A stretch of DNA of 64,000 nucleotides, taken from Oikopleura dioica (taxonomy: Eukaryota; Animalia; Chordata). A program made the translations under genes and the position numbers. The stretch covers positions 1,674,001-1,738,000 of the forward strand of contig OU015567.1 in assembly GCA_907165135.1 (NCBI GenBank). Reading direction: 5' to 3'. Shown piece after piece: positions 1-64,000 of the stretch. Position 1 is the first letter of the stretch; every line of letters starts with the position of its first letter. The notes below the pieces were generated by a model, which saw only the letters and a program-made list of their open reading frames with translations, was not told the DNA's origin and did no database searches.

Positions 1-138
1 TCGTGAAAATTGTACGATTTTAAAAACTAAACATAATTTGTAGAAAGAATATTAACAGAACAATGCGTGACTGTACAAAGTTTGTAAAAATGACGATTTT
101 TTGAATAAATGACGATTTTTTGAATCTTTGGTTTTTAT

Positions 139-1915
139 TTAACAAATTATTGTTGGGCAGGAATCAATGCAAATTTCAATTGAGCAGGTCATTTCGTATG
201 CTTCTGCGCCGGATAATCCAAATGCTTTGAATTGAAAGGTTTTGTCGGAGGAAGAAAGGAGGTCAGAAGTCAGCTCGAAGTCGAGGTATTGGGAGGCAAG
301 GGCATTTGGGCAGTTGTTTTCGATGATTGGGAATGATGAGTCTATGTTTGTAGCACCTAAATTCAAAATAACTTTCTTGAAAAAGAAGGCATCTAATTGG
401 TATTTGACGAAAATTTTTTGTTTCTAAGTTTATCGAAAATAGAAATTTGACAAAAAATAATTCTGTTGAATAAAGTTCATATTATGAAAACAGCATTCTT
501 TTAATCCCATTCCACTTTTTTCAAAAACAATCAGATTGACTTTTTAGATGAACTTAATTTTCTGCCATAAACAGGATCGCGATTCAAGTCTACCGAATCA
601 CAATTGAATTTGGACAAAATAAACATAGCGGAAACAAATCTGTTCCTGTGGAAGTTTTTTCGCAATTCTTGCGCGTTTTTCAAGAAAAGAAAACAGTATC
701 TTACCAACAGAGCAGTCAGAAATGTAAAACTGAAATGGCGCCTCGTCGAGTCCTGTTTCGCTGAAATCATAGAGGACTGATCCATAAATAGTCGAGCCGA
801 TAATGAAGACGTCGTGTTTTGGCCCAACGCCCATGAGATCCAGTGCAAATGACCCGCTTAGATCTCCCGTTTCTGTCGACGAAATCGTTTCCTCAAATTT
901 CTCTAGCTCAAATTTCTCAAGAAAAGCAAACCTTTTCTTCATTTTCCATTTGAAAAGTCTTGAACATGAATGACTTAATTACAGTTTTCGCGTATTCACA
1001 TCTGATAAAAAGCTCTTCATCATGCTTCGCTTCGTTGGAGAGGTGAATGGAAGATTCAAGGATTAGACTTTCGGACTCTTCGGCGAAGGAAATTCCACAG
1101 ATGTTGAGGTCGTGAACGGATAGCTCGATTCTTACGAAATTTCTTTTGATGAGTTTTCAAAAAAATATTTTCAAACTAACCAAGATAGCAGACTACCAAA
1201 GTGCAGTAAGATGCAATTACAATTTACTCAAAATTATTGAAAAATATCAAAGCTTATCAGAAGAAAAACATCAAAATGCCATTATAAACGCGGTTATTAT
1301 GGTTTCTATTCAGAAAAAAAAACGAAAAAAATATCTTTAAAAACTCGTTCCTTTGATCTTCAAAATGCATTTCCATCTTCGAAAACTCAAGCAAGCAGTC
1401 TCCCGCGCTCAACTTCGCCCCTTCCCCTTCCTCATTAGCATGGTCGAAGATGCACTCATCGATTTCAATTCTAACACCACTTGCCAAGCAGCTATGCTCA
1501 ATTTTTTCTTCGAAAATGTCGCTCTCAAGAAAGCATCCCTTCGATGGATGAAAGTCCCAGCAAGAGCCGGGGCAGTTGGATTTTCTGACGAAGGAAAGAA
1601 GATTTTCTTGCATCGCGATTTCGGAAGATTCGATGATGGTGTTTTGGTTGAAGTCAAAGGCGGGAGTGGAGTTGAAGATTTCGAGCATGTTTTCTGGCAG
1701 AATCCAGTCACCTGAAAATCAATCGAATAAAAAATGACAAAAATCTTCCGTAAAAATTTCTTACCTACTGAAGGATCATCAATAAACATGACCAATTCTT
1801 CTCTGTTGATCACAAAATTATCTCCAAGAATCAAACTGTCCCAGTCAACAGGTTGAATTACTGAAGCTTGCAAGACTTCACAGCTCATAAAAAGCAAAAA
1901 CACCGAATTTTTCAT
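139..1915 (-). CDS. Secreted ZP (zona pellucida)-domain protein, multi-exon
   Basis: Signal peptide MKNSVFLLFMSCEVLQA. Later exons give ZP-type segments HSCLASGVRIEIDEC, LSVHDLNICG, FQFYISDCSV and IIENNCP...FQFKAF...MTCSIEICIDSCP. Confidence 0.75.
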
Positions 1916-2238
1916 TTTTCGATTCGTTCTTTTTTAAATTTGAAAAACTGAAGTTTTGTATCTTGGAGAAAATGGGGTCAGTTATATATGGCCGGGCACT
2001 TGGGGGAAGGAAATTACAAGATAGATTTTCTGATAAGTGGTTGCGCCTTGAAACATCGGCGAAATTTCGGAGATGAAACAAGGTGGAAGGTTTCAATAGG
2101 AAGTAGTTTTACGGACTTCTGGGTTTAGCGGGCGCCGACATCGGCGATATGCTAATGAGTTGGAAAGATATCCTTCGAAAAACCTGATCAAATGAATGAA
2201 TTGATTTCGACTAAAAACAAGAAGAGCACTTAAAAATT

Positions 2239-2795
2239 GGGACTCCCTGACTATGTCGTGAATGTCGTGAATGTCGTGAATGTCGCGAATGTCGTGAATG
2301 TCGTGAATTTCGAGGCGAAAAAATGACCAAGTTGAAAACAACTTTGTTCTAGAAAATGAGTATCGTCGTTATCGTGCAGAACAGGAGGCGCGAAAATACC
2401 ACTAGATGTGTTACCACTCCGATCAAGGAGTTTTCTACCAGAAACTGCGCGGAGCGCTTCTTTATCCCATACTTATATATTTTTTCTGTTAATACTCAGG
2501 TTAGAGAGGTTAACCCGTTAACAGGGGCGTGCAGGTTTGACCTGCACGCGTGGAAACGGGTAGCAAATCACTACTCAGGATCCATGATTTCAGTCAATCA
2601 CAGACAGGCAAAAGCGTAGGCAAAATTGACCACCCTGTTAAAGGGTTAATCGGTGAAAAAAAAATTATTTTCGATAATCCGATGAATTTGTTGTTTTTTT
2701 CTAGAACATTTTTTTTTGCTTTTTTGGCAACGGCATTCACGACATTCGCGACATTCACGACATTCACGACATTCACGACATAGTCAGGGCGTGCC
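2239..2795. mobile_element. 557-bp MITE with GG termini, 8-bp TSD and tandem 9-mers in the arms (Merlin-like)
   Basis: Left end GGGACTCCCTGACTA(TGTCGTGAA)n is inverted at the right end ...CATAGTCAGGGCGTGCC. TAAAAATT is duplicated at 2231-2238 and 2796-2803. Confidence 0.85.
2514..2645. mobile_element. 132-bp piggyBac-type MITE nested in the element above
   Basis: TTAA|CCCGTTAACAGGG ... CCCTGTTAAAGGG|TTAA: 12/13 TIR match, TTAA on both sides and CCC...GGG termini. Confidence 0.75.
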
Positions 2796-3932
2796 TAAAA
2801 ATTAACAGAAAGATGTTCTGACTCCCTAACCTCCCTTTGGCAAACAAATCTTATTAAAAAAAAATATCAGGTCTAGCTTGTTCAACGGCAAACAAGTTCC
2901 ATCTTGCATCAGAGTTACCGTCCTTACGCAACGATGACAAGTCCCGCAGATCATCGTTAAAAATGCTTTTCTGTTCATTTTTACGATGATTTGAGCTCAA
3001 CTAGGGAAGTGGGACGGGCAGACGAGTGACCTTATTTTGATCAATCCGTGCCAAGTCTAATAAAAAGCTGTTTTCAATACCGTGACCTCACTAGACCCGT
3101 GGTCAGACCGAACCAGTTTATTTGGGCGTTGCCGTTGCTGATTGGCCCCTGCCACTTTTTCTAATTCTACTTATTGATCTCCTTGGGCACACCTATCCCA
3201 GATCAGAAAAAAAATTGAAACTTTTTCATCAAGAAACTTTTCAAAAAAAACTTTAACACGTGACAGAAATATGGGTCGAAAGGGGGGCCTTAATATCTTT
3301 TCAGACTTTCCCGCTTAGAAAGCAAAATAAAAAACATCACAACAAGAAAAAGAAATGCCGAAGCCAACTGCGAATTCCTGCTCCGGAATCTTTGGTAAAT
3401 ACTTATTCTGTCAGATACATAAATACTCCCTAAATTCAGATGCTTGCCGAACCTCTGGATCATCCTCTTCCAGTGATTGCAAAAAATACAAAGAAAGCTG
3501 CTCCAAGTACGTGAATTTCAAGCGAATCTTCCCCTCCGAGTACGCCCCATCTACCAAAAGCGATTTCCTGATGAAGCAATGATGACCAAGAAGAAACGAT
3601 TTTCCTTCGACAAATTGATCCATTCGTCCATTGTTTTAGTATGACTGTAGTTGAACCGGCCTGTCTGAATCAAATAAAGAGATTACCTTTATCCTTGTTT
3701 CTTTGTGCACTGCCACCTCGACTTCGATAGGTTCAAGTGCTTTTCGAGGTTATTTTTGAGATCGTTCAACTGAATCTTCAACCAACCGTTTCATCAATCG
3801 CCCGAATCGCCACAAATTTTTGCTCCAAACAGGTGATCCGAAACGGCATGCTCCAGAAAACTCACTGGCCCGTAAAAGCAGTGCATATTTAACCTGCCTT
3901 GGAAATGAACACTTTTGCATTTCGAAATTTCA

Positions 3933-5041
3933 ATGAAGCTCTTTTCAACCCTTTTTCCTGCCGCCGCTCTCGCTTCCTGCCCGACCAAGTGGACTTTAGA
4001 TGCATCAACCAGCAACTGCGTCCCCGATGGAGCTTTTGCATTCACCTGTAACGGCGATGGAACTGTGGATTTGACTCTAGAGATTGAGCACTTCTACACG
4101 AATATTCCAGCAGACACGACAACTCTGGTTGCCGGGCTAGTAAACGATGGATGGACACAAGACTCAAATGAACGGGGATGACAATTTTTCTAGTTTCAAC
4201 AAAATTTTTGACGGTTAAGGCATATCATCTCTATTACAGTTATTTAAAATAACGTCGGCTCCGCTTACCTTCTCTCAAGCAGCTGCACAAACGATCACAG
4301 GAAAGGTTCAAAGAGAAATCGGCTTAAAAATATATCTTTTGTATTAATCTTGAACCTCTTGATAAGGAACCTACACGGTTTCCACTTCTGTTGCTGGAGA
4401 AACAACTTGGACTTCCGGATCTTCTGTTACCATTGTTACGGCTGATGCAGGACCGATATCTTACGATGTCACGTGTGAGTTCTCCACTGCAGTCAGTCTT
4501 CAACTTGGACAAATAGCGATTGGCGATGGCAATACTTATGATGGAAATGATGACACGACCGACTTGACCTTCACCTCTTTGCTAGAAAAAGTTGACGCGG
4601 CGACAGGTTATTGGAAATGTAGTAATTTATTGATAATCTTATCTTGAAGGGACCGCAACAGCAGCAACTTCGTGGAGCATCGGAGAAACAGTCAAGCTAA
4701 CACTCACGCCCCCAGCTGCCCTAACCGATGTCATTATCAGTATCGAAAGCTGCCTCGCCTACTCTGACTCTGCTTACTCCGCCGATGAAATTTACATCAC
4801 GCACGGAACTTGCTCAAACGCCAACATAGGCGCAGCCATTGTCGATCAATCCAGCATCATAAGTTTCGAAGCCTTTCAATATGATAGCGCAGCTAGTGAA
4901 TACGCCTACATCGAGTGCAACCTCCAAGTCTGCCTTTCTAGCGATGGATCAACAGCGGATCTGGCCGCATGTGGTGATATTATTACAGCGAATGAGGCTT
5001 CTGCGTCTGCCGATGCTTCGACAAACGGCCTTACTTGCTAA
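3933..5041 (+). CDS. Secreted ZP-domain protein, multi-exon
   Basis: Signal peptide MKLFSTLFPAAALA, then FTCNGDGTVDLTL, YDVTCEF, IISIESCLA and ISFEAFQY...YIECNLQVC, typical of ZP-N/ZP-C. Stop TAA at 5039-5041. Confidence 0.75.
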
Positions 5042-5281
5042 ACTGATGTTTTTTAAGAAAAAAACTGCTTTTTTTCTCCTTTTATTCATAAATAAATATA
5101 ATCAAAAATACAATAAAATGGACTAAATGGGAAAGACGGAAATTTCCAAAATTCATGACGATATAGAATTATTCGCATATTCGTTCCACCTCAAGAAGCT
5201 TCGACTTCGTTTAGAGACATCTCTTGTTCATAAACAGAACGTCTTTCAACTGAAGAGGATTATTTTCTTTTATTTGGAATA

Positions 5282-6700
5282 ATGAAGAAACGAGATTTTT
5301 GGATTACGGTCGCTACAATTATCATCTTCCTAGGTAATATAATTTACTAAAAATCTGCCGCGACTGTATTTATAATTAAAGCTGCTGGTCTCACGATCGT
5401 TGATCAGTTTTTCCCGTTTTCTTCACTTTTTGAAAATAAAGAATTCATGGATCACGTTACAGGTAGTGAAGTAAAGACTGTTCAGACCATTTTTTTCTTT
5501 GTTTTTTTCAGAAAATCATCCTCTTTCGAAAAGAGCCTTGACCCAAATAGAATTGACCGACTACTGCGCCTCGAACAATCTCAGCATTCCGTATGTCCGA
5601 GAAAAGGACGATTTTGAAATGCTGATCTTTGCTTGGCGTCCCTGTACCTTTCATATGATCAACAGAATCGAAGCGTTGGGGCAGTCAAATTACCGAATTT
5701 TTTTTCCGAATGGCGAGCCCATCAAACAGTTAGAATTTATTCAGAACAAATCTTCCCCCTAAAATTTCTTTCAGTGATTTTTTTGAGAAAGTAAGTGTCT
5801 CAACAAACTTCGACCCAGTTCAAGACACAGATGATGTTTATAAGAGTCATCGTTTGGAAGTACTTCACTTTGAAAAAGAAGATGAGAGCAATTTATTCAA
5901 ACTTTCTCGCGAGTTTACATTTAGCGATGCTTATGCTTACATCAGTTATGCTCGAATATGCAAGGCTAACGGAAAGAAAATTGTCCGAACTCTCGGGAAA
6001 GACGATAAAATCAAAGAATACTCGAAGTATTACGCAGTCAATCACCAAAATAGTACCTTCATCTTTTACATTTACAGGTAAAAATTGAACGATGAAATTT
6101 AAAGAATAGGAAATTAAAAAAATTAAGACTAATGGATGCGAATGAAACCCAGACTTGCTCATCCGACTTTATTTTTTCTCCGAAAAATCCCGAAGACCTC
6201 CAAATCCTCAAGAAAATCTTCAATCATATTGATTTCCAAGCGCTTGGTGTCTACGAGGTTCGGCTCTTTTTTACTACTTCAATTCTAATTCTGTTTTAGA
6301 GATACAGACACACGCTTATTTTCGACATTGAAAAAGTGAATCAAACTCATTTTCATTCGCGACGTCAAAATAAAACGCTCGACTACTCCTTTTTTGAAAA
6401 TACCGGCTTGATGGATCGCTTGAATGTCAAATTTGAAGACAAGGAAGACTACGACTCTGTTCTTTTTGGAAAAGAAGTTGACACGCCTACAGACTATTAT
6501 CTCCACCTTGGCCAAAGGTACTTGTTCTTCTTTCTTTTCTTTGAATTTTAAGCTCGCGAAAATTGCGCGAGTTTTGTTTTCCTCCGCTTGATGAGCCCGC
6601 TCGCTTTCCCTGGATCTACGAGGGCCTAAACGAAATGGAGAAAAAAGAAGCAAAAGATAAAGTAAACGACAGACCAACTATTGAAGCTGATCGTGAATGA
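5282..6700 (+). CDS. Uncharacterised multi-exon gene with an N-terminal hydrophobic segment; weak C-type-lectin-like stretch
   Basis: Chain of open frames separated by short AT-rich introns (LTDYCASNNLSIP; FTFSDAYAYISYARIC). Boundaries are approximate. Confidence 0.35.
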
Positions 6701-6838
6701 TTGAATAAATTGTCGATGAAACAGATCTATTCTGTCAATAAAAACTCGCAAAAAAAAATTACCCATGATTCATTATTTATCTTATTTTGCACCAGGAAAT
6801 CAACATTGGCGCTTGAGTTCGTTTGTGCACCGATTTAA

Positions 6839-7664
6839 GGGTGTCAACAACGATCGAATAAGGGTCTCTCTTATGATTCGACCAATAAATATCTTTTTAT
6901 TCAGCTTACAAGGATTCCAAATCTTTTTCAGATCTGAAATATCTCATCTAGAACACGAGATATGAAACATTCTATAGGCGCGCTAATGCACTAGCGCTTG
7001 AGCTACTGAAGTAGAAATGCACTATTAGAAAGGTGATTTTTTAATTTCCGGTTTTATACATCAAACTATATATTAAAAAAATCTCTATTCGCTGATACCA
7101 ATATTGATAAGATCAGGCAATTTTTTCAAGTTCGAACTGCGCGCCAAAAGTCGCAAACACCTGCTCTTTGGCGCCGGAAAAGATGATTAAGGGATTAATC
7201 AGCATACAATCTGAGCGCACCGGGTGATTGCCGAGGTATTAAACTATTATCCCTGTGAAAATACGAATATTCGAGCTTTAGAAACACCACTTAAATCGAG
7301 CACAAAAAATCGGAAAATCGTATGTTTACATAATGCATGCTGTCCGGATGCATGCATGCAAAATCGAAAAAAGGGCTTTCAGAGGCGTCGTACTTTTGTC
7401 TGAAGATTCTTCACTGAAAATTTCAGATTCACATCTCATCTAGAATTCTAGTAACGGGGGTCAAAAGTTACCCCTATTTTGTATAAAACGGGCTTCCTTT
7501 GAAGTCGGCGGGAGGATTAACGAGAGTACTAATCCAAAATCGGGCTTTCAGAGGCGTCACAAAAGGGTTTAAACTTTCTTTTGACATATGAAGAATCTTG
7601 AACAACCCAACTTAAGGTACCTCTACCGGGGTCAAAAGTTGGCCGAAAATCGTTGTTGACACCC
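6839..7664. mobile_element. 826-bp non-autonomous DNA transposon, Kolobok-like
   Basis: TTAA|GGGTGTCAACAACGAT ... ATCGTTGTTGACACCC|TTAA: perfect 16-bp TIR, TTAA TSD and RR...YY termini. Internal direct repeats GGGCTTTCAGAGGCGTC and GGGGTCAAAAGTT each occur twice. Confidence 0.85.
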
Positions 7665-7726
7665 TTAACCCTTGATTTTTTTTTCAAAAATTGCAAAGAA
7701 AAAAAATAAACAAAAAGAAAGAGAAG

Positions 7727-8420
7727 ATGCAACGACTAAAGAATATTTTCTCCGCCATGGTCACTCCAGGTTTATTTCTATTGAAAGTTCGTTTTTTTTC
7801 AAAAAAAAATTAAGCACAGTCTGTTGAAATGGACCCCTCAATTTTCTTCGGCTCAAAGTGGTGGACAATCAATGATAATGTCATGGGAGGCGTCAGGTAA
7901 ACTCATCAACGCATACCAGCTTTCTTTTTCACTTCTTTCTTTTTAGCACAGGAAAAGTGGAGAAAATAGACGAGATGCTAAAATTCACCGGACAATTGTC
8001 GAACGATTTCAACGGCGGATTCGCGAGCTGTCGGACGAAATTCAAGGCCGGGACAATGAAAGGTTTCAAAGGGATTGAAGTCGAAGTCAAAGGATCCGCA
8101 CGAACTTTCCAAGCCAGATTCAATCCTGCTTTTTCGACTCAACTCGGTCGATACTCGCGGGTAAGCAAACGATAGAAACAAATATGGCCTCGCAATCCTT
8201 GCATTAGGGTTCGTACATGACGACTTTTGACGTGACTGAAGAATGGCAGCTCATCCGAATTCCGTTCGAAAAGACCACTTTCGACTGGAAGGGCCATCAG
8301 ATCAAGGACGTACCGAAAATAAAACCTGAAACTCTTGTCGGATGCGGTTTTCTACTCTACGATCAAATTTACGACAAACCATTTGAATTGTACTGCAAAA
8401 ACATGAAGGGATACAAATAA
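7727..8420 (+). CDS. CIA30/NDUFAF1-family protein (complex I intermediate-associated protein 30 domain)
   Basis: Family motifs WWTINDNVMGGVS, FTGQLSNDFNGGFASCR, VKGSARTF and WQLIRIPF across 4 exons. Confidence 0.85.
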
Positions 8421-8579
8421 AGAAATTCATTTATCACGTGTTATTTCCTTTTGCTGAATACGAAAAGAGACAAAAGTTTGAAGTGAAAACTCTACGCGGA
8501 GACTAAACTATAAATCAAAAATCCTTACTCTTGTCTTCTCGCTTTTGATGATAGTTTCCAATAACCCAGTTCTAGAGAT

Positions 8580-10643
8580 ATGACGGAAAACATCGAAGGA
8601 AAGGGTCAAAAATGATAAAAAGGAGGAAAAGGAAGAAAATCGTAGTTCAAGAGAAAAGAATGATCGCTTGAAAAGATTCTAATGATTATGCTGCTCAGCT
8701 GATGGCAAATTTATTTTCCAAACACGCGAGAAAGGGAGACATCGAAGTGCCAAAATTCGATGAATTTTTGGACGAAAAACCTTCTGATGGGAAAATTCAA
8801 ATAGAAATTCGTCGACCAAGGCTCTCTTAAAAATATTTTCCTCATTGATTTAATGGAGTCTAAAAGGTCCTCAATAAGGAGCCTTATTTAACAGAGGCAA
8901 TAAGGAAACAGAATTCGTCGATGCAAAGATGCCTAAAGTCTTGCTTTTCCAATCTTGCCCCTTTTTTCTTTTTTTAAAGAAAAGATTTATAAGGGGTAAA
9001 GCCAAAGGTAGTTATCGCTACTTTTAGCCCGGGTTGATAATATTTAAAAAGTAAGAGGGCGGAAACAGGATATGTCCGTTTTTAATAAAGAGAACAAAGC
9101 GTTGATTGATAATTTGAGAAACAGTCTGTCATCGAGAAAGTCAGGGATTGGGCGAAGTGATAAGGGTGTCATCTCGTGAAAAAAACAATAATTCTAGCGA
9201 GGAAAATGCCATTTTTTAATGTCAGTAGAGAGAAAATCAACGAGATCGAAAAGTTCAGCGTCCAAGTAAGAGCTTCTTTTTTATGAGTTGACACCCTTAT
9301 TGCCAGAAAAATGTCCCGGATTCGAGAGCTTCTCGGGCCGAAAAAATGGCAGAGCTGAGGTCAAAAGTCATGAGCGGGGGATATGGAAAAGCCCCTCAAG
9401 AAGACTATTCCAACAAGAATTCTAGAGAGAATATTTCTTCACCCGAATCATCAGATACCGAGACAGAAAACGAAGAGCTCGAAGAAAAAACTGACCCAGG
9501 TAAGATCACAAATCATCATAACAGGGACCTTCAACAGCTTTAACGACCCTGTACTTCTTAGCAAGTTCTCCTTTCTACTTTTCACATCGTTTTTTAGTTT
9601 TGAAAAATGACGAGATCGAGCAGAAGGAGCAGCTTGAACAAAATTCTAGCGAGAAAACTAGGCTGCACGGTTCAAGAATTGACCAACGAAAGATTTGATG
9701 ATAGAAGCCATTTGAAAATAGTTTCAACGAGAAAATAAATTTGCAAAAAATGGACTTTTATCATCATCAAAAATAAAGTCCTGAGGAAATCCCAAAGACA
9801 CCTTCTCCCGAACCAGCGCCTGAACCGATCATTGAGCCAGAACCAGCGCCAGAACCAGAACCAGTCTTTGAACCAGTTAGAGAACCAGAAGAACCAAGGA
9901 GAGCAGTCATTGCTCCTCCGAAGCCTCCCTCTCCTACGCCCCTGAAATCCGATAAAATAGAGCTACCGCCAAATCCAGCAGGGCTTGAAAACTCACAAAT
10001 AGCTGACGAAGCAATAACTTGCAGTGGATTCTTGAGCGAAAGTGTCCCCTGGTAAGTATTTTTATTTTCGATCAAGTTCAACTTTCGTCAAGCTTTCCTT
10101 ACTACGCGCGTCTGAACTCCGATAAATGCTGGGTATCCGATCAAGCTCCCGGTTCAAAAACTTTTCTTCAAATCGACCTTGGCTCTGATAAGTCGATTTC
10201 ACATGTCGCTACTCAGGGTCAAGCACCGCACATGCAAGGATTGCAAAATACAGTCAATCGATGGGTTACAGCTTTTTATGTTCAATACTCCAACGATGGG
10301 CAGAAGTGGAAATTGTACAAGGCAAGGCTGGAAAGACAGTACATGACGACTTTTGTTGGGAATAGTGAGCACAGGTAAATATCAACGTCTTCAAATAATT
10401 TGAGACTTTTCCAAATCATTAAAAACGGAATTTATGTTTGTTTATCAACAAAAAACCCCACAGAAATCATTTCCGTTATGCGAAACACCCATATTTATGG
10501 TCTCTAGAAAACATTCTTCTACTAGTGATATCAAAATCAACACATTCCAGCCGCCAATTGAATCTCGTTTCATCCGAATCGTCCCTACAAAGACCTTCAG
10601 AAACCTTCCCGCTGCCCTCCGCTGTGAATTGTATTTATCGTGA
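8580..10643 (+). CDS. Protein with a charged/Pro-Glu-rich region and a C-terminal F5/8 type C (discoidin) domain
   Basis: ARLNSDKCW...FLQIDLG...VATQG...WVTAFYVQYSNDGQKW...FVGN...FQPPIESRFIRIVP...LRCELY. The start is uncertain. Confidence 0.75.
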
Positions 10644-10735
10644 AAATTATTTGTTTACTCATGTGGAAATTTGTTTGCAGACCTTTTGAGAAACTCAAAT
10701 TATGAACTGTAAAAAGAGGAAATAAAAGCAAAAAT

Positions 10736-12984
10736 ATGCGAAGAGTTTTCGTTTTGTTTTTCGTACTTTTTTCCAATGCAAAAGAGATAAACCAGACAGA
10801 AGTCAATGTTGCTCGTGATGCTGTGCAAAGAAGGCCAGAGCTGAATATTGACCTTGAATGTGAGGAAATCAACGAAGAAGAAGAGACGGTAACAGACTCA
10901 GAAGGAGTGGCTGTGAGACTCAATCTCAGATGCTTTTCGAAGGGTTTTAATATGACAAGCGAAAACAAACAGGTCCTTGGAAATATTCTTGAAAATCTTA
11001 ACGAATTGAAAAACTCGACGGGGGAAAACTCAACGATTTCTGACTTGAAAATTTCAAAAGAAATTTTGAATGAAAGAATTCAAGAATTTCAAACATTGAG
11101 CCGGGAAGAGAAAGTCGAAAAACTTGCGAATATGTGCTGGAAAATGCTTGTCTCCTACTCCGAATTGCCAAGGCAAATTCGACATGCGCAGGCGAAAAGA
11201 TGTCATCGATGTCGAAATTTCATCAAAATTTACAAGGAAAAGCAAGATCTCAAGCACTTTGCATCCATTCCACGCTGTCCGTCATTGCAACGGACTTTTG
11301 GCGCGAAAAATCTCCGGCGAGAGCAGTCGAAGTCAACTTCAGATTCAGAAGGAATTGTTGGGCGAGGACCGAGGCCGAAATGGGTTCCTACAACCACAAC
11401 AACAACGACTGAAAAAAGTTCTTGGGGAACATCAACTATTTCAACAACAACCACCACAAGAACAGAGCAGAAACTGTCAACAAAGTCAACAAAGATGATA
11501 AGAAAAACCTCCCCAACCTTCAGACCAACAAGCAGAACGACCGGAAAGCCAACAACAACCACAAGCAAACGAACCACTATTTCCACGACAACAACGACAA
11601 CTTCAACAGCCACGACAACAACAACCATACAAACAACCAAAACAACGACCACAACAACGACCACAACGACGACCACAACAAGTTCACCAAATGATGATTC
11701 AGAAGGCTTCTTTGACTATTTCTCGTCAGATTCAAGTAGTTATCGAGGCCGAAGTTTGCATGATATGGATAATGAATGCGAGCAATTATCATCTTTTATG
11801 ACAGATTCTGTTTGGCTGACCTGGGTATGTTTTGAAAATGAATAGATAAGAAGATTTCTAGTAGAGCTCTTGTGATAAAAAATGCAATGGTGGTGTTCGA
11901 ACTCGGCAGAGATGCAAGAATGGGGAAGTAGAGGAAATATACGGTAAGAAAAAATGATCAAATTAGACAAAAATGATTTAAGACTTTGAACAATGCAACT
12001 CGGAGCCATGCAAAGTTCCTGATATCGGTTGGTCTATGGCGCTAGAAAATGGAGATCATGGAAGAATCGTGATGATAAATCATTCTTACCGAAAAGTCGG
12101 GACTCTGTGCAAAAACTCAAATGATCGACGAATCAGATCTATTCATGCGGACGATCTTTGGTAAGAACTTTTCGGATAAATCTTGAAATTTTGGATTCTA
12201 AGCAAGGAAATGGGCTTCAAGGGATCAAAAAGCCGCCGAGAATACTTTGGAGCTGCTTTGCAAATGATCTCAAAACTCGATTCTTCTAAAATTCATCGTC
12301 TTCCTTTCTTGGCAAATGGATACGCTAAAGAGAGCTTCAATCAAATCTACCAGCTCAGAAAGTCTGACCGAGCTTTTAGAGATATAAAAGAGGGCGAACT
12401 TGGCTGCATAATGGGAAAAACTGATGTGATTCTCAGCTGCGAAAAGGTCGATGATAGAGTGAGTAGAAGGTTCGACGAGGCAAGTTGGTCAGAATGGACA
12501 GCTTGGGGAACTTGTGAGAATGATTCTAGAAGTAGATACAGGTAAGTCATTTTAAAAATCATAAAATCAGAATAAATTTTTCACAAGGGAAGATTTTCAA
12601 TCACGTAGTTGTGATAATAACTTTCTATATTTTCTAACCCATCGCATTTTGGTGTTCGTAGGTTTTAATTTTTAATGTCTTAGAATTTGCCGCGATGAAA
12701 ATAAACTTCCTGCAAGATCACAAATTGCAAGAACCCTCCACAAATGCCCAATCTCTCAACTCTCCGATTTCTACGAAGAAGAATCCTGCGAGAGCCCAAA
12801 AAGCCTGTTCGACTTCAGCCTCTATGATTTCTCCCAATACGAAAACCTCGATTATTACTCCAGCTCATATTCCTCAAGCTACGAAATGTCCGAACTGACA
12901 GTTGACGAAAGTGACTACAACTACGAAACTGTCAAAGTTCAGCGAAAAGTCCAAAAGACCACAATCACTCGAACGAACGAATAA
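10736..12984 (+). CDS. Secreted Thr-rich (mucin-like) protein with two TSP1 repeats
   Basis: Signal peptide and poly-Thr tract at about 11390-11680. Spliced WLTW|SSCDKKCNGGVRTRQRC and WSEWTAWGTCENDSRSRYR are TSP1 signatures. Confidence 0.75.
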
Positions 12985-13257
12985 ACTCAATGAACCTTTT
13001 CTCAAATGTTTTATAATTCACTTGCAGGTTAAATTGATTATTTCGGCTCTTAAAAACGTCGGACGTTTCAGGCGCAAAAAGCGTGATCAACATTCGAAAT
13101 GCAATGATTCAATTGCGGGTAATCATAGTCGGTAGACGCGGCGGAAATGCGCTGACATTTAACCTGGCGCTTTAAAATCAAAAGGGAGGCTTAGTGAAAG
13201 CCAATTATCTTGATACACAAGATAAGGCAATAAACGCGTTTTATAGAGAGAGTGGAC

Positions 13258-16061
13258 ATGAAATTGCTCAGGAAGGATATACAAATAGTCTTGAAGCAAG
13301 AGCTCAAAATTAAACGGCATAACTGTAAGAAAAATAAGCGTAAAAAAAGCTTAGACTTTCCAATTTGCCTCATTTATTCTATAAAAAAGGCATAAAGTTA
13401 TCTTTTGTAAAGCTCTATAATTCTTTCCGCCTCGGCCGAATGGCAACAACCAGCCTACTCCGAGGTCCTTTCCCGATTCAACCAGAAAAGCGGTGGATGG
13501 GGCGCCCCAGAAGGACGAGTTGCAGCTCTGCACTCACTTTGCCCTCCCCTCAATCCTGTTGAGAACGCTGAGATCATCTGCGATCAAGCAACTTGTGCTG
13601 TGAAATGTAATGAAGGGTTTGTTCCAATCGGGCGAAGACGAACAAAGTGCCGATTCAACAATACCAACCAGTTTTTCTGGAAGAAACAGCTCGGGGGATG
13701 CGATACCTGCCCTGATCTCGCGGCTCCACCAGGTTAAAAATGCTCATTTTATCCTTTTGAACCATTTATCTAGCTGGAATGACTATGACATGTGGTCTCA
13801 ACGCCAAAAACCGCAAGAAATGCACTCTAAGCTGCGATAACGGCGGTCTCGTCTCTGCTGGTGAGTTGACGAAAGCACGACTTCATGCAGTATGCTCTTG
13901 TCCTCGACCTGACAGAACTTGCCGCTGGAAGAACCGAGTTTTCGGTGAAATTGATGATGCTGGAATCGCTGAGCTCGTCTGCCTTGAGCCAACAACTACT
14001 CAAGCTCCCGGTACAACTACTACGCAGGCTCCAGCTTAGGGTCTTACATTCTTAGCGCAAAAATTCGGCTTTAACCGCTTTATGCACCACTCAATTTTTT
14101 TTTATTAAATTTGCTTATATTTTTTCCAATAACAATATTCTTACAAATAAAACCCTTTCGATCAGGAACAACTACCACTCAGGCTCCAGTTTCGGGGTGT
14201 ATGGTCGCTTGAAATAATATTCTCGCTTGCTCGCATGCTTTTTAAATCAAATAGTCTTTTTTCCAACCCCTTTTTCCAGGCACCACTACAACCCAGGCTC
14301 CAGGTACAACAACAACCCAGGCTCCAGGTACAACAACCACACAGGCCCCAGGAACAACCACTCAAGCACCTGGCCCAACAACAACTACCCAGGCGCCCGT
14401 TACGACCACTACTAAAGCTCCCGCTACCACCACAACTGGCGCTTTCTCCTTCAACTCTGATGGCACTGGAGGCACTGTTCCTGCCCCTGCTCTTCGTCAT
14501 TACGCCGTTGTCAATGGAGAAGCCAACGCCGCCGCTACTGGCCATGGTCCCCACGCTGCCGATGGTCAAGTCTGCGCTGACGGAGGCTACCTCGCCGTTG
14601 GAGTTTCTACCGCCACTGAAGGTGGTCAGATCGGTCAGTGCATTGTCAGCAAGGTGATGCCCTGCGCGACCGCTGCTCAATACCCGGCCCCTCTTGGTAA
14701 CGAGTTGAACGGTTCTGGATCCAGCTGTTCTGAGAATTTCAAGTGGGCTTGGCTCAACACTAATAATGGCCGATACTGTCACGCGGTTTCTGTCAAAGAA
14801 TCCGCTGATGGTCAATACGTCCTCGCCACCGGAACACGTCAAAGTACGACCAACAACAACCAGTACAATGGTTTTGTTGCCAAGATCAACTCTGCTACTG
14901 GCGCAACTATCTGGGAATTTGATTACACTACCGGCGCCGGAACCAGATCCGGATTTGAGACTCTTCATCTGACTTCTGATGGTGGATTCATCGTCGGTGG
15001 CTTCATTAACCGAGTTGACACTGAAAAACCAGGCTTCAAATCTGGTGGACAAGTCGATCAAGGAACGCCAGTCATGCACAAGTTCTCTGCCTCTCTCGCC
15101 GCAGCCAGCAGCGCGGGATCACCAACCCCCGAGTGGAGCTTCGTCTGTGACGGAAGCGGAAAATCGTGCAACCTCAACGACGGATCCGTCAAAAATATGC
15201 GTGTCTTCAGCGACAACGGTGTCGAGAAGGTCGTTGGTCTCCCAACCAGTCGATCTATCCTCGTTGTCCTCGACGCCGTCTCTGGTTCTGAACTCGCCTA
15301 TTCCGGCGACGGCATCAACAGCGGCTTCATCGGTGACGGAACTGCCAACGACATCGAAGTTGAAAAGAACAGCAGCGGCGCTGTCACTGGCTTCGTCACC
15401 ACCGGTCTCCGAAGCGTTCCAGTACAGACCGACAACGGCGTCAGCTGCAGCGGGGACGGCTGCTCCGTCATCACTGGTACATTCACCAAGTACAAGGCCG
15501 ATCTTTCCGCCAGCGAGTGGAAGGTCGACCTCCAAACTGGAGAATGGCCCGGTGGAGCTAACCAATTCGCCACTGTCGCTGCTACTCCTTACAAATCCCT
15601 TGTGTACACCGAGTGCTGGGGCATGACAAGCGTCAAGGATGCAGCTGGAAATCACATTGGCTACGTCGCTGCTTGTGGAACTGGTATTGAGCCTGGCTGC
15701 AACATCCACCCAGAGGTAGAGCTCTTATTGGACTAAAAGAAAATTTTGATTATTAGCCTATCCGAACGGAGTGCAACAACGATCCGCGAAAAGCATGGCG
15801 AGGAGCCGTTGCCCGAATCGATCTCGCTGGTAACCTTCTTTGGTACAGCATCAACTCTTACCAAGCTCCAAATGAAGAAGCCGGTGGCGCCATGGAATCT
15901 GGCGAGTCCGCCTCTGAATACATTTTCCAAACTCCCGAGGGCCGGTAATATCGACACCTTTTATCATTTTTCTGACAATTTTTAGAATTGTCTCGGTTAC
16001 TGATGAAGGATTTGGCGGCTTTGGTTTCTTGACCTTCGAATGTGAAGCTGGCGTCTGCTAG
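13258..16061 (+). CDS. Secreted protein: signal peptide + CCP/sushi-like Cys modules + TTTQAPG mucin repeats + bacterial-type beta-propeller-like domain
   Basis: MKLLSSIILSASA (via GA-AG intron 13272-13412), CPPLNPVENAEIIC...CAVKCNEGF...C...W, TTTQAPG repeats, then a long exon (14280-15715) with DGGYLAVG / DGQYVLATG / DGGFIVGG repeats. Stop TAG at 16059-16061. Confidence 0.7.
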
Positions 16062-16232
16062 ATGAAAATTTGATTCGAATAAATTTCACTAAGAGAAATT
16101 CTGACAAGGACTTTCTTTTGCGTTGTTCATAATAACGGCACGTGAGGCTCATTTTTCATATTTTTATTCCGTCTTTTGAACAATCAGGAAAAAATTACAA
16201 GAGCAAGAAACAAGTCAATTTTCTGTGCACTA

Positions 16233-18470
16233 TCATGGGCTTTCTTTGTCAGGATTCATTGGAGTCGTTTCAGTAGGCTCATTTGCGGCATCATCATCAT
16301 CTTCTTCGTCGTTGCCGTCTTTGATCGCAAGGCAGAAGTTAAACTTCAGTTTGCTCAGCGAGACAGGCGGCAAATTTATACAAATCCCGGTTGAAATAAG
16401 AGTTGATGCGAAGATTATTCCAAGAGTAAAAGCCATGATCAGGGCTGCTGAATTCGGAGCGTTTGCGTTTACCCGCGATTTCTTTGGCGGAAAATCCGCA
16501 GCTGTTTCACGGAAAATCCGCAGTTTTTTTCACGGAAGATCCGCCAGTTTCAAGCGGAGAAAAGGGAGCGGAGAATCGCGGATAATCCGCCGAAATTTCC
16601 GCTGAAAAGACGAATTTAAACGGTGTTCCTCCCTTTTGATTGGCTAGAGAAAAAGGGTAGCGGGTAATCGCGGACGATCCGCGCGGCGGATAAAATCGGA
16701 CGATCGGACGATCGGAGAATAGCGCGGAGAAACGGAGAAAATCAGCGGATCTTCCGCCAAAAAATCGCGGGCAAACGCAAACGCTCCGAATTCAGCAGCC
16801 CTGGCCATGATGAAAAATTCACTTTTCAGCATGCATTCGGTTCTAAAGGGATGAACGATGATCTCGTAGGTTCGGAAGTCAGACTCAAGCAACTTTTGTT
16901 CAAAGCAATTTCCGTCAATTTTAACTCTGTCTTTCAGAACCTAAAAAATATTGAAAGAGAAATTATTTATTTGTTTCACCGATAAGGAGTTATCATCCAC
17001 TTGTGCGCAAATACTGTCGTTCATCTTGTGTTTTTGGTCGACTTCGATGCAGAAATCGATGATATAATCGTTGACATAAATCACGAAGACGCATAGAACT
17101 GAATAAAAACTAGATATAAGGCTTCAATGAATAAGTTACCTATAGAAAATTTACTAACAGTAAGCAAGACTGTCAATGCTCCTTGAGCAATTGGGGCCCA
17201 AGCATAATCGGATCCTTTTTGTTGAATCACTTTTTGATTTTCGGCAAAGTCGATATTTTCTTTGACGCAGCCGGTCTTCAACAATTTGTTGAGTACCTGC
17301 ATCATCACTTTGATCATCTTTGGAAGGTAGGTTACAAATGAGCAGAGGAGAGATATGTAGGTAGAGTTGGAAACCGGACTGCCATGAACTAAAAAACGGT
17401 ATGTCGATTCTGTGATAATATTTTAAACTTACCCAAAAATCTGGAAAAGTAAAAATAAACAAGCATGACTTCGAAAGCTTTCAGAAAAAAGCTATGAAGA
17501 ATTTTATGCTCAACAATTATTTTGAATATTTTTGTCAACATTGATCTCTCCCCACTTTTCTCCGTTCTCATGAGCAAAAATATCGTGATCACGTGGTTGA
17601 GAAGCTTCAGCGACGCGCTAACAATCAGCGAAATTGAGACCCATTGAACAGGATCAACAGCGAGGTTGGAGACAGTGTTGTACTCGTACCAGACAAAAAC
17701 AGGAGGAAGAATTTCGATAATTGGAATCAGCGCGAAAATCATAGAAGACAATATGGACAGCTTTCCGTTAAATTTCGCGTTGATGATAACGAAGGCCAAG
17801 CTACAAGAAATAGTCGCGATGAGGAAACACTGCTGGGTCCAAAAGTAGAGTGTTGTGTCGGGATCATAAGGAATCATTTTGATCAGAATAAGTCCTCGAT
17901 TTCGCATTCCTTCCTCGGCTTTCTTTGCAAACCCTTTCTTGTCGAGCTTTGTCTTCGTTATTAGCCGGACTGTGAGTATGACAATGTTCATTTCTTCTCC
18001 GTAAGAAATGTTCTCTTCTGATGATGTTCTCCGTTTCCGGTACAGATAAGGGTAATCTTCTGAAGAAATATATTGCGTACCGAAAAACGAACTGGATGGG
18101 CTGCAATTTCCATCATATAAACCATTACGAGGATTTCCTTGATTTCCATAAAAAACACGCTGCATACCATCGTAGCATATTTCCTCAACCTCATTTTCAG
18201 TCACGTTTCTTTGTGCAGTCTTTTTTGAAGAATAATCAATGAACAAAACTTCATCCTTCAGTCCAAAATTGTCCTCGAGTATATATTTCAAAAAGTATGA
18301 AACCTAAAACGACCATTTTTTCTTTCAAAGCAATTAAAATTTACCAGATTTGTGTCAATATCTTCAGCTTGCCACACAGTGTGAAACCGTGAAACTACTC
18401 TATTCATCCTCTCTGCTCTAGAATCAGCTCGGAACGGCCGATATAGAAAGAAGAAAAGCAAAAATCGCAT
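16233..18470 (-). CDS. Uncharacterised multi-pass membrane protein; last exon interrupted by a MITE
   Basis: Signal-like start and a 300-aa exon with several hydrophobic helices. The frame ...SEFFIMA|FTLGIIF... is continuous once the MITE and one TSD are removed. Confidence 0.6.
16440..16803. mobile_element. 364-bp hAT-type MITE
   Basis: Long TIRs CAGGGCTGCTGAATTCGGAGCGTTTGCGTTT... and an exact 8-bp TSD GCCATGAT at 16432-16439 and 16804-16811. GC-rich interior with GCGGA repeats. Confidence 0.92.
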
Positions 18471-18639
18471 TATTTCTGTTGATTCTATTCAAGTCAGAAT
18501 GAGAACGAGGTTGAGCGAGCTTTGAAACCCCCGATTTGATAAAGTGACCGGTGATTTTCACACGACCCGAATCATGTGTTATCAATAGTTTTATTCGTAT
18601 CAAACGTTATTTACAACTGATGGTTACAGTAATATTTTC

Positions 18640-19991
18640 TTAGTCTCTTTGATTCTTTCTCTTTTCAAGTTGCTTCTTTCTTCTGAGAATTTTCCTTATC
18701 GGCTTTTCAATTTTTCGCGTCAGTCGTCTCAGACGATATTGTTTGCCTTTCTTTTGGTTGACATTTTTATGCTTTCCATCGCAGCCTTGAATCTCAGATG
18801 TTGTCTGAAAAATAAAATAAGGGGGTGTTATTTATATTGGCTTTTTAAAACCTCGCGTTTGTAGTAATATTCTTCGAGATAAGTGTCAAAGGCGACATTG
18901 AGCTTTCTCATCCGATCACCATAATCGTTGTTTTCATCCTTAATTTTGATTGTAGCTGAAGAGCATATTTGACGAAAAATCTCACCTCGATAAAATTGAA
19001 GAAATGATCGTAAGTCGTCACTTCTCCTTTGTTAGCATCACCTGGGAAGGGAGCAAGATCTAGATGAAAATGATGAGCAAATCGCTTTGAGCTTTAAAAA
19101 CTTACCAAGACGGCAATTATGCTCTGCGTTGAGGAAGTAAGTGTGCGCTTTGTTGTACTTTCTTTGCATATTTGGAAGCTTGAATTCTTCCATCCAGCGA
19201 TCTCTGAAAAGGATTTTTGAAGGGGAAGAAACTTGGAAAAGTGACGAACTCGAGGTGCCCCTGGAAGTTTTTGAAGAGACGGCGAAAGATCCAAGACTCG
19301 CCAGACTTTGCTTTTGTTGTTGTTGTTGGAGGGACTGTTGTAGTTGTTGTTGAAGTTGTCGTTGTCGTTGATGTACTGGTTGTAGTAGATGTTGTTGTAG
19401 TTGTTGTTGTCGTTGTAGTTGTAGTTGATGTTGTTGTTGAGGTTGTGGTTGTAGAAGTGGTAGTTGTCGTAGTTGTCGTTGTTGTAGTTGTGGTTGTGGT
19501 GGATGTTGTGGTTGTTTTGGGAGTTGTTGTTGGCGGCTGAGTTGGATCGTACAAATGGTCGCAGATTTGAATATGATCCTTGCAGCAGTCATCAAAAATG
19601 ATGCAAGAGGAGTCACAGAAACAATCTCTTTTAAGTTCTTGCTCTGATTCGGATGTCTGTTGATCACATGGCTTAATAATAAAGAATATGACTAGAACGA
19701 AAAGGAAGTAAAACTCACGATTCCAATCTGAAGCAAGCTTGGGTTGCATCCTAAACACTCGATGTTGATGTTGTCGCAGCATTGTTCAGATTGCCCTGTT
19801 CCTCGAATCTCACAAAGAGCTTGGCTGTCTTTTCGATTCGAAGCTCTTGAAAAGCTTCGCCACCCGCCGTAAGGCTCTTTTCTCGACGTGGAAGAGTCGC
19901 TTTTGATCCTTTTTCGAAAGTCGAGTTTGGACTCTTGAGGAAGAATGCCCCCAGCTTGAGTCTCAAGAAAAAATAGAAAAGACAAACGCAT
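18640..19991 (-). CDS. Secreted somatomedin-B (SMB)-domain protein with a Thr-rich stalk and basic C-terminus
   Basis: CFCDSSCIIFDDCCKDHIQIC fits the SMB pattern and is followed by poly-Thr. The last exon ends RKILRRKKQLEKRKNQRD*. Confidence 0.7.
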
Positions 19992-20587
19992 TTTTGATTA
20001 TTTCAAAAAGCGAAAAAGAAAGTTGAGTCCGGATTTTTAAATCATTGCGGCGGCGAGTTAGGGTTTTATAGTTTCTACTTTTGCGGCGCTAGAGCTTCTC
20101 CGCCGACTTTACCGGTTGTTGACGTTTGTACCGATTATGCGAAGAAATAGAACATGTCCTTTCTAAGTAAGGGGATTGAAGCTTATAATGCTCTTTCCGG
20201 TTTTCGAGAAAGGGAAGTTGATTCTACTACATGTATTCTTTTTTGTTGAGTCAGAGTTGAACTTTAGTAATTCTGAGAATTTCTAAATTAATTTCTTTTG
20301 CTGGAAGAAACGTTTTTTTATTATCAACTCGAAACATTAATTCAAGAACTCGAAAAATGAAGGCATCATAACTGAATTTAGAATTTTTTATTCTTACATT
20401 TTTTCGTTATTATCTGATAGAGGTATTAACAGATTTATTCGTGAGTCATTGAATTTCTTCAATTAGAAGGTAAAGTTTATTTTTTCAACTTTGACTTTAA
20501 TTGCAGCGAGCAAGAAGTCCTGAAAATGATGATAGAACGCTAGAAGGATAGATAAGTAAACAAAACAAATATACCGGGAAGACAAAA

Positions 20588-20669
20588 CGACACCGATGGG
20601 ATTCGAACCCACGCGTGCAGAGCACATTGGATTAGCAGTCCAACGCCTTAACCACTCGGCCACAGTGTC
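20588..20669 (-). tRNA. tRNA-Ser(GCT)
   Basis: GACACTGTGGCCGAGTGGTTAAGGCGTTGGACTGCTAATCCAATGTGCTCTGCACGCGTGGGTTCGAATCCCATCGGTGTCG: 82 nt, long variable arm, A and B boxes, followed by TTTT. Confidence 0.97.
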
Positions 20670-21158
20670 CTGGAAACCGGTCGAACCGATTGTCAACAAG
20701 TATCGCGATCCCACTTTCTCCGACTATCCTTACTTTTTTCTACAGTTCAATTTTGCATGCCGTTCATTATTTAATGCATCTATTGCAGATTTACTCATGC
20801 TAGCTCGAGATTTGGTAAAATAAATATTTTGAGAATTTAATGATTTCAAATGCGTATTGCGCGTCGGTGCACCTTGAGTGCATTTTTAGATGCCGCCGAA
20901 AGTGATAGCGCGCGAAACTCATCAAGGATTAACCTTAATATGTAACGGCTTAGAAATTACTCCACGGGTGATATTATTCAATTTGCATAAATATAAAAAG
21001 GAACAGGCTGCAATTTGAAAGTGCCCAATCCTTTAGGAATTCTAAATTAGGATTCTGTTTTCGACGAAATTTACATTTCAGAATCTCGACCTATCTTTTT
21101 GAGTTTCCCCAAAATACTCTATTTCTTAAAAAACGAACTGTTATTCTGGTCTTTTTTG

Positions 21159-21381
21159 ACACTTTTTAGCCCTTTTTTTTCCTCAAAAATGTCCAGAAAT
21201 TCCAACTCGGACAAAAATTTTGGTCAAATTTTGTCAGAATTTTCGTCAAAATTGGAATTGGTGGACATTTTTGAGGAAAAAAAGGGCCAAAAAGTGTTAT
21301 TTATTTCATAGTACAGTGAAAATCCATTATTTGGCAGTAATTTTGGGTTACAGAAATTTGAAAATACTGCCAAATAATGGA
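21159..21381. repeat. Two adjacent foldback repeats (about 140 bp and 60 bp), probably MITE-derived
   Basis: ACACTTTTTAGCCCTTTTTTTTCCTCAAAAATGTCCA is mirrored by TGGACATTTTTGAGGAAAAAAAGGGCCAAAAAGTGT. TCCATTATTTGGCAGTA is mirrored by TACTGCCAAATAATGGA. Confidence 0.75.
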
Positions 21382-21752
21382 CATTTTTTCCAAAGTCGGA
21401 TGACAACGAAAATTAACCAAAATTTCAGGTAGATGAATTACTGTTTTGCAACGTATATTGCATCATTTTTACAGAAAGCAGCGCGAATAGACGAAATATT
21501 CTCTGTTCATCACATTTTTAGACGGTTCGTTTAGTTGCAATGACATCGTTTATATTGTTCGATTGCTCATCAGTTCTCCAGTTCAGCCAAAAAGGGCCTC
21601 ATAAATAGGCGTTTAGGGCTGTTTGAGGGTTGTTACATCTCAGGGCGAGAATAATACACGAGTAGCGCGACTAGTGCCTGACACGATTTCAGGGATTAGC
21701 GAAAATTATTTTCAGAAAAAAAGAGAATCCTATCAACAACCAGGTGAATAGC

Positions 21753-21838
21753 CTGGGCTCGGCAGCCTCTGTTAAAACCTCAGTCAGGAACTTCTTGATT
21801 CCTGACTCAGGTTTTCTACACAGGTTGGACGAGCCCAG
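21753..21838. mobile_element. Short palindromic hAT-like MITE, family 'CTCGGCAACCTGTGTAGAAAACCTGAGTCAGG' (copy 1)
   Basis: CTGGGCTCGGC...GACGAGCCCAG with a near-perfect 8-bp TSD TGAATAGC/TGAATATC. Confidence 0.8.
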
Positions 21839-22508
21839 TGAATATCCAAATCAAGAATCGTTTCCCAATTGCAAGAAAAATTTGATCAAAAAAACCGCTA
21901 AAATTTTCAGAAAAATAAACTTTTGAAAAATCGTGGAAAAGTAAAGAGCCGGAAATAATGCCGCTAAGTTTATGCGCCCGTTGTATTTGTTTTCCGCAAT
22001 ATTTAACAGACGGAACTACTCAAACGCAGTTCCTCTCGTCAAAAGACTCGTTTTTGTAATGTCACGGGCAGAATTTTATTCAAATATACAAAGAAGAAGC
22101 ACTCTTCGCTTTTCGTTTTTTTCAAGATCTGTTTTGAAGATATGAGTTTTTGAGCTTTTTTCTACGAAATCCAATCAATAAGTAAGTCGGTTTTGAAATG
22201 AGACGTTTCATGATTGAAAAAAAGATTCGATACATATTTTTCTGTATATTTATATTGGTCGATAGGGGCATAAAGTAGACAAATCCTCTTTGAAAATGCC
22301 ACCTTGGCAGTCAATGAGCTGCTTTTCGGTGAAACTGGAAGGGTATTTTTCTTGGAGAAAATTGTGTATCCCTAAATAATTAGTATTATAATAATAAATA
22401 AGTATATTGTTTTGTGGAAAGAAATTTTTTTTAGCGACCGCTCTTTTTCCGCTCAGCCAAATTGAGAAATTTGTCTAGCTCAATTTGAAATAAAAAAAGC
22501 GTCGTCTC

Positions 22509-22620
22509 CTTGACTCGGCAACCTGCATAGAAAACCTGAGTCAGGGTCCGAAGTTAGGGTAGGGGTTATTTCTAAGATTTCATACCCTGACTCAGATTTT
22601 TACACAGGTTCCCGAGCTGA
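22509..22620. mobile_element. Same MITE family, copy 2
   Basis: GACTCGGCAACCTGCATAGAAAACCTGAGTCAGGG ... CCCTGACTCAGATTTTTACACAGGTTCCCGAG. Confidence 0.75.
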
Positions 22621-24134
22621 CCTCCTGAAGACCGAGAGTCTCGGAAGCAAAAAGGAGAAGGGACAAGAGAATTCCTCGAAAAGTTCAAGTTCCTTTTTAA
22701 AATCGTAAACTGACAGGGCTTGGGGCGCGTTGGCTCACTCGGTGTCGCTGCATCCCTCGGGGGAGGAGAAGCGTGAGCTGAAGCTGGGCACAGGGGAGAT
22801 CGTTACTCTTTTAGCCGCTGCCATTAGATTAGAGAAAGATACGCGAAAATAGCTTTTTAGATTGGAATAATAAAAGAAGCGTTCCGTCCTTCTTTCTCTG
22901 AAGCTCGAGAATAGAACAAATAATAACGCTCCAGCGCTATTCACGAACCAAAATCGTAAGAAGCAAAAAAACGACCACAAAAGACGAAAAAAAGAGGAAA
23001 AAATCATATTTGAAGCTTGAACGAATTCATCGAAAATTGTAATGGAAAAATGCGTTCAAAGAGGAATGAATAAAAACCAGGTAAATATTTGTGAAGTGCG
23101 TGAAACTTTAAGTTTTTTTTTTGAAGAAAATTGTTAAATTGAATTTATAAATTGATTTGATTGACTAAAAATTCTGATGATAATTCAAAGTCAAATCATT
23201 TTAACCATTTTTATGATGATTAAAAGCGCATTTTCAAGCTTTATTTTAGTGAAATCGAGGATGCAAACTCATCGGAAATTCGAGAAAATGTCTGAAACAT
23301 AAGGAAAGGTTCAACATCACAACTTTGTTTTCCCTTTGAAAAAAGTGCATTGCATGGCAAAAACGGCGCTGCTTCATCATTCAGTAACATTTTGAACATG
23401 TCAAATGCCCTGTCAGCGAGCGTATGTTCCATTAGAAGTAAGCATATGCTTCAAACCCTTCTTCAAATTAACGATCGCCAACAATTATCGCAAAAGAAAT
23501 CAACAATGAACAACTTGAAACCTGCGCTCCGCAATCTACTTTTTTATAGAGCGGTGTACCCTTAATCCTAAACACAAAAAATGCAATTGATTGAACCTTT
23601 TAAAAAAGAATGGCTCTCGAGTTGAAAAACCTAAAGAAATTGCTCACTGATCCAAAAATCCACACATTTCTACTCTTCTCCGTTATATTCTGTAAGTACC
23701 CCCTTGATCCAGCACTAAAGAAATGCGTAGAAACTCGACATGAGTTCAAATAAAATCGGGTTTTGTCCGTTCTCAGAAGCGCGGCGGGGGCGCTGTCGGA
23801 AATTTATGCTGCACAATTTGGTCGCAGAATGCTTATGGTTTTTTATCTTTGGTAATTTAAGTCTGTTACCAGAGACCTTCCCTGAAAGTCGGACTGGAGG
23901 GAGTCGTGGTCGGAAATGACCATGTTGTATTTCATCCCGGATGAGTCATTCGAAAGAGAGCTCTAACAGACATGACATGCAGTAGAAACCCGGATTAGAG
24001 TCATTTGGAAAAGCTCCCCAAGTAGGGATGATGCGATCCAACCCAAATGGCCCGGACGGGTTAATTACCCATTTACTCGCCCCGTCAAACTGGTCATCTT
24101 GTTTCAAATCGTTTTAGCAGCACTTACTCTCTTA

Positions 24135-27100
24135 CATGAGTTACATCTCACAAGTAAAATATTTTCAGGCGGGGGATTGTTCCTCATTGGTCTTCAAGTA
24201 TACAGGTCGCGTGACAGTATCGGCTTAGAATGCGAAATCACGCAGTTGAACCCAAACATCACGGACAGAATCCATGCGGACCGCATTTACTGCGAGGAAA
24301 CTATGATGGTAAGTTTCCTGCGTAGAAACCTGCGTAGAAACCTGAGTCAGGCTCCTAAATAAACTAAAATGAGAAGACTTTCTTTTAACAGTTTTTTCGA
24401 TAGGCCAATCTACGAGAATTCGTCGACAACATGCGTGAAAACAACCACTCCTGGTGCGACTTCCACCACCACAACGTTGGCCACCACAAGACCAGTGACA
24501 AGTCCGAGACTCATGCTTGCTTTCCATCCGTCCCGGCAGGGATGGAAATCGAAGTGACGTGCCCAATGAACTCGACGGCGTTTTATTGGGATAGGCCGCA
24601 GAAGACGGTGAAGCGAGAATGCAATAATAATGGAACATGGAATGTAGGTCCAGATCCGTTTATTTTGATTGAAATTAATCTTGGAAACTGTTTCATTAAT
24701 AATTCAAGAGACCTAGGACCAAAAAGCGCCGCGTCCCTTATTTTTTAGAAATTACGAGCACATTGATTTTTTGGTCGATACATTATCAAAGACCGAGTTA
24801 ATGGATCGATCCACTTGAGACTTACCCCTGCCACTTTCTGTCGAAAATAATTTCATCAGCCAGGGCTTAATGGTCATCCTTGATGACATTTACTCGGCAA
24901 AACTACTTGTTACGCAACATCATTTTCTTTCCCTGAAAGAAAGAAAAAAAAAACGCACTCCATCAGAATTATTAAATTTGTCTGTTCAGGCTCCCGAAGG
25001 GCACTGCGGCTGCCACTACGATGTGCTCAAGTGGGACCGAATCGCGTACTACTTCTCCGGATTTCAAAAGTTCAAAGTTATGCTCGTTCTCTTTTCTGCC
25101 ACTTCCTTGATTTTTGGCGCCTTTATTCTCAGGAATGGAATTTTTAAAGCAATATATTTTAGAAAAAGAGACATATTAATGGAATAATTAGACTTTTAAA
25201 GGTCTTTTTTATTTCGATTGAAACATTTTCTTCTTTAAAGATTCCAAAAAAGGAAACGTTCAGCAATTTTGAAAAAGGCCAGCAAAGAGCAACGCAGTCT
25301 GGCGTGGCATTAAGCCGGCTCGGGTATAAATTGCAATAAAAATAGCTTAGTTGAACATGGCTGAAGGCTTAATTCTCTACACTGCACGAGAAATTCAATT
25401 CATCTCAATCTGGTAAGCTCAACTATAAGCTGCTTGAATATCAGGCGGTGCTCTTGGTGGCGAAAGCTCCCTTATGTCACTGCAAAGCGTCTTTTCTCGC
25501 TAACCCGATAATTTGACACGTTCATCATCTTTTTCGGAAAAAATGCAGACGGGATTTCTGCCTCGCTCACCGATCAGCCTAGCTCATTATTCTTATTCGA
25601 AAATGACTTCGCGACTAAAATCTGTTCTCGGCAGCCATTTTTTCCACATTTTAAAGCTCTTCTTTTCTAGTTTTCGGCTTGTCTGCTGTACAACATCGTC
25701 GATTTGGTCGTATTCTTCTTTGCGATCGCCATAAGTACGAGTCCACCAGGTTCGTGAAAACGCAGGTTTGACACGATTTTTAAGGAAAAAGTGGCGACAA
25801 TTATATATTGCAAGAAAGCGAGATTTCTTCAATGGAAGATCTTTCTCTTGAAGATTACTCTCACTCAGAGTCTCAGTCAAAGAGTGGTATTGCAATGATA
25901 CATAAATTAACTACTGACTTCTTAAATAACCCACTCCTTCCTCTTGTTCATTTTAACATAAAAATCGAATAACAACTAAAAATCTATTTTTGACCACATT
26001 CTTCTTTGATTTCAATATTGTCTCGGTGAAAAATGGCCTTTGATGATTATTTCCGAAATAATCAAACAGGCATTTTTACAGCCAACTAACATGCTTGAGC
26101 AATTAATTAAGCTTCATCAATAAACGATAAATTTCAGAAGAAGAAACAAATGAACAAAGTGAATTTGTTGGGAAGAGACTGCAAAAGCTCCTCTGCCGGG
26201 GAAAAGACACGATGACAATCTACTCCCTTCTCGCTATTTATACCTGGGTTCTCGTAAAGCAATACTCTACTTTTCTGGATTATTGTCAATTTCTTTAGAT
26301 CGAAGGTGCATATTTACACTCGCTGGTTCTCACTGCCTTTCATAATGGAACTGGAGTTACGAAAATGAAGTATTTTGCTCCTTTCGGCTGGTGCTTTCCT
26401 TTATTTATTACAATCATATGGTCACGTGGCTCAAAAATGCTAGGCCTAATTTAAACTGTATTATCCAGCAAATATTTTTGAGCCTTCTAAGATTGTCGCA
26501 AATGTTCTCTACCGCCACGAGGAGTCTGTCTGTTGGGATTCCAACATGGGTAAGTCTCTATTTCTTTATTGACATGATGTGGAATATGAACATACTGACA
26601 CCCTTGATATTAGTTGAGCCAGAAAACAGGTGGATAGGATGGATCTACGATGTGCCCAAGAAAATCCTCCTGCTCGCTGCTACGGTCTTCTTCTTCTCAG
26701 TCCTGAGAATCCTTTGGTCCAAGCTTTCTACGACGCAAAAACTCACGACACTTACTCAAAGTGCCCAGGAAAATCGTGGCGCAGATGGTACCAAGGGCGA
26801 GTTTTTCGGATGTGAATTCTGTTTTTAGTGACTGGGAACTTGCCGAAATTGACCCAGATCGTTCGTGCCAGCATCATTCTTGTCATTGTTTATGGAATCT
26901 GGGACTTCAAGGAGCTCTTTCTTCATCAAGACGAATTCTCGCCCGAGACGCTGGGCTGGTGGATCGTCATGCTCATTGACATTTTGATAGACTCTATTCG
27001 CGGCTTCTTTATTGCATCTGTATATTGTTTCAGGTAAATTCGTCAATAATTTACTCGACAAACAGCAAAAATAATCATATTTTGATTTCACTCCAAGCTC

Positions 27101-27567
27101 AAAATCGAGTGAATTTAATAACCCCCTTTTAAACCCAATTTTAGCAACACAGAAGTTCGTCAAGAATTGACGCGCTGGTACCGAAGACGCTGCGTTAGCA
27201 ATGAACTCAGAAGAGCACGCCAGTCGGGCCAGTACGCCGGCATGCGATTGTCCAGAAGACCCAGGTTTCAATTTGAATAAGCATCATCAGCGTCATCTTT
27301 TTTGAACATTTAGTCAACTCAGCCGCGATCCGTCGACTTTTGAGACCCGCCTCCCGCAAAACAGTGTCATTTCAAATACAGTGGTAGGTTCATTGAAGAT
27401 GAGGAAATGCTTTTGAACGCAAAAAGAAAAATAACAGCCTTTACCTTTGATTTCAGGACAGCTCAGATCCAGAAGGAGCTGACGGGAGCCGCCACCCGAA
27501 ACTAATGACTGGTAGATCGACTGAATCACGTGACAATTCAACCTTTTCCGCTGTAAGCAGCAACTGA
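24135..27567 (+). CDS. Class B1 (secretin-family) GPCR
   Basis: Hormone-binding domain (CFPSVPAG...TCP...VKRECNNNGTW), LHCTRNSIHLNL, W.IEGAYLH, IYDVP...LRILWSKL, VRASIILV and SIRGFFIASVYCFSNTEVRQEL. The start is approximate. Confidence 0.9.
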
Positions 27568-27811
27568 AAATATTCTAACTACACATTTCTGTACCAAAAA
27601 TCACCAAAACACACACATAATAAAGCTCAAGGCTTCAAGTTATTTTTCATTCAGAACCGTCTTCCTTAAAATAGTCTTCCAGCGAATCGAGTCCTCCGGA
27701 GGACCGCGTTTCGCCCGGGAGCGCGTGCTAAAGAAGTTTATTTTCTAGAATCGGGTTGTTTGTCGGTCGGAAATAGAGAAACTTCCAGTTCGCACTTTTC
27801 GAAAGTAGAAG

Positions 27812-30800
27812 ATGCAGGAAAGTCCGGCTGGGGTGGAAAAGTCCCCATCGGTAGATTTAGGTAAGATTTTATTATTTTTTGAAGAAAAAATTCAATAGAG
27901 ATGTCTTTTTTTCAGATGGACAGCGTTTGACTGCAAAAAGCACGGTTGAATCCGTCCCCATCAATGTCGCCCCCTCCCCATCATCTGGTCCCCCTGCCCC
28001 TCCAAAATCCCCCCTGATCGACAGTCCAAGAAAAAGCTCAAGAGTTCCCGTGAGTAAAGTCCAGCTGACCATGGAAATGTGCAAAGGGAGGCTCTCAGAT
28101 CTGGGCGATGGGCTGCATTTTCGAACAATGTGCTTGTCAAATCTCGGCTTGGATTTCTTGGGCGCGAATATTTTGAAATTCAAGTTGATAAATAACCTGA
28201 ACATAGGAATGGTGTCATTTTTCTCTTTCTTGATTTCTAATTTCAATAAGTCAAAGTTTCGATCACCATCAAAAGCTCACAATAACATCACAAGCCTCGG
28301 CAAACACATCGGTCAACTCGAAAACCTGCTGAAAGTAGATGTCTCTCACAATCGTCTTACGAAAGCGTTTGATTTCACCAGCGCTGGAATGCTACAGTAC
28401 GCAGATTTTTCGCACAACAGAATCGAGGATGTCGACAACGCTTCCAATCATAAATATCTTCGAGAACTCAACCTTTCCCATAATAATATTGACGACATCA
28501 GAGCGCTAAGGTAATCAGAGCGAATGTAAAGATAGAGCCCTGTGTTTGGCCCTGACTCAGGTTTTGATATAGGTTTCAGAACGCAGACATTAAAAGCCGC
28601 ACGCGGCTCTCATCTAGCCTGGTCACTAATGTCATTTTCTAGCCGATTGAAGCAGCTAAAATCGCTGAATTTATCCTACAACGAGCTGCGCCAAGCTGAA
28701 GGACTCGAGGATCTACCCTTGTTAAAATTGGACCTGTCATCAAACAAGCTCCAGAATGTGTTTGATGTGGTCAAGCTGAAATTCCTGCTCGTCCTGGACA
28801 TTTCCAACAATCAAATAAGCGATATCAAGCCACTCGTTGAAGCCAATTTGGTAAGTTTTATTAAAAACCGTTCAAAAGTCACTTTTATACAACTGAATGT
28901 TCATATGAACAAATTGTACAATTTCTAACAATATTCGCATTACAGTAATTGTACAGTGGCGTCCCCAAAATGGTCTAGGGCAGTAAAATGGGCTTTTACG
29001 GTAGGGTTTTAAGCTGAACATCGCAAATCTTGTCACTTTCCCAAAGGCATTCTCGGACCAGCTGTCTTGCGTGCTGGATTCCACGAGTCAATCTGTCTTT
29101 CGCGCTAGAAATTTCAGTCGAAACAAGTCTTTTTTAAAAATTCCAACCTTTTGCTGCCTCCGTAGGTCGGATTGACATCCTTTCCAAGCTCCCCAATAAC
29201 TGCAAAAAGGTCTTCGAACTTTTCATCTATTTTCGGATTCTTTTCTACCGCCGGCTTTCTATACGGTGTTTTCCGCTAAAACGCAAAGTCAGTAACAGAA
29301 AGTGTGAATGCCCTTTTTACCTTTTGCAGCAGCATCTGCTGTTGCGCTTTCAATTCTTCCTGTTGCTTTCTTTGAACTTGTTTCATCAGCGCTTCGGCTT
29401 GTTGCTGAGCTTGCGCAGCAGCAACTTGTTTTCCAAGGAGTTCAAGTTTTCTTTGAATCTCTTCATTCTGAATTTACAAATCAAAGAAAGAAGAGGGGAC
29501 TTTTCATTACCGTTTTTCGTTGGGCTTCTTCTAGCAATCTCTGCTGCGCCACTAGAATTTCTGGCGGCGGCTGGCTCATTCTAAATAACTACTATAGTTA
29601 ACTACTACATATGTTAATTTCTTCCTAGCCACTTCAAGATCTGAGACTTGGGTACAATAAACTCGCGAATATGCAAGAGATTCTCCCACTTCAAGAAATC
29701 AAATTCCTTCACAAACTTCAACTCATTGGAAATCCACTGGACAAGACTGAAGACTATCGCCAATTGGTGCTGTATCTCTTCCCGAAATTGACGTTTTTCG
29801 ATGGGACGCCAGTTGAGCCGATTGATACAGTTAGGGCGAGGAATCTGTTTAGGCCGAGTGCCGAATTGTGCTCGTCGCTGGATCACATGACGCACACGGT
29901 TTATGGCATTTTGGAAGGACAGAGATTACGGTAGGAAAATAACACCACGAAATTTACTCACCAACTTTAGTTAGAGCTTAAGCTAAAAATTCAGAGAATA
30001 TGTGATGCCAAATCCAGACTATCCTTACCCCTTCCTGATAATCACGGGCCCTCCGAAACTCAACAAGTCGAGTCTCGTCAAGCAATTAGTCGAAGAATTC
30101 GGAGACGCGTTCGGCCACGCATCTAGTCACACAACAGCTGAAGAAGCCACCGCAGAGATGTACCATCACGTGGACGACGTCGAATTCCAAGAAATGATCC
30201 GAGGAGGAGCTTTTATTCAAATGGCCAGAACGCCAGATGGCATTATGTATGGTCTCACAAAGGTAAAGAATTGCATCGAATGCTGATGTCGGCTAATTTC
30301 TTCTTTAGGATTATCTGGAAAAAGTCGCGCTTGAAGGAAAAGCGGCAATTTGCCACATGAATTTGGACGGCGTCCGAACGATGAAATTGACGACTCTTCG
30401 ACCTCGATACATCATGATCACGCCCAAGTCGCCCGAATCGTACAAGTCGCTTCTGGAAGAAAAGAAATGCACCGATTTAGAAATCCAAGAAGCGTTCCAC
30501 TCAGTCGAGCAATTCGCGATCATGAACAGAGAGCAGCCGGGCTATTTCGACATGGTCATCGCCGCGGACAACGAGGAAGAAGCGTATGAAGTTTTGAAGA
30601 AGCTGGTGATAGAATTTCTGGGAGAAAATGAAGTTCGATCGGCAAAGCAGCGCCAAGGATCGATGAGTTCGATGATTACGACTCCTGAGCAGCGTCAGAG
30701 AAGAGCGGAACAACTTATCGAATCTGTTAGAAATGTCGAGCCGCCTTTCAAGGTAGATTAACTTCCGAGATTTCACCGATTTTACACGTCAAATTCTCGC

Positions 30801-31024
30801 TAAAAAGCGTCTTTTAGGTTCAATCTGCGCCGAGCAAGCTGACAAACTCCTCCGTCCACAATCTCTTGAACTTGATCGATCACGAAATAGGCTCTGCAGA
30901 ATCTGAAGGTAATAAAATCATCCTCTTTGTTCAGCAGTTTCACAGTTTTTCAGAAGATTGGGAGACTAGCTCATCGATTCCGCCGAAAACGCCAACGAAA
31001 CTTCCACCAATCGCGCAGAAGTAG
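27812..31024 (+). CDS. LRGUK: Leucine-rich repeat and guanylate-kinase domain protein
   Basis: Multiple LxxLxLSxN repeats and an LRRcap (GNPL...YRQLVL...LTFFDG), then a GUK-like domain (FLIITGP...FGHASSHTT...YHHV...YGL...PRYIMITP). Confidence 0.85.
28996..29579 (-). CDS. CDK2AP: CDK2-associated protein (CDK2AP1/2, DOC-1 family), 4 exons, nested antisense in an LRGUK intron
   Basis: Exons 29511-29579, 29321-29467, 29148-29275 and 28996-29104 (all GT-AG) join in frame to ...[45 protein letters not shown]... Confidence 0.9.
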
Positions 31025-31837
31025 ATTTCTTCCAACTGTTCATTTTCAAATTTTATTTTTATACAATTTTTCAAACGAGAAAATATATTTTTATAACTTT
31101 TTCCGACAAAACGCGTTTTTCTTCTCTGCTCCAATGGCCGATTCTCGAAATTAATGACTCATGAAACTAAGTCGATCTTGGTTCTAGAAAACTAATTCAC
31201 AATAAGTAGAACGAGAAAGATTTTATTTGTTTACAAGCCTAAATTTAACGCCCTAAAAATTTTATCCTCAGGACCCCTCGGTCAGACCCCCTACCCCCCA
31301 AGTTTTTTTCCAAGCTAGAGTCACACTCAATTGAACCTTTCAAGGGTAATAAGAGGATAAGACTAGTAAGAGATAGGCTTTGCCAATTATGAATGTACAT
31401 GCATGCTTTTGAGTTGCTCTCTAGATTCTAGAACTCATCCAGAAATAAATTATTCTTCCTCGGAACAAAATGGGTTGAGCTGTTATAATTTATAAATCAG
31501 TCTCCATTCAGCAACCCCCCTCTATTCTGGCTCTCCGGGAGCCTTCGAGCTCATATTCTCTTTTTCATTAGACCACAGTATCAACATCTGAGATAAGAAC
31601 CATCTTTTTTCCTTCTATTCGACATTCCAAATGGCACTTTTGAAGCGCCGCGGGCGACGATCTCAACCGTAAACTCACGAACTCAGAGTCCAAGCTTTAT
31701 ATTTTTCGCTCTCCTATTCATAAAAAGAAAATACGCCTTTTCAAGCGTTTGCCAACAACAATGGCAAGTTCATAAATAAACGCCAGAAGAGTAAAGAGCA
31801 GAGAAAGCAGACTGATTTAAAAAATAACAAGAAAAAA

Positions 31838-34353
31838 ATGGGGGAAGATAGCAAGTGGAGATATTTCAGACTATGTTGCGTGCCAAGGTCGTGGTTTCTT
31901 GTTCTTATTATGTGCATTGCTGCGTTCATACAGGTAATTTTGACTGTATTTGATTTAAAAAGGCATAATAATTAGCATTTATCATACAGAAAGCCCCAAA
32001 AAACCAAAAATGCATGAAAACGGCAAATGAAACTTCGATTCTATCACTAGAAAATTGGAAAATTATTCTAGCATTCAAGTCCATAGAGTGAATTTTCAGG
32101 CTCTTTGACAACTTTAGTCGACTAGACAAGAAACAGCTTCATCAATGGTAATTCATCATGGTAATTCAGGGATTCGTCGTAAATGGCCTCGTAAATGTGA
32201 CGGTCAGTCCGATTCAGCGTCGATTCCAGCTGAGCTCTGCTGATATGGGCTTAGTCGCCTCTATTTATGACATCGCTAACATCATTGTTATCTTACCAGG
32301 AAAGGCTTTACTTTCACTATTCATTCTTCTACAATTCTACAGAAAGAAAAGCCTCTTTCAAAGTCACTTTCTTGTTCGCCCGCGCGTCGAAGAGTCTTGT
32401 CACCGGGCTTACCTTCATGATTCTTGGCCTTGGCGGCATCATCTTCAGTCTTCCACACTTCCTTGATGACGATTACACCTCAACTCTCGATTTTGACGCT
32501 GCAAGTGAAAATGGAACGTGTCTAACAAGCACGCAGCAATGCGAAATCGTTGCTGGAGTCAGTCAAAACCGATTCTACTATGGCTTCTTTCTAGCTGGAC
32601 AAGCGTTGAATGGGATCGGAGCAGCAGCGTTGTGGACTTTGGGAACTGTATATATTGATGAAAATCTTTCCCAAGAAGGTAACATACATAGTAGCATATG
32701 GACACTTGTTTCTCACTCAAGGCATTAGGGGCTCCAATCGCTATCGGAATTTACGAAGGAACGGGTGTTCTTGGCCCCGCAGCAGGCTTCCTCGTTGGTG
32801 GATCTCTCCTGTCCAGTTGGGTCGATGGAAAAGCGATGCAACCGGCTGATATGAATCCCGACAGCGCTCTTTGGGTTGGAAACTGGTGGTTAGGTTATGT
32901 AATTGGAGGAATTGCAGGGCTTCTGTCTGGCTTTCTGATGGCCGGATTGCCGGGAAAGCTCAAGGATGCAGATGCGAAACAGGAGCAAAGAATTCACGAA
33001 ATTCAAAAAGGACAAAGTAGCAAAACTCACGAAGATTCTGGCTCCGCTCGAGATTGGTGGCGATCTGGATTGACTCTTCTTCAAAACGCGCCATTCATGT
33101 TCCTTATTTTTACTGGCGGCTTTGAGGCTGGATTTGTCTCGATCACCGCCACTTATGGATCGAAATACATCGAAGAAGTTTACGGCATTGATGCGGGAAC
33201 AGCTGCTATTTCAATTGGCGCCATTGCCGTTGCTGCTGGAGCTGTCGGACAAACTGTTGGGGGCATTTGGGTCGGAAAAGCGAAACCAACAGTCAAGAAA
33301 CAGTTACTTTTCGGCCTCACGAGTTTGCTGATTTCCCTCTGTTTCTCATTCGTCGGATTCTACCATTGCGACGAAACGATTTTTGCAGGAGCAAATCTCA
33401 AGTACGACACCGTTCTTTCCTCTCCTTCCAATTCCGACCTGAACTTCACCGATTCCGACCTCAATCTTGACGATTTCTCCGCGGCGAACTTTGACCACTC
33501 ATGCTTCGAGAACTCCACTTGCCCTTGTTCACTCGAAATCTTTGATCCAATTTGCGTCAATGGAGTTAGTTACTTTTCTTCCTGCTTTGCCGGCTGCGAT
33601 AGTTCAAATGCAACGGAAATCACAAAATGCGACTGTCTTCCAGAGCCAGAAAACGTCGAAGTGACAATTGGAGCTTGCCCGAATCAAAAAAAGTGTCATT
33701 TCGCCGTCATGTTGACTTATGAATTCTTGGTTCTTTTCTTTACCTTTTTGAATGGAGTTCCGGCGACGAACTCGATCCTGCGAATGGTTCCACAGTCGCT
33801 GAAATCGCAGGCGATGGGGTTGAATATTGCTATGTTACGACTCATTGGCTCGATTCCTGGACCCATTATCTTCGGAAAACTCATTGATAGTGTTTGCATT
33901 CTTTGGCAACAAAGGTAAAGTGGTTTCAGATCGCTCAGAATCTTGCGACTTCTATCTTAATCTGAGCAAAAGGCGCCCGAAACGCGGCTATAGTTTCACA
34001 TGTCGAAGCGACTTCTTGGTTGCGTTTCAGTTATTCTTCTTTATGAGTTTATTTAGTTGTGGCAAAGATGGAAGCTGTCGATTGTACAACAAAAACTCCT
34101 TCATGATAACATGGGTAGTTGTGCACATTGTCTACAAAATCCTCGGTGGAATCGGCTGGGCTGGCGCCTATTTCTCGTTCAAATCAGAAGACGAAGTTGA
34201 GCAGCCGACAAACGATTCTGCGAAGAGAATCAGATCGTCTCAATTAAACAACTCTGTCGGGGTAAGCTTCTTTTCAAATTTTCAATTAGGGGTTTCATAT
34301 GTTTTCAGGTTGATAACCCTGGCTTTAACGATAAGTATTCCGCAAGATCATAA
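31838..34353 (+). CDS. SLCO: Organic anion transporting polypeptide (SLCO/OATP, SLCO4-like)
   Basis: QGFVVNGLVN...IQRRF, SLPHF, LGTVYIDEN, LGPAAGFLVG, WVGNWWLG, Kazal-like CPC...DPICVNGVSYFSSCFAGC and RLIGSIPGPIIFGKLIDSVCILW. Confidence 0.95.
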
Positions 34354-34848
34354 AACGACCATTCTACCATTCAAATCCTGACTTCAAATCTAAAAACTAC
34401 TTCTGTTTTAAAACTACTGATGCGATTCAACCTCTCATGCAAATAATTCTATACCTCCTTCCTTACTACCGCTTTCCATATTTTATTTTTTTCTTCTCAT
34501 TTGTAAAGATTCTTTCAATTCAAAATAAAACCCTTGATAAATCATTACTGAAGCCAAGTTTTATTGTTCTTACGCAGGAAATTAATTGACGATTGCCAAT
34601 TACGTTAGACCTCTTTTTCGTATTTTACGATGACGCATGGATTTGGCGTAATTTGCGCAAGTGGCCGCCTCTCGTTCTTATTTAAATAAATCTCGCCCCT
34701 TTTCTTCTTTGTTATTCAAAAATCTTTCAATTGAGCACAAGAGCTAAAGTTAGTCTTACCAAGGTAAAAAAGAATATTCTAGCGCCTCTATCAAGAGACC
34801 TAGGCAGAAAGAAAGATATTTCAATCTAAAGAGAATCGAATTTATAGA

Positions 34849-36527
34849 ATGATTTCAAAACTTATTCGTCGACCCCTCTCCACCACGGCCGTTGCTGCCA
34901 GCCGCATCAAGGTGTCAAAGCCTGTTGTAGAAATGGACGGTGATGAAATGACTAGAATTATCTGGGAATGGATCCGAGAAAGAATGATTCTTCCTTATGT
35001 TGACCTCGAGCTGAAATACTTCGATCTGGGAATGGAACATCGTGACTTTACCGATGATCAGGTACATTTTTTCGTCTTGCGACTTCAAGGCAAGAAAAAG
35101 AGAACGCGCCTTGAGCCTTCATATGCTACAAGATCCTTGTAGCCCCTGTAAGAAGAATAACCTTTGTCTCCAGGTCACCATCGATTCCGCCTATGCAACG
35201 CTAGAACACAACGTCGCAGTAAAATGCGCGACGATCACTCCCGACGAGCAGCGAGTCGAAGAATTCGGCTTGAAGCAAATGTGGCGTTCTCCAAATGGAA
35301 CAATCAGAAACATCCTCAACGGCGTTGTCTTCCGAGAGCCCATTCTTTGCAAAAACATTCCTCTCCTCGTTCCTGGGTGGAAGAAGCCCATTTGCATCGG
35401 AAGACACGCTTTTGGTGATCAATACAAAGCTACGGATTATGTCACGCCAAGTGGTGGAAAGTTTGAGATTGTTTTCACGCCAAACGATGGCGGAAAGAAG
35501 GAAGTTATGGAGGTCTTTGACTTTGGAGGTAGATCTTTAATAAAGATGATAATCACATCGGAAAGGTCAAGTTATTGATCAATCTTCAACCCTTCTTTTC
35601 AGAGGAGACTGGCGTTCTTATGGGAATGTACAACACTGATGCTTCCATCAAAGCTTTCGCTCATTCTTCTTTCCAAATGGCTCTTGAAAAAGAATGGCCC
35701 CTCTACTTGTCGACCAAAAACACGATTTTGAAGAAATATGACGGCCGATTCAAAGATATTTTCGAAGAAATCTATCAATCGGTACGACTTATTCTTCTTT
35801 CGAAACGTATAAAAGGATTTAGGACTACAGAAAAGACTTTGAAGCAAAGAAAATCTGGTATGAGCACCGACTTATTGATGATATGGTCGCACAGTGCATG
35901 AAATCAGAAGGTGGATTTGTTTGGGCTTGCAAAAACTACGATGGAGACGTTCAATCTGATACTCTCGCACAAGGTGACTCTTATACTTTCGTATACAGTC
36001 GTGGCTACGAGCTTTATGACCAAAAAAGCCGCGCGATTCGCGGCTTCTAGTTTTTTCCTCTGACTCGTTAAATCATTGATAAATTTGTTCAGGATTCGGT
36101 TCTCTTGGATTGATGACATCGGTCCTCAGAGCTCCAGACGGCAAAACTATCGAGTCCGAAGCAGCCCACGGCACAGTAACCCGTCACTACAGAGAGCACC
36201 AAAAGGGCAACCCCACTTCTACCAACCCAATTGCCTCAATTTTCGCCTGGACCCGCGGCTTGGCTCACCGAGGTCGACTGGACAACAACCAGGACTTGAT
36301 TAAATTCGCCCAAACTGTCGAGAGAGTTTGTGTTGAAGTTGTGGAGAACGGAGTTATGACGAAGGATTTGGCGGGCTGTGTACATGGCGGTTTTAGCGGA
36401 CTCCAGCTTGGAAAAGACTATGGTAAGTTGGTTTCTAAAAGATAGTATTAAAGCTTGTTTTTCAGTTGTTACAGCTGATTTCATGCAAGCAATCGATGAT
36501 GGTATCAAGAAAGCAATGAAAGCTTAA
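34849..36527 (+). CDS. IDH2: NADP-dependent isocitrate dehydrogenase, mitochondrial type
   Basis: Arg/Ser-rich presequence, [58 protein letters not shown] and [17 protein letters not shown]. Confidence 0.95.
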
Positions 36528-36672
36528 ACTAGTTCCGTGCCATTCAACAATGAATTCTTTCCTGAATCCTTTTATTTCTGACATATTCTTCAATGAAAAT
36601 TGCCACTGAAAATATACGTGCTTTGATTCAACATCCATTTTCTCGTTCTTCATGCAGCAGTTTTTCTTCAGC

Positions 36673-38816
36673 ATGTGTGCTAAAATTTCGCAAGTAGCAA
36701 AGAAATCAGTCGGTGTTGCAGCCAAAAAACAAGGAATAAAGGCAAAGAAAAAGGGGCAAAAACCATGGAAACAAAATCAGTGTCAGCCCAAAAAATTTTG
36801 CACTGCGTTTAATTATGCAACGATGAGATTGGAAGACTCTTTTATCCCCCAGGAAACGCCGGTGAAAAAGAACGATCTATCGACGAAGAACTTTGTTTTT
36901 GATGTTGCCAAAAATAAATTCCTGGAAAAGAATGAAAAACCACACACGAAAACATCGTTAATAACAGTATCAATGGTGAATGGAGAAACCGTCCAAACCT
37001 TCGAGAATCTTCTTCACATTTCTAAAGGTCACCGAAAAAATCTTTGGAAGAGATTTAACAATAAGGAGTACACTGTTGAGGGAGAGTACTTCGTCTTCAA
37101 GAAAACGGATGTCCTCTCGAAATTGAAAATCAAGGGCATAGCTAGGGACTATCACGGGAGCGCGAGGGCCCAATTTTCGCTTCCCCAACTACCCGAAATA
37201 GCCATCCATTTTTCTTGATTTTTCAGACAACATATGTTTTCTTACCTGCTGATTCCAAATATGATAGAAAAATTCGCAAAAAAACAATATATATTATGAA
37301 AAACATCGAATTTATCTTTCAAAGATCGAAAATGTATAGAGCCCGTCTTGCCCCGTCATTCTTTTTTCGATATGTTCTCTATCAGAGACTTCTCCTGAAT
37401 GTCTGAAAAAATCTTTTTACGCGGGTTTACGCGTCGCTTGTAATCATCAGATAACTGAGTGAAAGTGAAGGCGCGCTAGTGCTTTACACGCTGCGCGCGG
37501 AGCCCAAAAAGCATTAGCGCGCGCCATAATCTCAGTGGGTGCTTGCTTTGACCCAGTTCACGGAATCTGATGCAAACAATCCCGGGTGATTAACACAAAA
37601 AAGTTACCGGAAGTCCTAAGCTTCATGTTTGCAAATAAATTTTCGAAAAATAATAAGCAAGTGACCCAGAAAACTCGGGTGAAAAATCGGTCAGCTTTAA
37701 GTGTAGTCTTAAGTTTGTCTTCCGCAGCATTTTTCGATCAAAAAGATTTTGGTATCATCAGAATCAGCTGAAAAATCCATACTTATGAGTAAATTTTTAC
37801 GAAAATCGAAGGGCAATCGTTTTCCCGTGAAAGTCCCTAGGCATAGCTTTCGGCAAATCGGCAACCAATCTTTGCAGTAAAAATTCATGGGTTCGAGAAG
37901 ACTGGGGTTACCCGAAAGACAGAGCGGTGTCATCGAAAAATACCCAACCTGATCAACAGGTAAACGAACAGAGAAAATAAGGTCTAAGAGTCATCTCTAT
38001 TTTTAGAAGAAGAATTCTTCCAGTAAGAACGTTTCAAGCGATACCCCTAACAACGTCGTTTTCCATGGGGCCAGCGAATACGAAGATCCAAAACCTACAA
38101 GAGTCATCTATTCAGCATTTTCCAAAGAAGCAATTTCTTTCTACTCACTCCCGGTCCTCGACTTTTTCCGATTATACAGAAACAAATGCTATTATGAAGA
38201 GGAATCGCTGCTCATTTTTCCTCCCAAAGAAGGGGACTCTCGCAAAAGAGGTTTCAGAAAAGAGGCTTTCTTAAGACTTCAAATTCCTTCTGGTTCTCTT
38301 CGTAAAGAAAGCCCTGATCTTCTGCCTGAGATGCTTTTGTTTGAAAGAGCTATTCCTTTCACGCCTGAAATATGCTCTTCATGAATGGATATAAATGAAA
38401 AATATTGATTTCTTCTATGATTCGTAAATTACGATTATTAAATATTCCTAAATATCTCGCAAAAGTACCGAAGAGATGCGACCCCGAAAGCATTCAAAAC
38501 TACATCGAGGAGAAAGTCGAATCCACCGTAAAAAGAATTAAACTTATCATGGGAAACCCAAACGCTGACACAAGCGAATCAAATGCAGTCGAGAATCTCG
38601 CCAAAGAGCTGTTAAATATAACGAAAAAATTGGAATTGATGCAGAAGCGACTTGAAAGCGGAACTCTTCATTTTCTTGGGCATGAACCTTGGAGATTCAT
38701 CCCTAAAGCAAATAAAATCATGGCGATTCGAGCTGCTCTTCAGTCAAAAGTAAGATTCTATATGCCAAGTATCGAAGCGTTTAAATATTTATTCTTAGAA
38801 AACGACGATCTTCTAA
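36673..38816 (+). CDS. Orphan basic protein, paralog A (H3-tail-like N-terminus)
   Basis: MCAKISQVAKKSVG...; shares NGETVQ, TVEGEY, KELFLSRLK and LMQKRL..G.LHFLGHEPWR....KIMAIRAALQS with paralog B. Confidence 0.7.
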
Positions 38817-38988
38817 GCTGCTGAGTACATCTTCACATTTGGTATGGCAATGTGCTTTACCTTATTTATTTATCTTCACCTTTCTTTTATCTTCACACTG
38901 CTTCAAAAGATACAACGATTGTATTGAGCACACAAAAAATTAAAAAACCTGACGATGCATCTTTTCGTTACCATTTTCTTTCTTCAGC

Positions 38989-40213
38989 ATGTGCGCTAAA
39001 TCCTCACAAGTAGCAAGAAAATCAGTCGGTTCCTCAGTCTCAAAAGCAGCCAAAGAGGCAGTTTCGAAGAAAAAGAAGAAGTCGAAGAAATCAAAGAAAC
39101 GGACTCTCGACCTGATCATCGACGAAGAAGTGCCGCCTATTAAAGTCCCAAAAATTGACGCAGATGACTTCGATCTTGTCGATTCCTATCAAGAGGTACA
39201 ACTTCTATCGTAGAATGTAGAGAAATCTTGTCTTTTAGACCGTCGAAAATGGAGAGACCGTTCAGATATTCGATAGTTTTCTTCAGTTTTCCAAGTCTCA
39301 TCGAAAAAAGCTGCGAAAAAAAGTTGGCGAGGGGAAGTTCACTGTTGAGGGCGAGTACTACGTCTTCGAGAAATCGCCTGGCTATCCGAAATCAAAAGTA
39401 AAAGCGGAACTTTTCAACGGCATGGGGCCATCTTGGAAGGACATGCCGAAACCTGCATGGAAAATCGCTCAAGAAGTTTGCTTCTCATTATTAAAATACT
39501 CTGACAGTTCAGTTTAGCAGAAAGAAGTAGACTGTAAACCAGGAAAAAACGACAAAATAAAGCTCCGTGACGTAGAAGCTTATGAAGATCCAAAACCGAA
39601 AGAATTCAAATTATTCTCCAACGAAGAAATTCTTCTCTATACTGATCCTCCTCTCGACTTCTTCAAGCTCTTCGAAAATGGCGACTTTTACGAGAGCGCA
39701 AAGCTGCTCGTTTTCCCTTCAGAAGAAGATGGGTCACTCAAAAGAGGCATCTCAGCAAAAAATTATCGAAAGCATTCCACTTTGCTTGCAGATTGCCCCG
39801 ATATTCCACCAGAGATGTTTTTCTATGAAAGAACTGTTCCTTTCACGCCTGAAAAATGCTCTTTATGATCGGGATAATTTTTAGAAGAATATTAAAAAGC
39901 CAAATCTGTGTCACAAATATCCTCAAAAGTGCCGAAAAACTACGATCCCGAAAAACTTCAAGAGAGCCTTGAACTTGTGGTTACTTCCACTACAGCTGGT
40001 ATCAAAACTGTGATGGCAAGGCCTGATGATCATCCAAAAGGGAAAGACGGGCTCGAAAGTCTCACAAATACTCTTCTCAAGGTGAACAAGAAGCTGGATC
40101 TGATGCAGAAACGACTTGATAACGGATCTCTTCACTTTCTTGGGCACGAGCCTTGGCGAATCCTCGATAAATCAACAAAAATCATGGCGATCCGAGCTGC
40201 TCTTCAATCATAG
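38989..40213 (+). CDS. Orphan basic protein, paralog B (H3-tail-like N-terminus)
   Basis: [14 protein letters not shown]..., a poly-Lys NLS-like tract, and the same conserved blocks as paralog A. Confidence 0.75.
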
Positions 40214-41045
40214 ATTCCAATGTAAGGATTTTTCATTGAAAGAAAGCCTATTTGATGTTCAATATTTCAGGCTAAAATGATCCTAAAGCGTCGAAAAACA
40301 ATTATTTTGCTATCAAAGCTGACCCAAACCTCATTTATTTAAATTCGTTCATCTGTAAAGCTCTATATATAACTTATAAATAAAAGACGAACTGGCTAAA
40401 ATTAAAATCGTCAAGTCTTCAACCATAAATAGGCAATAATGTATTTCAAACAGGATTTCTTTCAATATACAGGTTTCAGTGTTTGAGAATTGGAACAAGA
40501 ATTTTTATAGAAGAAACGGTAAACAGTTCAGTTGAATTAAATAAAAATATCATCCCAAGAATAAAATTATTTAAATAAGAATGAACTTGCGGAACAGACG
40601 TTTGTTTATAAATAATGATATTATTGCCTAAAATCTTCAGGCTTTTTCAAAAAGAAAAAAAAATGGGTTCTAAGATTGTTTGTGTGGGAAGTCCTTTTTT
40701 GGGGAGTCGGGGAAGGATGTAGTTGGGAAGGGAAAAGAAAAATTACACCTTGAGCAGAGGAATTATTATTTTTTTTCTGTCGTTTTCGAATCGATGTAAA
40801 AGTGCATCTTTTACGTCTGTCGTTTTTTTTTTCAAGAACAAAGGGAAATTTCGCCTATGCATTGACAAAGCGATCACGCGGATTGCTTTGCGATCGATGT
40901 CTTCTTTTCACGAAGCCACGTGACAGTGATCGCAGCATGATTGCTGATGCTGAATTGACTCGTCTACGGCCGTTGGGGCGAGCTAGGGCGATGATTTCCA
41001 TGAATAGCTTTAGCTAAAAGGGTTGTTAAAAACTGGTTGATTCTA

Positions 41046-41140
41046 TGGTGCTAGGCAACCTGTGTAGAAAATCTGAGTTTCGGTCTGGGAAAGAAAGCCT
41101 TTCTGACCTTGAGGTTTTCTACACAAATTGCCGAGCCCAG
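41046..41140. mobile_element. Palindromic MITE family, degenerate copy
   Basis: GCTAGGCAACCTGTGTAGAAAATCTGAG ... GAGGTTTTCTACACAAATTGCCGAGCCCAG. Confidence 0.7.
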
Positions 41141-41219
41141 GACTCTTACCATAGCACCGTTTCGACGTTTATCGGGCGTTGGAGGTATAAATTCATCATC
41201 CATCGGGTTCACTTTCGAG

Positions 41220-43880
41220 TTATAAGCAATAACATGATATGGCGTAAGAGCTTCCTCCGGCAGGTTCTCCTGGTTCAACGAGTTGGGATGATAGCTCGTG
41301 ATTTCTTCGTCTACTCGGCTGATTTCTTCCGAACTACAAAATTAAAATGACGATTTGGTCGTTTATTTTGATAGATGTGGATAATGAAGGTTGTTAAAAC
41401 TGGGTGAACTTGAATAGGTGGCGAAAATTGGACATTGAAAGGCGTTACGCAATGTTGGATTGAACGGCCTTTTCAGCGGTTATTTCAGACGGGGAGACTT
41501 TCCGCTTTTCAAGTTTATGAAAGCGTTTTGTTTGGCAACAAAGAGTTTATGTCCTCTTCATAAATTCCTACAGTAAATCTGCTAAATTGACAAGGTCCCG
41601 TAGAAGCAAGAGCTGAAGATTGATTTATAGTCTTATAAAAATTCCTCTTGACAGACAAGGTTCAATATTCCAAATTTACCAGTGCCAGAATGCAGTATTT
41701 TCAACCTCAAAAATAATCCACTGCTCCTCGAGCACTGATTGAGCGTCATAACTCGCGCTAAAGCACGCGGTCCCCGTCTGTGGCTTACAGTAAGAGGGAC
41801 AGTAACTCGATGGCTGTGCTCATTAGCTGCTTGCGTTACAATCATACAATAAACTTGTCTGATTTCCAAAAGGGGAGGGGATGACATCCTTCAAAATCAG
41901 GCGGGGGGATTTGCGGGGCTAGTGCTAAGTTTGGGCGAGTCTAGGCTGGAATTGGACTTTCCTTAAACGAACAAGCTCATCTTTTCATGACTATCATATC
42001 CTCCTCTGTACCCTCCGTAATATACCAGTAATATACCAGGTAGTTGGTACGCATCGATAATCAGTTTAGAATCAAGATTCGTTCTTTGTCCTGATAGCCT
42101 GAGGCTTGGAACTGGCCCGGACAGACAAAGAACCGAACACGAAAACAGGTTTAAAACTGACGTAAAATTACGAGAAAGAGTAATTCCAACCCTCGGGCCA
42201 AGAACAGATTCATCATCATTTCGATACAAGATTACCGCGTTTCTGCGCAACCGGTCGATTTCAATGAGCCACTTACCTTAATAAGTCGTATTTTGTGAGA
42301 GCTGTGAGAATAGGAACTGAGCGGACGGAAGGAATCTTCGAGTTTTTTCTGGCGTTTTGGATGATGTCGAAAAGTTCAAGATTTGGCTTTTCTTTCGCCG
42401 AAGCGACGTATAAAATTAGATCAATTTGTAGGTCTCGATTTGAATCGCGAATTCGTTTTATTTCTTCGCGTTCCATTAAAAGAGCTGAAAGGGTTTTCGA
42501 GATAAAGAATCCTTTTTAAGACTTCAAAAGGATCGAAAACCAGCCTTGAGTGAAGAGTCTGAAATTAAGTCTTCCTTCGAGAATATATCTCAATATCAGC
42601 GCGGCTTTTTCTTTATCTGCAATTTTTTCGAAACCACGAGTGTCCCAAAATGTAACACGACCACAAGAAACATGCTGGGGCCGTTTCCAGTGGGGATCGT
42701 AATGTCTGAAAGATATTTATGCTAAAGGGAAGACAGCAGAAAGAACTGACTTGTGTTCTGTCGTATTCTGGTGATGGTGGTTGGGATTTTCGTAGATGAG
42801 GACGGGAGATAGTTGGTGTGCGCTTCCGTGCCCGTATTTTGCTCTAGAAAAGAGGTTGAAGGTCGATTTTTTGAGGATTTTTCAAACCTGTCTGTCCACT
42901 TGCCCCTGACGCTCATCAGGAGCGAATTGATTACCGTCGTTTTTCCGGAATCGTGCGGGCCAATGACGATTACATTGAGCGGCTCGCACAGGTCACACAA
43001 GGCACTAAAATTGTTATGCTGGTGGTGGAAGGTGCAGCTGGTTTTTATGTCCACAGCTGCAAACACCTTTTGATGGTGTGGTTGTAGCGATCTAGGCAAG
43101 TTTTCTCGGCTTGAATCGAATCACGGTGTTGGAGACCCGCGAGGAATCCGGGAGGCTGGCTGAAAATACCAAATTATTTTCTTTTCTACGTCAATAATAT
43201 TTAAATTCGGAAGTTGATTTTTCCATTTCCGCATTAACGAGCCGATCCCCTAAGACCCTTTGAATTCAAAGTTTGAATTCATATAAGATTACATGATTGA
43301 CCTTTTATAGAAGGCAGAAATAGATTGTAGTTGCATAACACGGCTAAGGATTTACAGTCAATTATTCACTACATACACCGGCATCGGTTGATTTATTAAT
43401 TCAGGGTCGAATTCGTCCGAGACTGGCCTTATTTTGAATATCGATCTACCGGCATACTCAAAAACAAGTCCCAATAATAACAGATAGGCTATCTTTATAT
43501 ACAATCAGATGGGATGTCTTTTTAGACTCTAAAATAAAAGCATCAGTCTGTTGTTATTCTTATTTTCAAGTGATTGTTTTCCTCGAGCGATGACGTCTGG
43601 GGTCTCAAGTCTTTCCTACTAATGATTTTTTCTTGGCAACGGAAAAGACAATGCTCTCAACTCTTTTAACCTTTCTTCTCAAGAGCTTTCAATTCTTTTT
43701 AATACAGTCATTCGGGGAAAAAAGATGACCCTGGTTAGTAAAAATGCTTAGGGGTCAAGAAACTTAAAGTTCTTTGTAAAAATACCTTGTTTCTTCGGCG
43801 AAAACTTCCTCTGGAATTTCGTCAAAGCCAGATTCCTCGTCGGCGTCGTAGATCATTTTGTGTGAGGCGTTTCTCTTCAT
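41220..43880 (-). CDS. P-loop GTPase-like protein, IFI44/IFI44L-like
   Basis: NVIVIGPHDSGKTTVINSL (G1), VTFWDTRG (G3), IDLILYV and PILTALTKYD (G4). Ends are approximate. Confidence 0.6.
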
Positions 43881-45177
43881 TTCGTGAAACTCCTTGAAAG
43901 TAACGTTTTACTTTGATAAGTTTCCTTTCTACAAAGAAAAAGGGAAAGCAATCAAGTTTAAAAATAATTTGAGACAATTGCCGTAAACTTAATTGTCTCT
44001 TTCGCTCAGAATTTATGATCTTCTGGCGGTTTCATTTAGTGGCATTTTTGGATTAAAACTTGCTTTGAAACAGGAATTCTATTTTGAAAATAACCTGATA
44101 TTTCATTACTGCTTTCAAATTTTCCAGCCAATTCTCTTTCAAACTCATTTTTCAAAATCAAAAATACACTCAAAAACGGTCAGTAGTTACAGTTAGACTA
44201 AGTCAAACTTTTGCGGTTACTACGAGTTGGATTGCTCATGTTTTCATTGTGATGGCCTTGTGTATCTTTTCTCACCAGTGGCGTAGAATGCGTGCTTTTC
44301 GTTGTAGTGTCTCTATTTCTTTTTGAAAAAGTGAACTTTGCTCTGCTGCTGGTTGCGCAAAAATCACCTCTAGCGTTTCACTTGAGTTGAATCTACTGGC
44401 TCTGCGCTGCACAATCGATCGAACAAAAACACCCTACCCTAGGCGGGGATACCCTTAGTATGCGCGCCTACGACGCAGAAACACGTCTATTCTAGCACTT
44501 TTCAAAATTAGTCAGCCTCGAAGTTCGTTATATAACAAATGTATAATATATTTTTTCATCCTCAGAGCGGAAGAAAAGGGTTGAAAAGATAGTACGAAAA
44601 ATATTATAGAAAAATAGTTTTCAATCAAAATAATAATCCTGACTCAGGCTTTTGAAACAGGCTGCCGAGCCCAGGATCAGATCATTATTTGATCATTTTT
44701 TCCTCTTTTATCTAAGGTTAATATTATTTACCTTTGTTCATATAAAATCAGTAGAGATAAAAAGTATATCTTCAGTTCGTCTCAGAACGATGCTTTTTTG
44801 GGTAGGTCAGTAATAAATAAATTGAGCAGTGGAGAGTGTCACGCCTATCTTTTCAAGTCAGAGCGAGTGAGCGCCAGAATAGCTTTGGCTAGAGCACACG
44901 TGATCTGGCAGGCTTTTGTTCGCCCAAAGTAATATCCACAGCTGACCTAGGATGCGGGTTTGCTTTTATGTAACAACTCTTAAAATTTTCCACGGAAGAG
45001 TTTTTCATCTAAAATAGCAGGAACGTTACGACAGTCTTCGGCAGCGAAAATTTATTTCAGACAGTTAGATGGTTAGGTAAGAGGCAGGGCCAAAATTTCC
45101 TCCGAATTTGTCGACGAATTGTTGCCTGTAGAAATTCTGAGTTTTCGAGATGAACAATTTTGGTCCAAAGAAATAAG

Positions 45178-45327
45178 TTAGTTCAAGCCCGAGTCCTGCA
45201 ATTTCCTTATATTCTCGTTGAACTCATCCCTCTTATCAAACAAAAGGTCGTCATCATATTGAACTTCAGCCCAGGAAAAAACAGGTCCGAAAAAGAGCAA
45301 TGATCTTGCGATAAGTTGAAGCTTCAT
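45178..45327 (-). CDS. Candidate small secreted peptide precursor
   Basis: MKLQLIARSLLFFGPVFSWAEVQYDDDLLFDKRDEFNENIRKLQDSGLN*: signal peptide, acidic segment and KR site. TATAA lies about 60 nt upstream. Confidence 0.4.
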   Translation of the reverse strand: MKLQLIARSLLFFGPVFSWAEVQYDDDLLFDKRDEFNENIRKLQDSGLN

Positions 45328-45513
45328 AGTTTTAAGAAAAAATGAAAATGCGTTGCTTTTGAAGTTCAGATCACACTCTTGTCTTCCTTATATTGCGGAT
45401 TCAGGATGATAGAGTGTCAATACTGCAATGCATTATAGAAAGATATGACGCCAGTAATGAAAATCATCAAGTCTATTTATTAATAACTGAAGGTCTCCGA
45501 AAAAAGCATCATT

Positions 45514-46720
45514 TCAAAAATCCACAAAGATTGAAAATTGCCGTTTCCATCTCGAACTGACTCTTTCATTGCATCCACCGATTTTGGTCTCAAATATCTC
45601 AAGAAGAAACTTTTTGAAATCTTCTTCATTGCTGTTTTTCGCAAGGCAAGGCAAATTCTGACCAGGAGAGCATTTTTCTTCGATTTCTCGCGGGATTTTC
45701 GAGAAAAATGGCGATACTTTTATCTTCCGCAATAATTTTGCCGCATTTTCTTTGCATAAAAAATTCGAGCTTTGAAGAGAATCGTGTATGTCATCTGAAA
45801 ATAAAGAAGGAAATGATTGGGAAAGGGTTACCGATTGAGCAAGTCTTCGTTGATTTCAACTTGACGCTTGGTATTTCTGATGCTGGTCTCCATCTGATTC
45901 TGATTTCTCCCATGTTTTCATCGAAGCTGACGATTTCTAGCTTGAGTTTCTTGCTTTTCAGAAGTCGATAAATAGGGGTAGATTTTTAAGTGCATAATTT
46001 ATGTCGCATAAAGAGATGCATATCTGGGAAGAACCCAGTTTTGATATTGATCGGAAACAGATGACATTGAAAAATTGATTTAAATAAAACCGGAAGATCT
46101 TCTTTACGAATATCTTAAAAATTAGTCTTCTAAAATGCCAATCAATTCGTTTGAAGAACCGTGATATAAAGCAAAAGGTACCATTTTTACTGCATACCAT
46201 AATAAAGAACCGATGGAAAGTCGCCCTTACTTTTAGTTCCTTTTTACTCCTCATTCACTTTTATATCGACCATTTCTTGGAAGATCAGTCCAGTAGTGAA
46301 TCCAGTTCGAAATATGATGTCTTCTCCCGCACAACTTGCCCGTCTTCCTCCCTTCAAAACTCAGGCTTGCATAGCTCGAGCAGTCTCTCTTCGGCAAACC
46401 AATGTTGAACCTCGTTATTCTGAACATTACCGGCACCGTCGCCTCAATAAAGTGCTCCTCGATCTTTTTCTCGTCAAAGGAAACGGTTAAAACGCCATCG
46501 TTGGATTTGTGGATGATCTCTTTCTTGATGAACTCAACGTTCATTTTATCCTCGATTTTCGTGAACGAAGCTGAAGGAAGAAATCTCGATGGTCTTTTGC
46601 AATTTATTGAAATGAAGAAATTGAAAAATAAAAGTGCGTTTTTCATGATTTGTTTCTTTACGGTCTGAGTAGCAAAACGTGATCTTTGGGGAGCATTTTG
46701 CAGACCCTGTCAGCTCGATG
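45514..46720 (-). CDS. Uncharacterised multi-exon gene, possibly CUB-like (RDCSS...KLCG)
   Basis: Successive open frames with short introns; no firm family match. Confidence 0.3.
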
Positions 46721-46807
46721 CATATTTTTGATATTTGAGCGCTACAAAGATACTGCAAATTTCCACTAAATCTACAAAAGACTCCAATAACTGCTCTTCA
46801 TGAAAAT

Positions 46808-46904
46808 CTCGGCTCGGCAACCTGTGTATAAATCCTGAGTGAGGGCTGACAAAGCCTGAATGAAAAGCTGTCTCTAGGCCTTCTAGACAGGTTGCCGATC
46901 ACAG
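46808..46904. mobile_element. Palindromic MITE family copy
   Basis: CTCGGCTCGGCAACCTGTGTATAAATCCTGAGTGAGG ... CTAGACAGGTTGCCGATCACAG. Confidence 0.7.
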
Positions 46905-47224
46905 CCCAAAAACTGCTTATTTGACTCAATTCAAAATTGACCAAAACTCAATTATTCCTTCAGGCTGAAGTTTGAAGTAATTTTAAATGAAAATAAATTT
47001 TGCATAAAAATTTCGATTTTCCGCATCCGGTATTCTGCCCCCTCCTCGAATAACTCATTCTCTACGCTCGCGGTTTACGCGAACCGCTCTGATCTCAAAT
47101 GGTAAATGATCTAAGAAGCTCTTTTTCTGAATTCATCTCACGGGATTCACGAAAGTTTTCTGCTCTCATGCGAAGCTTTAATTGAATCAGGACTTTTTAA
47201 ATGGGATCGAAATCTGGCATCATC

Positions 47225-47318
47225 AAAAGCCTGAGTCAGGATTTGGAAGAGCTTTCGATCCTTCTGAATACGCTTCCAAATCCTGACTCAGGCTTTCTAC
47301 ACAGGTTGACGGGCCGAG
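47225..47318. mobile_element. Palindromic MITE family copy (left end eroded)
   Basis: AAAGCCTGAGTCAGGATTTGGAAG ... CTTCCAAATCCTGACTCAGGCTTTCTACACAGGTTGACGGGCCGAG. Confidence 0.75.
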
Positions 47319-47416
47319 ACTTTACAACAAGAATTATAACAATAATTATGCTTTCAGAATAGTTCCCCCCAAAAAGGAGCTGTTCTGCAAAGAGTTCTTA
47401 TTGAACCTCTATCTTA

Positions 47417-47499
47417 CAGTCATAAAATCGAGAGTCCGCTCGCGTAAAACTGCAAATTTTACGTTCTTACACTGGAGGCCCTTATCGATTTTATGACTG
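47417..47499. mobile_element. 83-bp Tc1/mariner-type MITE
   Basis: TA|CAGTCATAAAATCGA ... TCGATTTTATGACTG|TA: perfect 15-bp TIR, with symmetry extending to TATCTTA/TAAGATA. Confidence 0.7.
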
Positions 47500-47842
47500 T
47501 AAGATAAATTATTCAAAAAAAAAAAACTAGCAGAACAGTTCCATTCGTGGGAGAATTATTCTGAATGAATTCTTCGTGCCCGAGAAAACCGAGACTTTCC
47601 CCGAATTTCCGGAAAAAAGTCTGCTTCTTTATCCGAAAATTCTTCTGCACAGAGCAAATTCCGCTTGCGCCTCCGCCGCCTACGGATTTTCCCGCGCCCG
47701 ATTCACGACGCGATTTTTTTCTTTCGGCTCGGAAAAAGAAAATACAGTCAAAAATAAAAACGATTCTAGAGAAGGGGAATTTTGCGAAAAGAGCCTTGGA
47801 TGAAGCGGACAAGAAAATGAAAACGAAAAGAAAAGAGAAAAA

Positions 47843-50109
47843 ATGACAGAAAATGGCGAAAATGCGAAAAAGCGGAAGTGGGAAGTTTTCGCTGGGCGAA
47901 ATCGATTCTTTTGCAATGGAAGATGCTTGATGGCGAATGATTCTGGAGTTTTTGGACTTACCATTTTCCTGATTATTGCCTGCTCAGGTAAACAAACAGT
48001 TTAGCGCTAGAAAACTTAATAATTTAGCACATTTTTTGGATTTTTTCAGATTTCAGAAATAAATTATTTATTTTTTAATGAATAAAAAATAAATGATAAT
48101 TGAATCATTTTGATACGATTATATGCTCATAGTGGGTTTAGTCTCATGAATCATGAGTCATGATAGACTATCATTGATAGTTATGATATATCTTGCATGA
48201 TATAACTGATATCGCTTAATTTAGTTTCCTTTTGATATTTTATTTTGATTATTTTGATATTTAACGTCGATATAATCTGATAGTACAGTTGAAAGGTTTC
48301 AACTTTAGTCTATTTCACCACTTTTTTTGCAACAGGTAAACTGTTTTTTAATTATATAAATATCAATATTGAGAGCTACTGTGCTTATGTCATGCATTTT
48401 TTAAAAAGAATAACTACTGTACATATGAACAGTTATTCACTGAATGATTTGGGATCTTGAACCTGTAAGAAGCGAGATTGTATTCTGAGAAAACACAGAA
48501 AAGTGTAAAACGGAAAAGACGCGTCCCACAGGTCCAAGACGAACATCTTGGTTCAACACCAGTTAGATTAATCAATTAGTCTTCAAAGGACACTGAGGAG
48601 CTCTTTCAGCAATAATTAAACACTGCTTGAGTGGAGCTTCCAAAATCAAGGACCTCTGGACTAGCATCTAATCTTTCTTTTTCAGCTTTGTTCTTCGCCT
48701 TCGAATGTCGCCTTACTTATGCAAAGATCCACCTCGGCTGGCTGGTGATTCTTGCCGGTGCTATTTTGGCCGTCTTTTCGATCTGCTTTCTGCTGCGAAC
48801 TGCGTGTAGCGACCCTGGTATCATCACAAGGGCGACGAACTCCGAAGCTCACGGTAAATACAATCACCAAAGCAAATGCCGAGGCCTAGAATAGCCTTTC
48901 CTAGATAGGACATTTATCCGAATAAGGAAACCCCACTCCTTATCAGGGGGCTACGCCTTTAGGACCCCTAATAAGCCCCCGAAACGTCCCGAACCTCTCG
49001 CTTTCCTTCTTCAACACCCTCTAAAGGGATTTCGGAACCCCAACGTCGTGGTATTCATCTAGGGAGAGTCATCTTTTGTTCCAAAGTAGCCATATATTTC
49101 GACTTGTCTGACATTTAACTCTTGTTTCTCCTCTGACGTACGGCTTTTCAGCTGTCGAGCAGATCATCAAGGAAGAAGAAGAAAAGACGGGACGGCTAAA
49201 CAAGCCGCGCCACAAAATCGTCACCGTCAACGGAATGACCATCAAGCTCAAGTACTGTTACACCTGTAGATTCTTCAGACCACCGCGGGCCTCGCACTGC
49301 TCTCTCTGCAATAACTGCGTTTCCAGGTAGAGAAGGGTTGAAGGAGAACCCCCTCAAGAACGTTTTTAGATTCGACCATCATTGTCCATGGGTCGGGAAT
49401 TGCGTCGGAGAGCGAAACTACCGCTACTTTTATTTGTTCCTCGTCAGTTTGTGCATTCTGTGCCTCTTCATCTTCTCAGCTTCTGTTGCTCACCTGATCC
49501 TCTACTCGAAAGAAATCGTCGACGAAAACAGCCAAGAAGAACGCGGTTTTATCGAAGGTTAGCTCTTTCTTTACCTTTTTGAGCCTGTTTCGAGCATCAT
49601 TTTTTAGCGATGAAAGATTCTTGGGGCTCTTTAATTGAAGTCGTCACGTGTTTTCTTTCGATTTGGTCCGTTCTTGGCCTCACTTCATTCCACACATACC
49701 TCATTTTCTTCAATATTACTACCAACGAGGACATAAAGGTACAACTAAAGCTCTTTATATATCTAAATAAAGCGAATTATTCTAGGGCTCCTGGGACACT
49801 CGCCGTCAGCCCGACGCTTTCAACCCCTTCGACCGCGGCTCCTACTTCAAGAATTGCCTCGCCGTGCTGTGCGGCCCTCTGCCGACGCGAATCCGCTTCG
49901 AACATTTCGCTACGGATGAGGATTTCGAGGTTTACGATTACGCGAAGACGCTGGAGAACGGCAATTATGGAGCGGGTCAAATCAATGGAACGTATGCTCA
50001 ATCTAATGGGCAAGTGCCTCAGGCGTATCCAGTTCAACAAAATGGAGAGGTCAACTTGCCAGGTGCGCCAGCTGGAACTGAGGCGAAAGGTCGAGGAATG
50101 GGTCTCTAG
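47843..50109 (+). CDS. ZDHHC: DHHC palmitoyltransferase, ZDHHC9/14/18 subfamily
   Basis: [76 protein letters not shown] and NPFD. Confidence 0.95.
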
Positions 50110-50779
50110 GTTACATTCCGAAATAGCCTCTTATTATTAAAAAACGATCATTTGAAAGTAATAATGGGGAGTCCCAAAGTGGGACCGATTTTCGAGTGTT
50201 GTAGACAAAATGGATGTTATTCAGTACATCAGTAGACCCATTTAAAGACAATCCAGCTCTTAAACCATAGCTCCGAATCTCCTGATTCCAACAAAAACCA
50301 TCAACCAAGAAACTTATTTAATCCTCAAAAAACGAAGAAAACTCGAAGTCGGTGCAACATTTTCCATTTTGTCCAATTCCAAGCTCTACAGAAAAGCGAA
50401 ATCCATCGGCGAAAAACCAATCTTTCTTTTTTAGATCTTATTTAATGCATAAATAATTCAATCCTGTTCACACTCTATTTCTGTTCTTTTTTCTCAGTCC
50501 CGTTAAAGGAATCGTTGGGAACCGCACATTTTGTACATTTTTCTGATTTATATAATTAATAATAAAGGAAATTTAATTGAAATGCTTCAAGTTGACGATG
50601 ATTTTTGGATATTCTGATTCAAATCATCATCATATTTTGGCAGGAAATAGTGTTTATTGACAAGAAAATTCCACAGATTAAAATTTAAACGATTTGTAAG
50701 GGGGACGCTGAGGATAAGAGGGTGGGGTTAACAGGTTCTTCAGAAGTTATAAATCAAGTTGACCGTCAACGAAAAAAGG

Positions 50780-53630
50780 ACAGGAGTAATTAAACCAAAT
50801 TATACATGAAATGAAGCTTCAAACAGCTTGATAGATCACTTCGAACAAGAAGGTTCTGGAATGCGAAAGACGCGCATGTTCTGCTCCTCGTCGGATGAAT
50901 CATCCTCTTCAGACTGTTGGGTTGGGACAGCGGGAGGGGCAGAAGACTTTGCCGCTGCGGCTCGTGGGCGATTAGAGCTTCTGCGCGCCTTTGCATACTT
51001 TCTAGGAGCGCGAGCTTTCGGGGCATTTTGCGCTACTCCTTCATTCCTTGGATTTGGTTTTATTTCCCAGCAGGCCCGTTCGCTTTGATTCATCTTCAGG
51101 TAAACTTCTAGCGTTCCTTTCACTGAAAAGAGATGAAGATTAATCAAAGTTCGAATAAAATAGCCGACTTACTAATTTCCTCGTGGACATAGCCGGTAAG
51201 GTGTGGCATTGCTCTGCACATCTGAGACAATGTCTTCATGTTCTTCTTGATACGCTCGTGCTCTTCTGTATTTGGGCCTTCCTGAAGGATTCAAGCGTAA
51301 GTAAGCATAAGACTGGTCTCGAATCTTACCACTCCCTTGACTTTGTCGTGCGCTTTGAGCATACGCTCGGTTATTCGCGGACATTCAGTCTGTTTGATGA
51401 AGAAATTTATCGTTTCCCCGAGGAAAGCAAAATAGCCCGCTTCTTTCTGTTTGTTCACCATTTGCCGCAATTTCACGCCCATATTCGCGCCGATGATTGC
51501 TTCATCGCCTGAAGAAATTCTAGCTTGAAAGAAGCATGTTAAAAATATCGAACTTACACTTCGTCTGCCAATCGGTCATATAGGTCAGCAAAGGTTTGAC
51601 ACCTCTTTCGGCTTCTTGCAATGTTTTTTCCTGGCTGGATGTGGTGTTTTCGGCTTCTGGCAATTTGTCGTACTATCGATTTTTGTTGAATATTTGGCAA
51701 TTGGAAATTCGAGTTCTTACCTGATTTGATGGCCCAGGGCGATCTTCAAGGTTCGTGATCGTCGCGGAAGTTGAACCTGTAGGAAAATACTCAACCATTC
51801 CATTGGACGGTCCACCGTGAGAAAAGTGATCATTGGAAAAATCATGTCGCAGATCGGTCGTTTGCTGCGTTGTGATGACCTCGTGTTGGTACTCGTGCGG
51901 CATTGGATCTGCTTGCTGGATTTCCTCGAGAATAACCATGTCAGCATCAGATTCGAGGACAGGGACGGACGGCTCGATAGGCAGGACTGTAGCAGCTGCT
52001 GTAGCCAACTCAAGTGTAGCTGGAGGTCCGTCAAGAACAATTACGTCTCCTTGATTCGGAGTTATCTGCAAAGCGGCCTTCTTCTGAGCGTCGAGGCGTT
52101 CTTGCTCCTTTCGTTTTCGCTCGAGCTCTTCCTGCTCTTTTAGTCTGAGGGCATTTTGTCGCATTTTTTCGACTTCTTTGGCGCGCGCTTCTTCTTGTGC
52201 TTTCTAAAGAAAATAAGGAATAAGAATAGATGAAAACACTAACGATCAATGCTTCGTGTTCACGATTTTCCTTTTCTTTCAGTTGAATCGTATTCAACTG
52301 CCCTCTGATTTCAGCCAAGCTATCGCGAGATTCTTTATTGAACGAGTTTTGCCGAGCTTTTCTCCGGACCTGTAGTTGATTTTCACCGGCAGAGCTACAA
52401 CAGTATTTCAGTATTTCAGAAAAAAATCTTGACTTTTACCTGACTCTTTGAGCCGCAGCAAGCTTGGCGAATCCGTCATTGTCGTCGCTTGTAATCCGTC
52501 GGCTGCCGAATCCGAATTGCTCGCGTGTTGTTGAATTTGGGTGGTTCAGGTACCCTTGTCGAGGCTTTGTTCCTTCGACAGCTGTCTTTCCAGGAGCTTT
52601 GGATACCGCTGGTGGATTAAAAGCAGTAGTTGATCGCGGTTGATTAAAATTCTATCAAAATTTTATATGAAAGGAGTGTTAAGATTTCAAACCTCGTTCG
52701 AATCGTCATCAGGAGCTTGATCACCACTGGAGCTGGGCATTTCGACGAGAAGGTGATGTGCCGGAAGCTGGTCGGACTTTGTTACACCGCTCCAGTTTTC
52801 GTCAACTACGACCGGAGCGCCTTGATTTGTGGAGGACATGACTGGCATCTGGTTGAAGGAAGTTGTAGTTGTCTGATTGTAGTACTGGGGATTCTGGTAA
52901 GACATCTGTCCCGAAGAGCCGCATGGTTGGGAGACGGTTTGGAGAGAAAACTGGTTGTTTCCATTATACTGTTCGGATAACTGCTGGGTAAATGATTGAG
53001 GGTAATTTGGGGTGATTGGTTGGGATGAAGACTGAGTATTGTCCCAAGATTGGCCACGCTGGGGGACAATGAGATTTCCATGCTCATCGGTAGGCAGTCC
53101 AATTTCCGGATTTTGGAACTGGTTGAAGTTCCAGCTGCTGCCTCCAGCGTTGATTGGGGTTGAGCCGTTGAAGTTTCCGGGTGGTGGCTGATCCATGTTC
53201 GTGTAGTCATTTCCGACGTGTCCCATCATCGATGGATTGATTGTACCGCGGCCTTGTCCTTGTTGATTTCCACTACCGAGGATGGTGTTGTTGGGTATCT
53301 GATGGAGTTATCAAGATGATTTTGAATAAAATTGATACCTCTTCATAAATGATATTCGGCGATGGTTGGCCGGAATAGGTGAAACCACAGGCCTCAAATG
53401 ACTCTACTTCGGTAGGTGGGTTTATCCATTCATTTTGGTTCGCAGGTGATTGTTGGGGCGGATTAGATGCATCGAAATAGACAGGCTGAGCTTGCCCTTA
53501 TTTGTGTTTTTCAAAGATTATTCTCTTTGTTTCAGAAAATACTTATTTCCTCAAAGAATTTCGAATTGAAAAACATTCCTTCGGTCTCTTCAAGGCCAAA
53601 AATAGATTCGTCAATGTTGGGATTGAGTTC
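50780..53630 (-). CDS. Uncharacterised protein with a Q/N/S-rich N-terminus, coiled coil and basic C-terminal region
   Basis: Long open exons 52687-53298, 51720-52200, 51170-51510 and 50836-51120 with GT-AG introns; no family recognised. Confidence 0.5.
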
Positions 53631-54072
53631 GGACATCTCTGCTTATCTCTGCCTTTTTAATATTTACAGATTTCGGGGAATCTCTTGGAGTAACTTTCGT
53701 CGAAAGTCTTGGTTTCCGATTCGGCCAGCCTATCGGATTCCAAGAAAATTGGGAGGTGAGTGGGTTTCGAGCTGGCGCGCGCTGCAAGAAAAAGGAAATC
53801 TAGAGAGAAAAAGGTCGCGCCAGATGTTCTTGAGCCGGCTTTAACGCGAAACTAGAAACTTTTTCTTCTCCATTTTCGCCCTTCGGAATCTGTCAGACAA
53901 AAGTTCTCAGGGAGGGCGAGAGATGAAAAGAGAAGGATCTTGAATAATCGACGACGCTTTTATCAGTTTCTATCTTTGCTCGAAAAATGACTCTGAAAAA
54001 TTTTGTTGTGAACAACTTTATTGATTTAAAAATGCTCGTATTAAGAGAGCTCAAAATTTGAGCTTATTCATT

Positions 54073-54603
54073 ATGAATTTCGACGATACGGAGTACCCCA
54101 TCTCAGACGTAATTCCGATTCCGACGGCAGAATTTTTTCCCGATGACAGGGTTAACCTAACACCACTGCAGACAGGTACAGCTGAAAACTTGCTTGTTCG
54201 TCAAATTCAATTTTAAGTTGTACCAGTGAAGTGGGAGCCGCAAATGACGAGGATAATAATGGGACCAGCGCCGGAGAATCTCAAAATTAAGAATTTAAAT
54301 TCTAACAACGGTCAAAGGTAAAAACAATCAGTCATTTTCATAGTTACCATTTCTCTAAGAGCTGTTTACTACCCGACAGTTGACGAGATTGAGCAAGAAG
54401 TAGACAAAGAGACAATCAAGGAAAATCGAAGAAAGAAAAACTCTGAAGCTGCTAGACTTTTTCGCCAGAGGAAGAAAGAGTATATTTCTGGTCTTGAAGA
54501 AAGAGTCAAAGTCCTTGAGAAAGAAAACAAGGTTCTCCAAAACGAAATAAAGAAACTCAAGGAAATGCATTGCCAGAACCCTGCCATGAATCAGCAACAA
54601 TGA
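54073..54603 (+). CDS. Short CREB/CREM/ATF1-type bZIP transcription factor
   Basis: RRKKNSEAARLFRQRKKEYISGLEERVKVLEKENKVLQNEIKKLKEMHC aligns with the CREB bZIP. Three small exons; absent from the ORF track. Confidence 0.8.
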
Positions 54604-55149
54604 TAACTGCTAGAATATCTTCTGTGGTTTTGCTGCTTTCATTTAAATTTGTAATAAATACGTGAGTCAAGAAGAAAGTGACCCTTTTTATTATTTTTTC
54701 ATTCTTCAAGCAATTCAGCATTAGGTATGAAAAACTTGCTTCCAATTTCGACAAAATTTTTCGCCGATAATGAACCATTTTATCAATTTGCAAAAGCGAT
54801 TCTACGCCTTCGCTATCTGCACATTCCACTATTATTCGTTTTGAACTTCCCTGTCCGAGATCGCGGTTGAAAACGTCATTCACTGAGGACTCCTGAGTCA
54901 GAACCGTGGAATAATTAAGCATCAAGTAGGACCGCAAAATCGTCACTGTCAAAAACGCTCCTCTCGTGGTTAATTTAGCTGCATAAGAAGGAGGAAGAAA
55001 TGGTTTGCTTTTGGAATTTTTATTTTTTCGCATGTTTTTTGTGGCAGAAGGAATTCGCTCTTGTCAAGTTTAAAGAATCCTCAAGTGTGATATAGTAACA
55101 GTTGATGAGTTTTCGATATTCGATTCAGGAAGAAGATTCATTTTTGTAT

Positions 55150-56091
55150 TTAGGCAAGGAGGATCTGGGAGGTCCAGGAAGATGGGACGGTGTAGTCGTA
55201 ATCGTCAGCGGAAAGATCTGGCTCACAAAGCTCGAACTATAAAAAACGATAAGAGAAAGAAAAAAGGATGAAGACTTTACCTGAGCATACTCGAGAATGC
55301 CACCGTGGTTGGCATCGACTTGGTACTGGAAGGTGTTTTCACAGTCGATATGGGTAGTTTCTCCATGACCGTGATGAGCAGAAACGTTTCGGACGGCAAC
55401 CTCGAATGGCTCGTTGACCTGGTGAGCGTTGATCTCGACGACGCCGATGGCTTCGTTGTCGAGTCCGTAGATTGGCAAGTTGTATTGCTGGTGCGAGCGA
55501 GCGATGTCGTAGTTGAAGTTGCCGAGGAGAGGGCCTTCGTAAGCGTAGCCGTAGTCGACGCAGTTGACTTCAGCGTCGCCCCAGGTGGTGGTGTTGACGA
55601 CGAATCGATCCCACTCGTAGTTGGTTGGGTCGACGCATCGGTCGTCTCGGAAGAAGTAGACGATGTCGAGCTGGTTCTCGTGGCTGAGGCCTTCGAAGCC
55701 AGTGAAGACGTAGGTGTTGGCGGAAAGGTCGGTTTGCTGGGGAAGAGGGAAGGAAGAAGCGATGGTGAGCATCTGGAGATCATCAGATCCAGTCGCAGAG
55801 CCGAATGGGTGGTTACCGAGATCAGGGAAGGTCAGAGTGCAGGTAGCATTGATCATGTTGTACTCAGGTCCTCGGAGGATCTTCTGGCAGCCGCAGTAAG
55901 GCGCGTGTTCGTTTCCTGGCCAGCAGTGGAAGCCACTATCTTGCTCGGTCTAGGAATGGAAATTTTAAATTAGGGGTAAGGCTTATTTTGATTTATTAAA
56001 AATAAAAGGCTTGTTGTTTTTCTTTCTTTCTTTTTTTTTTCTCGAAACTTACGGCTTGTGTGAGGGCGAAAAAAGCGGCAGCGATCTTCAT
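55150..56091 (-). CDS. Secreted Cys/His-containing protein, family copy 1 (candidate house protein/oikosin-type)
   Basis: MKIAAAFFALTQA; CWPGNEHAPYCGCQ; LQMLTIASSFP; GPLLGNFNYDIARSHQQYNLPIYGL; NVSAHHGHG. Confidence 0.85.
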
Positions 56092-58812
56092 GTTCAAAAA
56101 ATTTTTAGGATGAACGAAGTCAGTTTTCTTCGCAATAAATTTCCAAGCTACCGGTCAACGATTTTTAAGCTGTCCGAGTCCTGCGGAGGGCGCTAGAAAC
56201 GGCACGTCTGCGCTCCAAAACCGCTTGCTTCCGGACCACGAGATAACGAGCTGAAGAGGTTTAAGAGGTGAAAATCGGAACCACTAAAAGTTGATGGCGG
56301 GGGATGTTTTAGAGGATCCCCTCATCACTCTGCAACCTCAAAAAGTTCGGAATTATGCAGAATGAACAGAATATGATCAGACCCGTTCGCGGGGGTTCGA
56401 ATCAAGTAAAGGCTGAAATTTCCGGGATTTCGAGGCGAATATCACCATTTTAATAGCATCGGTCTCCTGAGGATCTGACCTTGTCCATCTCATTCTGGAA
56501 GAATCCTTCTCATTGAGTTAATCAATGAGGTTTTGTCTGATTTTTTCGTCCTTTGGAGCTTTGATAACAGCGATGGATGAAGCTGCTAATTTCATCGTCA
56601 ATCTGGACTGCAATAAAAAGCAATTAACGAAGCAATTTTTCTTCGTTTAATTTGATGACTTGGACCGGTCGGCGTTTTTATGGTGCCACAGGAACCGCAG
56701 AGGGCGCTACTATTTCTCAAAGCCAGAGAGCGTGGTTTATTATCTGACATGGTGGTACCACCATACTACACCGCCGTGGCGTCTATGAACTCTGCCACGT
56801 GCTTCCGTTATGCGGATTCTAAAGCTGCTCATTTTTCTGATCAATAATTAGACTTCATGTTGTCACTCTCAGATGTCGAAAAAGATTGATTTCGAAAATT
56901 TTTAACTCTTGCTCTAAATATGAAATCTGTCTAGAATTCCTGTCAGAGTTCAGGATCTCCTTCCCCAGACACTTTATTACATATATTCTACTTTGTCAGA
57001 ATTTTATAACACAAGAAAAAGTGAAGGCACAATGTTTGAAGCCGCTTATTTTCGAAAAAAAAGAGTCTATTTTGCCAATAAACCAGGGTTGATACGACTA
57101 CCACATAGGACACGGTAGCCAGTACCGAGTACTTGACACGAGCGACTGTATATACACAAATTTTGTGAGCACCAGCGGGATTAAATTTAACCTTTTCCAA
57201 GAATCCGGAAAGACTCTTCTGATGAGCTTTGAAAAATTTAAAAAGGTCATTGACTCGAGTATGATCGATTTGAAAATTAGTAGCTTGCAACAAGCAGCCG
57301 CAAATATCTGTTTCAGAATGTGGCGGTAACATTCAATTTGCGTGTTTTAGACGTCATCGAAAAAAGTTTACTCAAAACTGAAAACTATGTTTCATCTGTC
57401 CTTTCTCTCTGAATTTATCGTAATCTGATTATTTCGCCACATCTGTCACGTGTCTCATCTTTTTTAATAAAAATATTTAGCAGAATTGAGAATTAACAAT
57501 TCATCCCGAATTCGTGTTTTTCTGCGACCAGTAAGAGGACCTTGAATTATTGATTGCTGTTTGATATAAATTTGGACAGTATTTCAAGCCAGAGTAAACT
57601 TGTCTTAGAGTTGACCATTGAATCATGCAAGTGACTTTTATTTTGAGCTTTTTGGGCAAAGCAGCGTTGAGTTTTAACCCATATAATGGCTACTTGTTGG
57701 ATGAAGTACTGGCAGGACTGTAAGTACCAAGTCATTTGTGCCTCCTTTCGTTTAAGTACCTTATCTGTAACGGAGGATATTATACAAAATGGCAAACAAA
57801 AATGACCCGCCCTTTTTGTCTAAAACTTCCTTCACTTCCTTATCTGAAGTGTCCCTTAGACGGTCAGCCAGTAAGATTACCATGAATTTCAGTGATAACA
57901 CTGGCGAGCAACACGAGGCGAAAGTCAACCCGATCGACAACACCGCTGACAACATCCTTATCGATCTTTATGCAAATAATCCTATCAGTGTTGGATTGTG
58001 AATTTTTCAGTGAATAAAAAAACGAACTAACCTAACGATACTCTATTTGACAAACCCTTACCCTAATCCTTTATCATATGATAAAGATTTATGACTCATA
58101 AATCATATGATAAATAATATATTCTTTTAAGAATATATTTTTCTTTTAATGAATTTTTGGCAATAAAAATTCAATCCTCAACAAAGATTCAAACATTTTT
58201 AAATCACGAGTTCAATAAATGATTCGTGTGATTGAAAAACGTGATTGAAAAAATTTTCGTGCACGTTACTCTTTTTGGTGAAATTGAATTTCGCCGTAGA
58301 ATAAATCCGCTTTGGGAGCAACGTGACGGGACGGTGCGGCTTGTTTAGTTTGCAAATTGGATTGAGCACCCGTGCTTGGCTTATCTTTCGGCCAGCAGCG
58401 CATAAAATGACATGGAATTAACTTCTGAATCTTCAAAAGGGCGGTTTTGTTAATGCCCAGACTTCAGATAATAAACAGTTCAACGACAATTCATTTCCTC
58501 CTTCTTCTTTAGTCAAATTTTGTAAAATTAATTTCTAAAAATAAAAAAATGAAACCTTGACCTGGATCTATTCAAAGCTTGTCAAGATTTTCGTCTAAAC
58601 AAATTCAGTAAACGTCAATTCTAGGGCTTCCGTGACAAATTCGAAGGGCAAAAACGTTGATGATTTTGCGGTGGCCCCATTAGCAGAATTTCGACATGAT
58701 ACATGTAGTTGACGACATTTCAGATCTAGTTCGATGGTTTCGTTGGGTTCGCCTTTAGAAATCATTGAGATACTCATGCACCTAGTGGTAAATATACTTA
58801 TACGTACCCCGG

Positions 58813-58856
58813 GCGCCCTCGTTTGTCAAGGTACTGGTATATAAACGCTGACCGGT
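58813..58856 (+). promoter_or_regulatory. Conserved core promoter GCGCCCTC - TATA - GACCGGT (also at 60272-60313 on + and 56150-56193 on -)
   Basis: The same two motifs flank an AT-rich TATA-like box at 27-29 nt spacing upstream of all three paralogs. Confidence 0.65.
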
Positions 58857-58909
58857 GCTGAAAATTTCATTGCAAAGAAATCCGACTTTGTAAGCATTTT
58901 TATTCGAAA

Positions 58910-60007
58910 ATGAAGGTTGCTGCTGCTTTTCTCGCCCTCTCTCATGCCGTAAGTACAATAATAGAATTAAACAAAAGAGAAGAGATCGGCCGAAAACATT
59001 GTTAAAGTGAATTTATTCAGACCGAAGACCCAGCTGGTTTCAACTGCTGGCCTGCTAACGAGCATGCTCCTCATTGTGGCTGCCAGCTCATCGATCGAGA
59101 GAAAAGCATGATCAACTCAGAGTGCACTGCTCGATGGTCGATGATTGAACATCCAGAGCAACCAGAAATGGAGAATGCCCTCCAGATGCTCACCGTCGCT
59201 TCTTCTTTCCCTCTTTCAGAGCGAACCGATCTCGCCGCAAACTTCTACACCTGGACTGGTTACAGCGGAATGAGTCACGAGGAAAAGCACGACATCGTCT
59301 TCTTCTTCCGAGAAGACGCCTGCTGGATTCCATGCAAGGAGCAGGAATATGATGCCGATGGAAATCTGATGAACAACACCGCACCCGAATACAACTGCCC
59401 AGATGGCGTTACTCGACTTCCAATCGACATGGAAGCGGCGATGGAAACATGGGCTGAGCCAGAGTTCAACTGCAACCCAACTGCTGATGGCGAACCCGTC
59501 CCCGGACCTCGACTCGGCAACTTCAACTACGACATCGCTCGATCCCACCAGAGCTACAATCTTCCGATCTATGGACTCAACCGATGGGACGACGAATCTT
59601 CCCGAAAACGAAGAGGATCTGACTCCGCTTACGTCGAAATCAACAGCCATACTTACCAAGCGGACTTCGACAACTTCCCAGTCCTCATTCAAAATGTAAA
59701 CATCTTTATATAACATAAGTCTTTATGAAAATTTTCCTAGGTCACCGCACACCACGGTCACGGAACTGTTATTCATGAAGATTGCACGACTAACGCATTC
59801 CAGTACGATGTCATGGATGCCAACGGTAACCACAATGGCTGGCTCGAATATGCTCAGGTTTGTTAAATAGTTTGATAAGATTTCTCATTAAGAGTTAACT
59901 TTTATCGTTTATTAATTTAGTTTGAACTCTGCGAACCAGATCTCTCCGCTGCCGACTACATGTACACTGTTCCATCTTCTTGGACTTCTACCGTTACACT
60001 CCTTTGA
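58910..60007 (+). CDS. Same secreted family, copy 2
   Basis: MKVAAAFLALSHA and the same conserved blocks; 4 exons. Confidence 0.85.
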
Positions 60008-60368
60008 GTAAAGAAAAGAAATCATCAGTTGCGATTAAAAATCATACAATTGTCTGTTTTCGTTTTCTGCAAAAATCATGAAGATAAAATAAAATCTAAA
60101 ATATTCTGATTACGACCAATTTATTGGAATTTCACACCCGTATAGAATCAGAATTCAATTTTACACTTTGAAGTTTTTATTAAATTCAAAAATTAATTTC
60201 ACTCAGTTTATCGAAATTCGTAAAAAAAAACGTTGGTACTCCAAGCGGTAAAATATCTGTATGCGCCATGAGCGCCCTCGCTGGCTAGTACCGTCATAAA
60301 AGCAACGACCGGTGCGGCAGAACTTCATTACAAAGAAAACCGACTTTGTAACCATTTTTATTCGAAAA

Positions 60369-61436
60369 ATGAAGGTTGCTGCTGCGTTCATCGCTCTTAC
60401 CCACGCCGTAAGTATAAGAGATAAAGAGAACTCGAAACACTTAATTAGTAGGCTTATAATTAGTGTGATGTTTATAATTTAGCGGCAGAACCGAATTCTA
60501 ACATTTTTATAAGACTGAGGATCCCGACACTAACGGCCCTAACTGCTGGCCAGCCAACGAGCATGCCCCTCATTGCGGATGCCAATGGATCACTAGAGAC
60601 TATCAAATGATCAATCATGAGTGCACCTTGGAATTCGACGCTCCAGCCAACGTGATTCAAATGCTCACCGTCGCCTCTTCTTTCCCCATTCCAAATGCCA
60701 CCGATCTCGACGCCAACAGCTATACCTGGACTGGTATCGAAGGAATGAGCCACGACAACAAGCACGACATCGTTTACTTCTTCCGAAGGGATCAATGCTG
60801 GGAAGAAAAACTCAACCCCGACACAAACGAGACCGAACTTGTTCCCGTCAACATGACTGCTGCTGCCGAGACCTGGGCTTCACCCTCCCTCGATTGTGTT
60901 GAAAACGCCGACGGCGAACCCCACCCTGGACCACTCCTCGGCAACTTCAACTACGACATCGCCCGATCCCACCAGCAATACAATCTCCCAATCTACGGAC
61001 TTGACCGATGGGACGACGCTGAACGAAAGCGACGAGGAGCCGACATCGCTTGGATCGAAATCAACAGTCACACTTACCCAGGAGACCTCCCCAAGTACGA
61101 AGTCCTCATCCAAAACGTAAGATTCTTTTAACGATTTAAATTATTATCGAAATTATCTAGGTCACTGCTCACCACGGCCACGGATCTGTTACTCATGATG
61201 ATTGCACGACTAACGCATTCCAGTACGATGTTATGGACGCCAACGGAAACCACAATGGATGGCTCGAATATGCTCAGGTAAATTTTAATGTTTTATGATA
61301 ATATTCTCGAGTTTCTTGTTAAGTTACTTAATTCTAAAAAATAATTAAGTTCGAACTCTGTGAGCCGGATCTCAGCGCTGGCGACTACGATTACACCGTC
61401 CCATCTTCCTGGACTTCTTCCGTTGTACTCAAGTAA
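60369..61436 (+). CDS. Same secreted family, copy 3
   Basis: MKVAAAFIALTHA, with the same blocks and intron positions as copy 2. Confidence 0.85.
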
Positions 61437-61828
61437 AGAAAGAAAACAATCATTCGCGAGGAAAAATCGCTTACCTGTCTGCTTTCATTTCTGCAACTAT
61501 CAAGCTTTCATGAATATAAATAATAAAAACTCCAATTTAATATTGAGTCTTTCTTCAGATTTAAATAAAAGCAGGTCTTCTTTGGAAAATATTGATTGTC
61601 CTTGTTTCAACTGAGATGTTTCTGAAAGATCTCCTCGATCTCCAGGAACTATATTTTGTCAAAAGAATCTTTCTCAAAAGAAATTCCGGAAATCTCCGGT
61701 CTCCCAAATCCGCTACTTATATCCTGAAACCATAGCGCTTTCAATTCCTGTATTATCCACGACAAGTGCTTATTTTAGACAGTCAAATTAGATCGTTGAA
61801 TTTTAATTTCAAAATAATAAAGTTGTCT

Positions 61829-63115
61829 TTAGAAAAATTGGAAGAAAGCAAGAGCAAGAACTGTGAGTGAAGCAAAAGTCGACAAAGCGGAGGAAACAGC
61901 AGTGTAGAGCGTAATTTCGCGGCCTTCGACTGGCTGGACGTTTCGGAAGTTTTTGACGAGGGAAGTGTCGCTTGAGTCTTTGGTCATCACCTGAAGGATT
62001 AAGTCGGCTGAAGATTTTATTGAATAAGACTTACAATCATGTGATCGTAGGTTTCTTTGCTGATGGTGATCGGGTCAACAAAAACTGTCTGAAAAATTAT
62101 TTTACTAAGATGCTCAAAATAATAGATAATATAGTCATACGATATAGTTCCATCAAATGAAATACCCAAACAACGGCTTCTTGGCATTTAGGAGTAGTCA
62201 GACTTCCAAGATATCTTAAATAAATAAAATCAGGAAAATAAAACGAAGTTGAAAGTTACCGGAAAAATTGAGAAGTGTCAGCATTGTTGACAAAGAGTTC
62301 CATCAAGCTCTTATCCTGAGGATTGACCTGTGCGTCCATTTCTTGAACATTTTCGTCGACGTCCTTTTTGATCAATCGATCGAGCTCATGGTCATCTAGA
62401 AGCATTTTCTTGCTAAGAAATAATTGTTTTTTTTTCTTACCTGAAGCGTCGTTTTCGCTCTCTTTTTCGATGAAAAATCCAAGAACTGCGAGCCCATCAC
62501 CTTTCCCGACGGCTTCGTCAAAAGAATTACAGACTTAGTTAAGATGCAGGATCCTTTCGATAAGACCTACCCCATATTTCGTGTTCCAGTGAACAAGATG
62601 AGCTTCAGCATCGAACTGCTTATCATCCATTTCGTGTTCAGAACCAGGCTCAGAATCGCTGCCCCAGTGAATATGCCAAGAGTGGAACTTGTAGTTGTCA
62701 TCGTCGCCGAAGGTGTCGCTGTGCATGTGCATACTGTAAACAATTGTTTATATCCTTCATCATTTTAAAAATTTACTCAGTGTTGGTAGTCGCGACGATG
62801 GAATGACCGTTATTTGCAATTGTCCAATCTGCCTTTTCATCGTAATTTTTGAATTTCCATGCCCCCGCGGCTTTGGCGGTTGCAGTTATCGTTTCTGAGA
62901 TTTCTTACAAACGAAATTTTTTATATATACTTACGAAGATTAATTGGAGACTGACGAGTTCCATTTACGCATTTCTCATCGTTCCAGCTATCTCCCTGGT
63001 CTTTATCAGCATAAAAAATAAGCTGCCAAAAATTTGATCCTCTTTCTTTTTATACCATTCCTTCATAACCCCAATCGGCAGCTTGAGTTACCGCTAGAAT
63101 GCTAAACACTTTCAT
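61829..63115 (-). CDS. Alpha carbonic anhydrase, secreted and probably GPI-anchored
   Basis: Signal peptide + WGY, QSPIN, NNGHS, HIHWG...GSEH, EAHLVHWN, GLAVLGFF, YLGSLTTPKC and a hydrophobic C-terminus. Confidence 0.92.
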
Positions 63116-63628
63116 CTCTTGAGTTTTTTATTCTTTCAAAAGTTTGAACTTTCAAAAACTTAAAAATAAAAGTCTCAAAACCTCTCGACGGGCTCAATTT
63201 CTGAGTGAGTGAGCAAGTCCTTTTCAAAAATTGAAAGTCGAAAAAATTTCGCTCTGGTGGCGCCCCAAAGATTTTTATCGGGCGCTTCTCGATTGAGATG
63301 TTTTTGCTGAGGACAAAATCGTTCGTTATTTTTTTTTTCTTGGGAGTCGGGGTGAAACCACAGGGTCTTTTCAGGAGTAAGAAAGAATGGGCGAAGCAGC
63401 TTTCAGCAGAGGGAACAAAGATGGGGCTTCGTTCATAAATGCCCTTGGTGGAATTTGCTGTTTCTAGGTCAAGTTCAGATTTTCGGAATCAGATGCAAAA
63501 CGTCGACGAGTTTCATTCGAAACGTATCTGCGAGAGTCAAGTTCTGCCTATCGATTTCTTGGGCATCAAAAATTCATCGTGCTTACACTTTGCGCTAGAA
63601 TCGATTCCAACCATGATTTGTAGAAATC

Positions 63629-64000
63629 ATGCTAAAGATTCTCTATCTTCTGAGTTTTTCCTTTGCCAATTCCGAAGTTTGTGAGCTTTTTGAATGGATA
63701 AAAACCGAGCAGAGAAGCTATATTCTGGCAGAGATTGGGTCGAAGTTGGAGATTGACTGTACTTCTTCCTGGGGAAAGGGAGAGATCTTCAAGTCAGGAG
63801 TAGAGGAGAAAATCAACCACGAAGTCCTCCAAATCGAGAATCTCGAACTCCATCATTTCGGCGAATATATATGCAGAGCAGAATGCGGCGGGGTAGTGAA
63901 ATGGAAAAGCATCAAAGTTGAGCGACAAAAGCGATTCTTCAGAAGGCCCGATGTGCAAATTGGCTACAAACTCGTATCAAAAGAAGGAGAGAACTTTACG
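63629..64000 (+). CDS. Ig-domain cell-surface/secreted protein, 5' part (runs off the window)
   Basis: MLKILYLLSFSFA signal; LEIDC...LQIENLELHHFGEYICRA Ig pattern. Confidence 0.65.
   Translation, partial: MLKILYLLSFSFANSEVCELFEWIKTEQRSYILAEIGSKLEIDCTSSWGKGEIFKSGVEEKINHEVLQIENLELHHFGEYICRAECGGVVKWKSIKVERQKRFFRRPDVQIGYKLVSKEGENFT

Follow-up and report, generated by a model that had tools for sequence, protein, structure and literature searches.

Two paralogs of several exons each were delineated side by side on the + strand of the window, that is, of the whole 64,000-nt stretch of Oikopleura dioica OKI2018_I69 chr2 that was analysed: paralog A (36673-38816) and, in tandem with it, paralog B (38989-40213). 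We consider it somewhat better than an even bet that A and B are real, tandemly duplicated protein-coding genes limited to larvaceans, that the linear motif at their N-terminus is a regulated docking or phosphorylation site and that its likeness to histone H3 is convergent. A sequence-only reading of this DNA had proposed a lineage-specific family of H3K9/S10 decoys or adaptors. The peptides that it quoted were found at the ATG codons 36673 for A (MCAKISQVAKKSVGVAAKKQGIKAKKK) and 38989 for B; the lineage-restricted family, the constrained N-terminal block and the start at the MCAK methionine withstood the analysis, whereas the decoy interpretation fared poorly, the likeness to H3 being marginal at genome scale. 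All the gene features given below lie on the + strand.

From start codon to stop, paralog A occupies 36673-38816, and all the exons of the public protein P0001 (CAG5109863.1; g4338.t1, 340 aa) map exactly onto the window, the annotation of A beginning at an internal Met at 36823. Exon 1 of the annotated model (36673-37085) contains the NGETVQ...TVEG block and is followed by a GT-AG intron of 792 nt (37086-37877), by exon 2 (37878-37959) and by exon 3 (38007-38382), which encodes the YEDPKP...LDFF...PFTPEICSS block. Intron 3 (38383-38465; 83 nt) is a non-canonical GA-AG intron and its donor, t/ga, is common to A, B and the metagenome ortholog L025. For intron 3 and for intron 1 of A, the annotated protein uses GA-AG and GT-AG sites, which were preferred to a GC-AG and a GG donor, respectively. 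Annotation mapping and AF2 modelling place a helical C-terminal domain in exon 4 (38466-38749), with LMQKRL..G.LHFLGHEPWR and KIMAIRAALQS, and exon 5 (38799-38816) adds KTTIF and the stop codon.

Paralog B (38989-40213) was reconstructed by frame joining and comparison with A as an intact gene of four exons and about 357 aa, its start site, expression and introns being modelled. The public protein annotation seems to lack it; searches able to return an annotated B gave none. Besides the N-terminal motif, exon 1 of our model (38989-39195) encodes an NLS-like run rich in lysine (KKKKKSKKSKKR) as well as an acidic stretch, and its sole Met is residue 1. Exon 2 (39239-39475), with the NGETVQ...TVEGEYYVF block and a tail, lies between GT-AG introns of 43 and 45 nt. 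Exon 3 (39521-39866) is separated by a GA-AG intron of 63 nt (39867-39929), modelled on the annotated A intron, from exon 4 (39930-40213), which carries the helical C-terminal domain and the stop codon and shows an omega of 0.21 against L025. The pair represents a selected and apparently partly unannotated orphan locus of which the public protein set contains A only.

Upstream of both start codons, A/B DNA similarity revealed a conserved acceptor-like site, ...TTCTTCAG/C, at 36663-36672 in A, where it is pyrimidine-rich, and at 38979-38988 in B. The site preceding the ATG of A is a candidate spliced-leader trans-splice site, which would make this start a trans-spliced one. Translation most likely starts, in these gene models, at the Met of MCAK, as had been read earlier, since B exon 1 has no other Met and both the protein conservation and the ...TTCTTCAG/C site begin there.

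Each protein would be a lysine-rich and mostly disordered polypeptide of about 350-400 aa in which three elements stand out: NGETVQ...TVEGEY, a short block rich in beta structure; YEDPKP...PFTPE in the middle; and, at the C-terminus, a helical hairpin whose invariant LHFLGHEPWR is predicted to form a loop. The first of these blocks and LMQKRL..G.LHFLGHEPWR had already been named and are indeed present in both paralogs, together with the third one, YEDPKP...LDFF...PFTPE. The expected absence of a histone fold was borne out: no exon of either gene, nor P0001, matched Pfam at E<=5, the AF2 models contain no histone fold, and the A/B locus is not among the PF00125 matches of the genome. Matches to Tad_C, zf-TRM13 and RP-C were below the cut-off and were dismissed. 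The AF2 model of the whole protein had a pLDDT of 41 and that of the C-terminus one of 66, the C-terminal helices alone being modelled with some confidence. Two of the blocks had been described before as novel; for A/B, no usable match was obtained by Foldseek against the PDB, with PDB sequence profiles or with the ESM Atlas.

The 64.3-Mb genome contains two copies of the family, A and B, and relatives elsewhere are almost absent, so that the terms tandem and orphan are appropriate and the family is a lineage-restricted, two-gene one of O. dioica and close relatives. Homologs were sought with single exons queried by reference and with P0001 as full-length query. In a HMMER profile search of 1.84 billion proteins, the three true matches were the public annotation of A and two fragments, of which one came from a metagenome and the other from a Tara transcript; P0004 and P0005 were rejected as low-complexity or repeat noise. 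Word searches with the first ORF of A detected no relatives, and those with P0001 detected P0001 itself only. B exon 1 gave a sole match, the Tara contig P0006/L027, which is 97% identical to the 3' half of the exon and breaks off B at position 39121. The 506 nt upstream of this break have no kinship to B and are missing from the O. dioica genome at the DNA and protein levels; L027, perhaps a scaffold of chimeric origin or else a structural variant, is therefore uninformative on the N-terminus. The sole match of a JGI metagenome scan, L026, was a bacterial antisense chance match. An orthologous N-terminus was not recovered among these sequences, since P0002/L025 and P0003 have no 5' end and L027 breaks at 39121. 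Within the genome, a motif search confined the N-terminal motif to A and B.

The two proteins begin alike with MCAK[I/S]SQVA[K/R]KSVG, in the AKKS version in A (36673-36714; MCAKISQVAKKSVG) and in the ARKS version in B (38989-39030). Over these 14 codons, 12 of the 14 residues are identical and four changes are synonymous (dS 0.60, dN 0.10, omega about 0.17), whereas identity falls to 27% over the roughly 50 aligned codons of the following linker; the block had rightly been called conserved and the linker diverged. Omega between A and B is 0.38-0.54 in the other blocks, and no other short stretch of the protein is as constrained as the N-terminal one. Between B and the metagenome ortholog L025, omega amounts to 0.13-0.21. 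Recent gene conversion is not the cause of the identity of the motif because its synonymous divergence (pS 0.41) is like that of the rest of the gene (0.47-0.55). These values point to a short linear motif in the first 14 residues, which is maintained by purifying selection at the protein level, and A and B are best read as real, selected orphan proteins that are probably nuclear. The nuclear location is suggested by the NLS-like lysine runs that adjoin the motif, just after the start, in both copies.

The core kept in both copies is basic-basic-Ser-Val, [R/K]KSV. Residues 10-13, RKSV in B and KKSV in A, agree with the basophilic kinase consensus [R/K]-x-[S/T]-hydrophobic and would fit a kinase of the Aurora or PKA type. 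Since this core is conserved and fits the consensus, the motif may be read as a docking or phosphorylation site, possibly regulated, at the extreme N-terminus. The kinase-site reading depends on a match of four residues and is no better tested than mimicry; moreover, a simple kinase site would not account for the conservation of Cys2 or for the Gln-Val-Ala segment. The sharply conserved motif is directly testable with peptides.

The ARKS-versus-AKKS difference to which a functional separation of the paralogs had been attributed is present, the counterpart of H3 R8 being Arg in B and Lys in A. It would be meaningless if A were a damaged or decaying copy and B alone worked, a reading that we regard as possible though doubtful. 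A 697-bp hAT-like, non-autonomous transposon (MITE; 37143-37839, no strand assigned), recognized by its repeats and its genome matches, lies in a coding exon of A. It shows the features of hAT-type MITEs: an 8-bp target-site duplication (GGCATAGC; 37135-37142 and 37840-37847), terminal inverted repeats with 30-nt arms that are 80% complementary and start with TAGGGAC, at least 43 dispersed genomic matches, among which the full-length copies are 89-97% identical, and short ORFs only, with no transposase ORF. The intact duplication and the 97% identity to another copy indicate a recent insertion. The ancestral state of the interrupted exon is the unbroken exon 2 of B. The straight read-through frame ends in a stop codon at 37216-37218, which would truncate the protein to 181 aa, and the annotated model removes part of a conserved block by leaving out the EYFVFKK residues. 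On the other hand, the public model, made with RNA-seq hints (PMC8008620), splices around the insertion in frame. It also has a GA-AG intron, of a kind that would normally be called only with read support, and the downstream exons are open with omega <1, although this value mostly reflects the time before the insertion. The public model splices the young MITE out through a cryptic GT donor, so that A intron 1 removes, along with the transposon, about 30 codons that belonged to the ancestral exon; the in-frame splicing is that predicted by the public annotation. B is intact, and the young transposon in the coding exon of A further clouds a functional split between ARKS and AKKS. The insertion nevertheless offers a clean case of a young hAT MITE that landed in a coding exon and is treated as an intron.

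Compared with the preferred reading, in which the resemblance to H3 is convergent, a genuine mimicry of the H3 tail seems unlikely. Under mimicry, an H3K9 methyltransferase would methylate Lys11, HP1-type chromodomains would recognise the mark, Ser12 would be an Aurora B phospho-switch, and A and B would act as decoys or adaptors on the heterochromatin machinery. The H3 of O. dioica (L013:1483-1893) has a canonical tail. As had been noted, QVARKSVG of B matches QTARKSTG at 6 of 8 positions with an offset of one residue; widened, the match reaches 7/12 in register plus one (at the very N-terminus), with conservative K/R, S/T and V/T pairs at four more positions, and A reaches 6/12 on the same diagonal. 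When the first 30 residues were shuffled with their composition preserved, p was 0.007 (6/8), 0.014 (7/12) and 0.022 (BLOSUM score) for B, whereas A gave 0.17 and 0.19 for identities and 0.027 for the BLOSUM score. If residues are taken as independent, a proteome is expected to contain about 0.1-0.2 (0.18) proteins with at least 6/8 identity to QTARKSTG starting within the first 10 residues, about 7 with such a match anywhere, and about 330 matching any H3-tail 8-mer. The likeness therefore appears real and marginally unusual only. Mimicry would agree with the motif being the most constrained stretch of the protein, with the adjoining lysine-rich runs and with the HP1-like chromodomains and Pre-SET methyltransferase domains encoded by the genome.

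An HP1-like chromodomain of the species (L031:1471-1662), when docked with residues 1-40 of B (window 38989-39108), gave a score of 0.39 against 0.01 for the best control, with runs agreeing in at least 81% of contacts and a partner pLDDT of at least 50, a model that lends weak support to binding. Of 78 solved complexes, 51 attain the pass mark, as do 2 of 108 mismatched pairs, but scores <=0.60 comprise only 5 of the 78 solved complexes and all 4 passing mismatches (of 180, harder ones counted). For a pairing that was not likely beforehand, a weak pass proves wrong in the majority of cases, and it may reflect memory of the many solved chromodomain-H3 complexes.

Several observations argue against mimicry. 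At a cut-off of E<=10, a search of the own genome with the H3 tail missed both A and B but recovered true H3-tail-like ORFs that are 70-78% identical over 33 residues. In its DNA, the motif has no codon-level kinship to H3 genes, and descent from H3 was rejected on this ground. G9a-type enzymes require an Arg next to the target Lys; the A-R-K-[S/T] core is found in B (ARKS, residues 9-12), whereas A, with AKKS, has no such Arg and its identities are not significant (p about 0.18). Both H3 T6 and T11 are Val in A/B, the Cys ahead of Ala precludes a free, H3-like Ala1 and leaves conserved Cys2 unaccounted for, and the PxVxL motif is absent, for which reason a role as HP1 chromoshadow ligand was also discarded. 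Finally, the motif is found in two non-independent sequences only, no ortholog N-terminus having been found, and earlier mimic claims based on ARKS failed (PMC10833455). The likeness is more probably convergent, as would be expected of two tails rich in Lys, Ala and Ser, than the sign of a decoy function. A shade less likely again is the fuller proposal of a larvacean, non-histone nuclear protein with a selected, in-register H3 residue 1-12 surface (A-[K/R]-x-x-Q-x-A-[R/K]-K-S-x-G), methylated, phosphorylated and recognised as H3K9/S10 is, that would serve as an endogenous tail decoy or adaptor competing for HP1, H3K9 methyltransferase and Aurora B in unusually compact chromatin. If true, mimicry would provide a rare endogenous protein copying the H3 tail from its own N-terminus and not from an internal site, and this in an animal noted for its innovation in histone variants and its extremely compacted genome; it would also give a handle on heterochromatin-reader titration.

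It is improbable that Cys2 is the conserved feature, either as a Cys/Arg N-degron after Met removal or as an S-acylation site beside basic residues, the H3 likeness being coincidental. Cys2 is kept in both paralogs despite a synonymous change (TGT/TGC), an arginyl-transferase (ATE_C) is present in the genome, and a Lys lies near the Cys, as in known MC-start degron substrates, where Lys is close to Cys. However, conservation reaches residue 14, beyond residues 1-4, and the support comes from two related sequences only. The thiol dioxygenase PCO_ADO (PF07847) was not found in the genome by an exon-by-exon search, in which absence is unproven, and an ADO-dependent Cys N-degron was set aside accordingly. 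Least probable of all, and very much so, is that the first 42 nt are kept for RNA-level reasons (trans-splice acceptor context, translation initiation) with no selection on the peptide: A/B similarity does begin 10 nt before the ATG at the common ...TTCTTCAGC acceptor-like site and the stretch has the highest DNA identity of the genes (79% over 67 nt), but, of the 6-7 nucleotide changes that separate the 14 codons of A and B, four leave the amino acid unaltered, and the 12/14 identical residues (omega 0.17) indicate constraint at the protein and not the nucleotide level.

Comparison with known systems can be made for both the insertion and the motif. Transposon-derived introns of larvaceans, of MITE origin and non-canonical, have been described in Fritillaria (for background, see PMC13326754); there too, a non-autonomous DNA transposon lies in a coding exon and is spliced, as it is in the model of A. 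Unlike them, A uses a cryptic exonic GT and a downstream AG instead of the ends of the element.

ARK(S/T) mimics have been established by experiment at the G9a automethylation site and in LIG1, H1.4 K26, WIZ, CDYL and ADNP (PMC10611923, PMC3022755). B, though not A, which has no Arg, shares with them an A-R-K-S core in a basic, disordered segment, and B is probably nuclear. Methylation and reader binding have been demonstrated for these mimics, whereas A and B are known here from their sequence. The proven sites are mostly internal, while the A/B motif is extreme N-terminal and H3-like over 12 residues. The ARKS(AP) of SARS-CoV-2 ORF8 was, like that of B, a short match proposed as an H3 mimic on sequence grounds; the claim is disputed, a follow-up having seen neither nuclear localisation nor an effect on H3 marks (PMC10833455), and mimicry is poorly predicted by ARKS on its own.

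Compared with the H3 tail itself, B has A, Q, A, R, K, S and G in common on one ungapped diagonal over residues 1-12, and B and H3 alike have a K/A/S-rich, disordered N-terminus. A and B differ from H3 by the lack of a histone fold, the Cys ahead of Ala, Ser in place of K4, Val in place of T6 and T11, Lys in place of R8 in A and an unrelated codon usage. An ORF cluster elsewhere in the genome (G000:C4:6149700-6155200, L028) likewise consists of ORFs of non-histone fold that start H3-like. Its tail, MARTSQIARKSCGG, has 8/12 residues in common with the N-terminus of B, but these ORFs start exactly with Met-Ala-Arg-Thr, keep 70-78% identity to H3 across 33 residues that take in the K27 region, and are recovered by a plain search. 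A and B, with no DNA-level kinship to this cluster, are far weaker look-alikes, and their study points to a much stronger H3-tail-bearing ORF set in the same genome.

Judged from their sequences, paralogs A (36673-38816) and B (38989-40213) are real genes under selection, a larvacean-restricted pair sharing a linear motif that is sharply conserved at the N-terminus. The N-termini described by the sequence-only reading were both found in place, at 36673 and 38989. An exhaustive protein search identified the public protein of A (CAG5109863.1, 'Oidioi.mRNA.OKI2018_I69.chr2.g4338.t1', here P0001) and all its exons were placed exactly within window positions 36823-38813. The translation of the neighbouring upstream gene, which ends at 36527, resembles an NADP-isocitrate dehydrogenase. 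The searches that returned the protein of A gave none for B, and the public protein set apparently lacks this intact ARKS copy (38989-40213). B can be read cleanly as four exons (38989-39195, 39239-39475, 39521-39866 and 39930-40213), separated by two GT-AG introns of 43 and 45 nt and by a GA-AG intron of 63 nt, the GA donor being borrowed from the annotated A model (TCAT/GA...AAAAG/TA). This non-canonical intron occupies the identical phase-1 position in A (38383-38465), in B (39867-39929) and in the metagenome ortholog L025, which belongs to a divergent lineage (L025:183-244); the body of the intron is unconserved. Non-canonical introns represent ~11% of all introns in the O. dioica OKI2018_I69 genome (PMC8008620).

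Alignment of A and B at the DNA level revealed matching blocks at 36663-36729 and 38979-39045 (79%), 36979-37133 and 39248-39402 (71%), and 38079-38746 and 39581-40210 (64%). At the protein level, 12 of the first 14 residues are identical versus 27% in the linker that follows, in agreement with the proposal of a conserved N-terminal block and a diverged linker. Identity amounts to 49% in the NGETVQ...TVEGEY block, 38-41% in the YEDPKP...PFTPE exon and 54% in the C-terminal exon. Because omega stays under 1 throughout the blocks of the A/B comparison (0.17-0.54) and lies at 0.13-0.21 when B is compared with its L025 ortholog (dS 0.7-1.2), A and B are considered to be real genes. The public A model begins at an internal Met (36823). 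The MCAK Met is precisely where conservation of the protein sets in (omega 0.17, with four synonymous changes), and a pyrimidine-rich ...TTCTTCAG/C site, at which the A/B DNA similarity starts, lies immediately 5' of both genes. This site is a candidate trans-splice acceptor with the start codon directly after it. Since conservation and the shared acceptor-like site coincide with the MCAK Met, and since exon 1 of B contains no other Met, a translation start elsewhere seems unlikely.

The family is present in only two copies in the 64.28-Mb genome (19 contigs), in which the N-terminal motif had no occurrence outside A and B. A profile of the C-terminal exon, run against 1.84 billion representatives, matched only P0001, P0002 (a 94-aa fragment from an ENA metagenome contig) and P0003 (a 147-aa Tara metatranscriptome fragment), a distant relative in which PEM..FE and LHF[FL]GH.PWR are retained. 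Word-based searching, like a scan of JGI metagenomes, yielded no further true relatives, the exons being queried one by one in the homolog searches. Pfam, PDB and Atlas searches with the A/B proteins revealed no family, relative or neighbour. The orphan status attributed to the pair is largely upheld. AF2 models were poor save for a C-terminal helical hairpin (pLDDT ~75 in the hairpin) and a third helix after it; the AlphaFold and Foldseek analysis suggested for the C-terminal blocks thus yielded a modelled hairpin and no Foldseek match below E 0.001. From 39121 to 39288, B is matched at 97% identity by a Tara metagenome scaffold (L027:1-680), the 506-nt upstream part of which is unrelated to B and absent from the O. 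dioica genome at both DNA and protein levels. The break occurs just after a TTTAG acceptor-like site and the exon-like ORF upstream ends with a GT donor; either the scaffold is chimeric, or L027 represents a variant in the population in which B exon 1 is rearranged.

In A, an exon whose B counterpart is unbroken is interrupted by a 697-bp element (37143-37839). The element is bordered by an 8-bp target duplication, GGCATAGC, with which it spans 37135-37847, and has 30-nt inverted ends beginning with TAGGGAC. The genome contains at least 43 matches to it, of which the closest, at C5:1458912, is 97% identical, and it is a young hAT-type MITE lying inside a coding exon. Once the element and one copy of the duplication are taken out, the reading frame of the A exon stays open as far as 37959, like that of its B counterpart; this would be the ancestral state. 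The public A model excises the element as a 792-nt GT-AG intron (37086-37877), the donor of which is a cryptic exonic GT within the conserved TVEGEY block. As the public annotation holding this model used RNA-seq intron hints, transcription and splicing of A probably continue. The insertion possibly represents the birth of an intron by transposon insertion, or else a damaged allele. The presence of the transposon in A undercuts the idea that ARKS and AKKS separate the paralogs functionally.

The announced 6/8 match to QTARKSTG, one residue out of register, was correct, and H3 of the same genome possesses the canonical tail. On a single ungapped diagonal, B matches the H3 tail at 7/12 positions and A at 6/12. 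With composition-preserving shuffles of the first 30 residues, p values were 0.007 (6/8), 0.014 (7/12) and 0.022 (BLOSUM) for B and, in the same order, 0.17, 0.19 and 0.027 for A, the values of A and B being non-independent. Under independent residues and average composition, a proteome of 17,000 proteins should contain by chance ~7 matches of at least 6/8 to QTARKSTG and ~330 to any H3-tail 8-mer; the expectation per proteome is ~0.18 when a match of 6/8 or better to QTARKSTG is to fall within residues 1-10, and ~0.12 when 7/12 is required at offsets 0-3. A K/A/S-rich composition approximately doubles the 8-mer expectations and makes the 12-mer one about five-fold higher. A and B were not retrieved from their own genome by the 40-residue H3 tail at E<=10, and the motif DNA displayed no codon kinship with the H3 genes. 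Overall, the H3 likeness is real and mildly unusual in its N-terminal register, and lies within genome-wide chance expectation. The tails encoded by two H3 genes of this genome (L017 and L018, G000:C2:9656764 and 9705480), which probably belong to the male-specific H3t isoforms, have ARKT at K9 and AAKKS at K27; AKKS is therefore natural in an H3 tail of this genome.

That the N-termini act as H3K9/S10 decoys is a legitimate hypothesis, but weakly supported and rather improbable. The genome encodes chromodomain and Pre-SET machinery (at least 27 chromodomain matches, including the HP1-like L031, and 2-3 Pre-SET loci, among them C4:6652009 and C1:13178803), and docking of the L031 chromodomain with residues 1-40 of B scored 0.39 versus 0.01 for the best control, which is weak support by the tool's grading. 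Contact agreement between runs was at least 81% and partner pLDDT at least 50. Among solved complexes, 51 of 78 attained the pass mark, as did 2 of 108 mismatches, but scores of 0.60 or less were those of just 5 of the 78 solved complexes and of all 4 passing mismatches. The pass may reflect model memory of solved chromodomain-H3 complexes; it indicates that the model treats the B start as H3-like, binding not being thereby implied. Against the decoy claim stand the AKKS of A, deprived of the Arg of ARKS, the replacement of H3 T6 and T11 by Val, a conserved Cys2 that it leaves without explanation and the chance-level match genome-wide. An Arg next to the target Lys is required by G9a-type enzymes. 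Moreover, the record of histone-mimic claims resting on ARKS alone is poor (PMC10833455). In each protein the motif is followed by lysine runs, and a PxVxL motif, looked for in both, is absent. A stretch of ~4 kb at G000:C4:7576314-7580412 (L032, L033) contains five or more chromodomain matches, suggesting a tandem gene array.

The [R/K]KSV common to A and B fits basophilic kinase sites equally well as H3S10. A Cys2 N-degron was also considered as the role of the conserved start: ATE1 is encoded (ATE_C at C4:11426469-11427155), but an exon-by-exon search of the genome, which leaves absence unproven, gave no match to PCO_ADO (PF07847), the family of thiol dioxygenases. This combination could reflect loss of the enzymatic branch of the Cys N-degron pathway.

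What the search with the 40-residue tail did retrieve were the H3 genes and, on another chromosome, a group of clustered ORFs that bear such a tail (L028, G000:C4:6148500-6156500). These ORFs, for example L028:1240-1482, 3924-4166, 6201-6443, 6625-6864 and 6861-7076, open with a near-perfect H3 tail, reading MARTSQIARKSCGGLAPRRQLATNAARKT in one of them, and continue with non-histone sequence; ORFs near them carry H3K27-like KAARKSAPAT pieces. They gave zero Pfam matches, are not among the PF00125 fold matches of the genome at E<=1e-10, and do not figure among the named H3 variants in the searched parts of the published histone paper (PMC3156773). Compared with A and B, the L028 ORFs are much better look-alikes of the H3 tail.
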